Shown here: in pieces, positions 1 through 32,000 of the stretch
How the letters are laid out: each line of letters starts with the position of its first letter
Position numbering within the stretch: position 1 is the stretch's first letter
Origin: Promethearchaeia archaeon
Lineage (GTDB): Archaea > Asgardarchaeota > Lokiarchaeia > Sigyniarchaeales > SOKP01
NCBI GenBank assembly: GCA_046497275.1
Contig: JAWOFX010000064.1
Span: 12,447-44,446, forward strand
Direction of reading: 5' to 3'
Length of the DNA stretch: 32,000 bases
Translations under genes and position numbers: made by a program
Notes under the pieces: model-generated
What the model saw: only the letters and a program-made list of their open reading frames with translations
Databases searched by the model: none
What the model was told of the DNA's origin: nothing

Positions 1-135
1 ATAATCTTCATGAAATCCTTTCTTAACTACCAATTCATTTAAGGAAATATATTCAGATTTCTCAAGTTGAGAGATTTCTTTACTTATTGTTGTCTTACCG
101 CACCCCGGTGTGCCAGTTATTATTATAATTTCCAT
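1..135 (-). CDS. Adenylate kinase 6 / Fap7-like P-loop kinase, N-terminal part (runs off the window; absent from the ORF track)
   Basis: Manual translation from ATG at 135: MEIIIITGTPGCGKTTISKEISQLEKSEYISLNELVVKKGFHEDY. TGTPGxGKTT and ISLNEL are typical of archaeal AK6. Confidence 0.8.
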   Translation of the reverse strand, partial: MEIIIITGTPGCGKTTISKEISQLEKSEYISLNELVVKKGFHEDY

Positions 136-250
136 AATTAATATCAAATAATACTTAGAATAATCTTCTGAAAATAATTATATTTTATTCTTAAAATAAA
201 ATTAATAGTTAAGAAAGGATTTCATTGGGTTATAGTTATAATTCATAAAA

Positions 251-327
251 TGGTGCGGGGAGGGGGCTTCGATCCCCCGACCTCACGGTTATCAGCCGTG
301 CGCTATACCAAGCTAAGCCATCTCCGC
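251..327 (-). tRNA. tRNA-Ile(GAT), CCA encoded
   Basis: Reverse complement gives a 77-nt cloverleaf: 5' GCGGAGA, D arm, anticodon arm CACGG-CT GAT AA-CCGTG, T arm GGGGG-ATCGAAG-CCCCC, 3' ACCA. Confidence 0.97.
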
Positions 328-477
328 AAAGATTTTATTAGAATTAACACAATTAGATATTAACTCTTCCTAAATTGTGTTAATTTTAATAATTTTAATA
401 AAATATAGTTAAAAAATTTTTTGACTACTTGAATTAAATATTTATAGAATTAATTACTTAAACACAAATGATTATTA

Positions 478-909
478 ATGTCTGATAAACTTATTTATTC
501 GGTTATTGGCTTACAAGATTTCATAATATCTTTTGAAAAATATTGTGACCCCTGTGAAATCCAACAGCATTGCAAATATGGAAAAAACAATCCTTTTTCT
601 ATTCAAATTAATTGTAATGATATTAATAGTTCAAAAGAAAAGATTAAATATGAACAACTAAAAAAATTACAAAAAACAGAAGACGTCACCGTGTCTTACG
701 ATGATTTAATAAAAAAGATAAAGATAAATTTACAAACAATTTTTTCAGAAATTTGGAAAAATAAGATCAAAAATCAGAAAGAAGAGATAAGATGTCTTGA
801 TTCAAAAAAAGTTGATTCAATTTTAGTAGCACAACAAGGTCAAGATTGGTGGCAAGATTTTAATAAAGTAATGACTAAAATCAATGAAGAATGCGAAATG
901 ATTATGTAA
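478..909 (+). CDS. Hypothetical protein with Cys cluster (CxxC-x5-C...C)
   Basis: 143-aa ORF with plausible composition; YCDPCEIQQHCKYG motif; family not recognised. Confidence 0.75.
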   Translation: MSDKLIYSVIGLQDFIISFEKYCDPCEIQQHCKYGKNNPFSIQINCNDINSSKEKIKYEQLKKLQKTEDVTVSYDDLIKKIKINLQTIFSEIWKNKIKNQKEEIRCLDSKKVDSILVAQQGQDWWQDFNKVMTKINEECEMIM

Positions 910-969
910 ATTTTCAAAAAATACTTTCAGTTTAAATCTTTATTTTGAAAAATTCAATTGTATTAAAAT

Positions 970-1533
970 ATGATTTTAAATGATTCTCTCTTCCAAATTT
1001 ATAATAATCTTATCGAAATTGTTTTTATTTTTATGAAATATATCTTAGTCTTGATTCTAATAATAATTGGAATTTTAACTTTATTACGTTTAAGAGGGAT
1101 ATATCTTAATAAAAAAATTTATAATACTACAGAAATCAAAAATCAGGATCCTCTTAATCAAATAAGGCTTATACTTGGATTCTCTTATATTTTTTTGGGG
1201 ATTGGGATTTTATTTAATTATTTGATCTATTTTATGATATGGATTTTGGATCCTTTACCTGATAGAATTGCTTTTTTTCTTTTAAATAAAATAGTGGAAA
1301 TTCAAAATTCTCTTAATTTAGATATTGTGACCCCTGATTCATTAAATATTATAAATCTAATTTTCAATTTTTTATCATTTTTATTTTTTTTCGAATTATT
1401 ACTAAGCGTTTGGTATTTAATCCATAATAATAAGGTCATAAATAATCCAAGAGGTGCTTTTATAGGTATTATATCTAGTCTTATAGGATGTGTACTTTTC
1501 GGTTTTACCGCTTTCATGCCGCATTTTTTATGA
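970..1533 (+). CDS. Hypothetical multi-pass membrane protein
   Basis: 187-aa ORF with about four hydrophobic segments; the true start may be the second Met (MKYILV). Confidence 0.75.
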   Translation: MILNDSLFQIYNNLIEIVFIFMKYILVLILIIIGILTLLRLRGIYLNKKIYNTTEIKNQDPLNQIRLILGFSYIFLGIGILFNYLIYFMIWILDPLPDRIAFFLLNKIVEIQNSLNLDIVTPDSLNIINLIFNFLSFLFFFELLLSVWYLIHNNKVINNPRGAFIGIISSLIGCVLFGFTAFMPHFL

Positions 1534-1794
1534 CTTTTTGCAATCATCAATTTTTTATTTTTTCAAAAAGGAGAAAAATCTATTTTGTCGAACTTTATTC
1601 ATCATATTTAATTAGAAATTTGAGATAGTTGTTTGGGAAAAAGGGATTTGAGATATTTAATAAGAGAAAAAATAAGAAAATAATACAAGATTGGATTCCA
1701 TTTATTAATACTTTGTCCATCAATAAAATTTTTTCATTTTAAGTGATATATTTTTTCTATTTCAATTTTCCTATTTAACTAACAAAACATAAAA

Positions 1795-1809
1795 CGAAAG
1801 GTTTAAATA
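1795..1809 (+). promoter_or_regulatory. BRE-TATA promoter (CGAAAG-G-TTTAAATA) upstream of tfb
   Basis: Close match to the archaeal BRE+TATA consensus, about 140 nt before the tfb ATG; a second TATA-like TTATATAA lies at about 1919. Confidence 0.55.
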
Positions 1810-1950
1810 TAATATTTGTGTATAAATAATTTGCAATCGGGTTATTTTCGTTCAGTCACTTAGTATAATTGATTTCCTAACATTAGAGTCATCGCTGGGT
1901 TGATTTAATTTGTGAAAATTATATAAATTTTATATTAATGGGGTTATATT

Positions 1951-2838
1951 ATGGAAATAAAAACAGATATGAATTTGTTAACTAATGTTTGTCCTGAATG
2001 TGGGGGTAAAATTATCCCTATTCAAGAAAAAGGTGAGAATGTCTGTAGAAAATGTGGTTTAGTAGTCAATGAGAGGATCTTAGACATTTCTCATAGTGGA
2101 AAGAGAGCTTTTACAAAACAAGAAAAAGATAAAAGAGCGAGAACGGGATCTCCCATTTCAATCCTTCTACCGGATATGGGTTTGAGTACTGTTATAGATA
2201 AATCTGGGATTAAAAATGCAGATCTTAAAAGAGCAGCAAAATGGAATTCCAGAATGACTTGGGATAAAAGAAATATGTTAATTGCAACCACAGAATTAAA
2301 AAGGATAGGCAGCAATCTTAATTTACCATCTCATCTAAAAAAAGCTGCGATAAGGCTTTATATTGAGGCTTTTAAAAAGAAATTATTAAGAGGTAGATCA
2401 ATAAATGGTATGGTTGCAGCTTGTCTATATTTTGCCTGCAGAAAAAGTAATGTACCCAGAACTTTACAAGAAATTCTTGATCAAACTTCAGTTAGTGCAA
2501 AAAATGTAAGAAGATGCTATCGAACTCTAATTAGAGAATTAAAATTGAAAGCTCCATCCACTGATCCCGTTTCTTTAGTCCCTAGATTCGTTGCAGAATT
2601 AGCTCTCAACACCGAGGATGAAAAAACTACAATAAAGATTTTAAAAGCATTTATAAAAAATTTTTCTATAAGTGGTAAAGATCCTAAGGGTTTATGTGCT
2701 GGTGCATTATATCTGGTTTGTAAGGGTCGAAAGAAAAGGATATCTCAAAAAGAAATCGCAAATTTAGTAGGTGTCACCGAGGTTACCCTTCGATCCAGAT
2801 ATAAGGAAATTATTAAAAAATTAAATATTAAGATTTAG
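1951..2838 (+). CDS. tfb: Transcription initiation factor IIB (TFB)
   Basis: Zn ribbon CPECGG...CRKCG; cyclin repeats with LLRGRSINGMVAACLY and SGKDPKGLCAGALY; C-terminal HTH SQKEIANLVGVTEVTLRSRYKE. Confidence 0.95.
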   Translation: MEIKTDMNLLTNVCPECGGKIIPIQEKGENVCRKCGLVVNERILDISHSGKRAFTKQEKDKRARTGSPISILLPDMGLSTVIDKSGIKNADLKRAAKWNSRMTWDKRNMLIATTELKRIGSNLNLPSHLKKAAIRLYIEAFKKKLLRGRSINGMVAACLYFACRKSNVPRTLQEILDQTSVSAKNVRRCYRTLIRELKLKAPSTDPVSLVPRFVAELALNTEDEKTTIKILKAFIKNFSISGKDPKGLCAGALYLVCKGRKKRISQKEIANLVGVTEVTLRSRYKEIIKKLNIKI

Positions 2839-2839
2839 T

Positions 2840-3421
2840 TCATATTTCTTTTTTCATTAAAAATTTTGTAAAATCAGGTAGAGTTATTAAATATTCTTGA
2901 GCATTAGGTAGATAATTCTTTATTTTAATAAACATCTGAGAATAATGATGAGCCCTTTCTTTTTGTTCGAGTACATCATTCCTAGTTTGTTCTCTAATCA
3001 TCTCTACCGGAATGCCCTTCATAACTGCTCTCGCTGGGATTACAAGTCCGGGTGGTACTTGACTTTTATTTAATATCACTGATCCCTCACCAATAGAAGT
3101 TTCTTCAAATATAATACTACCTTCCATAATCTGAATATAATCCTCTAAGAAGCTTCCTAATAGGGTTACCCCAGTCTCTAAAATACAATACCTACCTATA
3201 TGTATCGAACTCTTAGATGATCGTGTTAATAAATTCACTCCATTAAAGATTGTAGAATATTCCCCAATATTTATTTTTGCATTTTCAGCCCGAATAATGG
3301 AACCTGGCCAAATAATAACATTATCATTAACTTTGACATCTCCAATTAAGGTTGCTTGAGGGGAAACATAGGCGTTTTCACTTATTTCTGGTTTCTTATT
3401 ATTATATTCAATTAAAACCAT
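2840..3421 (-). CDS. Gamma-carbonic-anhydrase-like left-handed beta-helix protein lacking the Zn-ligand histidines
   Basis: Hexapeptide repeats; YVSPQATLIGDV, IIWPGSIIRAE and VPPGLVIP...GIP match the YrdA/PaaY architecture. Confidence 0.85.
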   Translation of the reverse strand: MVLIEYNNKKPEISENAYVSPQATLIGDVKVNDNVIIWPGSIIRAENAKINIGEYSTIFNGVNLLTRSSKSSIHIGRYCILETGVTLLGSFLEDYIQIMEGSIIFEETSIGEGSVILNKSQVPPGLVIPARAVMKGIPVEMIREQTRNDVLEQKERAHHYSQMFIKIKNYLPNAQEYLITLPDFTKFLMKKEI

Positions 3422-3542
3422 GATTAATTCCTAAATTAATATTTTTATACTTTCAATATTTTTAATTCATTTAAATTTAATTGATTTTATAAAGATAATT
3501 TTGCCTTTCTATTAGGTTAAATCCAAACTTTAATTAAAAAAT

Positions 3543-4367
3543 TCAGAAAAAATCAAAAGGATCTTTAGATTCAAATAATAGAAACTCATCATAAGGAAAT
3601 TCCAAACTTAAAAAATTTTTTAAATGCCTTAATGCGATCATCTCAGAATTATGATGTGAGATATTTATCAAAGATATACCTAAATCTTCTGCTAAAATTG
3701 CTTTTGTGTGATCTAAATTGCTTGAGATATAACAATCACAGCTTAATTCGGCTGCTTTTTCAATATACTTATTCTCTAGCGTTCCTCCTCCGACAATACA
3801 TATTTTTTGAAGATTTTTAGAAAGTTTACCGACATAAGGTATTTCTCCTCTATTATTATTTAAATTTCTTTTAATACGTTCTAATAAACTTCTCAGGGTT
3901 AGAGTTTCATTAGATTCAGAAAAATTCATAGGCTCACAAATTCTTCCCAAAGGAATTTTATTATTATTAATTTCAACTTGAAAAAGAGAATCTATTTTCA
4001 GATACAAAGATTTGGCAATAGTTTCTGAAATACCATTTTCTGATGATATAAAAGAGTTATTTAAAACAAAAATGGATACTGGATATTTGGAAAGTAAATT
4101 TAATTTATTTATTAAAGGTTTCTTTAGTTCTAAGAGAGGTGTTTGAATGAAGGGATGATGCGAAATTATTAAGGAGACTTTGTTCTTTATAGCATAATAT
4201 ATTGATTGGATGCTTATGTCTAAGCAAATTAAAATCTTTTTAACTTGAGTTTCCCCCTTAATGACTCCATATTGGATCCCGTAAAAATCGTTTTTTCTTG
4301 AGAAAGTTTGTGGTGAGAGTTCATTTTCCAATAACTCTTTTAAATTTTTAAAAAACATAAAAATCAT
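3543..4367 (-). CDS. NIF3/DUF34 family protein
   Basis: DFYGIQYG, ILICLDIS, LIISHHP, ICIVGGG and SHHNSE motifs. Confidence 0.85.
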   Translation of the reverse strand: MIFMFFKNLKELLENELSPQTFSRKNDFYGIQYGVIKGETQVKKILICLDISIQSIYYAIKNKVSLIISHHPFIQTPLLELKKPLINKLNLLSKYPVSIFVLNNSFISSENGISETIAKSLYLKIDSLFQVEINNNKIPLGRICEPMNFSESNETLTLRSLLERIKRNLNNNRGEIPYVGKLSKNLQKICIVGGGTLENKYIEKAAELSCDCYISSNLDHTKAILAEDLGISLINISHHNSEMIALRHLKNFLSLEFPYDEFLLFESKDPFDFF

Positions 4368-4475
4368 TTGAAAAAATTCTTATTTTTAAATAAAGCTGTT
4401 GAGTCTGTAAGTTTTCAATTTTATGTGATTAAAAGGGGTGTTTAAAAGGTTTAAACTAAAAAATATTATAGAAAT

Positions 4476-4679
4476 ATGAGAGCAAAAAAAATTGGAAAAA
4501 AAATAATTAAAAAATTAAAAGAATTTCTTTATGATAATTATGGAGGAAATCTGGTAGAATATGCTTTATTGTTGGGATTTGCCCTATTTATTTTTTTTGT
4601 GATCTTTGGGATAATATCTTCAATAATGGATTGGACTTTAGGGTTATCTAATGATTTCTTTGATCTTATTGGAGGATAA
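4476..4679 (+). CDS. Flp/Fap-like small type IV pilin
   Basis: Basic leader ending FLYDNYG, then GNLVEYALL (E+5, Y+6) and a single hydrophobic helix; 67 aa. Confidence 0.75.
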   Translation: MRAKKIGKKIIKKLKEFLYDNYGGNLVEYALLLGFALFIFFVIFGIISSIMDWTLGLSNDFFDLIGG

Positions 4680-4786
4680 TATCTCATTGAAATATAATAA
4701 AGATTTTTTTAGCCAATTTGTAAAAAATCTAAAGAAATAAATTATTTGATAATCAGATTTTTAAAGATTAAAATTCATTTTTTGAA

Positions 4787-5158
4787 TTATTTATCCTCAG
4801 ACTTGATTATTTTATCATAATCAAGTTTCAAATTAAATCTATTTTTCCAATCTTCAAGATGGTCAAATAAATAGTCTCTATCAATGTTTAAGTATTCAAG
4901 AAAATCGTTTAATTTAATACTTTTAGTTCCCTTAAGAAGTTTCTCTAATTTTTCATCGACTTTTCCTTCTGTCGGTTGTTTCTTTTTCCTCGATCTTAAT
5001 TCTTCTAATAAAGCAAAGTTATTACTGTCATTAAAGAAATATTGGACAATATTATTGATAACTGCTGCTTGCGTTCTTCCAAATACACCTACTAATTCAT
5101 CGATCATATCCATATAAATATTGCTTAAGGTGACAGTGGTGCGTTTGGTATCAGTCAT
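4787..5158 (-). CDS. Ribbon-helix-helix (CopG-like) protein with extra C-terminal domain
   Basis: KRTTVTLS strand followed by helices MIDELV and TQAAVINNIVQYF. Confidence 0.75.
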   Translation of the reverse strand: MTDTKRTTVTLSNIYMDMIDELVGVFGRTQAAVINNIVQYFFNDSNNFALLEELRSRKKKQPTEGKVDEKLEKLLKGTKSIKLNDFLEYLNIDRDYLFDHLEDWKNRFNLKLDYDKIIKSEDK

Positions 5159-5227
5159 TTATTATTATTTTTTGATTTTTCTGATAAGGATTATATTAAT
5201 TTTATATTTATATTACTATTTAATCTT

Positions 5228-5262
5228 ATGCTTATTTATGCATTATTATCATAATTAAGCAT
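5228..5262. promoter_or_regulatory. Imperfect 13-bp inverted repeat, candidate operator
   Basis: ATGCTTATTTATG-n9-CATAATTAAGCAT (one mismatch) between two divergent regulator genes. Confidence 0.45.
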
Positions 5263-5320
5263 CATTTATATATTAAAATGATTTAATATTAATTAAAGAA
5301 CTTGAAAAAGTTTAAAATTC

Positions 5321-5342
5321 AAAATGTCGAAAAAATGTCGAA
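5321..5342 (+). repeat. Tandem 11-bp direct repeat AAAATGTCGAA x2
   Basis: Perfect tandem copy between a TATA-like TTTAAAA (about 5311) and the GGAGGA SD of the downstream HTH gene. Confidence 0.55.
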
Positions 5343-5361
5343 GTTTTAGTGGAGGATAAAA

Positions 5362-5616
5362 ATGGCAAATAATATTTTAATTCAGAATCTTATTGAAGAA
5401 ATGGAGATTTTATCACCACTTCAATTTAATTTAATAAAAAAATTAAAAGAAGAAGGTCCATTAACCAGGAGACAACTTGTAAATAAACTAAGGACACCTC
5501 GAACAACAATATATGATAATTTAGTCAAACTTCAAAAGAAAAAAGTGGTTGAAAAATTTTCAAGAAATAACGGAAAGCGTGGCCGACCAAAAGTTTATTG
5601 GAAAATCCTAAAATAG
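5362..5616 (+). CDS. Winged-helix transcriptional regulator (TrmB/MarR-like)
   Basis: GPLTRRQL...PRTTIYDNLVKLQKKKVVEK...GRPKVYW; SD GGAGGA upstream. Confidence 0.85.
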   Translation: MANNILIQNLIEEMEILSPLQFNLIKKLKEEGPLTRRQLVNKLRTPRTTIYDNLVKLQKKKVVEKFSRNNGKRGRPKVYWKILK

Positions 5617-5958
5617 TTTTTTTTAATATTTTATATATTTTTTTTGATAATTAATTAAGAAATCTTTGTTTGGAAGATTATTCTTCAAAATTAGAATTTA
5701 ATCAAAAATTGTTTTAATATTAGGTTTATAGACTCCAATTTTTCCATTGCAAAAAAAAGAAAATATGTTAATTTCAAAATATATTTAAATTAATATAAAA
5801 ATGGATCCCAGATTCAAAATTTTTTTTAATTAATAAATATAGCTATTAAAACATGAACAAATTAATTGTTCAAAAAATACAATAAGCTTGCACTGGAAAA
5901 AAAGGAGTCTAAAAAGATTTTAATTTTTAATAATTATTACTTAAAAAGAGGTTTTAAA

Positions 5959-6942
5959 ATGATTAGTTATAAGGAATTAGGATTCAAAAATACGAAAAGA
6001 ATGTTTGAGGTAGCATTAAAGGGAAACTTTGCTGTCCCAGGTTATAATATAAATAATTTAGAGCAATTACAAGCAATTATAAATGGCTGTGGTAAAAGTA
6101 GGTCTCCTGTAATTATACAAATAAGCAAGGGTGCGCGAGATTATGCAAATCAGACTATGCTTAGATATTTAGGCCAAGGAGCTGTCGAAATGGCTAATGA
6201 ATTAGGATATAAAATACCTATAGCACTCCATTTAGATCATGGAGACTCATTTGAATTATGTAAATCTTGTATTGATCATGGATTTTCAAGTGTAATGTTT
6301 GATGGAAGTCACTTGGCTTATGAAGATAACATAAAATTAACTAAAAAGGTTGTGGAATATGCCCATAAAAATGATGTTTCAGTAGAAGCAGAATTAGGAA
6401 TATTGGCAGGAATAGAAGAGCATGTAAAATCAGAGGAACATAGATATACTGATCCAGAAAAAGTCGAGGATTTTGTAAAAAGAACTCAATGTGATTCTTT
6501 GGCTATTGCGATAGGGACATCTCATGGAGCATATAAATTTAAGGTTGAAAAAAAAGAAGATATACCTGAATTAAGATTTGATATTTTGAAGGAAGTTAAA
6601 AAGAGATTAGGTGATTTTCCAATAGTACTTCATGGATCCTCTTCAGTTCTACAAAATTATGTGAAAATAATTAATGATTTTGGTGGTGCTTTAGAAAAAG
6701 CTTTCGGAATTCCTGAATCTCAACTGAGAAAAGCTACAGAATATGGAGTAAGTAAGATTAATATTGATACTGATGGAAGATTAGTTTTCACAGCAATGGT
6801 AAGAAAATATTTATCTGAAAATCCTGATGTTTTTGATCCTAGAAAATATTTAGGTTTAGCGAGAGATGAACTTACTAAAATGATTTTAAGAAAAAATAAA
6901 GAAGTTCTTGGTTCCGCTGGAATGGCTGATTTATTAGTTTAA
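5959..6942 (+). CDS. fba: Class II fructose-1,6-bisphosphate aldolase
   Basis: ALHLDHG, SVMFDGS, VEAELG, AIGTSHG, VLHGSS and KINIDTD motifs. Start moved to ATG 5959 (MISYKELG), which follows GAGG. Confidence 0.95.
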   Translation: MISYKELGFKNTKRMFEVALKGNFAVPGYNINNLEQLQAIINGCGKSRSPVIIQISKGARDYANQTMLRYLGQGAVEMANELGYKIPIALHLDHGDSFELCKSCIDHGFSSVMFDGSHLAYEDNIKLTKKVVEYAHKNDVSVEAELGILAGIEEHVKSEEHRYTDPEKVEDFVKRTQCDSLAIAIGTSHGAYKFKVEKKEDIPELRFDILKEVKKRLGDFPIVLHGSSSVLQNYVKIINDFGGALEKAFGIPESQLRKATEYGVSKINIDTDGRLVFTAMVRKYLSENPDVFDPRKYLGLARDELTKMILRKNKEVLGSAGMADLLV

Positions 6943-6970
6943 TTGAATTTCTATTTAAAAATTAGGCCAA

Positions 6971-8791
6971 TCATTTTTTTGGAATATAATAATATTCATT
7001 AATACTTTTTTGATACTCATCTTTATTACTTCCAAGTTTATTTACTCTAGGCCTTTTCGTTATAGAATCCCTTCTGAAAGTAATACCCATTATTTCTAAA
7101 AATGTATTAAATCCATCTCGAAGATTTTTAGGTGCTAAGGCTCTTCCTTGTATACCAGGAGAACCCTTGAATACCATTATAGAATCAGCGATAAAATCTT
7201 GAGTAATTATATCATGTTCGACTACAAAAGCGCATTTTTTAATCTCTTCGATAGATTTTCTAATCAATTGAGCAACTTGTAATCTCATTTCAGCATCTAA
7301 AAAAGCAGAAGGTTCATCAAGTAAGTAAATATCTGCCTCAGTTCCTAAACAACTTGCAATCGCTAATCTTTGCAACTCCCCCCCACTTAATTCAGAAACT
7401 AATCTATCTTTAAGATCATTCAATTTAAGATTATCAATCAATCTTCTTTTATATGATTCACTCAAATAAGATGCTAATTTAATTTCATTTAAATAATTAG
7501 AAACCTTCGTTTCTTCATTTAATTGTATATATTGATGTTTAAAGGAAACTTTTAAACCGTTTCTCTTATTTATTTCATTCTCAATTTTTGAATTATTGGA
7601 TTTAACATTTTCTGCAATTAAGTTCACGAAAGTTGATTTTCCAATTCCATTTGGTCCTAATATACCAATTATTTCTCCAGCATGAATTTCACTCCCCATA
7701 ACTTCAAGGTGAAAATTTCCCAATGTTGTTTCCATATCCTCATAAGAGAAAATGATATTTCCCGAGTCATATAGTGATTCTTGAGGAGGTCTTTCATGAA
7801 ATTTTATTGATTCCTCTCTAAAACGGATATTTTCATCCTTTATATAACCATTTAAATAAATATTTATTCCAACTCTTACACCTTGCGGATGAGATATTAT
7901 TCCATAAACTCCTGGTTTTCCATATAATAATGAAACGTAGTCACTTAAATAATCGAGAATCGCAAGATCATGTTCAACGACTATTATTGTTTTATCCGCA
8001 TCTGTCATACTTCTTATTAATTTAGCCATTTTTATCCTTTCACTTACATCTAAATATGAGCTAGGCTCATCAATTAAATACACATCTCCATCTTTTAAAA
8101 TTCCTGCTGCGATAGCTACCCTCTGTAATTCTCCTCCCGATAAAACAGAAATATTTCTATCTAATATTTTCGTCAAATTAAGGTTTTCTGCGATATTCTG
8201 AATTATATCATTTTCGTCATTTTTCTTCAAGACCTCATATACTTTCCCCGAAACAAACTGTGGTATCGATGTTATATCTTGAGGTTTATATACTACCTTA
8301 ATCTTTTGTTCTTTCAATTCAGTAAAATACTGTTGCAATTCTGAACCTTTAAAATAATTTATAATCTCATCCCAGTCTGGTGATTCTTCATTAAATCTTC
8401 CGAAGTTTATTTTTAACGTTCCCGATAGGATTTTTATTAAAGTGCTTTTTCCAATACCATTTTGTCCAATAATTCCTAATACTTTTCCTTTTTTTGGGAT
8501 AGCCATTCTAAATAAAGAGAATTGATCTGGACCATATCTATAAGTCATTTCCTTTTTTAGAGGGTCCGGTAAGTTAACAATACTGATTGCCCCAAATGGA
8601 CATTTTTTAATACATATTCCACAACCAGAACAAAGATTTTCAGCTATTTCTACTTTATTTATTTCTTCATTAAGAACAATTGTTTTATCTCCAGTTCTTA
8701 CTCGTGGACAATATTTAATACAAGGTTTCTCACCAAAAGGACTACACTTATCTGGTTTGCATTTGTCCTTGTTAAGTACAGCAATCCTCAT
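6971..8791 (-). CDS. rli1: Ribosome recycling ATPase ABCE1/Rli1
   Basis: N-terminal FeS Cys domain (CSGCGICIKKCPF); two ABC domains with GQNGIGKST, GPNGIGKST and LSGGELQR. Confidence 0.97.
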   Translation of the reverse strand: MRIAVLNKDKCKPDKCSPFGEKPCIKYCPRVRTGDKTIVLNEEINKVEIAENLCSGCGICIKKCPFGAISIVNLPDPLKKEMTYRYGPDQFSLFRMAIPKKGKVLGIIGQNGIGKSTLIKILSGTLKINFGRFNEESPDWDEIINYFKGSELQQYFTELKEQKIKVVYKPQDITSIPQFVSGKVYEVLKKNDENDIIQNIAENLNLTKILDRNISVLSGGELQRVAIAAGILKDGDVYLIDEPSSYLDVSERIKMAKLIRSMTDADKTIIVVEHDLAILDYLSDYVSLLYGKPGVYGIISHPQGVRVGINIYLNGYIKDENIRFREESIKFHERPPQESLYDSGNIIFSYEDMETTLGNFHLEVMGSEIHAGEIIGILGPNGIGKSTFVNLIAENVKSNNSKIENEINKRNGLKVSFKHQYIQLNEETKVSNYLNEIKLASYLSESYKRRLIDNLKLNDLKDRLVSELSGGELQRLAIASCLGTEADIYLLDEPSAFLDAEMRLQVAQLIRKSIEEIKKCAFVVEHDIITQDFIADSIMVFKGSPGIQGRALAPKNLRDGFNTFLEIMGITFRRDSITKRPRVNKLGSNKDEYQKSINEYYYIPKK

Positions 8792-8877
8792 TTAAACTCA
8801 CTATAATCCTAAATAAAAAATGATAAATAAATATATTCATTATTACACTAAAGATTTAAGCATAGTGGTGAATAAAT

Positions 8878-10584
8878 TTGGAAACAGAATATTCTATTCA
8901 TTGGTTATTAGATATCATTAAAAAAATTGAAAAAAGAAACCCAGAAAAAATTACCTTAGCTACGGGGAAGACCCCTTCAGGACATATTCATATTGGAATT
9001 CTAAGAGAGATAATTATATGTGATTCTCTTAGAAGAGTTTTCGAAGAAAAAAATAATGAGGTAAGATCTTATCTTTTTCTTGACAGTTTAGATGCTGCCA
9101 AGCGATTTCCAGAATATATTAAAAAATCATTTCAAAAAAAACATATAGGAAAACCATTTTGTTTTATACCTTGTCCTTTTGATGATTGCGGATGTGAAAG
9201 CTACGCTTTTCATTTTGGAAACGAATTAGTATCAACTTTCAATGATTTTGGTATAGATAATAAAATAATTTGGACTCATGAATTATATAGAACGAATGAG
9301 ATGATAGAAAAAATAAAAATCGCACTTAATAATACTGAAAAAATTAAACAAATTTTAAAAAAATTCATTTTACCAACTTTAGACGAGGAAAAGAAAGATC
9401 AATTCCTTGAAACACAGAAGGATTGGATGCCAGTCATGGCTGTTTGCCGTAAATGTCATAAAATTCAAGCACGTGATAATGATGGAACAATAATTCCAAA
9501 TAGGATTATATCTTATGATAAAAATAATGAACAAATCACTTATAAATGTCCCGCTTGTGGATTTGAAGAGGTTCTCTCTATATATGAAGGAAACCTGAAG
9601 TTAAATTGGAGAGTTGATTGGCCAGCTAAATGGGCTATTTTTAAAACCACTTGTGAACCTGCTGGTAAGGACCATTGTGTCAAAGGAGGATCATATGATA
9701 CTGGTCTTGAAATATGCCAAGATATCTTTGGTTATAAAGGTCCAATTAAGGTTCCTTATGAATGGCTAAGATTAGGAGAAAGAGATATGAAAACATCTAA
9801 GGGTATTGTTTTTACTCCAAAAAATTATTTAAAAATTGCAGATCCAGAAATTTTTAGAACATTAATTTTAAGAACAAATCCAATGAAACATATCTCATTT
9901 AGAATTGAGGAACTTCCTCAATATCATGATTATTTTGAAAAAATGGAAAATATTTATTATTCTTTGGAAGAGGCTGAATCCAAAGAAGAAGTGGATTATT
10001 ATAATTTTATGTATCCTCTAACTAAAATTGATGAAATCCCCAAAGAGAAAAAAAACAGATTATCATTTAATTTATTAATCTTTTTATCTCAAATTCAAAA
10101 TATTTTAAGTTTTGATAAAATTTATGAAAAAGCTAAAGAAATAATGATTGAAAATAAATTTGAAAATATTATAAATAAAAACCAATTCAAAAAATTACTT
10201 GAGAAAACAAAAAATTGGATCGAAGAAATAAAAAAAATAATAGAAGAGGAACAAGACAAAAAAACCAAGAGAAGAATTCAACAAAAAATTACTCTCTTTT
10301 CAATTCCAGAAGAAATTAGTTTGGATTTGAAAAAACAATTAGAAGAGAATCAAAAAAAAGGAATTAAATATTTGAGAGAATATTTATTACAAACTGAGGA
10401 TTTAGATGCTGATAAAATTCAAAATAAAATATTTTCTATTGCGAAGGATCAATTAAATATGCCCCCAAAAAAACTATTTCAAGCTATTTATAAAATCTTA
10501 ATAGGCAAAAAGTATGGACCAAGATTGGGGCCATTTTTGAAAATGCTTGACAAAGATTGGTTGATCGAGAGATTAAACATTTAA
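8878..10584 (+). CDS. lysS: Lysyl-tRNA synthetase, class I
   Basis: TPSGHIHIG, KLNWRVDWPAKW, EPAGKDH and MKTSKG; TTG start after GTGGTGA. Confidence 0.97.
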   Translation: METEYSIHWLLDIIKKIEKRNPEKITLATGKTPSGHIHIGILREIIICDSLRRVFEEKNNEVRSYLFLDSLDAAKRFPEYIKKSFQKKHIGKPFCFIPCPFDDCGCESYAFHFGNELVSTFNDFGIDNKIIWTHELYRTNEMIEKIKIALNNTEKIKQILKKFILPTLDEEKKDQFLETQKDWMPVMAVCRKCHKIQARDNDGTIIPNRIISYDKNNEQITYKCPACGFEEVLSIYEGNLKLNWRVDWPAKWAIFKTTCEPAGKDHCVKGGSYDTGLEICQDIFGYKGPIKVPYEWLRLGERDMKTSKGIVFTPKNYLKIADPEIFRTLILRTNPMKHISFRIEELPQYHDYFEKMENIYYSLEEAESKEEVDYYNFMYPLTKIDEIPKEKKNRLSFNLLIFLSQIQNILSFDKIYEKAKEIMIENKFENIINKNQFKKLLEKTKNWIEEIKKIIEEEQDKKTKRRIQQKITLFSIPEEISLDLKKQLEENQKKGIKYLREYLLQTEDLDADKIQNKIFSIAKDQLNMPPKKLFQAIYKILIGKKYGPRLGPFLKMLDKDWLIERLNI

Positions 10585-10781
10585 TCTTGTTTTTTCTTTC
10601 TGGTGAAAATACTTTTCATTTTATTAATCAATCCTTTTTTCTTTTTCTCTTCTTGTAAAACATTGTAGCATTCAGGGCAAAATGTGTATGACTCTTTAAT
10701 CATTTTTCCACATTTTTTACAATGTTTATGTGGATAAATATAACTTTCAGTTTTTTTATCATATCTTTCAAATTTACTCAA
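10581..10781 (-). CDS. Small Zn-ribbon protein (DUF2116-like)
   Basis: PHKHCKKCG...FCPEC; GGTGA SD before the TTG start. Confidence 0.75.
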   Translation of the reverse strand: MSKFERYDKKTESYIYPHKHCKKCGKMIKESYTFCPECYNVLQEEKKKKGLINKMKSIFTRKKKQD

Positions 10782-10823
10782 AAGCTATCACCTAAGATGA
10801 TAATAAGTATAGGAATTGATTTT

Positions 10824-12098
10824 TTAAATCTTTTTCACTCCACTTTTATTTATTTTAATCTTGAAAAATTGAGCATTTCGAAGTTCATCAATTATTTCTA
10901 AAGGATAATTGGGAAACTGAGACTTGAATCTTTGATCATCATATAAGATATCTTCCAAACTTTTTTTCCAATAATTAAATATTTGTTCCAATTTATCGGG
11001 ATTCACTAAAGCAAAAACAGATCCACCGCCGCCTGCGCCAGTAAGCTTCGCTGAATATACTTCAGGATGTTTTTGAATTAAATCTATTAAAATATTATTT
11101 GCCAAACCTATACCATATTTGAATCCAGCTCTTTCCATTATATCATTCATTATTTTTGTATTTTCTTTAAAAAATTGTCCTAATCTCTCCCAATTCTTTT
11201 CCATTATCGCAAACCGGGATTTCCATGCGATTTGTGCTAATTTTTCATAATTTTTTATGAGATTTTCATTATTAGATAAATATAGATCTCTTAATTTCTT
11301 ATGAACATTTCCACTTTCATGGATGGACCCAGAAAAACAAATAATGATCGGTAATGAGTTTATTTCGTAAATACCATCAATTCTATCATAGACAGCTAAA
11401 GGCTCATGTTTTATCTTTTTATGATATAATTTTCCGTTATAAGAGCAGAAAGATAGTCCTCCTCTGGAAATCACATAACGATCACTATAACCCGCTGTAA
11501 TCTTGAGATCTTTATCTTCAACTTTAGTACATATTTCCGCTAACGTATCTTTATTTATTGGTATATCTTTTTCTTTTAATCCATTCAATTTATTAATAAA
11601 ATTATAATATTTCGCAAGACCATATAAAAATGCAAGAATAATGGCAGAACTTCCACCTAAACCACTTTGACGAGGAATTGTCGATAAAATTCCCACTTCA
11701 AAATGATTATTTTTAATAGTTTCCCAAAATGATGAATTTGATAAAGAAATTCTATACAAAGTAGCGTAGATTAATTTTAAATCCTTAGTAAAATCCTCTT
11801 TAATTTTGTCTATGTCTTTGATCAAATCTTCAGCTTTAATGAGATTTAAGCTGAATTTGTTATTTTCTTCCAATTTATTTTCTAAAAATTCATAAATTTT
11901 AATTTTACTCTTATCGGTTCTTTCTTTAATATATAAAAAAACAGATAAAGGATTATACTTCCCTTCAATTGCTACGGCAGGCATCCAATAATCTGCCTCA
12001 ACAGCATCTAAAGGATTAATTAAGTTAATTCTAGCAGGTGCTTGAACAATTAAATCGGCTTTCAAATTCCTAAATGAATTTATTATAAAGCGATACAT
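10824..12098 (-). CDS. GHMP-family sugar kinase (glucuronokinase/HddA-like)
   Basis: PRQSGLGGSSA (motif II), AKLTGAGGGG (motif III) and N-terminal PARINLINPLD. Confidence 0.85.
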   Translation of the reverse strand: MYRFIINSFRNLKADLIVQAPARINLINPLDAVEADYWMPAVAIEGKYNPLSVFLYIKERTDKSKIKIYEFLENKLEENNKFSLNLIKAEDLIKDIDKIKEDFTKDLKLIYATLYRISLSNSSFWETIKNNHFEVGILSTIPRQSGLGGSSAIILAFLYGLAKYYNFINKLNGLKEKDIPINKDTLAEICTKVEDKDLKITAGYSDRYVISRGGLSFCSYNGKLYHKKIKHEPLAVYDRIDGIYEINSLPIIICFSGSIHESGNVHKKLRDLYLSNNENLIKNYEKLAQIAWKSRFAIMEKNWERLGQFFKENTKIMNDIMERAGFKYGIGLANNILIDLIQKHPEVYSAKLTGAGGGGSVFALVNPDKLEQIFNYWKKSLEDILYDDQRFKSQFPNYPLEIIDELRNAQFFKIKINKSGVKKI

Positions 12099-12180
12099 AT
12101 AATTTTAGAACCATTTATTGCAATTATTTATAAAGATGAAAAATAAACGCAATTTATAAATATAAATATAAAAAAAAAAT

Positions 12181-12798
12181 GTGCTACAGAAAAATTCTTC
12201 AGATAAAAATTATAGGTTCTATTTGGGTTTAATTTTAATCTTATTGATAATATTTCTACCTTTTTTAATATTTAAAAAATCATTATTTGTAATTTCAATC
12301 AATTCTATGAGTCCTACATTGAATATTGGTGATTTAGTTATTGTGTCTCCAAAAGATCCAGATAATATTTTTGCAGAAGAAAATTCAGGTAATATTTTAG
12401 TTATAAAGGGACCAGAATATTATTATAAAATGGGATTTGATCCATCTTTTTGGAATTTCCTTGATAATAATACTCCCATTATCCATAGAGCTATAGATAA
12501 AAGAAAAATAAATGAAACTTGGTACTTTTTAACTAAAGGTGATAATAATAAAGCACCTGATGGATCTTATTCTTATATAAATAAATCTGAGGATTATCTT
12601 TTAATCGAACTTAATTATTCAAATGGAATATTCATACCAGAAAATGAAATATTAGGAATAGTATTGTTTAAAATTCCTTTAATTGGATTCTTAAATCTAT
12701 ATTTCTTGCCTTTAAGTATATTGCTGAGTATATTTTTTTTAATATATTTAATATTTAAATTCAATAAGATTAAAATAAAAATCATCAAGGAGAGATAG
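12181..12798 (+). CDS. Signal peptidase I, Sec11-type (S26B)
   Basis: SMSPTLNIGDLV, PIIHRAI and TKGDNN motifs; N- and C-terminal TM helices. Confidence 0.9.
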   Translation: MLQKNSSDKNYRFYLGLILILLIIFLPFLIFKKSLFVISINSMSPTLNIGDLVIVSPKDPDNIFAEENSGNILVIKGPEYYYKMGFDPSFWNFLDNNTPIIHRAIDKRKINETWYFLTKGDNNKAPDGSYSYINKSEDYLLIELNYSNGIFIPENEILGIVLFKIPLIGFLNLYFLPLSILLSIFFLIYLIFKFNKIKIKIIKER

Positions 12799-12855
12799 TC
12801 TAAATAATAACCATAAAGCAAGTATTTAAAAAATTATATAGATAAAAATAAACCT

Positions 12856-13944
12856 ATGACTAAGAAAGGAAAGTTTCGGATATTATCTTATTTAATAGAA
12901 GATGAATTGATTTTCTATAGAAGCTTAAATAATAGTAAGAAGATAATTGCTTTCACCTTATTAGAAATTAAAGATCATAATTTAATTCTGCCAAAACTTT
13001 TTGAATTTTTAATAGAAGAATCAATTAGTTATTTTTCATTTCAATTCAATAAAACCAATGAACTTTTGCTATTGATCTGTATAGAAAATGATAAACGAGG
13101 GAACATAAAAAACCTTTTTATGATAATTAAAGAAAAGTTAAACTTTCAAAATTCTATTAAAATACTGAAAAATAATGAATTAGAAGATCGTTTTTTAAAA
13201 ATATTTAACAATAAATTAAAATTTAATTCCAAGTTAAAAAAGCAAGAAAATGAAATAACTTTTCAAGAGAATAAACAAAATTTCAAAATTAATTATTTTA
13301 AGATTAATTTAGATTCTATAACAAAAAAAAAATTATTCATCAATAGTTTTTTTAAAGTTCTGGAAGATTTTAGCCAAGGAGGCACTCTTATTTTTAGTTT
13401 TAAAATTAATAAAAATTATCAATTAGTATTAGCCTGCTATTTAATTAATATCATAAAAAATGAAGAATTAAATAATTTTTTTTGTGAAGAGATGAACAAT
13501 TTTTATGGAGATAAATTACTAACTAAAATAACCTTAAATATAAGCGATCTCGGAAACATTTTATGGAGATTACCAATTGAAAAATCTTATCTGTTTTACG
13601 CAGATTTTTCAGAAATTTTTGAAAAGTACTATCCATCGAAAATTCTAAATTATATCAATCATTTGGAGGAGAAACTATTGGAAATGAAGACTTCCTTTAT
13701 TAAATTAAACCAAAATATGTTAATCATTAAAAGAAAAATATTATTCATTATTAATCTCAAAGTTGACTTGAATTATCTTAAAAAACTAATTGATAGATAC
13801 TATTCAAAATACTATATTTATTTAGTAATTATTAATCAAAGAGAATATCAGAGATTATCAAAAGTTAAGAAAATAAATATGTTAAATGGACTTAAGATAA
13901 TGAATAAATCAGAGTTCAGTGATTTTAAATTTAATTTTAATTAA
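12856..13944 (+). CDS. Hypothetical protein
   Basis: 362-aa uninterrupted ORF in very AT-rich DNA; no recognised motif. Confidence 0.75.
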
Positions 13945-14204
13945 AATATTCCTAAATCAATAGCAATATCTTGGGCAGAATAATCTGGATGTAATTTAAT
14001 AAATGCCTTCTTTTGTCCTTTTGGAGTTATCAAGGTATTTACTTTTAATACTTTTACATTGTAAATTTTTTCAATAGCTCTCTTAATTTGACTTTTATTT
14101 GATAATTTGTCTACAATTAAAACGAGTTTATTTTCTCTTTCTATGAGATCAAATGTTTTTTCTGTTATTAAAGGTCTTTTAATTATTTTATAAAATCTTT
14201 CCAT
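13941..14204 (-). CDS. rpl23: 50S ribosomal protein uL23
   Basis: [23 protein letters not shown] and KKAFIKL motifs. Confidence 0.97.
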
Positions 14205-14207
14205 GTT

Positions 14208-14999
14208 TTAAATCAACTCATCATATTTTTTTAATTCATCAAATGCTGATTGGGTCCAAATTACTAATCTCCCAGATAAACCTCCTGGTGCTAAATCATT
14301 AATTGATAAATTTTCTATTTTAATAACATTAATACCGGGAATATTTCTTGCTGCTTTATAAATTCCAAAATCATCCTTGATTATAATTAAAAAACTACTT
14401 TTTTTTTTATATTTTCGTCCTCTTCTTTTGCCCTTACCTGATCTAATTTTTTTACTTTTCTTCTTTACTCTTTCCATTTCATCTTTAAAACCAAGTTCAT
14501 TTAGTTTTGAGTAAATTTCTTGAGTTTTTTTAATAGTCTGTATTTTATCATCAATAACAAATGGAATTTCTGGAATATTATCTATTATGTGCCCTCGCAT
14601 TTCAATCCATTTTTGATTGGCACTAGCAGCAATAGCTGAAATTAATGAAATTTTATTTGATTTTTTATTTATTTTTTTTTCTCTTCCTATATTTGATTTT
14701 ATTGGGTGAGATTGTCTTCCTCCTCTCGCAAATGGTACTTTACCGACATTTCTAGCTGTTGGAAACCCAGACCCCTTTATCCTAGGTGCCCTTGACATTC
14801 CATGTCCAGTCCCCCAACCTTCCGCAGTATTTCTTAATCCAGCTCTATTATCTCTTCCTTGAGGCTGAACTTGTTTACTTTGAGTCACTTCTGTAGCTTG
14901 ATAAATCAAATCTTTCCGAGGCTTCGTCTGAAAAACCTTTGGTAAATCAATTGCTTCCTTCTTATTTCCATCCAAATCATATACATTAATTTTTTGCAT
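14208..14999 (-). CDS. rpl4: 50S ribosomal protein uL4 (L4e)
   Basis: AEGWGTGHGMSRAPR, PFARGGR and LAPGGLSGRLVIWT motifs. Confidence 0.97.
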   Translation of the reverse strand: MQKINVYDLDGNKKEAIDLPKVFQTKPRKDLIYQATEVTQSKQVQPQGRDNRAGLRNTAEGWGTGHGMSRAPRIKGSGFPTARNVGKVPFARGGRQSHPIKSNIGREKKINKKSNKISLISAIAASANQKWIEMRGHIIDNIPEIPFVIDDKIQTIKKTQEIYSKLNELGFKDEMERVKKKSKKIRSGKGKRRGRKYKKKSSFLIIIKDDFGIYKAARNIPGINVIKIENLSINDLAPGGLSGRLVIWTQSAFDELKKYDELI

Positions 15000-15010
15000 C
15001 TTTTCCTCCT

Positions 15011-16030
15011 CTATTTACGTTGTTGACTTTCACGATTAATAAATGTTATCTCTGGAGATTTAAGACTAAAATTTTTGATTGGTCTAATTGTTTTTCTTAA
15101 TCTTATTAATCTTTTCTTTGGACCTGGAACAGATCCCAAAAGTAGTAAATAATCTCCACTGATTTTACCATAATTTATAAATCCCCCTTTAGGATTGATC
15201 TCCTCTTCATTCTCACCAATTAGCATTATTCTTTTATGATATTCAGTCCTCTGATGATATCCTAATTGTCCAGGGCGAGGAACAGTATACCTTACTCTTG
15301 CTGGATGCCATGGACCGATACATGCTACTGCCCTTCTTATCTTACTATTCTTCCTTGTAAGGAGCCTTATCCCGTGTCTCTTTACTGGCCCTTGAAAACC
15401 CTTTCCTTTTGTAACAGCTATAACATCTACTACTTCCCCCTCTATGAATACATCACGCGCCCGAACTTCTTTTCCTAATAGTTCTAAAGCAAAATTGAAT
15501 TCCTTATTAGGATCTCCAATTGAATTTAATTTTATTTCTATAATATCAGGTTTTTTTCTTGGTAATGACACTTGATATGGTTGAGATTGAAATATTCCTC
15601 TAATTTCACTTGATTGATCAATTTCCTCTAAAATTTCCTCTTTAGATTTTTGAATATCATAATTTTCAGAATTTGGAGGATTAATTTTACGAAATAAATT
15701 TTCATCTATTGTCGTTGAAAAAACTTCCCCCACAACATATTTTCCATAATCATCTTCGTTATATACTCTTATTCCAATAAGGAATAAAGGAGGTACTTCG
15801 ATAATTGTTACTGGTTTCATAAGCTCTTTTCCAAAATAAGGGCTATTTTCTTGATCCTCAATATATGTAATATGTGTCATTCCTGCCTTGAAACCTGCAA
15901 AACCAAGAAAAATTAGATCATCATTCGTATCTAACCAATTCCTAATTCTTCCTTTTATATTTGCGGCTCTTTTCCTTGGAATATATGCCAATGAACCATG
16001 TCTCGGTGCACTCTTTTTACGATGAGCCAT
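15011..16030 (-). CDS. rpl3: 50S ribosomal protein uL3
   Basis: PRHGSLAYIPRKR, GFKAGMTH, KGKGFQGPVKRHG and GQLGYHQRTE. Start placed at MAHRK. Confidence 0.97.
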   Translation of the reverse strand: MAHRKKSAPRHGSLAYIPRKRAANIKGRIRNWLDTNDDLIFLGFAGFKAGMTHITYIEDQENSPYFGKELMKPVTIIEVPPLFLIGIRVYNEDDYGKYVVGEVFSTTIDENLFRKINPPNSENYDIQKSKEEILEEIDQSSEIRGIFQSQPYQVSLPRKKPDIIEIKLNSIGDPNKEFNFALELLGKEVRARDVFIEGEVVDVIAVTKGKGFQGPVKRHGIRLLTRKNSKIRRAVACIGPWHPARVRYTVPRPGQLGYHQRTEYHKRIMLIGENEEEINPKGGFINYGKISGDYLLLLGSVPGPKKRLIRLRKTIRPIKNFSLKSPEITFINRESQQRK

Positions 16031-16193
16031 TGCTTTCACTAATCTTTTAAACTAAAAAATATTCTAAATTAAATAAATTTTTTGCTAAAACACCTTCTTA
16101 TGCCATTTTTTATATTCATAATGTCTCTATTTAACATCGATAACTTTAAAAATTTCCTTCGTAGTTTAATACTTTTCTTTTTGATATTTTAAT

Positions 16194-18335
16194 ATGATTC
16201 CAAAATCTAAAAAAACTACGAAAAGGCGAATTTCAGAACTTATTTCTTTAAATAATAAAGTTTTAAATATCTTTTGTGACAAATGTCCAAAAATAACAGA
16301 GACTTTTCTTAATGATAATTGCATTAACTGCATTTTCGAAAACTATAATAAATTTCAAAAAAAAGAAATAAAATCTATTTATTTGAATTCTTTTGATTTT
16401 TTAATAGATCGTGAGATTATAATATATTTTGAAAATTATAAAATTCTCATAAATGAGTTAAAAAGTATATTAAAGAATTTATTAAATTTTAAAACTCAGT
16501 GCAATTATAAGGATTTCAAGTGTAATATATTCATTGGATTGGAATCTCTTCTAAAAATGATAAAAAACATTCATAATCCAATTATTGTTTATAAGGAAAT
16601 TATTAAATATGAATCTGAAATCAATCATCTTGAGATTAAGAATTATTGTAAGGAATGCTTTCAAAAAATTAAAACTAATATTAGTTTGATTAAGAAAAAA
16701 ATAGCAAAATTAGAAGTAATTAAAAAATATAAGAATTACAGTTTGAAAAAGGATCTTTATGCAGAATGCAATAATTTTTATGATTTTTTATTCACTAAAT
16801 TGGTTAAATCGACAGATATCAAATCAAAAAAATCGGTAAAAGATGTAAATAAAAAATTAATTCAAAACTATAAAATTCAAAAATATGGCATTTACAAAAT
16901 TTTTATTTATGAACTTGAAAATGAAATCGAAAAAAGATATGTTTATAAAAAATATTACAAAGAAACAATAAATCAAGATTACTTCAATAAAATCTTAATT
17001 TATACATATGAAAATTTAGAGTTAATAAGGTTGAATCAAATCGTATCTATTGAAAATTTAATAAATTCATACTATTTTAAAGCGATAAAAAAAATCGATG
17101 AAAAATTTAAGATTTCGAATAATGATAAAAAAAAGATAGCCTTATTAGTTGCGATAAAGATTCTAAACCTCAATAAGATCTTTGCTCTGCTATTAGACGA
17201 TTATATAGAGGAAATCTTTCTAGACTCTCCCTATGATAAAATATATATAAATCATAAAATCTTTGGGAGATGCAGAACATTAATAGATTTTACTGGAAAT
17301 GAAATTGAAAGAATTAAAACATTTCTTAGATTATATAGTGGGAAGAGACTTGATTATTCTAATCCAAACATAAAATTTGTGCTTAGCAATAAATTTTTTT
17401 ATTGTAGATTTGCTTGTGATATTGCACCCATAAATTTTAATAATTTTTCACTTGACATAAGAAAATTAAACAAAAACATTTTTACAATCCAAGATCTTTT
17501 ATGTAACAAGACACTTAGTCCTAAAATTGCCTCTTTTCTCTATTATTGTATATTAAAAAAAATAAACATAACTGTTACGGGGAAAACGGACTCAGGTAAA
17601 ACCACACTAATAAATTCTTTAGATTTATTAACACCGAAAGAATTTAGGAAAATATATATCGAAAATGCAATCGAATCTCTTGATCAATATCATCTTGGAA
17701 AACATCAATTAAAATTTGAGGTTGACAGCTTATCTGAAGAAAATGATATAAATAAAAAGAAAAGTGGTCAAATTAAAAAATTATTGCATAGAACACCAGA
17801 TATAATTTATTTGGGAGAGATTTTAACTCAAGAAGAATGTCATGCTATGTTTCATTGTTTAACAGTCGGATTAAAAGGATTTCAAACCATTCATTCTAAT
17901 GGTATAGACTCATTAATTAATAGGTTTCTTTTTCATTTTCAGGTTGAAAAAGAATGTTTAAATGATTTAGATATAATCATTCTTATGGGGAAAGATAATA
18001 ATAATCGGCGGAAAATATTATCAATCAATCAAGTTTATATCCTTGATAATAAAATTATCAATCAACCAATATTTCGTTATAATTCAGAATCTGATTCTTG
18101 GATTCAGTTAAAATCATTGTTTAATTTAAAATGTGTTGAGAAAGTTAATGAATTTGAAAATATTAGTAAAGAAAATTTCGATTTTTTTATAAAAACTTAT
18201 GAAGATTTCTTTGAACATTTGAAAAAAAGTGAAAAGAGACTAGTATTTAATCTTGTAAAATTTTTTGATAAAATTTCCTTTCTATCAAAATTAGGGTTAA
18301 AAAATTTGGCCAATTTTAGAGATTCTATAATATAA
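16194..18335 (+). CDS. Type II/IV secretion/pilus ATPase (TadA/PilB/VirB11 family) with Cys-rich N-terminal extension
   Basis: Walker A GKTDSGKTT, Asp-box-like IENAIE, Walker B RTPDIIYLGE, His box TIHSN, and DDYIEEIFLD. Confidence 0.9.
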   Translation: MIPKSKKTTKRRISELISLNNKVLNIFCDKCPKITETFLNDNCINCIFENYNKFQKKEIKSIYLNSFDFLIDREIIIYFENYKILINELKSILKNLLNFKTQCNYKDFKCNIFIGLESLLKMIKNIHNPIIVYKEIIKYESEINHLEIKNYCKECFQKIKTNISLIKKKIAKLEVIKKYKNYSLKKDLYAECNNFYDFLFTKLVKSTDIKSKKSVKDVNKKLIQNYKIQKYGIYKIFIYELENEIEKRYVYKKYYKETINQDYFNKILIYTYENLELIRLNQIVSIENLINSYYFKAIKKIDEKFKISNNDKKKIALLVAIKILNLNKIFALLLDDYIEEIFLDSPYDKIYINHKIFGRCRTLIDFTGNEIERIKTFLRLYSGKRLDYSNPNIKFVLSNKFFYCRFACDIAPINFNNFSLDIRKLNKNIFTIQDLLCNKTLSPKIASFLYYCILKKINITVTGKTDSGKTTLINSLDLLTPKEFRKIYIENAIESLDQYHLGKHQLKFEVDSLSEENDINKKKSGQIKKLLHRTPDIIYLGEILTQEECHAMFHCLTVGLKGFQTIHSNGIDSLINRFLFHFQVEKECLNDLDIIILMGKDNNNRRKILSINQVYILDNKIINQPIFRYNSESDSWIQLKSLFNLKCVEKVNEFENISKENFDFFIKTYEDFFEHLKKSEKRLVFNLVKFFDKISFLSKLGLKNLANFRDSII

Positions 18336-18387
18336 GCTTAAACCAAAAAATTGAGTAATTTAAAACTATAGAATTAAAAAGATATTT

Positions 18388-18798
18388 GTGACTAATTTAA
18401 TAGAAAAAATATTAATTACAGGATTTGGGATCTTATTGCTAATCTCATTTCTGACAATAATTAATCCATTTATTGATCTTTTTGCTAGATATGATTTTTA
18501 TCAAGAAAAATATGAAAAAACAATCGATAATATAAATTTAATAGACTCATCAATTAGGTATTCTATTAACCAAAATAGGAATTACTGCCAGGAAATATCT
18601 ATTTATCAGGATCTAAACGTTTCTATTGAAAAAATTCAGATAAAGTATGAATTTTTCATTAATAAAATAGATAATCTAGTTTTAACCTATGATAGAAAGA
18701 TGATTGATGGATTCTATTTATTACATTCTCAGAGCAATTACCTACTTAATATTACTTTTTTAACTTCCATATTAATAAAATTCCAAATTTTGGAATGA
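18388..18798 (+). CDS. Single-pass membrane protein, candidate minor pilin
   Basis: GTG start; MTNLIEK followed by a hydrophobic helix; lies between the ATPase and platform genes. Confidence 0.7.
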   Translation: MTNLIEKILITGFGILLLISFLTIINPFIDLFARYDFYQEKYEKTIDNINLIDSSIRYSINQNRNYCQEISIYQDLNVSIEKIQIKYEFFINKIDNLVLTYDRKMIDGFYLLHSQSNYLLNITFLTSILIKFQILE

Positions 18799-18802
18799 TC
18801 CT

Positions 18803-20329
18803 ATGAAATTTCTCGATTTTTATTTGTATATATGTAAATTATGCAGCCACAGGAAGATCCCACAAATTAAATTTAAGGAAAAAGAAGATCTATTTAATAA
18901 AATATTTAAATTATCTTACGGAATCGATAATAAAGAAATAAATAAAGCTTCTTTTTTAATTTTTGTTTTAACATTACTTCTAATAATTTCCTCAGCTATT
19001 TTAATAAATTTTAATTTTTATTTATTACTTTTTTTTTCTCTAATTCTCTCTCTTATCATATCTTATAAATTTAATTTTTATCTTTATAACAAACTTTTAA
19101 AGAGAGGTAAAGAATTAACTTCCTCTCTCTATATTATTAAAATCGATTACTCATTAATTCAGATAACAAAAAATAAATATGAAGACACGATTTTGGAATT
19201 TATTACATTAATAATATCTTATAATCTTCCTATTTCTAAGAAATTTGAAGAAATATTATCTAACATTCATTCTGGCAGCCCTCCTGATATGGAACTCAAG
19301 AAACTTCTTTCTCCCTCTATTGATTTTAATAATTTTAAAAATAATATCATTATACAAAAAGATCATCCTATCTTAGAAAAAAAAGAATTTAAAAATAGCA
19401 AACTTGAGGATGATTTTAAGGTTTATCTAAGAGAATTGAATACTAAGATTAGTATAATTTTCTTCATTGGAATATTTTATCCAATTGGATTATGTTTCCT
19501 TGTAACTTTTATTAGCTTTAATCAGTTAATACTAATAGCATCTGTACCCCTTTTCCTTTTACTTTTAAATTATCTATTTCGAAAATTTATCGCCATCGAT
19601 CATTATTTAATGGGATTAATTAAAAATAATAAAAAATCAGAAAAAACAGAATTTAATGAAATATTAAGTTTAATAAAAAGCTTCTCCTATTATTTGGAAA
19701 ACAATTTATCGCCGGAAAGGGCATTTTTGAAAGCATATCTTGATAAAAACGAGCATATTTTAATCTTAGAAAGAAGAGTCCCTGAAATCCAATTATTTTT
19801 AAATGGATCCTTACAATTTATCGAATTGATGAATATTTTCAGTAAAAAAATGAGTTCTTATAGATTTAAGATAATTTTCAATTCTATATCTAAAATGGTT
19901 AAAGAAAATTCAAAAATGAGTTCGGAAAAAATTAAAGATATACTAAAAGTTTTGAATAAACATCTAAAACTTGAAAAGAAAATAACAATGAAAATTAAAG
20001 CAGAAAGCATTAAAGTTTATATCTTCATTTTTATACTCCCGATTATATTAGGAACACTTGGAGCTCTAATGAGCTTCCTACCTTATATAATGATTGATCT
20101 TTTAGAAATTAATGAAATTAATGAAATTTTATATCTTAATCTTAATTTTAGGTTTTACGATCTTTTAATCTTCTTACTGATTTTATTATCGAGCAATTTT
20201 ATCTCCACTTATTATTTTTTAGCTACTATCTCATTAAAAAATAAGAAATTATTATTAATTATAGGAGAAATTTTACTAATTATATGCTTTTTAATTTCAA
20301 TTACTAATATTCTCCCTCTAATCGGATAA
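18803..20329 (+). CDS. TadB/TadC (PilC/GspF-like) membrane platform protein, duplicated halves
   Basis: Two TM-cytoplasmic-TM modules (ILSNIHSGSPPDMELKKL; SYYLENNLSPERAF) downstream of the secretion ATPase. Confidence 0.75.
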   Translation: MKFLDFYLYICKLCSHRKIPQIKFKEKEDLFNKIFKLSYGIDNKEINKASFLIFVLTLLLIISSAILINFNFYLLLFFSLILSLIISYKFNFYLYNKLLKRGKELTSSLYIIKIDYSLIQITKNKYEDTILEFITLIISYNLPISKKFEEILSNIHSGSPPDMELKKLLSPSIDFNNFKNNIIIQKDHPILEKKEFKNSKLEDDFKVYLRELNTKISIIFFIGIFYPIGLCFLVTFISFNQLILIASVPLFLLLLNYLFRKFIAIDHYLMGLIKNNKKSEKTEFNEILSLIKSFSYYLENNLSPERAFLKAYLDKNEHILILERRVPEIQLFLNGSLQFIELMNIFSKKMSSYRFKIIFNSISKMVKENSKMSSEKIKDILKVLNKHLKLEKKITMKIKAESIKVYIFIFILPIILGTLGALMSFLPYIMIDLLEINEINEILYLNLNFRFYDLLIFLLILLSSNFISTYYFLATISLKNKKLLLIIGEILLIICFLISITNILPLIG

Positions 20330-20334
20330 TTATT

Positions 20335-20631
20335 CTAAGAAAAGAAGAACGAAACTATTAATTCGATAAATAATATAATTCCGATTAATATCACTATAAA
20401 AATCGTAAATTTACTGATAATGATTAAAGTTTCTTTTCCAAATATTTCATTATATTCTATCACTAGACTTATATTATATAGAACAACGAATAATGGAATT
20501 ATTAATAATGAGTAAATTGAAAAGCTGACCGTGCTAGCTAATGAATCAGAAGAGAGTATGCAGAAAATTAATACTATTATAAAAATTGAAATAATTATTG
20601 TTAACTGAATTAGAAGATAATCACATAACAT
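20335..20631 (-). CDS. Small hypothetical membrane protein (about 3 TM)
   Basis: 98-aa hydrophobic ORF convergent with the platform gene. Confidence 0.6.
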   Translation of the reverse strand: MLCDYLLIQLTIIISIFIIVLIFCILSSDSLASTVSFSIYSLLIIPLFVVLYNISLVIEYNEIFGKETLIIISKFTIFIVILIGIILFIELIVSFFFS

Positions 20632-20782
20632 ACAATCATTCTTTATTCTAAGACTATTAAAACCCCATTCTTCTCTTTAAGTTTAGAAAGTTCTTAATAA
20701 AAATGATCTATTACAAAAATTTATTATAATAAATTTATTATTGATTTATGATTATCGAATCTACAAATGAGAGATATATTTT

Positions 20783-21271
20783 ATGAAAAATCTTAAATTA
20801 AAAGGATTGAAATATAATAAAGGAAAATACAATTTATATAATGATAGATTTGTTTTTTTTCCCCCCAAATTAATTAATGTTTTATCATCAATTTACGGAG
20901 AAGGAGTAAAATCTTTACTAGTATGGTTAGGAAAAAAAGCAGGATGGACCTTAATCCATGAATGGGAATCTGAATTTGAACCGAAAAATCTAGAGGATTT
21001 AGTGAGTCAATTTACAGAAATTATAAATCATCAGGGATGGGGGAATTTTGAAATATCAAATGTTTCAGAAAATTCGATTATTTTTGAGCTTCATCATAAT
21101 GTTTCTTCTCATCTCGATAGCGAATCAAAATATATTTGTTATTTTATAAATGGTTTGTTGACGGGTTTTGGAGAATATGCCCTATATAGAGTTAAAACCT
21201 CTGAATCTAAATGTATCTTTGAAGACCCGGATAATGATTTTTGTGAATTTAAAATTAATAAAATAGAATAA
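20783..21271 (+). CDS. V4R-domain protein
   Basis: LGKKAG, GWGNFE, ICYFINGLLTG and ESKC...CEF pattern with three Cys. Confidence 0.9.
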   Translation: MKNLKLKGLKYNKGKYNLYNDRFVFFPPKLINVLSSIYGEGVKSLLVWLGKKAGWTLIHEWESEFEPKNLEDLVSQFTEIINHQGWGNFEISNVSENSIIFELHHNVSSHLDSESKYICYFINGLLTGFGEYALYRVKTSESKCIFEDPDNDFCEFKINKIE

Positions 21272-21280
21272 AAATCCTTA

Positions 21281-21637
21281 CTACCAAGGATCCCACTCTT
21301 TAGGATCCAACTCTCTATCCATATTATTATCTTTCTTACTATGATTATTCATTTCGGAAAGATCAATATTTTTATTATCCTCCTGTACAATTTGATATTT
21401 AATATTCACATCCAAGCTATCTCCAATTACTACATCTTTAAATGCAGATATAAGAGATAGAAAATTGAAAAATTCTTGCTTATTCATTTCGATTTCCAAT
21501 TCCTCCTTTTCTGAATTTAAAGATATTCTAATATCTCTTACTTCTCCACTAACTTCTACTGAGGTTAATGTAATCTTATTAATCTTATTATTTAAAAAAA
21601 TATTCCAAGATGTTTCTCTTTTTTTCTCAATTTCCAT
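21281..21637 (-). CDS. Hypothetical protein with acidic/aromatic C-terminal tail
   Basis: 118 aa; beta-rich N-terminus, one helix, disordered linker, ends ELDPKEWDPW. Confidence 0.75.
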   Translation of the reverse strand: MEIEKKRETSWNIFLNNKINKITLTSVEVSGEVRDIRISLNSEKEELEIEMNKQEFFNFLSLISAFKDVVIGDSLDVNIKYQIVQEDNKNIDLSEMNNHSKKDNNMDRELDPKEWDPW

Positions 21638-21860
21638 AATAATATCACATTAAATTGGAACTATTAATCTAAAGAAAATAATTCAATTTAAAACTTTATT
21701 TCTTTTTATTATTATTTCAAATATTATTTATATATTTTTCATCGAAATCTTTTCTTTTTCAATAAAAAAAATTACGCCCTAAGAGAATATACTTGAGAAT
21801 TAAAAAATCAGGAATAATATAAATTAATCAGAATTAAAAAGAATAAAATTAAAGAATATT

Positions 21861-22166
21861 TTATAATAATCTTTCAAGAAATAAATCTTGGATAAAATTG
21901 GTCAAAGATTCATCTTCTATTATTTTATTTAAGATAATATTTAAATCTCTTAATTTTAGATTAGGTAATATCTTATTCAATATATCTTTAATATCGTCAT
22001 CTTCTTCGATATCTTTTATTGAATCATTTTTCTTTATTAATGAACTGATTTCTTTATCTCTTAATATCTTTTTGAATTTTTCAAAGATAAGATTAATCTC
22101 ATTTGATTCTAATTCTAAATTTTCAAAAAATTCTAATGATCTATTAATATCTTCTTTTCTTATCAT
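21861..22166 (-). CDS. Hypothetical helical protein
   Basis: 101-aa ORF with E/K/I-rich composition; follows the peptidase gene on the same strand. Confidence 0.7.
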   Translation of the reverse strand: MIRKEDINRSLEFFENLELESNEINLIFEKFKKILRDKEISSLIKKNDSIKDIEEDDDIKDILNKILPNLKLRDLNIILNKIIEDESLTNFIQDLFLERLL

Positions 22167-22214
22167 TTTAATTAACAGTTTAAATAATTTATTTGTAGTT
22201 TAATCTACTTTTAA

Positions 22215-22877
22215 TTATTTAAATCCCAATAAAATTAAAAAAGTAATAAATGAGAAAGAAATTACTAATATTAATGGAATTCGATCCAATATAAAAATTT
22301 GGAGTTTAATATCATTAAAATTAAAAACAATGTTATTATAGATAATTTTTCTCCTTTTATTATCAGATATTTTTAAATCCGATAAATTTTTTAATCCATA
22401 AGAGCTTAGGAAAAATATTTTTTGCAAGATTGAATTTCGCTTAATTTCGGGTAATATGAAATTAAATAATATATATTTTTTACTGATTCTATTCCCAAAT
22501 AATTTTAATAAATGATATAAATTGAAATAGAACGAAAATATAAAAAAGAACAAAAATATGCTTAGAAGGTTTAAATTAGATGAATTTAACATTATAAATG
22601 AAATAAGGATTACTTTACCATCTCCCCCACCTATAATCTTTAAACAATAGAATAAAAAAATTATTGAAAAGAAAATAAAGAAAATTATTGTTTTTATTAG
22701 AAAAAATTTTAAAATATCCAAATAGCAATATTTAAATTCAAAAAAATTATTTAAAATCATAAAAAAAAAGAATAATTTAAAAAAATTAGGACTTAAGTAG
22801 CGTTTCTTCAAATCTAAATAAGAAAAGATGGAAAGAAAACCTATTATTGAAAAATAATTAAATAAAATAAAGCAAAT
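22215..22877 (-). CDS. Prepilin peptidase (A24 family), N-terminus extended to a putative ATT start
   Basis: GGGDGK motif and C-terminal RIPLILVI. The in-frame upstream extension supplies TM1 and the first catalytic Asp (SYLDLKKRYLSPN). Confidence 0.85.
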   Translation of the reverse strand: MCFILFNYFSIIGFLSIFSYLDLKKRYLSPNFFKLFFFFMILNNFFEFKYCYLDILKFFLIKTIIFFIFFSIIFLFYCLKIIGGGDGKVILISFIMLNSSNLNLLSIFLFFFIFSFYFNLYHLLKLFGNRISKKYILFNFILPEIKRNSILQKIFFLSSYGLKNLSDLKISDNKRRKIIYNNIVFNFNDIKLQIFILDRIPLILVISFSFITFLILLGFK

Positions 22878-22878
22878 C

Positions 22879-23169
22879 TTACTTTTCCTCCCAAATTTTT
22901 AAAAAATTTTTAAAACTTCTTGCTTTTATATTTTCCTCTTTAAAACGGTAAATCCGAATGCGTCCAAAATTTTTTTGTTGTACAAGATCAACTTTTTTAA
23001 GATATTTTAAATGTTTATCAACATTTTTATGATTTAGATTTGTTTTTTTGATTATAGCGGATATATTAAGTTCTGTTTTGAAAGCTAAAAGCTTTAATAT
23101 TTTAACTCTCGCACGAGATCCTAATAAATTTTCAATTAATTTTCCATTTTTAAGTTTCTCTTCATTCAT
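22879..23169 (-). CDS. ArsR-like winged-helix protein
   Basis: LGSRARVKILKLL...LNISAI...HLKYLKKVDLV...GRIRIY; ATGA overlap with the cdc6 stop. Confidence 0.85.
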   Translation of the reverse strand: MNEEKLKNGKLIENLLGSRARVKILKLLAFKTELNISAIIKKTNLNHKNVDKHLKYLKKVDLVQQKNFGRIRIYRFKEENIKARSFKNFLKIWEEK

Positions 23170-24371
23170 AAAGCTATCTCACTCTCCTTCAACTTATTTA
23201 AGATTTGAATCTCAAGCTTTTTTAAAGGCATTTCTTGTATTTTTATAAGGGATTTCCTTCCCGAAATATTTTTACTCTTTATTGAGACTGTAATTATACC
23301 ATCTCTGTTGAAATCATTGAGATAATTCCATATTTGAGAATAAGATTTAGGTTTTTTATTTGCGTTCTCACATATTAAGTAATATTCATTAATTATGTTT
23401 GAGACACTGACTGCCACTTTGTTGGAATTTTTTAATGTTCGTAAAATCGATAATAAAAATAGAGATTTATTCAAATTCATATATTTAAGAATATCATTAA
23501 CCGAATAAGGAACAATTTCTTGATTTGCTAATCTAATTATCTCAGGGGTTAGAAACCGAAGATCTTTACTCTCTGCTATTTTACATGATTTCCATAATAT
23601 ATTAAGACCGTAGCGTATATCTCCTTTTTCAAATACAATTTCAGCCAAACTTTTTAAAATCTCGTCAGAAATCACATCCTTTTTCAAACTCAAAGAGGAT
23701 CTATATTTAAGTATATGTTTTATTTGATCTTTTGAATATGTATCAAATTTTATTATGTTTCTTTGTAAAGTACTCAATGTACTATTATCTAAATTATTTA
23801 GAAAGGAAATATCTCTAACTATTCCAATAAGAGATAGTCTCTGAGGACTATTATATGAATCGTCATACATTCTAGTTAGGGAGTAAATCAAATCCTCCTC
23901 CTTGTTTATTAGATAATTTAATTCATCAAGAACTAATATAATATGCAAATTCTGATTGTGAACTACTTTTTTTATTATTTCTAAAAGATCTTGTGGAGAA
24001 TATCCTCTTTTTGGAAAATCTTTTTTTAATTGTCCGATAATACTAATTAAAACTTTATAGCTGGTTCTCTCTTTCCTACAATTAATATGGATATATTTAA
24101 TATTAATTTCTCTTTTAAACGCAGCCTCTATTATTATATTCCCGAATTGCCTAACCGTTGCTGTTTTACCAATTCCCGTTTTTCCGGTTATTAGTAATTT
24201 TCTTGATATCGAATTTGGTTGGGTTATTAATGAGGAGAAAAGTTGCGATAATAAAGATAATTCTTTTTCTCTATGTGGTAATCTTTCAGGAATGTAATTT
24301 ATATCTAATTTATATTCTGCTTTAAATAAGCTTGGTTTTCCTAACAGTTTTTCAAAATAATTGTAAGACAT
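23166..24371 (-). CDS. cdc6: Cdc6/Orc1 replication initiator
   Basis: YIPERLPHRE, Walker A GKTGIGKT, Walker B LVLDE, GDIR sensor and a C-terminal winged helix. Confidence 0.95.
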   Translation of the reverse strand: MSYNYFEKLLGKPSLFKAEYKLDINYIPERLPHREKELSLLSQLFSSLITQPNSISRKLLITGKTGIGKTATVRQFGNIIIEAAFKREINIKYIHINCRKERTSYKVLISIIGQLKKDFPKRGYSPQDLLEIIKKVVHNQNLHIILVLDELNYLINKEEDLIYSLTRMYDDSYNSPQRLSLIGIVRDISFLNNLDNSTLSTLQRNIIKFDTYSKDQIKHILKYRSSLSLKKDVISDEILKSLAEIVFEKGDIRYGLNILWKSCKIAESKDLRFLTPEIIRLANQEIVPYSVNDILKYMNLNKSLFLLSILRTLKNSNKVAVSVSNIINEYYLICENANKKPKSYSQIWNYLNDFNRDGIITVSIKSKNISGRKSLIKIQEMPLKKLEIQILNKLKESEIAL

Positions 24372-24550
24372 TCTAAATGAGACTAAAAATTAATTTTGTA
24401 ATGGTAGTATAAAAAAATTTATAAGAGAGAGGAGTGTAAGAATTTTCTAAAAAATATTCCTTACATAAAAATTATTCAATTTTGTTTTAGTTTCCTTTAG
24501 GCAATTATGTCGGTAATGCTCATAATTTAAATGCTCAAACATCAATGATA

Positions 24551-25141
24551 TCAAAATTCGATTATTATTTCCTGTAAATTTTTGCGTTTTTTATTAAGGA
24601 ACTTTTTGATAAGAATCGAAGAAATTACAAAAATAACCAGAATGAATATCATTGATAAAAACGTTGTAAAGAGAATATTTTGCTTAAAATCATCCTCATT
24701 CTTTTCCTCTATATTAATAGTAATATTCTTAAGATATAAACAAGACACTTGACCTGATATTTCATAAATATAATAATAAAAGAGTAAAAATACAGGGTAT
24801 CGATTAAAATTATCAAAATTAAGATATAGGTCTTTAATTTTAATACTGAAATTTTTGTTAATATGACCATTCTCCTCAAACTTTGAAGATTTCCAAAGTA
24901 TCTCATTAGATGAATTCATTAATCTAATTTGAATGTAAGAATATTCTCCATTCAAATTATAAAGAATCCATGAAGCATTTACCCTTATAATTTCATCCGA
25001 AAAAAAATCTTTCTTATTGATGACTAAATTGAAATTATTTAGAGATGCATTCGTGATTTTAAAAAATTCTGTCTTAGAAAAATTTGATGAATAAACCACA
25101 AATATTAGAAAACAAACTAAGAAAAGATCTCTTTTCCTCAC
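24551..25141 (-). CDS. Hypothetical exported protein with C-terminal membrane anchor
   Basis: N-terminal basic plus hydrophobic signal, beta-rich middle, C-terminal TM followed by KKFLNKKRK. Confidence 0.7.
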   Translation of the reverse strand: MRKRDLFLVCFLIFVVYSSNFSKTEFFKITNASLNNFNLVINKKDFFSDEIIRVNASWILYNLNGEYSYIQIRLMNSSNEILWKSSKFEENGHINKNFSIKIKDLYLNFDNFNRYPVFLLFYYYIYEISGQVSCLYLKNITINIEEKNEDDFKQNILFTTFLSMIFILVIFVISSILIKKFLNKKRKNLQEIIIEF

Positions 25142-25262
25142 AAAAATTTATCTTAATATATATTTAAAAACCTCACGCACAAAAACATTTATTTTAATAT
25201 ATATTATTTAAATAAGAAGTAAGGATTAATTCATAAAAAAAAATTTATTGTATGGAAATAAA

Positions 25263-25460
25263 ATGGGAAAAGTAAGGACAGTTCAAATAAAAAATATTTC
25301 TAAAGAACTAATCAATACATATCCGGATGTATTTACCACTAATTTTGATGAGAATAAGAAATTATTGGATAAGTATCTTGAAGTTGATTCCAAACATTTG
25401 AGAAATAGAATATCTGGCTATATTGTTGACCTCTTAAAAAATAAAGAGAAGGAAGACTAA
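25263..25460 (+). CDS. rps17e: 30S ribosomal protein eS17
   Basis: MGKVRT...FTTNFDENKK...SKHLRNRISGY; start placed at MGKVR. Confidence 0.97.
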   Translation: MGKVRTVQIKNISKELINTYPDVFTTNFDENKKLLDKYLEVDSKHLRNRISGYIVDLLKNKEKED

Positions 25461-25503
25461 TCTCTTTTTATTAAAATAATAGAAAAAAAATTATTCTTCG
25501 GAA

Positions 25504-25878
25504 ATGGAAAACGAAAAAATAAAGAAAATGGCTGATTTGTTAAGATCTGGTAATAAAATGCTTAATTTTTCATGCCCTGAATGCAATTCTCCAATTTTTC
25601 AAAACAAAGAGGGAGATTTGTTTTGCCCGACATGTAATCGAAAAGTAGTAATGATTGAAAATAAAAATGAATTAAATCAAGATAATGCGGTAGAGAGAAG
25701 AATAGAATATACTGAAGAGAATATAGAACAAGATATAAACCAATCGGTCGCTATTCTTAGAGAAAAAATCGATTGGCTTCTCAATGAAATTCAATCAGAA
25801 ACCCAAATAGAAAATTTAAAGAATCTCTTAGACCTATTAAAAAAAATTTATGACCTTTTGTTTTATATTAGGTCCTAA
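25504..25878 (+). CDS. Sjogren/scleroderma autoantigen 1 (p27, UPF0148) Zn-ribbon protein
   Basis: KMADLLRSG-KML...CPECNSPIF...CPTC motif followed by a coiled coil. Confidence 0.85.
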   Translation: MENEKIKKMADLLRSGNKMLNFSCPECNSPIFQNKEGDLFCPTCNRKVVMIENKNELNQDNAVERRIEYTEENIEQDINQSVAILREKIDWLLNEIQSETQIENLKNLLDLLKKIYDLLFYIRS

Positions 25879-25936
25879 AAATTAATGAGTAAATCTTAAA
25901 ATCTTAATTTTTAGGAAAAATATTATTTTTAAAAAG

Positions 25937-26041
25937 TGCTTCTGCCGGGATTTGAACCCGGGTCACGAGGGTGAGAGCCTCATATGCGAAGTCCTAAAAT
26001 TCCTAAGAACCTTTAGATTGACCGAACTACACTACAGAAGC
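25937..26041 (-). tRNA. tRNA-Glu(CTC) with a 30-nt intron in the D arm; CCA not encoded
   Basis: Acceptor GCTTCTG/CAGAAGC-A, anticodon arm TGAGG-CT CTC AC-CCTCG, T arm CCGGG-TTCAAAT-CCCGG. Removing the insert restores the D stem GTGT/GCAT. Confidence 0.95.
25988..26017 (-). other. Non-canonical tRNA intron at position 21/22
   Basis: Helix GGTC/GACT flanked by 3-nt bulges AA|T and TC|G, with intron helix CTAAAG/TTTTAG (relaxed BHB). Confidence 0.85.
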
Positions 26042-26196
26042 CTAAAATTTTATAATCTTAACTTATTAAAGTAATTAGTTTAATTTTAAAAATTTAACTA
26101 TAAAATTGAAAATTATTAAAAAATGGTCTTTAATTAAAGTAGATAATTAAAAATAAGATTAATAAAAATTTATGAGTTTAGGCTAAAGCATTAAAT

Positions 26197-27213
26197 TTAC
26201 TTTATAAAAATAGGTTTAAGCAAATTCACATAATGATCCCTAATTGAGTATTCTGCAATTTTTGTAGATTCAGCTATAAGTTTTTGCGTCAGGACGGATT
26301 TTTGTTTGTATCTTTTTGCTAATAATTTATCAGCGAGATATATAACTGCCCCTGCTAAAATAAATGGATTTCTACCAGCTCTTTTCCACATACTTAAGTT
26401 TTTTAGTATGGACATAGACATATTCATTAAATGGATTTGAAATTCTTTTTTAGACCAATTAATTCCCTTTTTACATAATCTTTTTGTAAGATTTTTATGA
26501 TTTATTATTTGATTCACCAGTCGATTTAAATAGTCTTCACTTTTATGAGGTTTAGTTTTTATATCTAAGAATTTTTTGTATTTTAAACCGTCTCTTAACA
26601 TCAATCTTGGATTAACCCTATGACCGAATTTTTGAAATGCATTTGAAATTTCATTAATAGTTATAGGAGCATTATGGTTTTCTTCTCTCGCAGCTAAAAA
26701 TATGCAAAATGCTATTAAAGATATGTTATTTATGATTTCATTGTCATTTTTTATTATTTTTTTATAATAGTATGCTGCATTATTTCGAATATTTTTATTT
26801 AAATCTAAATAAATTGATATTTTATTTAATATATTAAAAATTCTATATTCTGTTTCATGATTTTTAATTCGAAGAAATTTCGAATAATTCTTTTTTAACC
26901 GACGATAAAGTCTTTGATCATTCGGAGATAGAAGATTTCCAGATTTATCTTTAAAAAATTTAGTTTTTTCATATCCAATAAAAGATCCTAATCCCCCTAC
27001 AAAATCTGTCCTATTTCCTAATGCTACATATTGTTTCGATAAATTATTATTTCTACTGTCTGTTTTAAAACTATAAGATGAATCCTTAAATATTTTATCA
27101 ATCACCAAACCACAGGCACCACATACAATTTCTCTACTCTTAATTATCGTTGATCCACCACATTCGGGACAAATGCCCTCAACTGAAGTATTATATATTA
27201 TTTTTTCATTCAT
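26197..27213 (-). CDS. Divergent TFB/TFIIB-family paralogue
   Basis: CPECGG...CGACG Zn ribbon, cyclin folds (LIAFCIFLAAR; GRNPFILAGAVIY), C-terminal TQKLIAE...IRDHY. Confidence 0.85.
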   Translation of the reverse strand: MNEKIIYNTSVEGICPECGGSTIIKSREIVCGACGLVIDKIFKDSSYSFKTDSRNNNLSKQYVALGNRTDFVGGLGSFIGYEKTKFFKDKSGNLLSPNDQRLYRRLKKNYSKFLRIKNHETEYRIFNILNKISIYLDLNKNIRNNAAYYYKKIIKNDNEIINNISLIAFCIFLAAREENHNAPITINEISNAFQKFGHRVNPRLMLRDGLKYKKFLDIKTKPHKSEDYLNRLVNQIINHKNLTKRLCKKGINWSKKEFQIHLMNMSMSILKNLSMWKRAGRNPFILAGAVIYLADKLLAKRYKQKSVLTQKLIAESTKIAEYSIRDHYVNLLKPIFIK

Positions 27214-27359
27214 TTTCGTATTGACTAGGTAATTAAATAATTTAATTGTAGACTCATTTATGTGAATTCTGTGGAAATTTTTTACTTAGAATTGAAAGTA
27301 TAATACATTTAAGAAGAAAGTTATTGTAATGGGATAGAGGGGATATTAAAAGTAAAAAA

Positions 27360-27668
27360 GTGGGATTTTTATTAGCAATTTTTGAAATATATAAAATAGT
27401 TGAAAAAATTCTAAAAATTGGTTCAAAAAAATTGTCTATAGAATACAGCTCTCTGGAGGCTATAAAAGAATATCCTAAAATATATTTTAAAATTCTTAAT
27501 AAAATCATAAATGAAATTAAAGAAGAATTAAATAATAAAAGAGAAGTAATGTTTTCAGATATTATCAATTTTATTATCAGAAAAAAGCTTAAGGGGGAAA
27601 AATACACAAAACTTATAATATGGTGCAATTATAATATGAGAATTGGGGAAGTTTATCTAAAAATTTAG
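27360..27668 (+). CDS. Hypothetical protein
   Basis: 102-aa K/I/E-rich ORF; preferred over the antisense 124-aa ORF on composition; start uncertain. Confidence 0.55.
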   Translation: MGFLLAIFEIYKIVEKILKIGSKKLSIEYSSLEAIKEYPKIYFKILNKIINEIKEELNNKREVMFSDIINFIIRKKLKGEKYTKLIIWCNYNMRIGEVYLKI

Positions 27669-27960
27669 AATTAATTTCAACATTTTTAAAAAAATCACTA
27701 AAATCCTCTAAAATAAAGGCTTTACTGTAATTAAAGCTGGTTTATATTCCTTAAAAATTTGAACTTTTGATAATTAATTTTTGTAAGAATTTTTAATTTG
27801 AAATAATTGTTTCTTGATTTTACAAATTTTTTTATTTACTAACTTTTTTATTATTTAATATAAGTAAAAGAAATTTTGATTAAAGAAATATTAAATTAGT
27901 TAAAGTTTATAATATCAAATATTTTTAATATTTTTTATAGAAAATAAAAGATGATTCCAA

Positions 27961-28650
27961 ATGGTTCGTTTTACAGCAGATCATAAAGTATACATAAAAA
28001 TTCTCTATTGGGGAATGGGTGGATCGGGAAAAACAACGATCGTTGATACTTTATATCGATTAACTAAAGAAAATAAGAAAGATATAGAGCCAACTGGAAA
28101 TTTAACAAAAATTTCTATGGCTAGTGGATCAACTTTATATTTTGATCGAGGTATTTTTCAATCAACAAAGCAAAGAAAAGTCTTTTACCATGTTTATACA
28201 GTTGCAGGTCAAAATAGATTTTCTCCATTAAGAAAGAAAATATTTAAAGGAACTGATGGTGTGATTTTCACAGTTGATTCCCAAACACATTTTTTTGAGG
28301 ATAATATTGAATCTTTAAAAGAATTGAAAAATGTCACCAGAGGAAAATTGATTAACGAGATCCCCTTAATTGTTATGTTAAATAAACAAGATCTTACGGA
28401 AGTTATTGGTGAAGAAGACTTTAAACAAATCTTAAAAGATGAAAAACTTTGGTATGAGCCAGATAATGAATTATATATTTGGAATCCAATAATTTATAAG
28501 ACTTGTGCTTTATGGGACAAGAAAAAGGATATTTATAAAAGTTTTAGTGAATGTGCGAGAAGAACGGTTCTCTATCAGATTTATGGAAATGGGAGCGCTC
28601 CTGTTGGAGATGATTACTCTAAATCCTCTGAGGATTTAGATAAATTTTAA
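27961..28650 (+). CDS. MglA/Arf-like small GTPase
   Basis: KILYWGMGGSGKTT, STLYFD, TVAGQ, NKQD and TCAL motifs. Confidence 0.92.
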   Translation: MVRFTADHKVYIKILYWGMGGSGKTTIVDTLYRLTKENKKDIEPTGNLTKISMASGSTLYFDRGIFQSTKQRKVFYHVYTVAGQNRFSPLRKKIFKGTDGVIFTVDSQTHFFEDNIESLKELKNVTRGKLINEIPLIVMLNKQDLTEVIGEEDFKQILKDEKLWYEPDNELYIWNPIIYKTCALWDKKKDIYKSFSECARRTVLYQIYGNGSAPVGDDYSKSSEDLDKF

Positions 28651-28746
28651 GTCTTTGTAAATCTTTTAAAAGCGTTGATAAAATTTATTTTGGATAAACG
28701 CTTATATTTTATATATTAACTGAAGAGGGATTCCCAAGGTTATAAA

Positions 28747-28819
28747 AATTCTATGAAATAATTAGACAAGCTTGACCTACAATAAGTAGGAATGAAAGAT
28801 TATAGTTACTTTGAGGATT
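28747..28819 (+). ncRNA. Dual-guide box C/D-like sRNA with variant boxes
   Basis: C ATGAAAT (28753), 12-nt guide, D' TTGA (28772), stem CCTAC/GTAGG, C' ATGAAAG (28792), 12-nt guide, D TTGA (28811), terminal stem AATTC/GGATT. The D guide is antisense to LSU helix 69; TATA-like TTTATATA at 28708. Confidence 0.8.
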
Positions 28820-28930
28820 ATTAAAACCTTAACCCTCTCTCTTTAATTTATTATATATTTAATTGTGAAATGATAATTTTTTTAATTTTTGGAATTTTTA
28901 TTTAATAAATAAAATAATTGTGGAAACAAA

Positions 28931-29110
28931 ATGGGTTTATTTAATAATATAAAAGATAAATTGCCTAAACAATTCTCTATTTTTCAATTTATGATTGTTC
29001 TTGGAATTGGCGCCTCGAAAGTAAGAATAGCTAGAAATTTACTTAAACAATTTCATCAGAAAGGATATATAAAGAGAATAGGTAAAAATATGTATGAAAA
29101 AATAAAATAA
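28931..29110 (+). CDS. Small winged-helix protein, 59 aa (absent from the ORF track)
   Basis: Manual translation: MGLFNNIKDKLPKQFSIFQFMIVLGIGASKVRIARNLLKQFHQKGYIKRIGKNMYEKIK. Confidence 0.7.
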   Translation: MGLFNNIKDKLPKQFSIFQFMIVLGIGASKVRIARNLLKQFHQKGYIKRIGKNMYEKIK

Positions 29111-29121
29111 TATTTCTAAAA

Positions 29122-29703
29122 TTAAGTTTTAAGTATTAAATTCGGGAATATTGCACCTAATATTTTTTGAAATGAATCATATATTCCTTCTCCAGAAATA
29201 GCAATAGTGTTTTGAAATGATATCTGGTTGAAATCGTCAATTCCCAACTCAGAAATGAAACTTTCTTGTTTTAATTTGTCCTCTTTTTTTAAATCATTTT
29301 TATTAAAAGCTATCAATACTGGGATTTTATACAGTTCATTTCCAAAGAAAAATTTTAATTCTTCCCATGAACGTAAATTTCTTTTAAAATTCCTTTCATT
29401 AGAATCTACTACAAATATAATTCCATCCACACCTCTGAGTGTCGCTGGTCTAGTACTGATATAAAAATCTTGACCTGTGGCAGAATATACTAATAATTTT
29501 AAATTCCATTCTTTACCGCTAAAAATTAAAGTTCCAAAATCAAAAAATAATGTTCTTCCCACAGAATTTTCTATTGATTTTAAATTATGTTTTTTATTAT
29601 AAAAATCAAATAAATATTTAATAGAGGTCGTTTTCCCTGACATAGCGGGGCCATAAAATACTATTTTTACTTGGATTATTTTTTTCTCATAATCATAAAT
29701 CAT
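29122..29703 (-). CDS. MglA-like small GTPase
   Basis: KIVFYGPAMSGKTT, GRTLFFDF, SATGQ, NKND and TIA motifs. Confidence 0.92.
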   Translation of the reverse strand: MIYDYEKKIIQVKIVFYGPAMSGKTTSIKYLFDFYNKKHNLKSIENSVGRTLFFDFGTLIFSGKEWNLKLLVYSATGQDFYISTRPATLRGVDGIIFVVDSNERNFKRNLRSWEELKFFFGNELYKIPVLIAFNKNDLKKEDKLKQESFISELGIDDFNQISFQNTIAISGEGIYDSFQKILGAIFPNLILKT

Positions 29704-29706
29704 TTT

Positions 29707-30603
29707 TTAACCCCAAAAAGACTGAATTTTTTCTCCTAAAAGTGTTAATTTATTATTTTCAATTAAATTGGTAAAGTCTTCACCCCATTCATTTTGTATA
29801 AATGACAATATCCTTTCAATGGGTGCCTCTTCATAGTCAATTGTTTCTAATAAGGTTCTACTTCCAATCATAGATTGCAACTGCATTTGGTTTATTAATT
29901 TTAACTTCAACAAGATGAAAAAAGCCCTTTTAGCACCAGAATAAAAGCTTTGAATTTCTTTATTAAAGATATTTCTTTTTATTTCCTTTTTTTCTAATTC
30001 AAAATTAAGTAAAGCTTCTTCTAATTCAATATCTATCTTATTTTTTCTCAATTCTTCAGATAAGACCCTTTTCATTTTATTAATTGATTTTTCCGTATCC
30101 TTTGAAACTTTTTGAAAAATGCTTTCTTCGATATAAAGATTTAAGATTTTTTTATTCATTATGTTGGTAATAACTTCTGTATTTCCATTCTTTAAAAATA
30201 ACTCTATATGATCTTTTGTTTTATTACTAATTCTCTCTTGTATTATTTTTAAATCTCTTTTTGAATCTGGGAGTCGGATTCCTATTATTATGGATTCAAG
30301 AGTGTCAAATTCCTCAATTAATATAGAGGAAACATTAGCAAGACATCTTATTTGAATCCTTGCACAATTATAATCATTATATTCATTTAAAATAAGGTCT
30401 TCATACTCTTGTTTAGAAATAAAATCGGTATAATATACAAATTCTTTTCTAAATTTTATCAAATCCATTAATTCGTTTATTAATTCATTTATATCCTCTG
30501 AAACCTTGCCAAAAACAATTATTGGTATCCTATTCAAAAGCGAGTAGAGAATTAAAGCCCTATTCTCTTTTCCTAATTTATCAAAAAATTTGAAAATATC
30601 CAT
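29707..30603 (-). CDS. Hypothetical protein, candidate cDENN/dDENN-like
   Basis: The CDS is clear. The DENN resemblance (LILYSLLNRIPIIVFG; ESIIIGI) is by eye only. Confidence 0.6.
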   Translation of the reverse strand: MDIFKFFDKLGKENRALILYSLLNRIPIIVFGKVSEDINELINELMDLIKFRKEFVYYTDFISKQEYEDLILNEYNDYNCARIQIRCLANVSSILIEEFDTLESIIIGIRLPDSKRDLKIIQERISNKTKDHIELFLKNGNTEVITNIMNKKILNLYIEESIFQKVSKDTEKSINKMKRVLSEELRKNKIDIELEEALLNFELEKKEIKRNIFNKEIQSFYSGAKRAFFILLKLKLINQMQLQSMIGSRTLLETIDYEEAPIERILSFIQNEWGEDFTNLIENNKLTLLGEKIQSFWG

Positions 30604-30616
30604 CTTAAATCCTATA

Positions 30617-31630
30617 CTATTTGATTACTAGTTCTCCAATTAGATTCTTTATATCAAATACTCTTTCTTTTTGATTTCTTTTTGCATTTTGGATCAATTT
30701 ATCTAATTTATTCAAAAATTGAGGTAAATATAATCTAATTAACCCTAATTTTTGGCGTGATTTACCCACTTCGGAACTAAAAACAGCATTGTTTATCTCA
30801 TAAATGAAATGAAATGAATTCGTACAGTCTAATAAAATATTTTCAGCAGTCATTTTCTTTAAGGCCCACGCACATCTATTAGCAGTTTGAAAAAGTGAAT
30901 AACTCATAGCAGATATATTGTCTATTTCATTTTCATCAAAATAGGTTTTTCTCAATATTTTATTTATTATAAAACCCCCCTCTAATGATAATAATGCATA
31001 TTTTAAATCTAGAATAGTTAATGAAAAATTATTCAAGATTTTATTTAATTCCCAAGATAATTGCTCTGAGATATCCAATGAAAATGATGATAGTTTAACA
31101 CTTTCTTCATTATTTTTCTTTATACTAAAACTTTCCAAAATATCTCTAATTTTTGTGCTATTAAACTCAATAAGAGGAGGTTTAAAAGATTCACCTGAAG
31201 TTATTAAAGTTGTTTTGATATTTTTTAAGCATTCATTGGTCTGTAAGAAAATCCCTCCTAAATTTACATTTGGTTGAGCTGTAATGGCAATAAAAAACTC
31301 GTGATTATCTTCGATTATTCCTTGTTTCTCCAAAATTTTATTCAAAGAACTATGAATTGGATTATTTAGAGGTGCAATTAATATTTTTGCCTTTTTACCT
31401 TCAATCAAAATATATTTAAGATCATCAGGATGTAAGTTGATTCCAACATTAAATATTGCACTAGCTGCTGAACTGACATTAAATATCTCCTCCTTAGAAA
31501 ACCAAACTCCAGCAGACTGAATTGGATTCCCATCTCTTTGAGTTAAAACTGCATTTTCGACCCCTTTTAATTGTTTTATTTGATCCAAGTGTATTTTAAT
31601 TTTTTCTTTGAGATTCATATTTATCAGCAT
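30617..31630 (-). CDS. Tandem Roadblock/LC7 (MglB-like) domain protein
   Basis: N-domain GVENAVLTQRDGNPI...SSAASAIF...ILIEGKKAKILI; C-domain YALLSLEGGFII...ISAMSYSLF...ILLDCTNSFHFI. Confidence 0.88.
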   Translation of the reverse strand: MLINMNLKEKIKIHLDQIKQLKGVENAVLTQRDGNPIQSAGVWFSKEEIFNVSSAASAIFNVGINLHPDDLKYILIEGKKAKILIAPLNNPIHSSLNKILEKQGIIEDNHEFFIAITAQPNVNLGGIFLQTNECLKNIKTTLITSGESFKPPLIEFNSTKIRDILESFSIKKNNEESVKLSSFSLDISEQLSWELNKILNNFSLTILDLKYALLSLEGGFIINKILRKTYFDENEIDNISAMSYSLFQTANRCAWALKKMTAENILLDCTNSFHFIYEINNAVFSSEVGKSRQKLGLIRLYLPQFLNKLDKLIQNAKRNQKERVFDIKNLIGELVIK

Positions 31631-31718
31631 TTTTAAAAAGATGTATAATTATTTTGCAAGAAATCTTTTTAAACTACAAGAATATTTATAGCCCTCTAAT
31701 ATGGATAAAATAAAAAAA

Positions 31719-31726
31719 TTTATAAT
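31719..31726 (+). promoter_or_regulatory. Probable rRNA promoter TATA box (TTTATAAT)
   Basis: A-rich BRE-like run upstream; the structured, GC-richer leader begins about 30 nt downstream. Confidence 0.5.
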
Positions 31727-31756
31727 CAATCAATATATTATTATTATTGCAATAAA

Positions 31757-32000
<244 letters not shown>

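Follow-up and report, generated by a model that had tools for sequence, protein, structure and literature searches.

The 32,000-nt stretch that we analyzed, referred to here as the window, belongs to contig JAWOFX010000064.1 (assembly GCA_046497275.1) of a Promethearchaeia archaeon, whose 3.85 Mb genome is 98.9% complete. All parts of a putative type IV filament system were located within a 23-kb block of this window. Genes for a secretion ATPase, a pilin-shaped protein and a platform protein follow each other in that order on the plus strand (16194-20329), divergent to rpl3, which lies 154 nt away on the minus strand (15011-16039). The same block also holds a Flp-like prepilin gene (from 4476), an A24 peptidase gene (22215-22898) and a gene for a TFB paralogue (26197-27213), and the gene order over the 23 kb is kept in relatives whose ATPases are only 46-50% identical. 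The arrangement in the window is characterized by dispersed parts, a fused platform and a leaderless pilin-like gene between ATPase and platform. A preliminary description of this DNA had named the ATPase, pilin-like, platform, Flp-like and A24 genes, as well as the divergence from rpl3, and all were found where it placed them. Just past the platform gene, on the minus strand, a 98-aa multi-TM protein is encoded (20335-20631), and an equivalent ORF of approximately 96-100 aa follows the platform gene in L006, L007, L011 and L020. BLAST detected no similarity between the 98-aa protein and these positional counterparts at E 1e-3, and it may or may not belong to the set.

The ATPase (713 aa, 16194-18335, plus strand) matched Pfam T2SSE with an E-value of 1.2e-13 (50.9 bits, cut-off 24.9). 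Its catalytic core is intact, as Walker A, the Asp-box (Glu490/Glu494), Walker B (Asp536/Glu542) and the His-box (Thr565/His567) were invariant among 17 sequences; the Arg that usually follows the Walker B G-E-I is a Leu in the window and a Gln in other families. The core is preceded by an N-terminal extension of about 280 aa with eight Cys in four pairs (CxxC..CxxC, C..C, CxxC), conserved throughout the family. No relatives of this extension were detectable, and no lead of an Atlas feature search with residues 1-290 exceeded 0.9. Among solved structures, archaeal GspE and FlaI came closest and CpaF structures matched far more weakly; likewise, the score with the TIGR03819 model (63.7 bits) stayed below its cut-off of 373. 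In a phylogenetic tree, where the outgroups were mostly bacterial TadA/CpaF and DPANN ATPases collected by a Walker A-pattern scan of contigs, the window ATPase fell in a clade of its own together with module ATPases from Thermoproteota (support 100/100). This clade was separated by 100/100 branches from seven bacterial TadA/CpaF sequences and from FlaI, and it also stood apart from conventional archaeal ATPases. The ATPase phylogeny, proposed earlier as a check, places the ATPase neither in a characterized archaeal pilus clade nor in the bacterial TadA clade. It is the sole pilus-type ATPase of the genome; a second T2SSE-matching gene (551 aa, contig C168) is surrounded by unrelated genes, none of them for a platform or pilin protein, and was set aside as a putative PilT/PIN-type ATPase.

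The platform protein (508 aa, 18803-20329, plus strand) contains two T2SSF-type cytoplasmic helical bundles and transmembrane helices and is the equivalent of a TadB-like and a TadC-like protein in fusion. On its own it matched Pfam T2SSF weakly (E 0.009, 16.4 bits, cut-off 25.2). In hhalign comparisons, its halves corresponded to two platform genes that lie side by side in an Odin-like genome, with probabilities of 98.8 and 99.0, and one of this pair scores above the T2SSF cut-off (30.8 bits). Despite the sub-cut-off Pfam score, this correspondence of the halves to the two genes identifies a polytopic T2SSF platform protein, and as judged from these sequence comparisons the 508-aa protein is a fusion of what other Asgard lineages encode as separate TadB-like and TadC-like genes. 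Structural comparisons pointed in the same direction, with an Atlas match to a GspF-domain cluster of archaea (TM-score 0.59/0.67 over 368 residues) and recurring PilC, EpsF, TcpE and SpoIIIAB domains among the top VIA matches (Z 6.5-8.8). A Foldseek search of the PDB with the model found nothing, and a sequence profile search of the PDB with the platform alignment yielded chance-level matches only.

The Flp-like prepilin (67 aa, 4476-4679, plus strand) has a Lys-rich leader of 23 aa that ends in D-x-Y-G, followed by a predicted mature pilin of 44 aa that starts with G-N-L-V-E-Y, carries Glu at +5 and lacks a globular head. No other ORF of the 3.85-Mb genome has a G-x4-E-Y-hydrophobic motif near its N-terminus. 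Conservation is higher than for the ATPase (52-99% identity to 70 relatives), and G24, L26, V27, E28 and Y29 were invariant in 24 relatives. Both the unique leader and motif and these relatives bear out the Flp-like pilin that had been suggested here. The short charged leader, Gly at -1, Glu at +5 and hydrophobic N-terminal helix are the hallmarks of a prepilin at the sequence level, and we predict that the leader would be cleaved at G|G and that the product could form filaments. Pfam Flp_Fap (PF04964) did not match the window pilin and matched five of the 24 relatives, the best at E 0.023 and under the 32.2-bit cut-off. Nothing in the whole genome reached the family cut-offs of PF01917 (archaellin) or Pilin_N, and a PDB profile search with the pilin alignment gave chance-level matches only.

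A candidate peptidase for this leader, a short aspartic enzyme of the A24 type (prepilin/class III signal peptidase), is encoded on the minus strand (22215-22898, open frame). The frame reaches 32.7 bits against the Pfam cut-off of 26.5 only if it is read upstream of TTG 22811, its first canonical start. The part upstream of this codon includes the first catalytic Asp (S-Y-L-D-L-K), and no ATG, GTG or TTG precedes that motif within the frame. The second Asp motif is G-G-G-D-G-K, and with both motifs present and the cut-off passed the earlier assignment as an A24 peptidase stands. Translation probably starts at ATT 22877, one base past the stop of an upstream ArsR-like gene. In one relative (L006) a frameshift breaks the gene in two, and within the family to which the window belongs PF01478 was detected in only 29 of 40 genomes.

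Between the ATPase and platform genes lies an ORF of 136 aa (18388-18798, plus strand) with no family match, which encodes a pilin-shaped protein without a leader peptide. In the AF2 model (pLDDT 91.6), a hydrophobic N-terminal helix of 60 residues leads into a head of seven beta-strands. The protein starts with M-T-N-L-I-E-K, so that removal of the initiator Met would leave Glu at +5, and this Glu6 is invariant in the alignment together with Pro27. The L007 orthologue was 40% identical to the mature Flp N-terminus over 37 aa (E 1.9e-4). A Foldseek search of the PDB with the model found nothing; by VIA alignment to two type IV pilins it reached Z-scores of 4.7 and 4.5, values that are not clear of those for unrelated coiled coils. 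A complex prediction of two mature pilins with the 136-aa protein scored 0.00, which speaks neither for nor against binding. From its shape and N-terminus, the 136-aa protein is likely a minor, priming or anchoring subunit.

At the other end of the block, the minus-strand gene at 26197-27213 encodes a divergent TFB/TFIIB paralogue of 338 aa with a Zn ribbon and one detected cyclin repeat. It was 39-46% identical to orthologues from L013-L016 and L018 (E 1e-77 to 1e-99), and orthologues adjoin the module ATPase in L013-L016, L018, L019 and L130, which include both Asgard and Thermoproteota loci. This linkage suggests that the paralogue may have a role in the set. The preliminary description did not tie it to the pilus genes. 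For a type IV filament system of any kind, linkage to its own TFB paralogue is an uncommon regulatory trait.

The distribution of the parts was analyzed in 201 sampled Asgard genomes, where we detected the ATPase in 184, the pilin profile in 171 and an A24 peptidase in 171. The pilin and ATPase genes are separated by 0.1-3 kb in most families (e.g. G038, G029, G018, G131, G075, G026 and G001), and compact module loci are found in L011, L013, L014, L016 and L019. Mostly, the set is present in one or two copies per Asgard genome and is situated among core genes (ribosomal operon, Cdc6, TFB), and the same TFB-ATPase-TadB/C-Flp module is present in Thermoproteota. The preliminary description had seen a minimal type IV filament kit of ATPase, platform, pilin and peptidase, and this kit is indeed present in the window. 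With the ATPase outside the characterized clades and the components co-occurring and genomically linked, neither of the two outcomes named there as contrary, an ATPase from a known archaeal pilus clade or parts that do not occur together, was observed. The kit is no peculiarity of Lokiarchaeia or of this genome but a module spread through Asgard and TACK archaea that fits the published subclade 4D.

Taken together, our results make it probable that the window contains a complete but dispersed gene set for a type IV filament machine, of an archaeal family that combines a TFB, an ATPase, TadB/C-type platform proteins and a mini-pilin. In such a machine the 67-aa prepilin would insert into the membrane, and the A24 peptidase would cut the 23-aa leader after Gly23, so that the remaining 44-aa subunit has no head and carries Glu at +5. 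The hexameric ATPase would dock on the two T2SSF bundles of the fused 508-aa platform, and ATP-driven lifting of subunits out of the membrane could then build a thin Flp/Epd-like filament. The 136-aa protein would need no peptidase, as its pilin-type N-terminus comes straight after the initiator Met, and it may prime, tip or anchor the fibre as a minor subunit. The dedicated TFB paralogue would drive or tune transcription of the set. Several points count against a pilus: both platform and pilin score below their own Pfam cut-offs, the Arg after the Walker B G-E-I is replaced, and the A24 frame lacks a canonical start, is frameshifted in L006 and went undetected in part of the window's family. 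The close tie to a TFB paralogue led Makarova et al (2016, PMC4858521) to suggest a role in transcription instead of a pilus, and filaments published for cultured Hodarchaeales are 15-25 nm and were called thicker than pili. A role in adhesion or in contact with a syntrophic partner is conceivable for the proposed fibre.

It is possible, if rather less probable, that the machine is real but builds no adhesive pilus outside the cell, and instead works as a short membrane-embedded pseudopilus or piston for secretion or for DNA/protein translocation, or as a sensor that relays to the TFB paralogue. This would agree with the tight linkage of that paralogue to the ATPase in both Asgard and Thermoproteota, and with the transcription-related pathway that Makarova et al (2016, PMC4858521) proposed for an operon of a Cys-rich ATPase and TFIIB. 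The large Cys-rich N-domain without detectable relatives points the same way, as does the near-universal presence in one or two copies among core genes, which resembles a housekeeping function rather than an accessory adhesin. Moreover, no pili were reported in the cryo-ET paper on the cultured L. ossiferum, where the words pili, pilus and archaellum are absent. Against this, filament assembly calls for precisely what is present here, a strongly conserved prepilin whose cleavage motif is canonical and which has Glu+5, along with a peptidase and a second, pilin-shaped protein. TFIIB homologues act as plain regulators in many T4P loci (PMC4858521), and the window shows no secreted substrate or DNA-handling partner.

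We consider it improbable that the set is what is left of a decaying type IV filament system, with scattered parts that have ceased to cooperate, as was recently stated for subsystem 4D, a likely remnant according to a 2026 survey (PLoS Genet, PMC13705601). The spread of the parts over 23 kb, the peptidase without a canonical start and its frameshift in L006 could be read in this manner, but a remnant would not stay under the constraint seen here: the catalytic residues of the ATPase are all invariant, the pilin remains 52-99% identical among relatives, gene order is conserved over 20 kb at 46-50% ATPase identity, about 85-90% of the 201 genomes have the parts together, in most families side by side, and the module is common to Thermoproteota. 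Less plausible still, to the point of being hardly credible, is a reduced archaellum and thereby a motility machine. The best NCBIfam match of the ATPase was indeed the FlaI model (E 4.7e-26), in line with the archaeal GspE and FlaI structures being closest, but its score of 91.6 bits lies below the cut-off of 550, which a true Asgard FlaI exceeded with 596. In addition, the 100/100 branch parts the ATPase from FlaI, the genome has no archaellin (PF01917) match at the family cut-off and the subunit would be a 44-aa headless peptide. On the basis of the FlaI score, the tree and the missing archaellin match this reading was dropped.

The filament machine that we favor invites a wider and much more speculative proposal, which we regard as unlikely as a whole: that the set is the principal and near-universal surface filament of Asgard, and of many TACK, archaea, already present in the ancestor that they share. 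On this view a leaderless pilin would prime a thin Flp-type fibre, whose assembly would be coupled through the Cys-rich N-domain and the TFB paralogue to a transcription programme, and the fibre would mediate contact with partner cells. If so, the fibre would supply the physical partner contact that models of eukaryogenesis need, in a group where surveys find type IV filament loci to be rare or fragmentary.

Compared with known systems, the set shares several traits with the bacterial Tad/Flp system (type IVc: Flp, TadV/CpaA, TadA/CpaF, TadB, TadC), namely a very small pilin that lacks a head and has F-x-x-D-x-x-G|x4-E-Y where leader and mature part meet, a short A24 peptidase, two half-platforms (separate in most Asgard families, fused here) and, in the Odin-like genome, a ParA/MinD-like gene beside the ATPase. 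It lacks a secretin or a Rcp/TadD-type part, as expected in a single-membrane cell. It differs in its TFB paralogue, its Cys-rich ATPase N-domain and its leaderless pilin-like protein, and since the ATPase branches outside the TadA/CpaF clade (100/100) and the pilin stays below the Flp_Fap cut-off, the term Tad used in the preliminary description does not hold as a lineage. By description, the Epd pilus (system 1) of Methanococcus maripaludis is similar as well, with a headless Glu+5 major pilin, a pair of platform genes and a short peptidase of its own; system 1 was reported in methanogens, Nanobdellati, deep-branching Methanobacteriati and Nitrososphaerota, but not in Asgard archaea (PMC13705601). 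In our tree, the sampled DPANN ATPases grouped with conventional archaeal ATPases outside the window clade.

The closest published description is that of subclade or subsystem 4D (arCOG05558 in Pyrobaculum/Thermoproteus), which the set matches by description and by its 100/100 clade with Thermoproteota TFB-module ATPases. Both have an ATPase N-domain with conserved Cys and TadC-like membrane protein(s) that have diverged strongly. In both, a TFIIB/TFB homologue in which one cyclin repeat was detected is dedicated to the set and lies in or near the operon (here at 26197-27213 in the conserved block), and the function is uncharacterized. The platform differs, being one fused 508-aa protein in the window and a protein of 4-5 TM in 4D, for which the ATPase was said to lack the C-terminal domain and no pilins were ever found in the loci (PMC4858521). 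Here, a conserved Flp-like mini-pilin, a peptidase and a second, pilin-shaped protein are joined to this ATPase-platform-TFB set previously called pilin-less, and as it is found in most sampled Asgard genomes, an unknown two-gene oddity becomes a concrete hypothesis for a surface machine.

The window is very AT-rich (GC per kb 0.19-0.33) and originates from a 3.85-Mb assembly that is 98.9% complete. It is archaeal and Asgard-like, since Arf/Ras-type small GTPases, TFB, Cdc6 and class I LysRS are present, and the nearest protein relatives carry the labels Lokiarchaeota or Promethearchaeota in public records. The genes for an ATPase, a pilin-like protein and a 'double TadB/C-like' platform that the preliminary description had claimed at 16194-20329 were confirmed. 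The gene for the 713-aa ATPase (16194-18335, + strand) starts 154 nt from the divergent rpl3 (15011-16039, - strand) and is followed by the genes for a 136-aa protein (18388-18798, +) and a 508-aa polytopic membrane protein (18803-20329, +).

The ATPase matched Pfam T2SSE over residues 389-579 (E 1.2e-13), and the top NCBIfam match was the FlaI model, where it scored 91.6 bits and the cut-off is 550. With the same model conventional Asgard paralogues scored 394-435 bits, a true Asgard FlaI 596, a Nanopusillus ATPase 354 and a Sulfolobales ATPase 342, which makes the window ATPase very divergent. Across 17 aligned family members the Walker A motif (G-x4-G-K-T-T), the Asp-box glutamates, Walker B Asp536/Glu542 and His-box Thr565/His567 were all invariant, and the usual Arg after G-E-I was replaced by Leu in the window and by Gln in other families. 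The protein begins with an N-terminal extension of about 280 residues containing eight cysteines arranged as CxxC..CxxC, C..C and CxxC pairs, which the alignment showed to be kept throughout the window's family; an Atlas feature search with residues 1-290 found no relative of this domain. Alongside residues 1-280 (window 16194-17030) we noted that relatives of the ATPase bear a precomputed Pfam match to PF27713 ('UCP018868'). The nearest solved structures were Archaeoglobus GspE (E 7.6e-27) and Sulfolobus FlaI (8e-22), while the match to CpaF was much weaker (1.8e-10). The genome holds two T2SSE matches in total, and the second, a 551-aa protein on a separate contig, has neither a platform nor a pilin gene in its vicinity.

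To place the ATPase we made, besides a quick version, an IQ-TREE phylogeny of 36 sequences (LG+C20+F+G4, 509 columns). Twenty module ATPases (17 Asgard and 3 Thermoproteota), a group partly defined by gene context, were split from the rest by a 100/100 branch in this tree, which is unrooted, is compositionally biased in many rows and contains neither Methanococcales Epd nor named Pyrobaculum sequences. On the opposite side of the branch were bacterial TadA/CpaF (100/99) and the conventional archaeal ATPases including FlaI (100/99). As the name of a lineage, 'Tad' was not supported and is an analogy only, the ATPase being set apart from its bacterial TadA/CpaF counterparts. Separately, module ATPase matches interrupted in frame by between one and four stops (TGA, TAA, TAG) were seen in several genomes of one Asgard family, f5 (G045, G187, G133, G068 and G080); these could be pseudogenes, introns or recoding.

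The 508-aa protein by itself matched T2SSF only weakly (E 0.009). When 1.84 billion representative proteins were searched exhaustively, just 104 relatives emerged, almost all of them around 500 aa in length, and 7 of 37 of them touched T2SSF (best E 1.1e-5). In the ESM Atlas the AF2 model (pLDDT 86.9) aligned over 368 residues with an archaeal cluster of GspF-domain proteins (TM 0.59/0.67). Residues 275-400 also aligned with PilC, EpsF, TcpE and SpoIIIAB domains at Z 6.5-8.8, a range that for helical bundles is only suggestive. Decisive for the identity of the platform is the profile-profile alignment to an Odin-like 1.4-Mb genome, where a 283-aa gene, which itself exceeds the Pfam T2SSF cut-off, corresponded to residues 35-271 (probability 98.8) and its 244-aa neighbour to residues 282-503 (probability 99.0). 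This bore out the 'double TadB/C-like' reading, and the platform of the window's family is a fusion of two genes that are separate in most other Asgard lineages.

A 67-aa Flp-like ORF starts at 4476; its Lys-rich leader ends in F-L-Y-D-N-Y-G, after which come G-N-L-V-E-Y and a hydrophobic helix. When every ORF of the genome was scanned, no other was a credible carrier of this motif. The pilin did not reach the Pfam Flp_Fap threshold; it has 70 relatives (identity 52-99%), some of which JGI calls 'Flp pilus assembly pilin Flp', and G24, L26, V27, E28 and Y29 are invariant in the alignment. Alignment with distant Asgard forms (K-G-S-P-L-V-E-E) predicts cleavage after the first Gly, and hence a Glu at +5. 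The 136-aa protein, for which few relatives were detectable, opens straight into mature-pilin-like sequence, and M1, E6 and P27 are invariant among 13 orthologues from four Asgard families. The mature Flp N-terminus was 40% identical to the orthologue at locus L007 over 37 residues (BLAST, E 1.9e-4). The AF2 model (pLDDT 91.6) has the classical pilin outline, a 60-residue helix with a seven-strand beta head, for which fold searches gave no statistical confirmation. We infer that the 136-aa protein is a leaderless minor pilin or an anchor. Elsewhere (G000, contig C124:20848-21357, +) a 169-aa ORF begins with M-A-N-G-K-E and a hydrophobic helix; as it has a Glu at +5 after the Met like the 136-aa protein, it is possibly another pilin-like protein without a leader.

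The A24 peptidase frame (22215-22898, -) exceeds the A24 cut-off only if the reading extends upstream past the first canonical start, a TTG at 22811. The codon for the first catalytic Asp (S-Y-L-D-L-K) comes just ahead of this TTG, the frame upstream of it contains no ATG, GTG or TTG, and the first catalytic Asp and first TM helix (22812-22898, -) consequently precede every such codon. An ATT at 22877 lies one base past the stop of the preceding ArsR-like gene (TAA-G-ATT), and together with the missing upstream starts this suggests that initiation is non-canonical or coupled. At L007 the orthologue starts normally. In another relative (L006:15627-16321, -, GCA_019058365.1) a frameshift in a T-rich run divides the orthologue into two overlapping frames, one with the first Asp motif and the other with G-G-G-D-G-K; the split may reflect a misassembly, a pseudogene or programmed frameshifting.

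A gene order of about 20 kb is kept in relatives with an ATPase identity of only 46-50%: RLI, LysRS, GHMP kinase, S26 peptidase and L23-L4-L3 on one side, and ATPase, 136, 508, 98, V4R protein, further genes, A24, ArsR and Cdc6 on the other. The sister family has a compact set (L011: Cdc6-ArsR-A24-Flp-ATPase-134aa-platform), and the order ATPase, TadB-like, TadC-like, Flp is found in the Odin-like genome and four other families (L013, L014, L016, L019). Among 201 Asgard genomes sampled, the ATPase was detected in 184, and the pilin profile and an A24 peptidase in 171 each. In the place lists the distance between pilin and ATPase was 0.1-3 kb for most families and about 10 kb across the window's own family. 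The divergent TFB paralogue of the window (26197-27213) is orthologous to the TFB-like gene adjoining the ATPase at six other Asgard loci (39-46% identity, E 1e-77 to 1e-99). Pilin profile matches also occurred in 45 of 201 Thermoproteota genomes sampled, and a Thermoproteota genome (L130) has the order TFB-ATPase-TadB-TadC-Flp. Three features are specific to the window's family: the two platform genes are fused, the 136-aa gene is inserted between those for the ATPase and the platform, and the parts are scattered over a block that also holds genes for ribosomal, replication and transcription proteins.

Some neighbours of the module were also noted. The 162-aa V4R-domain (4-vinyl reductase-like) protein (20783-21271, +) is 62-72% identical in relatives, has a conserved place behind the platform gene where the gene order is that of the window, and is encoded in two tandem copies at L011. 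A Cdc6/Orc1 gene overlaps an ArsR-type wHTH gene (22879-24371, -), and no more than a few kb separate this pair from the module ATPase in six or more Asgard families (L011, L012, L013, L018, L019, L020); the module may therefore be near a replication origin across the phylum. In the Odin-like genome a ParA/MinD-type P-loop protein (L013:11223-11888, -; Pfam ParA 2.2e-12, CbiA 4.9e-12) is encoded two genes upstream of the module ATPase, recalling TadZ/CpaE of bacterial Tad loci.

A 2026 MacSyFinder survey found ordered T4F loci to be rare in Asgard archaea and placed a few Asgard genomes in subsystem 4D, regarded as 'likely a remnant' (PMC13705601), and one Helarchaeota paper stated that pilus genes were absent from those genomes. 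We found no description in the searchable literature of a Flp-like pilin tied to the window's system in Asgard archaea. Makarova et al. 2016 (PMC4858521) described 'subclade 4D' in Pyrobaculum/Thermoproteus as an operon encoding an ATPase whose N-domain is small and Cys-rich, a protein with 4-5 TM segments, perhaps a diverged TadC, and a TFIIB homologue, with 'no potential pilins', an unknown function and a possible link to transcription. Taken together, our results support the minimal type IV filament kit of ATPase, platform, pilin and A24 peptidase proposed in the preliminary description, whose suggested role in adhesion or syntrophy would be hypothetical, and they add to this kit the TFB paralogue and the leaderless pilin-like protein.

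Follow-up and report, generated by a model that had tools for sequence, protein, structure and literature searches.

A predicted FlaK/PibD-type signal peptidase with a probable AUU start codon in a Promethearchaeota genome, and candidate AUU starts across its family

A gene on the minus strand of the window (the whole 32,000-nucleotide stretch of DNA that was analysed) is predicted to encode a functional 220-residue aspartyl signal peptidase of the FlaK/PibD type (A24, GxGD), translated from the AUU codon at 22877-22875. We give this reading, which rests on sequence comparison, a probability of roughly 0.7. AUU probably serves routinely as a start codon throughout a Promethearchaeota family. 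In this genome, it would be the third commonest start led by a Shine-Dalgarno (SD) motif, ahead of GUG, and in the family it would alternate with AUG at homologous sites and cause annotated proteins to be truncated. The putative family-wide use of ATT is the more novel part of these results, compared with the peptidase gene. Together with the genome and family data, the peptidase case supports the view that archaea can use AUU regularly to start translation.

The peptidase gene, its cluster and its family

The window belongs to a MAG of 3.85 Mb that is 98.9% complete and has an overall GC content of 30%; the GC content of the window is about 22-31%. The records of relatives carry the name Promethearchaeota (Loki-type Asgard archaea), and no closer genomes were found for the genus of the source genome. 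As shown in Table 1, the peptidase gene is part of four tightly packed minus-strand genes in the order orc1/cdc6, ArsR-type winged-helix regulator (wHTH), peptidase and 101-residue acidic protein. The end of orc1/cdc6 and the start of the wHTH gene overlapped by 4 nt (ATGA), while the gap between the peptidase gene and the gene for the acidic protein was 48 nt. The four genes may be co-transcribed. The synteny analysis showed that this cluster was kept in about 20 genomes, and in relatives the wHTH gene was always located directly upstream of the peptidase gene. The association of a signal peptidase with orc1/cdc6 and a wHTH regulator is constant, unexplained and testable.

Table 1. Coordinates of the genes and sequence features in and around the proposed peptidase gene (positions in the window)
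Feature	Position	Strand	Evidence or remark
T2SSE ATPase	16194-18335		4.5 kb from the peptidase gene
Acidic 101-aa protein, conserved, fourth gene of the cluster	21861..22166	-	synteny
Full peptidase CDS as proposed, 220 aa + TAA, third cistron	22215..22877	-	Pfam, AF2, Foldseek
GGGDGK motif; predicted catalytic Asp2 (Asp86) is GAT 22622-22620	22614..22631	-	alignments
TTG, first canonical start, encodes Leu23, apparently miscalled by gene finders	22809..22811	-	TTG-started protein 20.0 bits
GAT, predicted catalytic Asp1 (Asp22), D-x-K-x-R motif	22812..22814	-	invariant in the 12-orthologue alignment; aligned with the FlaK TM1 Asp
Codons 2-21, predicted transmembrane helix 1 (TM1) before Asp1	22815..22874	-	AF2 helix; dN/dS 0.25 vs L020
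ATA codons, Asp becomes residue 12 or 11	22847-22842	-	
Second in-frame ATT, alternative start, Asp becomes residue 19	22866..22868	-	GGAGG then 18 nt away
Proposed ATT (AUU) initiation codon, 1 nt past the wHTH stop	22875..22877	-	conserved in L018, L019 and L020; Asp is residue 22
Stop TAA of the wHTH gene	22881-22879	-	
ArsR-type winged-helix regulator gene, 96 aa, C-terminus ..KIWEEK	22879..23169	-	Pfam HTH_5, 31.8 bits
Shine-Dalgarno core GGAGG inside the wHTH W-E-E codons, 9 nt before the ATT	22887..22891	-	matches the 16S 3' end
In-frame TAA closing the peptidase frame upstream	22899..22901	-	sequence
orc1/cdc6, 401 aa, first gene of the cluster	23166..24371	-	Pfam Cdc6_lid, AAA_22, Cdc6_C

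The peptidase frame was open from 22898 to 22218 on the minus strand, which corresponds to 227 codons. Re-reading of this strand bore out all of the coordinates of the first-pass annotation. As described there, no ATG, GTG or TTG was located ahead of the TTG at 22811-22809, the frame remained open through a TM helix back to the TAA at 22901-22899, and the GAT immediately before the TTG completed SYL-D-LKKR. The order at the junction on the minus strand was TAA (22881-22879), G (22878) and ATT (22877-22875), and the ATT was indeed 1 nt behind the stop codon of the upstream gene. The hydrophobic helix upstream of Asp1 was ICFILFNYFSIIGFLSIF, with a length of 21 residues if the ATT is the start. 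An open start-less lead of 29 codons is not rare per se, as it was found in 130 of 2825 long ORFs, and the crude codon-usage score of the peptidase lead was -0.07, which is not clearly coding and is expected for a Phe-rich helix. The length of the lead alone is common, yet its homology exceeds chance, because the alignment with PF01478 reaches upstream of the TTG, beginning 12 codons before it.

Every sequence and structure test applied for the A24/GxGD family was positive for the ATT-started protein, as judged from its sequence and its predicted fold. The ATT-started protein scored 30.1 bits against PF01478 and passed the gathering score of 26.5 bits, while the TTG-started protein, at 20.0 bits, failed. 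This gene was the sole PF01478 match in the whole genome. In the alignment of 12 orthologues, Asp22, Lys24, Arg26 and G84-x-D86-G87-K88 were invariant, and the second Asp motif of relatives was GGGD, GGAD or AGGD. GGGDGK at residues 83-88 aligned with GGGDGK of FlaK, in agreement with a GxGD protease. The profile of the 12-orthologue alignment found FlaK (PDB 3S0X) over its full length with E = 0.086, and in this alignment Asp22 was paired with the Asp of the FlaK TM1 motif SVQDFRSREI. FlaK was reached by this profile search; a single-sequence search of the PDB and a search of NCBIfam returned nothing useful. The AF2 model of the ATT-started protein had a pLDDT of 84 and a pTM of 0.81, and residues 2-25 were modelled as a confident helix (pLDDT 86-93). 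The top Foldseek match was 3s0x_A (FlaK), with a probability of 1.00, a TM score of 0.57 and an E value of 0.017, and the best match from any other entry had an E value of 1.9. Asp22 is covered by the Pfam alignment, by the alignment with FlaK and by the invariant D-x-K-x-R motif, and the earlier claim that the first catalytic Asp lies upstream of every canonical start stands.

The predicted protein resembles FlaK of Methanococcus maripaludis and PibD/EppA (MEROPS A24B) in being a polytopic membrane protein of about 220 residues, with one Asp at the end of TM1 in D-x-[KR]-x-R, the second in GGGDGK, 64 residues between them and a beta-rich cytoplasmic insert. The likeness extends to the full-length profile alignment and the top structural match, but similarity was low, with an identity of 17% in the structural alignment besides the profile E value given above. 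The product is predicted to set Asp22 in TM1 opposite Asp86 in GGGDGK, and the enzyme would remove class III signal peptides from pilin-like proteins. It differs from FlaK and PibD in that the gene is located in an orc1/cdc6 and wHTH cluster, not in a fla/pil locus, and in its proposed ATT start.

Start codon of the peptidase gene

Three contigs from three different JGI metagenomes, which were independently assembled, carried the same cluster (L018, L019 and L020). The amino acid identity of the peptidase was 92% for L018 and L019 and 77% for L020. TAA-G-ATT, the reading frame and Asp1 were kept in all three, no indel was found over 262 aligned columns, and both ATT codons (22877 and 22868) were conserved in all four sequences. 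The only canonical codon upstream of Asp1 was a TTG, 10 codons before it in L018 and L019 and 1 codon before it in L020. In the comparison with L020, codons 1-21 had a dN/dS of about 0.25, the same as codons 22-220, and the differences in the lead were distributed 2/2/7 over the three codon positions.

Except for L006, the remaining orthologues with an intact frame had an ATG 19-44 codons before Asp1 (19-30 in all but one) at the same wHTH-peptidase junction. The comparison of orthologues gave ATT in the three close contigs and ATG at the equivalent junction in other orthologues. In L006, which belongs to another genus, there was no canonical start, an ATT was located 22 codons before Asp1, and the gap to the wHTH gene was 95 nt; in the other relatives the two genes overlapped by up to 8 nt or were separated by a few nt. 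The median position of Asp1 was residue 24 (range 17-54) in 38 family representatives with canonical starts; the one exception was P0001, the TTG-called sister of the peptidase gene, with Asp1 at residue 11. A start at ATT 22877 places Asp1 at residue 22, inside the range of 17-31 of the relatives. The G001 orthologue begins with TAA-ATT-TTG and is uninformative on the start.

The distance from GGAGG to ATT 22877 was 9 nt, and 9 nt is also the mode for canonical starts in this genome (range 7-12 nt). The 16S 3' end of the genome was ..GGATCACCTCCT (..CACCUCCU). As the W-E-E codons of the wHTH gene dictate this motif, the GGAGG fits the proposed function but is not independent evidence. Conservation, SD spacing, the position of Asp22 and the habit of the genome point to a non-canonical start, with ATT 22877 as the best candidate, and initiation at this codon is probable. 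The initiator Met-tRNA would read AUU with a third-position mismatch, and the initiating ribosome would be either a small subunit bound to GGAGG or one that had just terminated on the wHTH gene. ARAGORN reported only 26 tRNAs for the genome and no tRNA-Met(CAT).

Initiation may instead take place at another non-canonical codon, that is, the second ATT (22868-22866) or one of the ATA codons (22847-22842), which we regard as possible but doubtful. Both ATT codons are conserved in the four sequences, and a start at the second ATT would place Asp1 at residue 19, still within 17-31. The edges of start-less frames are likewise enriched in ATA (24% vs 10.5% in the control), and in L018 and L019 the place of the second ATA is taken by a canonical TTG, the codon from which gene callers began P0001. 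With 29.9 bits for the ATA-started protein, the Pfam score by itself does not discriminate between ATT 22877 and the ATT and ATA codons behind it. However, GGAGG would be at least 18 nt away from the second ATT or the ATA codons, outside the range of canonical starts. With a start at the ATA or at the TTG of L018 and L019, only 10-11 residues would precede Asp1, not enough for TM1 to span the membrane, and no family representative besides P0001 has fewer than 16 residues there. Codons 1-10 had 0, 5 and 5 differences compared with 3.7, 10.1 and 10.6 expected at the synonymous rate, which for these codons alone is a modest constraint (P about 0.02-0.03 per pair, the pairs not being independent); the downstream intergenic spacer was fairly conserved too. 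The TTG at 22811 is the first canonical start, and the public gene calls of close relatives (P0002-P0004) are also truncated. If it were the real start, the protein would lack TM1 and Asp1 and be inactive or have another role, as the product of a decaying pseudogene. This is improbable, because the 21 upstream codons and Asp1 are under purifying selection at the level of the gene body in lineages with as little as 77% identity, where neither a stop nor an indel was present, and because the TTG-started form is below the Pfam cut-off. A pseudogene is also at odds with this being the only A24 gene of a near-complete genome, and FlaK, PibD and TcpJ critically depend on both aspartates, one in TM1 and one in TM4 (PMC4307647).

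Recoding was considered in two forms and is very improbable. A TTG in another frame, in ATT-TGG, followed by a 1-nt shift was rejected, since this codon is CTG in L020, that frame closes after 9-16 codons, and there was no indel among the four sequences. A +1 shift at the wHTH stop would give a wHTH-peptidase fusion; the peptidase frame is open across this stop, and several orthologues start at an ATG overlapping the I-W codons of the wHTH gene ('MGE/MGR' starts in L002, L004 and L009), both of which favour recoding. The fusion was rejected because no slippery site is conserved (the last codon ahead of the wHTH stop is not the same, AAG vs ATT), and because a junction that varies between an overlap of 8 nt and a gap of 95 nt in relatives is incompatible with a conserved fusion. 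The basic KFGRKSK and the wHTH domain ahead of TM1 would also conflict with the positive-inside rule, if the N-terminal end of TM1 faces outward as suggested by analogy with FlaK, the active site of which is cytoplasmic (PMC4307647). An assembly or sequencing error might hide an ATG or an indel, as the region is AT-rich with homopolymer runs, and runs of T17 and T13 contain frameshifts in the MAG orthologues L027 and L029. The three independent contigs agree base for base around TAAGATTTG and have no indel over the aligned columns, and the probability of such an error is close to negligible. On these alignments, read error and pseudogene are both unlikely.

ATT 22877 as the start was one part of what the first-pass annotation had proposed; the other was that reinitiation after termination would keep peptidase levels low and coupled to translation of the cdc6 operon. 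A throttle specific to this gene is not needed as an explanation, because ATT also appears to start many other genes here. The peptidase gene is one clean example of a candidate ATT start within a cdc6 operon, and coupling there is putative and drawn from the geometry. The 1-nt stop-start gap, the ATGA overlap of cdc6 and wHTH and the overlaps or gaps of a few nt in relatives are like those of abutting cistrons with termination-reinitiation. However, L006 has a gap of 95 nt and no canonical start, yet its ATT is in the same position relative to Asp1.

Candidate ATT starts in the genome and the family

Start-less leads of at least 20 codons were found in 257 of 2825 long ORFs, and about 40% of these leads were coding-like by the codon-usage score. 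In 40% of the coding-like leads, at least one of the three codons that follow the in-frame stop was ATT, compared with 15% in the internal control. ATA showed the enrichment given above at the same frame edge, and the other tested codons were not clearly enriched. The modal SD spacing before canonical starts was 9 nt for GGAGG and 6 nt for GGTGA. SD motifs with modal spacing near frame edges were found for 94 ATG, 46 TTG, 38 ATT (about 15 expected) and 5 GTG codons. For ATT in long leads, GGTGA had a spacing of 6 nt as for canonical starts, which was not the case for control codons. The enrichment of SD motifs over all lead codons was weak, as only about 9% of starts had an SD motif; a clear signal emerged once only frame edges and the modal spacing were considered.

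Ten other ATT candidates were checked against Pfam. In 8 of the 10, the domain began 2-22 residues after the ATT, and the first canonical start came 14-52 residues later. The eight supported genes encode XPD, FolE2, PGM, GDPD, DUF6513, Pyr_redox_2, ECH and AsnC; of the other two, TPP_enzyme_C was marginal and CorA was uninformative. By appearance, the ATT of many enzyme genes in this genome follows an AT-rich, intergenic-looking stretch. In the case of folE2, at least 11 of 20 family genomes had ATT at the homologous codon, in most cases preceded by GGTGA or GGTGG at a distance of about 6 nt. In 7 other genomes, one of the canonical starts ATG, GTG and TTG was located at the ATT site or just upstream of it. 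This gene is a direct example of ATT and ATG replacing each other as the start among relatives. Because many enzyme genes such as folE2 and PGM also appear to use ATT, it looks like a habit of the lineage and not a device of the peptidase gene.

In public protein sets, the peptidase and its close relatives are N-terminally truncated (P0001-P0004), and three of these four have no Pfam domain; P0003 and P0004, with about 51% identity, are truncated calls as well. Asgard genomes can be scored as having no prepilin peptidase as a result of such annotations, and inferences about pili and archaella would then be distorted. If the reading is correct, ATT starts strip catalytic or cofactor-binding N-termini from the annotations of the peptidase, XPD, FolE2, PGM, GDPD and others.

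Known ATT starts and pilus context

The E. coli genes infC (encoding IF3) and pcnB have AUU start codons. In Enterococcus faecalis, the ATT start of ebpA is reported to attenuate pilus expression (PMC4447247). The genes infC, pcnB and ebpA are similar to the Asgard peptidase gene in having an essential N-terminal part ahead of any canonical start and an SD motif at normal spacing before the ATT, but each is an isolated case with a regulatory role, and AUU starts are very rare in their genomes, while ATT is predicted to be the third commonest SD-led start in the Asgard genome. There was no evidence for autoregulation of the Asgard peptidase gene.

In a 2020 review of initiation in archaea, the start codons named are AUG, GUG and UUG only, and AUU is not mentioned. 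For the tubulin AtubA of a Kariarchaeaceae (Asgard) MAG, a revised annotation uses a 'rare ATT start codon' (PMC13394414), and in the literature text that was accessible this gene was the only mention of an Asgard ATT start that was found. Like the peptidase, the deposited AtubA protein was N-terminally short, and ATT restored the conserved N-terminus at a plausible distance from the RBS (PMC13394414). AtubA differs in belonging to another Asgard class and in being a single anecdotal case, with no genome-wide or cross-species survey reported in the accessible text of that paper (PMC13394414).

Unlike for FlaK and PibD, no archaellin or Pilin_N was found by Pfam models in the Asgard genome (no match to PF01917 or PF07790), and a regex screen for class III signal peptides gave loose candidates only, with no convincing substrates. 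The genome encodes two T2SSE ATPases, and one of them is located in the window. It is followed by a 136-aa protein with an N-terminal TM helix and a 508-aa polytopic membrane protein, all within 2-6 kb of the peptidase gene.

Start codons in the source genome and its relatives

Comparison of the folE2 start site among orthologues from 20 genomes of the family (loci L042-L061) showed that ATT occupies the site in at least 11 of the 20, representing several genera, with GGTGA or GGTGG approximately 6 nt upstream in most. Seven other genomes carried a canonical start (ATG, GTG or TTG) at that site or just upstream. This pattern gives direct evidence that start codons have been exchanged at a homologous site.

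In the source genome G000, folE2 was one of eight genes other than the peptidase in which the start of the Pfam domain lies 2-22 residues downstream of an ATT and a long way 5' of any canonical start (listed in the table). GGTGA was located approximately 6 nt 5' of the ATT in several of these eight genes.

Genome-wide in G000, ATA was enriched at the 5' edge of coding frames lacking a start (24% vs 10.5%) and slightly enriched together with Shine-Dalgarno (SD) motifs (16 vs about 10 expected), consistent with a possible role as a second non-canonical start codon. GTG with an SD motif was apparently almost unused. ARAGORN identified only 26 tRNAs in the 3.85-Mb assembly and no tRNA-Met(CAT); the missing genes are perhaps intron-containing or unassembled.

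Coordinates of the features discussed (all ATT starts are proposed)
Feature	Location	Strand	Remarks
tRNA-Ile(GAT)	window ~251-327	-	ARAGORN
S26-type signal peptidase I-like gene	window 12181-12798	+	Pfam, 26 bits
Candidate type IV filament assembly locus	window 16194-20329	+	T2SSE ATPase and two membrane-type proteins
orc1/cdc6, ArsR wHTH, A24 peptidase, 101-aa acidic protein	window 21861-24371	-	four-gene cluster
Peptidase orthologue L063	G001:C246; 795-1337 in plus-strand coordinates of the locus	-	same genus
XPD helicase	G000, C41:30797-32782		ATT start; Pfam
folE2	G000, C111:7145-8101		ATT start; Pfam
PGM	G000, C60:32099-33568		ATT start; Pfam
GDPD	G000, C69:4620-5360		ATT start; Pfam
DUF6513/pterin-binding	G000, C111:12625-14193		ATT start; Pfam
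Pyr_redox_2	G000, C99:1157-2419		ATT start; Pfam
Enoyl-CoA hydratase	G000, C31:5579-6373		ATT start; Pfam
AsnC regulator	G000, C158:9098-9556		ATT start; Pfam

The peptidase cluster and its orthologues

The four-gene cluster was kept across about 20 genomes of the family and metagenome contigs (loci L002-L029), and in it a signal peptidase gene is genomically linked to a replication initiator gene. The peptidase evolves far more rapidly than either neighbor, with identity of about 30-40% compared with 55-68% for cdc6 and 60-75% for the wHTH gene.

In the same-genus orthologue L063, an insertion of about 200 nt separates the wHTH gene from the peptidase. Its start reads TAA-ATT-TTG, with the ATT immediately 3' of the in-frame stop and the Asp at residue 22, and the encoded protein is shorter (181 aa).

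Frameshifts split the orthologues of two other MAGs, L027 (~2300-2450) and L029 (~2400-2500), within poly-Phe-coding T17 and T13 runs. The frameshifts reflect either errors in homopolymer assembly or genuine sites prone to slippage. Two public protein calls of approximately 158-166 aa, P0016 and P0038, start a little upstream of the GxGD motif and may be products of such splits, although the sequence of P0016 matches the L006 lineage, a peptidase lineage of another genus.

Candidate secretion and filament genes near the peptidase

The first product of the T2SSE locus is a 713-aa PilB/FlaI-type ATPase; next come a 136-aa protein that has a TM segment at its N terminus and a polytopic membrane protein of 508 aa without a match in the Pfam search. 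The locus lies near the peptidase and is a candidate for type IV filament assembly. Pfam models for archaellin and Pilin_N had no matches in the whole G000 genome. The S26-type gene lies in the same window as the peptidase, and therefore the neighborhood contains candidate signal peptidases of both type I and type III.

Follow-up and report, generated by a model that had tools for sequence, protein, structure and literature searches.

The window analysed here, a stretch of 32,000 nucleotides on contig C1 of an Asgard archaeal assembly (3.85 Mb, 30% G+C, 188 contigs), carries at 28747–28819 on the + strand a small element that lies in a 280-nt gap between one + strand ORF that ends at 28650 and another that starts at 28931. 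The window ORF list holds no ORF of 30 aa or more that overlaps the element. The genes around it, at 27961–28650, 29122–29703, and 30617–31630, are two Arf/Ras-family small GTPases and one Roadblock/LC7-domain gene, and such genes are typical of the 'eukaryotic signature' set of Asgard archaea. A TFIIB gene is found at 26197–27213. Two further structures occur just upstream: a 10-bp terminator-like hairpin (28618–28640) overlaps the end of the upstream GTPase ORF, and the interval between that GTPase gene and the element holds a perfect inverted repeat of 7 bp (AAGCGUU/AACGCUU, loop of 20 nt; 28670–28703).

The contig ends about 60 nt into a 16S rRNA gene (AUUCCGGUUGAUCCUGCCGG..., 31939–32000), and the element thus precedes this gene by 3.1 kb on its own strand. 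The corresponding locus is 3.0–3.7 kb from a contig end in most relatives; in G005, a genome of the same genus, the 16S gene starts about 4 kb downstream of it, and in genus g8 the locus lies some 5 kb upstream in the opposite orientation. The window also has, on the minus strand, a tRNA-Glu(CUC) gene (25937–26041) whose D arm is enlarged by an insertion of about 31–35 nt, probably an intron of non-canonical type. The Infernal alignment takes in all 105 nt of the gene and has a perfect acceptor stem, and ARAGORN calls a shorter gene of 75 nt (25936–26010).

Architecture and conservation of the element

The first-pass annotation had described 28747–28819 as a dual-guide box C/D sRNA of the archaeal type, and its reading of the sequence is exact in every box, guide, bulge, and stem. 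In the 5' to 3' direction the element consists of box C, AUGAAAU (28753–28759); a D' guide of 12 nt, AAUUAGACAAGC (28760–28771); box D', UUGA (28772–28775); a 5-bp hairpin, CCUAC-aauaa-GUAGG (28776–28790); box C', AUGAAAG (28792–28798); a D guide of 12 nt, AUUAUAGUUACU (28799–28810); and box D, UUGA (28811–28814). A 5-bp closing stem, the C-stem, is formed by AAUUC (28747–28751) and GGAUU (28815–28819).

A DNA search recovered the element at 74–88% identity in about 23 relatives from many genera, and the covariance model built from these relatives found a match, mostly in single copy, in 89 of the 126 genomes of the same family and in two of the three genomes of another family of the class. 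All four boxes keep their GA dinucleotide without exception in 23 orthologues. In an alignment of 50 orthologues, 85.8% of the cells in the named helices are paired, compared with 76% in shuffled alignments (none of 500 shuffles was as high), and when the pairing partner is slid along the sequence the paired cells fall to 29–57%. Changes on both sides are observed at 15 of the 19 helix pairs. The hairpin that closes the C'/D' K-turn is paired in 98% of cells and has both-side changes at four of its five pairs, and the two innermost pairs of the C-stem are formed in every orthologue with letters at both positions (C-G, U-G, or U-A at one pair; C-G with one U-A and one U-G at the other).

The conserved structured RNA is longer than this box C/D core and reaches from P0 to P0' (28725–28837, + strand), as indicated by the fold, the covariance model match, and the orthologue alignment. 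The z-score of the 136-nt fold is −3.2, the covariance model match covers 28719–28843 with 126 bits, and the orthologue alignments cover 28725–28837. Helix P1 pairs AAGGUU (28736–28741) with AACCUU (28825–28830) and has compensatory changes at most of its pairs, for example AAGUU/AACUU, or AAAAGUC/GACUUUU in family f6. Helix P0 pairs GAGGG (28725–28729) with CCCUC (28833–28837), and in genera g1 and g11 covariation is seen in the flank duplexes (GGAGUU/AACUCC, GGAAUU/AAUUCC, and GAGGG/CCCUC). P0 is a lineage-limited helix and less certain than the others, a fixed alignment pairing only 55% of its cells.

The result is a long interrupted terminal helix with the order P3, A-rich internal loop, P1, one-sided bulge, and P0. 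We rejected a bulge-helix-bulge reading of this helix, as that motif calls for two 3-nt bulges 4 bp apart and this helix is interrupted by 1x1 A.A mismatches and by 4–6 nt bulged on one side only. A TATA-like sequence, TTTATATA, at 28708–28715 implies a start near P1 that would leave out P0, yet P0 covaries in g1 and g11, and T-runs occur downstream of P0'. The true start may be farther upstream, or a longer transcript may be processed to yield the RNA. We infer that the three-part terminal helix (P3-P1-P0) is a stability or processing element, and it is possible that in this class the long helix serves sRNA biogenesis as a dedicated signal for processing or circularisation.

Both K-turns have the 3-nt bulge and the closing stem that had been claimed for them. 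The bulge is U-A-U (28752–28754) in the C/D K-turn, which is closed by the terminal stem, and AAU, directly after the GUAGG strand of the internal hairpin, in the C'/D' K-turn, which is closed by that hairpin. At the level of sequence, tandem G.A/A.G pairs are possible in each and are followed by A-U and A-U, which stand in place of the canonical U.U and G-C. The four boxes (AUGAAAU, UUGA, AUGAAAG, and UUGA) thus differ from the canonical RUGAUGA and CUGA, at three of seven positions in C and one of four in D, with the C5-D2 and C6-D1 pairing kept.

Binding of L7Ae was reported to require a terminal stem, two sheared G.A pairs, and the box C uridine (PMC7994747). All three are present in the element: AAUUC and GGAUU directly flank the boxes, their pairs covary or are invariant in the 50 orthologues, and the U of AUGA is kept in 49 of the 50. 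Box C/D K-turns fold only with L7Ae, and a Watson-Crick pair at 3b.3n blocks just the ion-induced folding (PMC5689011, PMC4382518). The AUGAAA/UUGA K-turns are predicted to bind L7Ae, and the genome has the machinery of the RNP, with neighbouring genes for Nop5 and fibrillarin on contig C102 and a gene of the L7Ae family on C43. The fibrillarin locus has its nearest named counterparts in Promethearchaeota MAGs and in Candidatus Harpocratesius, which, with the signature genes around the element, makes the host a Lokiarchaeia-type Asgard archaeon. We know of no test of A-U pairs at both 3b.3n and 4b.4n in a box C/D RNP.

Predicted targets in helices 69 and 71

The genome's own 23S gene is absent from the assembly, and the targets were read on a 23S fragment (domain IV) of the same-genus genome G005 and on the full 23S of G030, G150, and G132. 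The D guide forms 11 contiguous Watson-Crick pairs with AGUAACUAUAA, the loop of helix 69, in the 23S of G005 and G030, and in three other genomes with both the sRNA and a 23S it forms 8–10 bp with helix 69. By the N+5 rule the predicted site is the second A of UAAC, E. coli A1913, which lies opposite the fifth nucleotide of the guide counted back from box D. The earlier claim of an 11-nt match to helix 69 with A1913 as the predicted site is thereby upheld on the same-genus 23S and on three other 23S sequences of the family. No variation is seen among 23 orthologues in UAUAGUUA, the core of the D guide, and the spacer to box D is 12 nt in all orthologues with correctly located boxes. When the D guide was shuffled, 7 of 2000 sequences reached 11 bp anywhere in 23S and 16S.

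Helices 68, 69, and 71 are known hotspots of archaeal methylation (PMC4644070). The yeast methylation Am2256, guided by snR63, is two nucleotides before pseudouridine 2258, which was equated with E. coli 1915 (PMC2794176). A1913 therefore corresponds to Am2256, as the first-pass annotation had it. The first-pass annotation names SNORD46 as the human guide for the equivalent site. The 23S gene of another member of the family (locus L099, G132:C1:570625-574067, minus strand) exceeds that of G030 by about 260 nt; its helix 69 loop is interrupted right behind GUAACUAUA, where the sRNA would pair, by an insertion that is probably an rRNA intron.

The D' guide had been assigned to a 1948-equivalent in a helix 71 with the eukaryote-type loop CUAAUUA. 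Neither part of this assignment agrees with the same-genus 23S, in which helix 71 is ordinary, CUUGUCUGGUAAG, and where that loop was inferred the sequence reads CCUUGUCUGGUAAGUUCAGAC, a helix 71 of the usual archaeal/bacterial type. The D' guide pairs there with CUUGUCUGGU, the 5' strand of helix 71, over 10 bp, of which 8 are Watson-Crick and two are adjacent G.U, and this duplex may be marginal in the genus of the window. Its N+5 position is the G of CCUUGUC, 32 nt from A1913 with no indel, which gives G1945 and not the 1948-equivalent, the guide pairing through the two G.U. The same 32-nt offset leads to yeast G2288, which by our own count in the yeast alignment we take to be the equivalent of G1945. 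Gm2288, guided by snR75, is a mapped yeast site (PMC5199042). A published supplement lists archaeal guides to the alignment position 23S G2211 (PMC4644070), and this position is G1945 if the stated offset, A1912 = A2178, is free of gaps.

Both guides thus have, on the same-genus 23S, a complementarity of about 9 bp or more with the N+5 position inside the duplex. Among the four genomes with both the sRNA and a 23S (the same-genus genome and three others), the D' guide forms 9–11 bp with the 5' strand of helix 71 in three. The D' guide of genus g11, AACUAGACAAGG, forms 11 bp and that of g8 forms 9 bp, and 3 of 2000 shuffled D' guides reached 10 bp within 100 nt of helix 69. Part of genus g2 has a diverged D' guide with no convincing match in 16S or 23S. 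At the g2 loci L100 (G150), L012 (G026), L020 (G032), and L025 (G007) a different sequence (UAACUAAUAUAC) or a shortened one (AAUAGAUAAU) stands in place of the D' guide, the D guide being retained.

Layout, conservation, covariation, and guide matches together bear out the proposal of a dual-guide archaeal box C/D sRNA. The locus is very probably the gene of such an sRNA in a Lokiarchaeia-type Asgard archaeon (Promethearchaeota), with the equivalents of A1913 and G1945 as its predicted methylation targets. The two K-turns would bind L7Ae, and a Nop5 dimer with two fibrillarins would assemble on both. Pairing of the D guide with the helix 69 loop would direct methylation of the ribose of the A1913 equivalent, and pairing of the D' guide with the 5' strand of helix 71, 32 nt further along the rRNA, would do the same for the G1945 equivalent.

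The question then is whether methylation is the main role of this RNA. It could instead be a C/D-type RNP RNA that acts as an rRNA folding chaperone and holds helices 69 and 71 during assembly of the 50S subunit, or only its D guide could be catalytically used in the genus. The two targets are 32 nt apart in domain IV, such roles were proposed for dual guides (PMC4644070, PMC7994747), and the D' duplex of the genus relies on two G.U pairs, with the D' guide lost in part of g2. Against a chaperone, both guides keep the exact 12-nt spacing to their D boxes that is the geometry of N+5 methylation, and both predicted sites are methylated in yeast. We therefore regard these variants as improbable, although they come closest to the preferred reading of a methylation guide for both sites.

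Box covariation and the limits of pattern searches

The boxes of the 50 orthologues form a graded series. The combination of box C AUGAAA with box D UUGA is observed in 33 orthologues, AUGAUA/UUGA in three, and AUGAGA/UUGA in two. Genus g8 has AUGAUG/CUGA (three orthologues), with C'/D' also canonical (GUGAUGA/CUGA); family f6 has AUGACG with CUGA or CAGA (two orthologues); and one genome has AUGAGC/GCGA. Further cases with A-U are GUGAAA/UUGA, AGGAAA/UUGA, and AUGAAA/UGGA, the last from a degenerate second copy. The mismatched exceptions are AUGAUU/UUGA (two) and AUGAUC/CUGA (one). Box D by itself is UUGA in about 43 of the 50, CUGA in five, and CAGA, GCGA, and UGGA in one each, and box D' is AUGA in most orthologues, UUGA in the genus of the window, and CUGA in genus g8.

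Positions 5 and 6 of box C covary with positions 2 and 1 of box D. The C6-D1 pair is A-U in 40 orthologues, G-C in five, C-G in one, and unpaired in three (one degenerate second copy was not tallied). The claim that the box changes are compensatory is thus correct, since all but three of the tallied orthologues have A-U, G-C, or C-G there. In the single variant with two GC pairs, AUGAGC/GCGA, both neighbouring pairs have changed together. The result is a natural covariation series of the K-turn, with G-C, A-U, and C-G at 4b.4n and U.U, A-U, G.U, and G-C at 3b.3n, and it shows selection on pairing and not on sequence identity at these two positions.

Elsewhere in the phylum the same RNA is found with AUGAUGA/CUGA and with AUGAAG/CUGA, and AUGACA/UUGA occurs in an unrelated family. 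Because canonical-box orthologues exist, the AUGAAA/UUGA state of the window is derived; it would have arisen, in most of the family, by a compensated change from G-C to A-U in an AT-rich genome. The derived boxes could also be those of a decaying, non-functional relic of a canonical sRNA, degenerate through relaxed selection in the family, and the departure from consensus at three of seven positions in C and one of four in D, together with the silence of Rfam, is what such decay would leave. The guides and the GA dinucleotides are, however, invariant or nearly so over dozens of genomes from at least ten genera, the box changes are compensatory and not random, and all stems covary. We consider a relic very unlikely, well behind the chaperone or one-guide variants, and retain the reading of a functional sRNA with compensated boxes.

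The reach of the helix 69 guide was followed with the unit TGA-N6/7-ATAGTTAC-NN-TGA, which is found in 166 of 400 genomes of the phylum; four other families have it in all of their sampled genomes (22/22, 6/6, 5/5, and 5/5); a backwards control pattern gave about 0.1 matches per genome. Across the phylum the unit is mostly combined with CUGA. The loci inspected in five other families are complete dual-guide sRNAs, and in four of the five the D' guide is of the same type (...GACAAGG or ...GGCAAG), that of family f19 being different. Other families thus have full orthologues in which canonical boxes accompany the same two guides. Judging by these matches, the helix 69 guide extends across the Asgard phylum, and the UUGA/AUGAAA boxes belong mainly to the window's family.

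The first-pass annotation had also stated that standard searches miss this RNA, and this was confirmed with both Rfam and canonical box patterns, neither of which detects it. At gathering thresholds no curated Rfam family matches the element, the SNORD46 and snR63 types included, and at E values up to 10 the only matches are spurious, the best being snR66 with 19 bits against a cut-off of 65. It was further suggested that a whole class of sRNAs with variant boxes may be present, for which a genome-wide search was proposed. The strict double RTGAAA/TTGA pattern has one occurrence in the 3.85-Mb genome. A looser dual-guide pattern has 15 intergenic matches with spacers of 11–13 nt, compared with 19, 9, and 10 at wrong spacings, and at the exact 12/12 spacing there are four matches compared with 1, 2, and 0 in the controls. 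Reversed sequence is unsuitable as a null for these statistics, as the frequencies of TGA and AGT differ. Since the loose pattern is not enriched over the wrong-spacing controls, the layout alone is weak evidence, not above chance in an AT-rich genome.

The other 14 intergenic matches were judged by eye, and none has both a terminal stem and a hairpin. Units of C-box, 12 nt, and D-box with at least 9 bp of rRNA complementarity number 40, compared with 29–34 for reversed or antisense rRNA, which is no enrichment, and a whole-genome scan with 10-mers found short rRNA matches to be common in this AT-rich genome. Because there is no enrichment over controls, the pattern scans have neither found nor excluded further variant-box sRNAs. 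At least two other sRNA candidates, C69:17213-17278 and C50:13052-13108, have canonical RUGAUGA/CUGA terminal boxes, and with no other locus of the full architecture found in the genome the suggestion of a whole variant-box class is not borne out. The C69 candidate has a degenerate D' box (UUAA) and the D guide UGUUGCCCCAAU. In the 16S leader of the window, about 75 nt before the mature 5' end, an element at 31803–31866 (GAUGAUGA ... CUGA) has a 4-bp flanking stem and, instead of an obvious D guide, an internal hairpin UUAUAGC/GCUAUAA; it may be a C/D-like element of the pre-rRNA leader or may be due to chance.

That the element at 28747–28819 is a chance arrangement of TGA words in AT-rich intergenic DNA, or a MITE, terminator, or leader structure, would agree with the equal frequency of the loose pattern at wrong spacings and with the abundance of short rRNA matches, and is effectively refuted by its conservation and covariation, its textbook-box orthologues, the phylum-wide guide unit, and its mostly single-copy occurrence at a syntenic position, in most relatives some 3 kb ahead of the 16S gene. 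MITE-like sRNAs of the Pyrobaculum type are multi-copy and non-syntenic with conserved flanking inverted repeats; here there is nearly always one copy per genome. It is thus the comparative evidence, and not the layout, that is decisive, and on that evidence the element is a real, conserved, and previously unannotated box C/D sRNA. A few relatives have two copies, at two loci each in G074, G076, and G095 and in tandem in G075 (G075:C77:38571-38767); one of the G095 copies is degenerate, with UGGA as box D and an altered guide.

Relation to known guide RNAs

Our literature search yielded no account of box C/D sRNAs from Asgard archaea. With the archaeal dual-guide sRNAs of the Pyrococcus, Sulfolobus, Methanocaldococcus, and Pyrobaculum sR families the element shares the order C-guide-D'-linker-C'-guide-D, the 12-nt guides, the terminal stem, the tandem G.A motifs of the K-turns, a target in the domain IV hotspot, and the presence of L7Ae, Nop5, and fibrillarin genes in the genome. 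It differs from them in its boxes, AUGAAA(U/G) and UUGA in place of RUGAUGA and CUGA; in its C'/D' motif, a full K-turn with a covarying 5-bp hairpin where the sR families usually have a K-loop; in a terminal stem that extends as an interrupted helix of about 16–20 bp (P1 and P0); and in its host, a mesophile-type AT-rich Asgard lineage. A conserved sRNA family has been missed by standard box-based finders and by Rfam, and for sRNA annotation in AT-rich archaea RUGAWA/UUGA boxes should be allowed.

The closest relatives are the canonical-box orthologues of the sister genus g8 and of other Asgard families, which have the same two guides in the same order and spacing. Their boxes are AUGAUGA/CUGA, GUGAUGA/CUGA, or intermediates such as AUGAAG/CUGA, and outside the class their terminal stems are shorter. 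Archaeal target sites are reported to be generally not conserved (PMC6009581), and a predicted guide for helix 69, the bridge helix of the decoding site, is here kept across a whole archaeal phylum.

Yeast snR63 (Am2256) and snR75 (Gm2288), with their human counterparts, have the same predicted target positions in the rRNA as the element, G1945 being equated with Gm2288 by our own count. They differ in that one RNA of the archaeon would serve both sites, for which yeast uses two snoRNAs, and there is no detectable similarity in sequence or to the Rfam models. It is conceivable, though on balance we doubt it, that the dual guide for A1913 and G1945 is an ancient Asgard-wide sRNA and that the eukaryotic methylations Am2256 and Gm2288 were inherited from the archaeal ancestor and are not convergent. 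If this were true, it would be one of a very small number of guide-target pairs that can be followed from archaea into eukaryotes. As both predicted sites are 2'-O-methylated (Nm) in yeast 25S rRNA, the ancestry of eukaryotic rRNA methylation becomes testable in cultured Lokiarchaeia.

Follow-up and report, generated by a model that had tools for sequence, protein, structure and literature searches.

A further Asgard copy of the Roadblock-DENN-GTPase operon, with a tandem Roadblock protein, a predicted longin-less DENN fold and an MglA-type GTPase

Eukaryotic cells organise their membrane traffic and nutrient signalling through small-GTPase regulators of the DENN and longin/Roadblock types. 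In folliculin (FLCN), the catalytic arginine is located in the longin domain. The actinobacterial conservons (cvnA-D) encode a sensor kinase, the Roadblock protein CvnB, a DUF742 protein and a small GTPase. For Asgard archaea, an operon of Roadblock, DENN and GTPase genes, acting in a manner similar to the folliculin complex, has been predicted, and its GTPase was called Rab-like (Liu et al., bioRxiv 10.1101/2020.10.19.343400, 2020; Nature 2021). Genes for Asgard GTPases do not as a rule share an operon with those for Roadblock or longin proteins, and a small MglA-like group exists among these GTPases (Tran et al.). Later papers touch on Asgard DENN domains or GAP-type longins, and our literature search retrieved no biochemical test of a Roadblock-DENN-MglA operon. 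The operon is already known in print, and the locus described here, from a Lokiarchaeia-type Asgard archaeon, is a further copy of the operon of Liu et al.

The window, i.e., the whole 32,000-nucleotide stretch of DNA that was analysed, is AT-rich (~25% GC) and contains archaeal marker genes, one of them TFIIB-like. Three ORFs follow each other on its minus strand: a tandem-Roadblock protein (31630..30617, 337 aa by the longest ORF), a protein with a predicted longin-less DENN fold (30603..29707, 298 aa) and an MglA-family small GTPase (29703..29122, 193 aa). The intergenic gaps are only 13 nt (30604-30616) and 3 nt (29704-29706), and the earlier note on this DNA had given the same two gap lengths. 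Upstream, the region 31631..31700 (minus strand) is a putative operon promoter, with AT-rich TATA-like blocks kept among four genomes and an invariant block at 31666-31677 in the intergenic alignment (A5) of these. The tandem-Roadblock orthologues begin at the position of the second methionine (31618), and adapter-ended RNA-library contigs from two runs of one study end at 31613-31617, although contigs are no proof of a transcript end. The true start of the gene may therefore be the methionine at 31618, with a very short or absent leader. Convergent with the operon, a second small GTPase is encoded at 27961-28650 (plus strand, 229 aa). It matches Arf (1.9e-17) and, weakly, G-alpha and Gtr1, and a relative, also of 229 aa, lies at a comparable distance in a locus (L052) of the same family but a different genus.

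The arrangement of the three genes is not due to chance: of 52 loci, which represent ten Asgard families, 49 have them on one strand and in this order (Roadblock-DENN-GTPase). The three components are found adjacent and on one strand across Asgard lineages, as in the operon defined by Liu et al. In most loci the spacers range from -35 to +22 nt; several families show overlaps of 1-10 nt between the Roadblock and DENN genes, and several show 4-nt overlaps. Among the exceptions, one locus stops before the GTPase gene (L007) and another begins at the DENN gene (L018). In a third locus (L029, G135:C139:17956-21846), neither a Roadblock nor a GTPase gene could be recognised within 1.5 kb of a full-length DENN gene, and the tandem-Roadblock gene of the genome is found on another contig (C76), which may reflect a rearrangement or a misassembly. 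The profile of the DENN family is single copy in the genome of the window. The profile has a match in 168 of 301 sampled Asgard genomes (67 of the 90 high-quality ones), and the matches with E < 1e-70 fall in ten families (e.g., 56/68 genomes in f1, 74/76 in f9 and 15/19 in f14). No such match was found in others (e.g., f7, 0/28; f16, 0/11; f29, 0/11). The tandem-Roadblock family likewise occurs in 168 of the 301 genomes, spread over these ten families; the twelve f1 genomes in which DENN is missing are the same twelve in which the tandem Roadblock is missing.

Part of these absences is probably only apparent. Both the window and its contig end within the 5' end of a 16S rRNA gene (31939-32000, plus strand, the last 62 bases), which is divergent from the operon and separated by ~0.31 kb from the upstream side of the Roadblock gene. 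The operon is divergent to 16S within the order to which this archaeon belongs. Such adjacency to 16S (0.32-0.64 kb) was found in every f1 and f2 locus with enough flanking sequence, the other cases being L003 (3756-3894), L033 (5562-6897), L035 (5354-6844) and L051 (5273-6234), and in none of the other sampled families (f3, f5, f8, f9, f11, f14 and f17). The 16S adjacency leads to frequent breaks of MAG contigs just upstream of the operon, and is probably also behind the apparent absence of the operon in some complete-looking f1 genomes. In the interval between operon and 16S, a conserved inverted repeat, ATCGCATCTTT ... AAAGATGCGA (31754-31826, plus strand), is common to four genomes. Since the depth of the RNA libraries climbs to hundreds or thousands from ~31770-31810 onwards, this repeat region probably belongs to the leader of the pre-rRNA. 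As for the operon itself, four salt-lake metatranscriptome libraries from two studies contain contigs that match portions of each of the three genes with full identity. The GTPase/DENN junction is bridged by contig sequence from X2 (29292-29839), X3 (29286-29762) and X7 (29631-30094), and the DENN/Roadblock junction by sequence from X3 (30569-30824). These contigs are compatible with co-transcription, short of proving that the genes share one transcript, and they may derive from carried-over DNA.

The third gene is assigned to the small GTPases by PFAM (Arf, 8.9e-11; Ras, 1.2e-8). A profile built from 24 syntenic orthologues matches four MglA structures, including 6hjh and 3t12, with E ~1e-42 and 149 bits, the next family being Rab11 (Rab11B) at 1.6e-13 and 54 bits. 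The motifs comprise a P-loop GPAMSGKT, a switch I GRT (R50/T51), a G3 motif SATGQ lacking the Asp, and NKND. All 24 orthologues carry GRT, [STC]xxGQ and NKxD, and none carries DxxGQ; their switch I aligns to DRTLFFDF of MglA. With 193 aa, the protein consists of the G domain only, so that it does not have the architecture of a Rag/Gtr-type GTPase with a C-terminal Roadblock domain, and it scores 22.1 bits with Gtr1_RagA versus 42 with Arf. A Rag, Rab or Arf identity was rejected, as MglA is by far the best match (149 versus 54 bits), and by profile and motifs the GTPase is MglA-type.

The first gene had been read as a double Roadblock protein, and this was borne out by the profile comparisons. 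Two Roadblock/LC7 domains are located at aa ~12-135 and ~185-320, of which the N-terminal one is more conserved and matches the PFAM model Robl_LC7 on aa 12-90 (28.3 bits, cut-off 23). The same model is found in 24/24 orthologues, and weak MAPKK1_Int or LAMTOR3-like matches in 10/24. Each half of the orthologue profile (positions 7-119 and 172-297) finds Roadblock proteins of solved structure: the N-half matches 7f8m_A (1.1e-6), and the C-half 9jue_D (1.8e-9), cvnB5 (3leq, 1.3e-5) and MglB (~1e-3). In addition, the two halves align with each other in hhalign over 120 columns (probability 83.7%, E 8e-6). The protein is, as judged from these profiles, a genuine tandem Roadblock, with two Roadblock/LC7 domains in one chain and a putative GAP role.

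The middle protein is less readily placed by its sequence. Its translation contains FFDKLGKENRALILYSLLNRIPIIVFG (aa 6-32), SIIIGI (aa 104-109) and HIELFLKNG (aa 132-140), i.e., all the motifs that the earlier note had quoted. Neither PFAM nor NCBIfam gave a match, and searches against PDB sequences (phmmer and profile) returned chance-level hits only (Cas-phi, ferritin). We collected 331 homologues, represented by 79 sequences after clustering at 50%; they have a nearly fixed length of 297-298 aa, none is named, and all are from Asgard metagenome bins. No sequence match of the middle protein to DENN or Folliculin_C exceeds the curated cut-off: the protein of the window matches neither PFAM DENN (PF02141) nor Folliculin_C (PF16692), and the two models had no match in the genome of the window. 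Among the homologues, Folliculin_C matches 3 of 44 (best 20.2 bits, below the cut-off of 27) and DENN matches one (E 0.093); these are the only PFAM hints within the family. The best Folliculin_C match pairs aa 5-62 with profile positions 4-62 and is co-linear with the structure-based alignment described below. Across the 301 Asgard genomes, Folliculin_C gave only four sub-threshold matches, all of them to other proteins, outside the operon. Proteins of 307 aa are encoded in two loci of family f23 (L053, 1171-2091, plus strand; L056, 1096-2016, minus strand), where their genes adjoin a PAC2 gene, outside any Roadblock/MglA operon. They show a weak Fuz_longin_1 match (aa 4-96) followed by a weak Folliculin_C match (aa 111-168) and are candidates for a fused longin-DENN, FLCN-like architecture.

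The structure of the middle protein was predicted with AF2. From the single sequence the model was unusable (pLDDT 34), and with a 44-sequence alignment (A1) it reached a pLDDT of 90.7 and a pTM of 0.87. It consists of an alpha/beta core (aa 1-150) and a helical second half (H157-297), of which aa 157-283 form the dDENN-like part; the strands E28-32, E105-110 and E132-138 coincide with the previously quoted motifs. The Foldseek search against the PDB, proposed in the earlier note as a check, did return DENND1A/B, among P-loop ATPases, and nothing reached E 0.001. In the structure comparison, FLCN scored 2.5 Z units above the ATPase domains of the PilT/VirB11/GspE type and was covered over 187 of 199 target residues. 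Behind the top followed C9orf72 (10.8), SMCR8 (10.7), DENND10 (10.6) and DENND1A (10.1), all of them covering both sub-domains. Thus, in the predicted model, an alpha/beta cDENN core and a helical dDENN part can be superposed on solved DENN proteins. Residue 1 of the model aligns to FLCN 347, the start of the FLCN C-terminal domain, and a same-chain N-terminal longin/uDENN domain is missing from the 298 aa. The earlier suggestion of a cDENN plus dDENN lacking the longin was therefore right at the level of the fold.

Given that the PilT/VirB11/GspE-type domains, over the first 150 residues, trail by just 2.5-3 Z units, the middle protein could instead be the degenerate, nucleotide-free remnant of such a RecA-like ATPase and not a DENN homologue. 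We hold this to be very improbable: most of the ATPase matches are confined to residues 1-150, whereas those of the DENN family extend over ~1-275, including the helical part, FLCN ranks above them with nearly its whole target covered, and the sole PFAM hints in the family are Folliculin_C and DENN. Moreover, a Walker A motif is found in 0/68 members of the family, by which an active ATPase was rejected as well. The assignment as a longin-less, folliculin-type DENN fold stands, resting on the predicted structure.

Taken together, we consider it likely that the products of the three genes make up a self-contained small-GTPase switch, encoded in an operon conserved in many Asgard archaea. The switch would be an MglA-family GTPase that supplies both catalytic residues itself, Arg (R50) and Gln (Q78), as bacterial MglA does. 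The fused Roadblock pair would be a covalent version of the MglB homodimer and serve as a platform for one GTPase, stimulating hydrolysis by positioning the catalytic residues of the GTPase itself. The DENN protein, together with the Roadblock platform, would probably be an exchange factor or a co-regulator of the same GTPase. While the folds, family assignments, synteny and matching distribution are direct results, we infer all the binding and the GAP and GEF roles. The division of labour between Roadblock and DENN proteins is likewise tentative; Liu et al. lean towards a GEF function of the complete module. Complex prediction of the three chains with the DENN protein as partner gave a score of 0.00, which speaks neither for nor against binding.

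It is also possible, if with rather less than even chances, that the locus encodes a split DENN module, as proposed in the earlier note, in which the tandem Roadblock stands in structurally for the N-terminal longin (uDENN) and a composite regulator is assembled in trans. This would represent an unfused, ancestor-like state of FLCN-FNIP or C9orf72-SMCR8; it agrees with all the data and overlaps with the MglA/MglB-like reading preferred above. Such a module fits a DENN protein that lacks the longin and whose model begins where FLCN 347 aligns, the adjacency of the Roadblock and DENN genes in 49 of the 52 loci, with their overlaps of 1-10 nt in several families, and the shared distribution of the two protein families. 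The sub-threshold candidate longin plus Folliculin_C fusions of f23 and the FLCN-like architectures reported in Heimdallarchaea (Liu et al.) point in the same direction. However, the helix topology differs between Roadblock and longin (Tran et al.), and with an MglA-type GTPase encoded next to it, a simpler MglB-like dimer role is available for the Roadblock pair. A search among longer proteins for fused forms of the DENN family found none, and the longer representatives P0149, P0168, P0170 and P0193 had no Roadblock or longin PFAM match; this absence of a Roadblock-DENN fusion is weak evidence against the split module.

The C-terminal tail of the DENN protein, [SG][LFM]WG, is encoded by the last 15 codons (29707-29751, minus strand) and has an invariant Trp (W297), and aa 285-298 are left unmodelled by AF2 (pLDDT < 50). 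Through this conserved LWG tail, the DENN protein may dock to the Roadblock platform or to the GTPase. The resemblance of the tail to a docking peptide would also suit a DENN-like protein that serves the MglA-type GTPase in its GTP-bound state as effector or localisation adaptor, instead of regulating its nucleotide state. A precedent may exist in bacteria, as the supposed MglA GEF RomRX is argued to be an effector in a recent article (PMC13408092, 2026). Nevertheless, we regard an effector as unlikely, considering that known DENN-fold proteins are GEFs or belong to GAP complexes (Liu et al.) and that the strict one-to-one inheritance of DENN protein and GTPase is more to be expected of a dedicated regulator. 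The most far-reaching combination, in which Roadblock pair and DENN protein make up an ancestor-like composite regulator of an MglA-type GTPase, docked through LWG and, in Lokiarchaeia-type genomes, tied to ribosome production via the divergent pairing with the 16S rRNA promoter, in an echo of FLCN-Rag-TORC1 growth control, is highly speculative and, in our estimate, has very little chance of being correct.

For the preferred reading of a self-contained switch, the operon bears on the origin of eukaryotic GTPase regulators. An archaeal DENN/Roadblock/MglA operon suggests that the regulatory logic predates eukaryotes and grew from a prokaryotic MglA/MglB-like switch, although the point of a pre-eukaryotic origin has already been made in print. 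The remaining value lies in experiment, the proteins of the operon being small, single-copy and easy targets for reconstitution.

Compared with the GAP complexes FLCN-FNIP (Lst7-Lst4) and C9orf72-SMCR8, the DENN protein of the operon has no longin in the same chain and no match at the PFAM level, and the GTPase is MglA-type and not Rag or Arf. The longin that bears the catalytic Arg in FLCN is therefore absent from it. With the conservons the operon shares the order of Roadblock, middle protein and GTPase, whereas it has no sensor kinase gene and its middle protein has a predicted DENN fold instead of being a DUF742 protein. The likeness to the MglA-MglB systems of Myxococcus xanthus and Thermus thermophilus extends to the GTPase (E 1e-42, Arg-Thr in switch I, G3 without Asp) and to the Roadblock-fold partner encoded beside it. 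However, this partner is a fused double Roadblock, while MglB is a single-domain homodimer, and the third component has a DENN fold in the predicted model, RomR/RomX-type proteins being absent from the operon. The closest relative is the operon of Liu et al., with the same three components, the operonic organization, the phylum-wide conservation and the proposal of an FLCN-like regulator; the locus differs from it in having an MglA-type instead of a Rab-like GTPase and a two-domain tandem as its Roadblock protein, and it represents the same kind of system.
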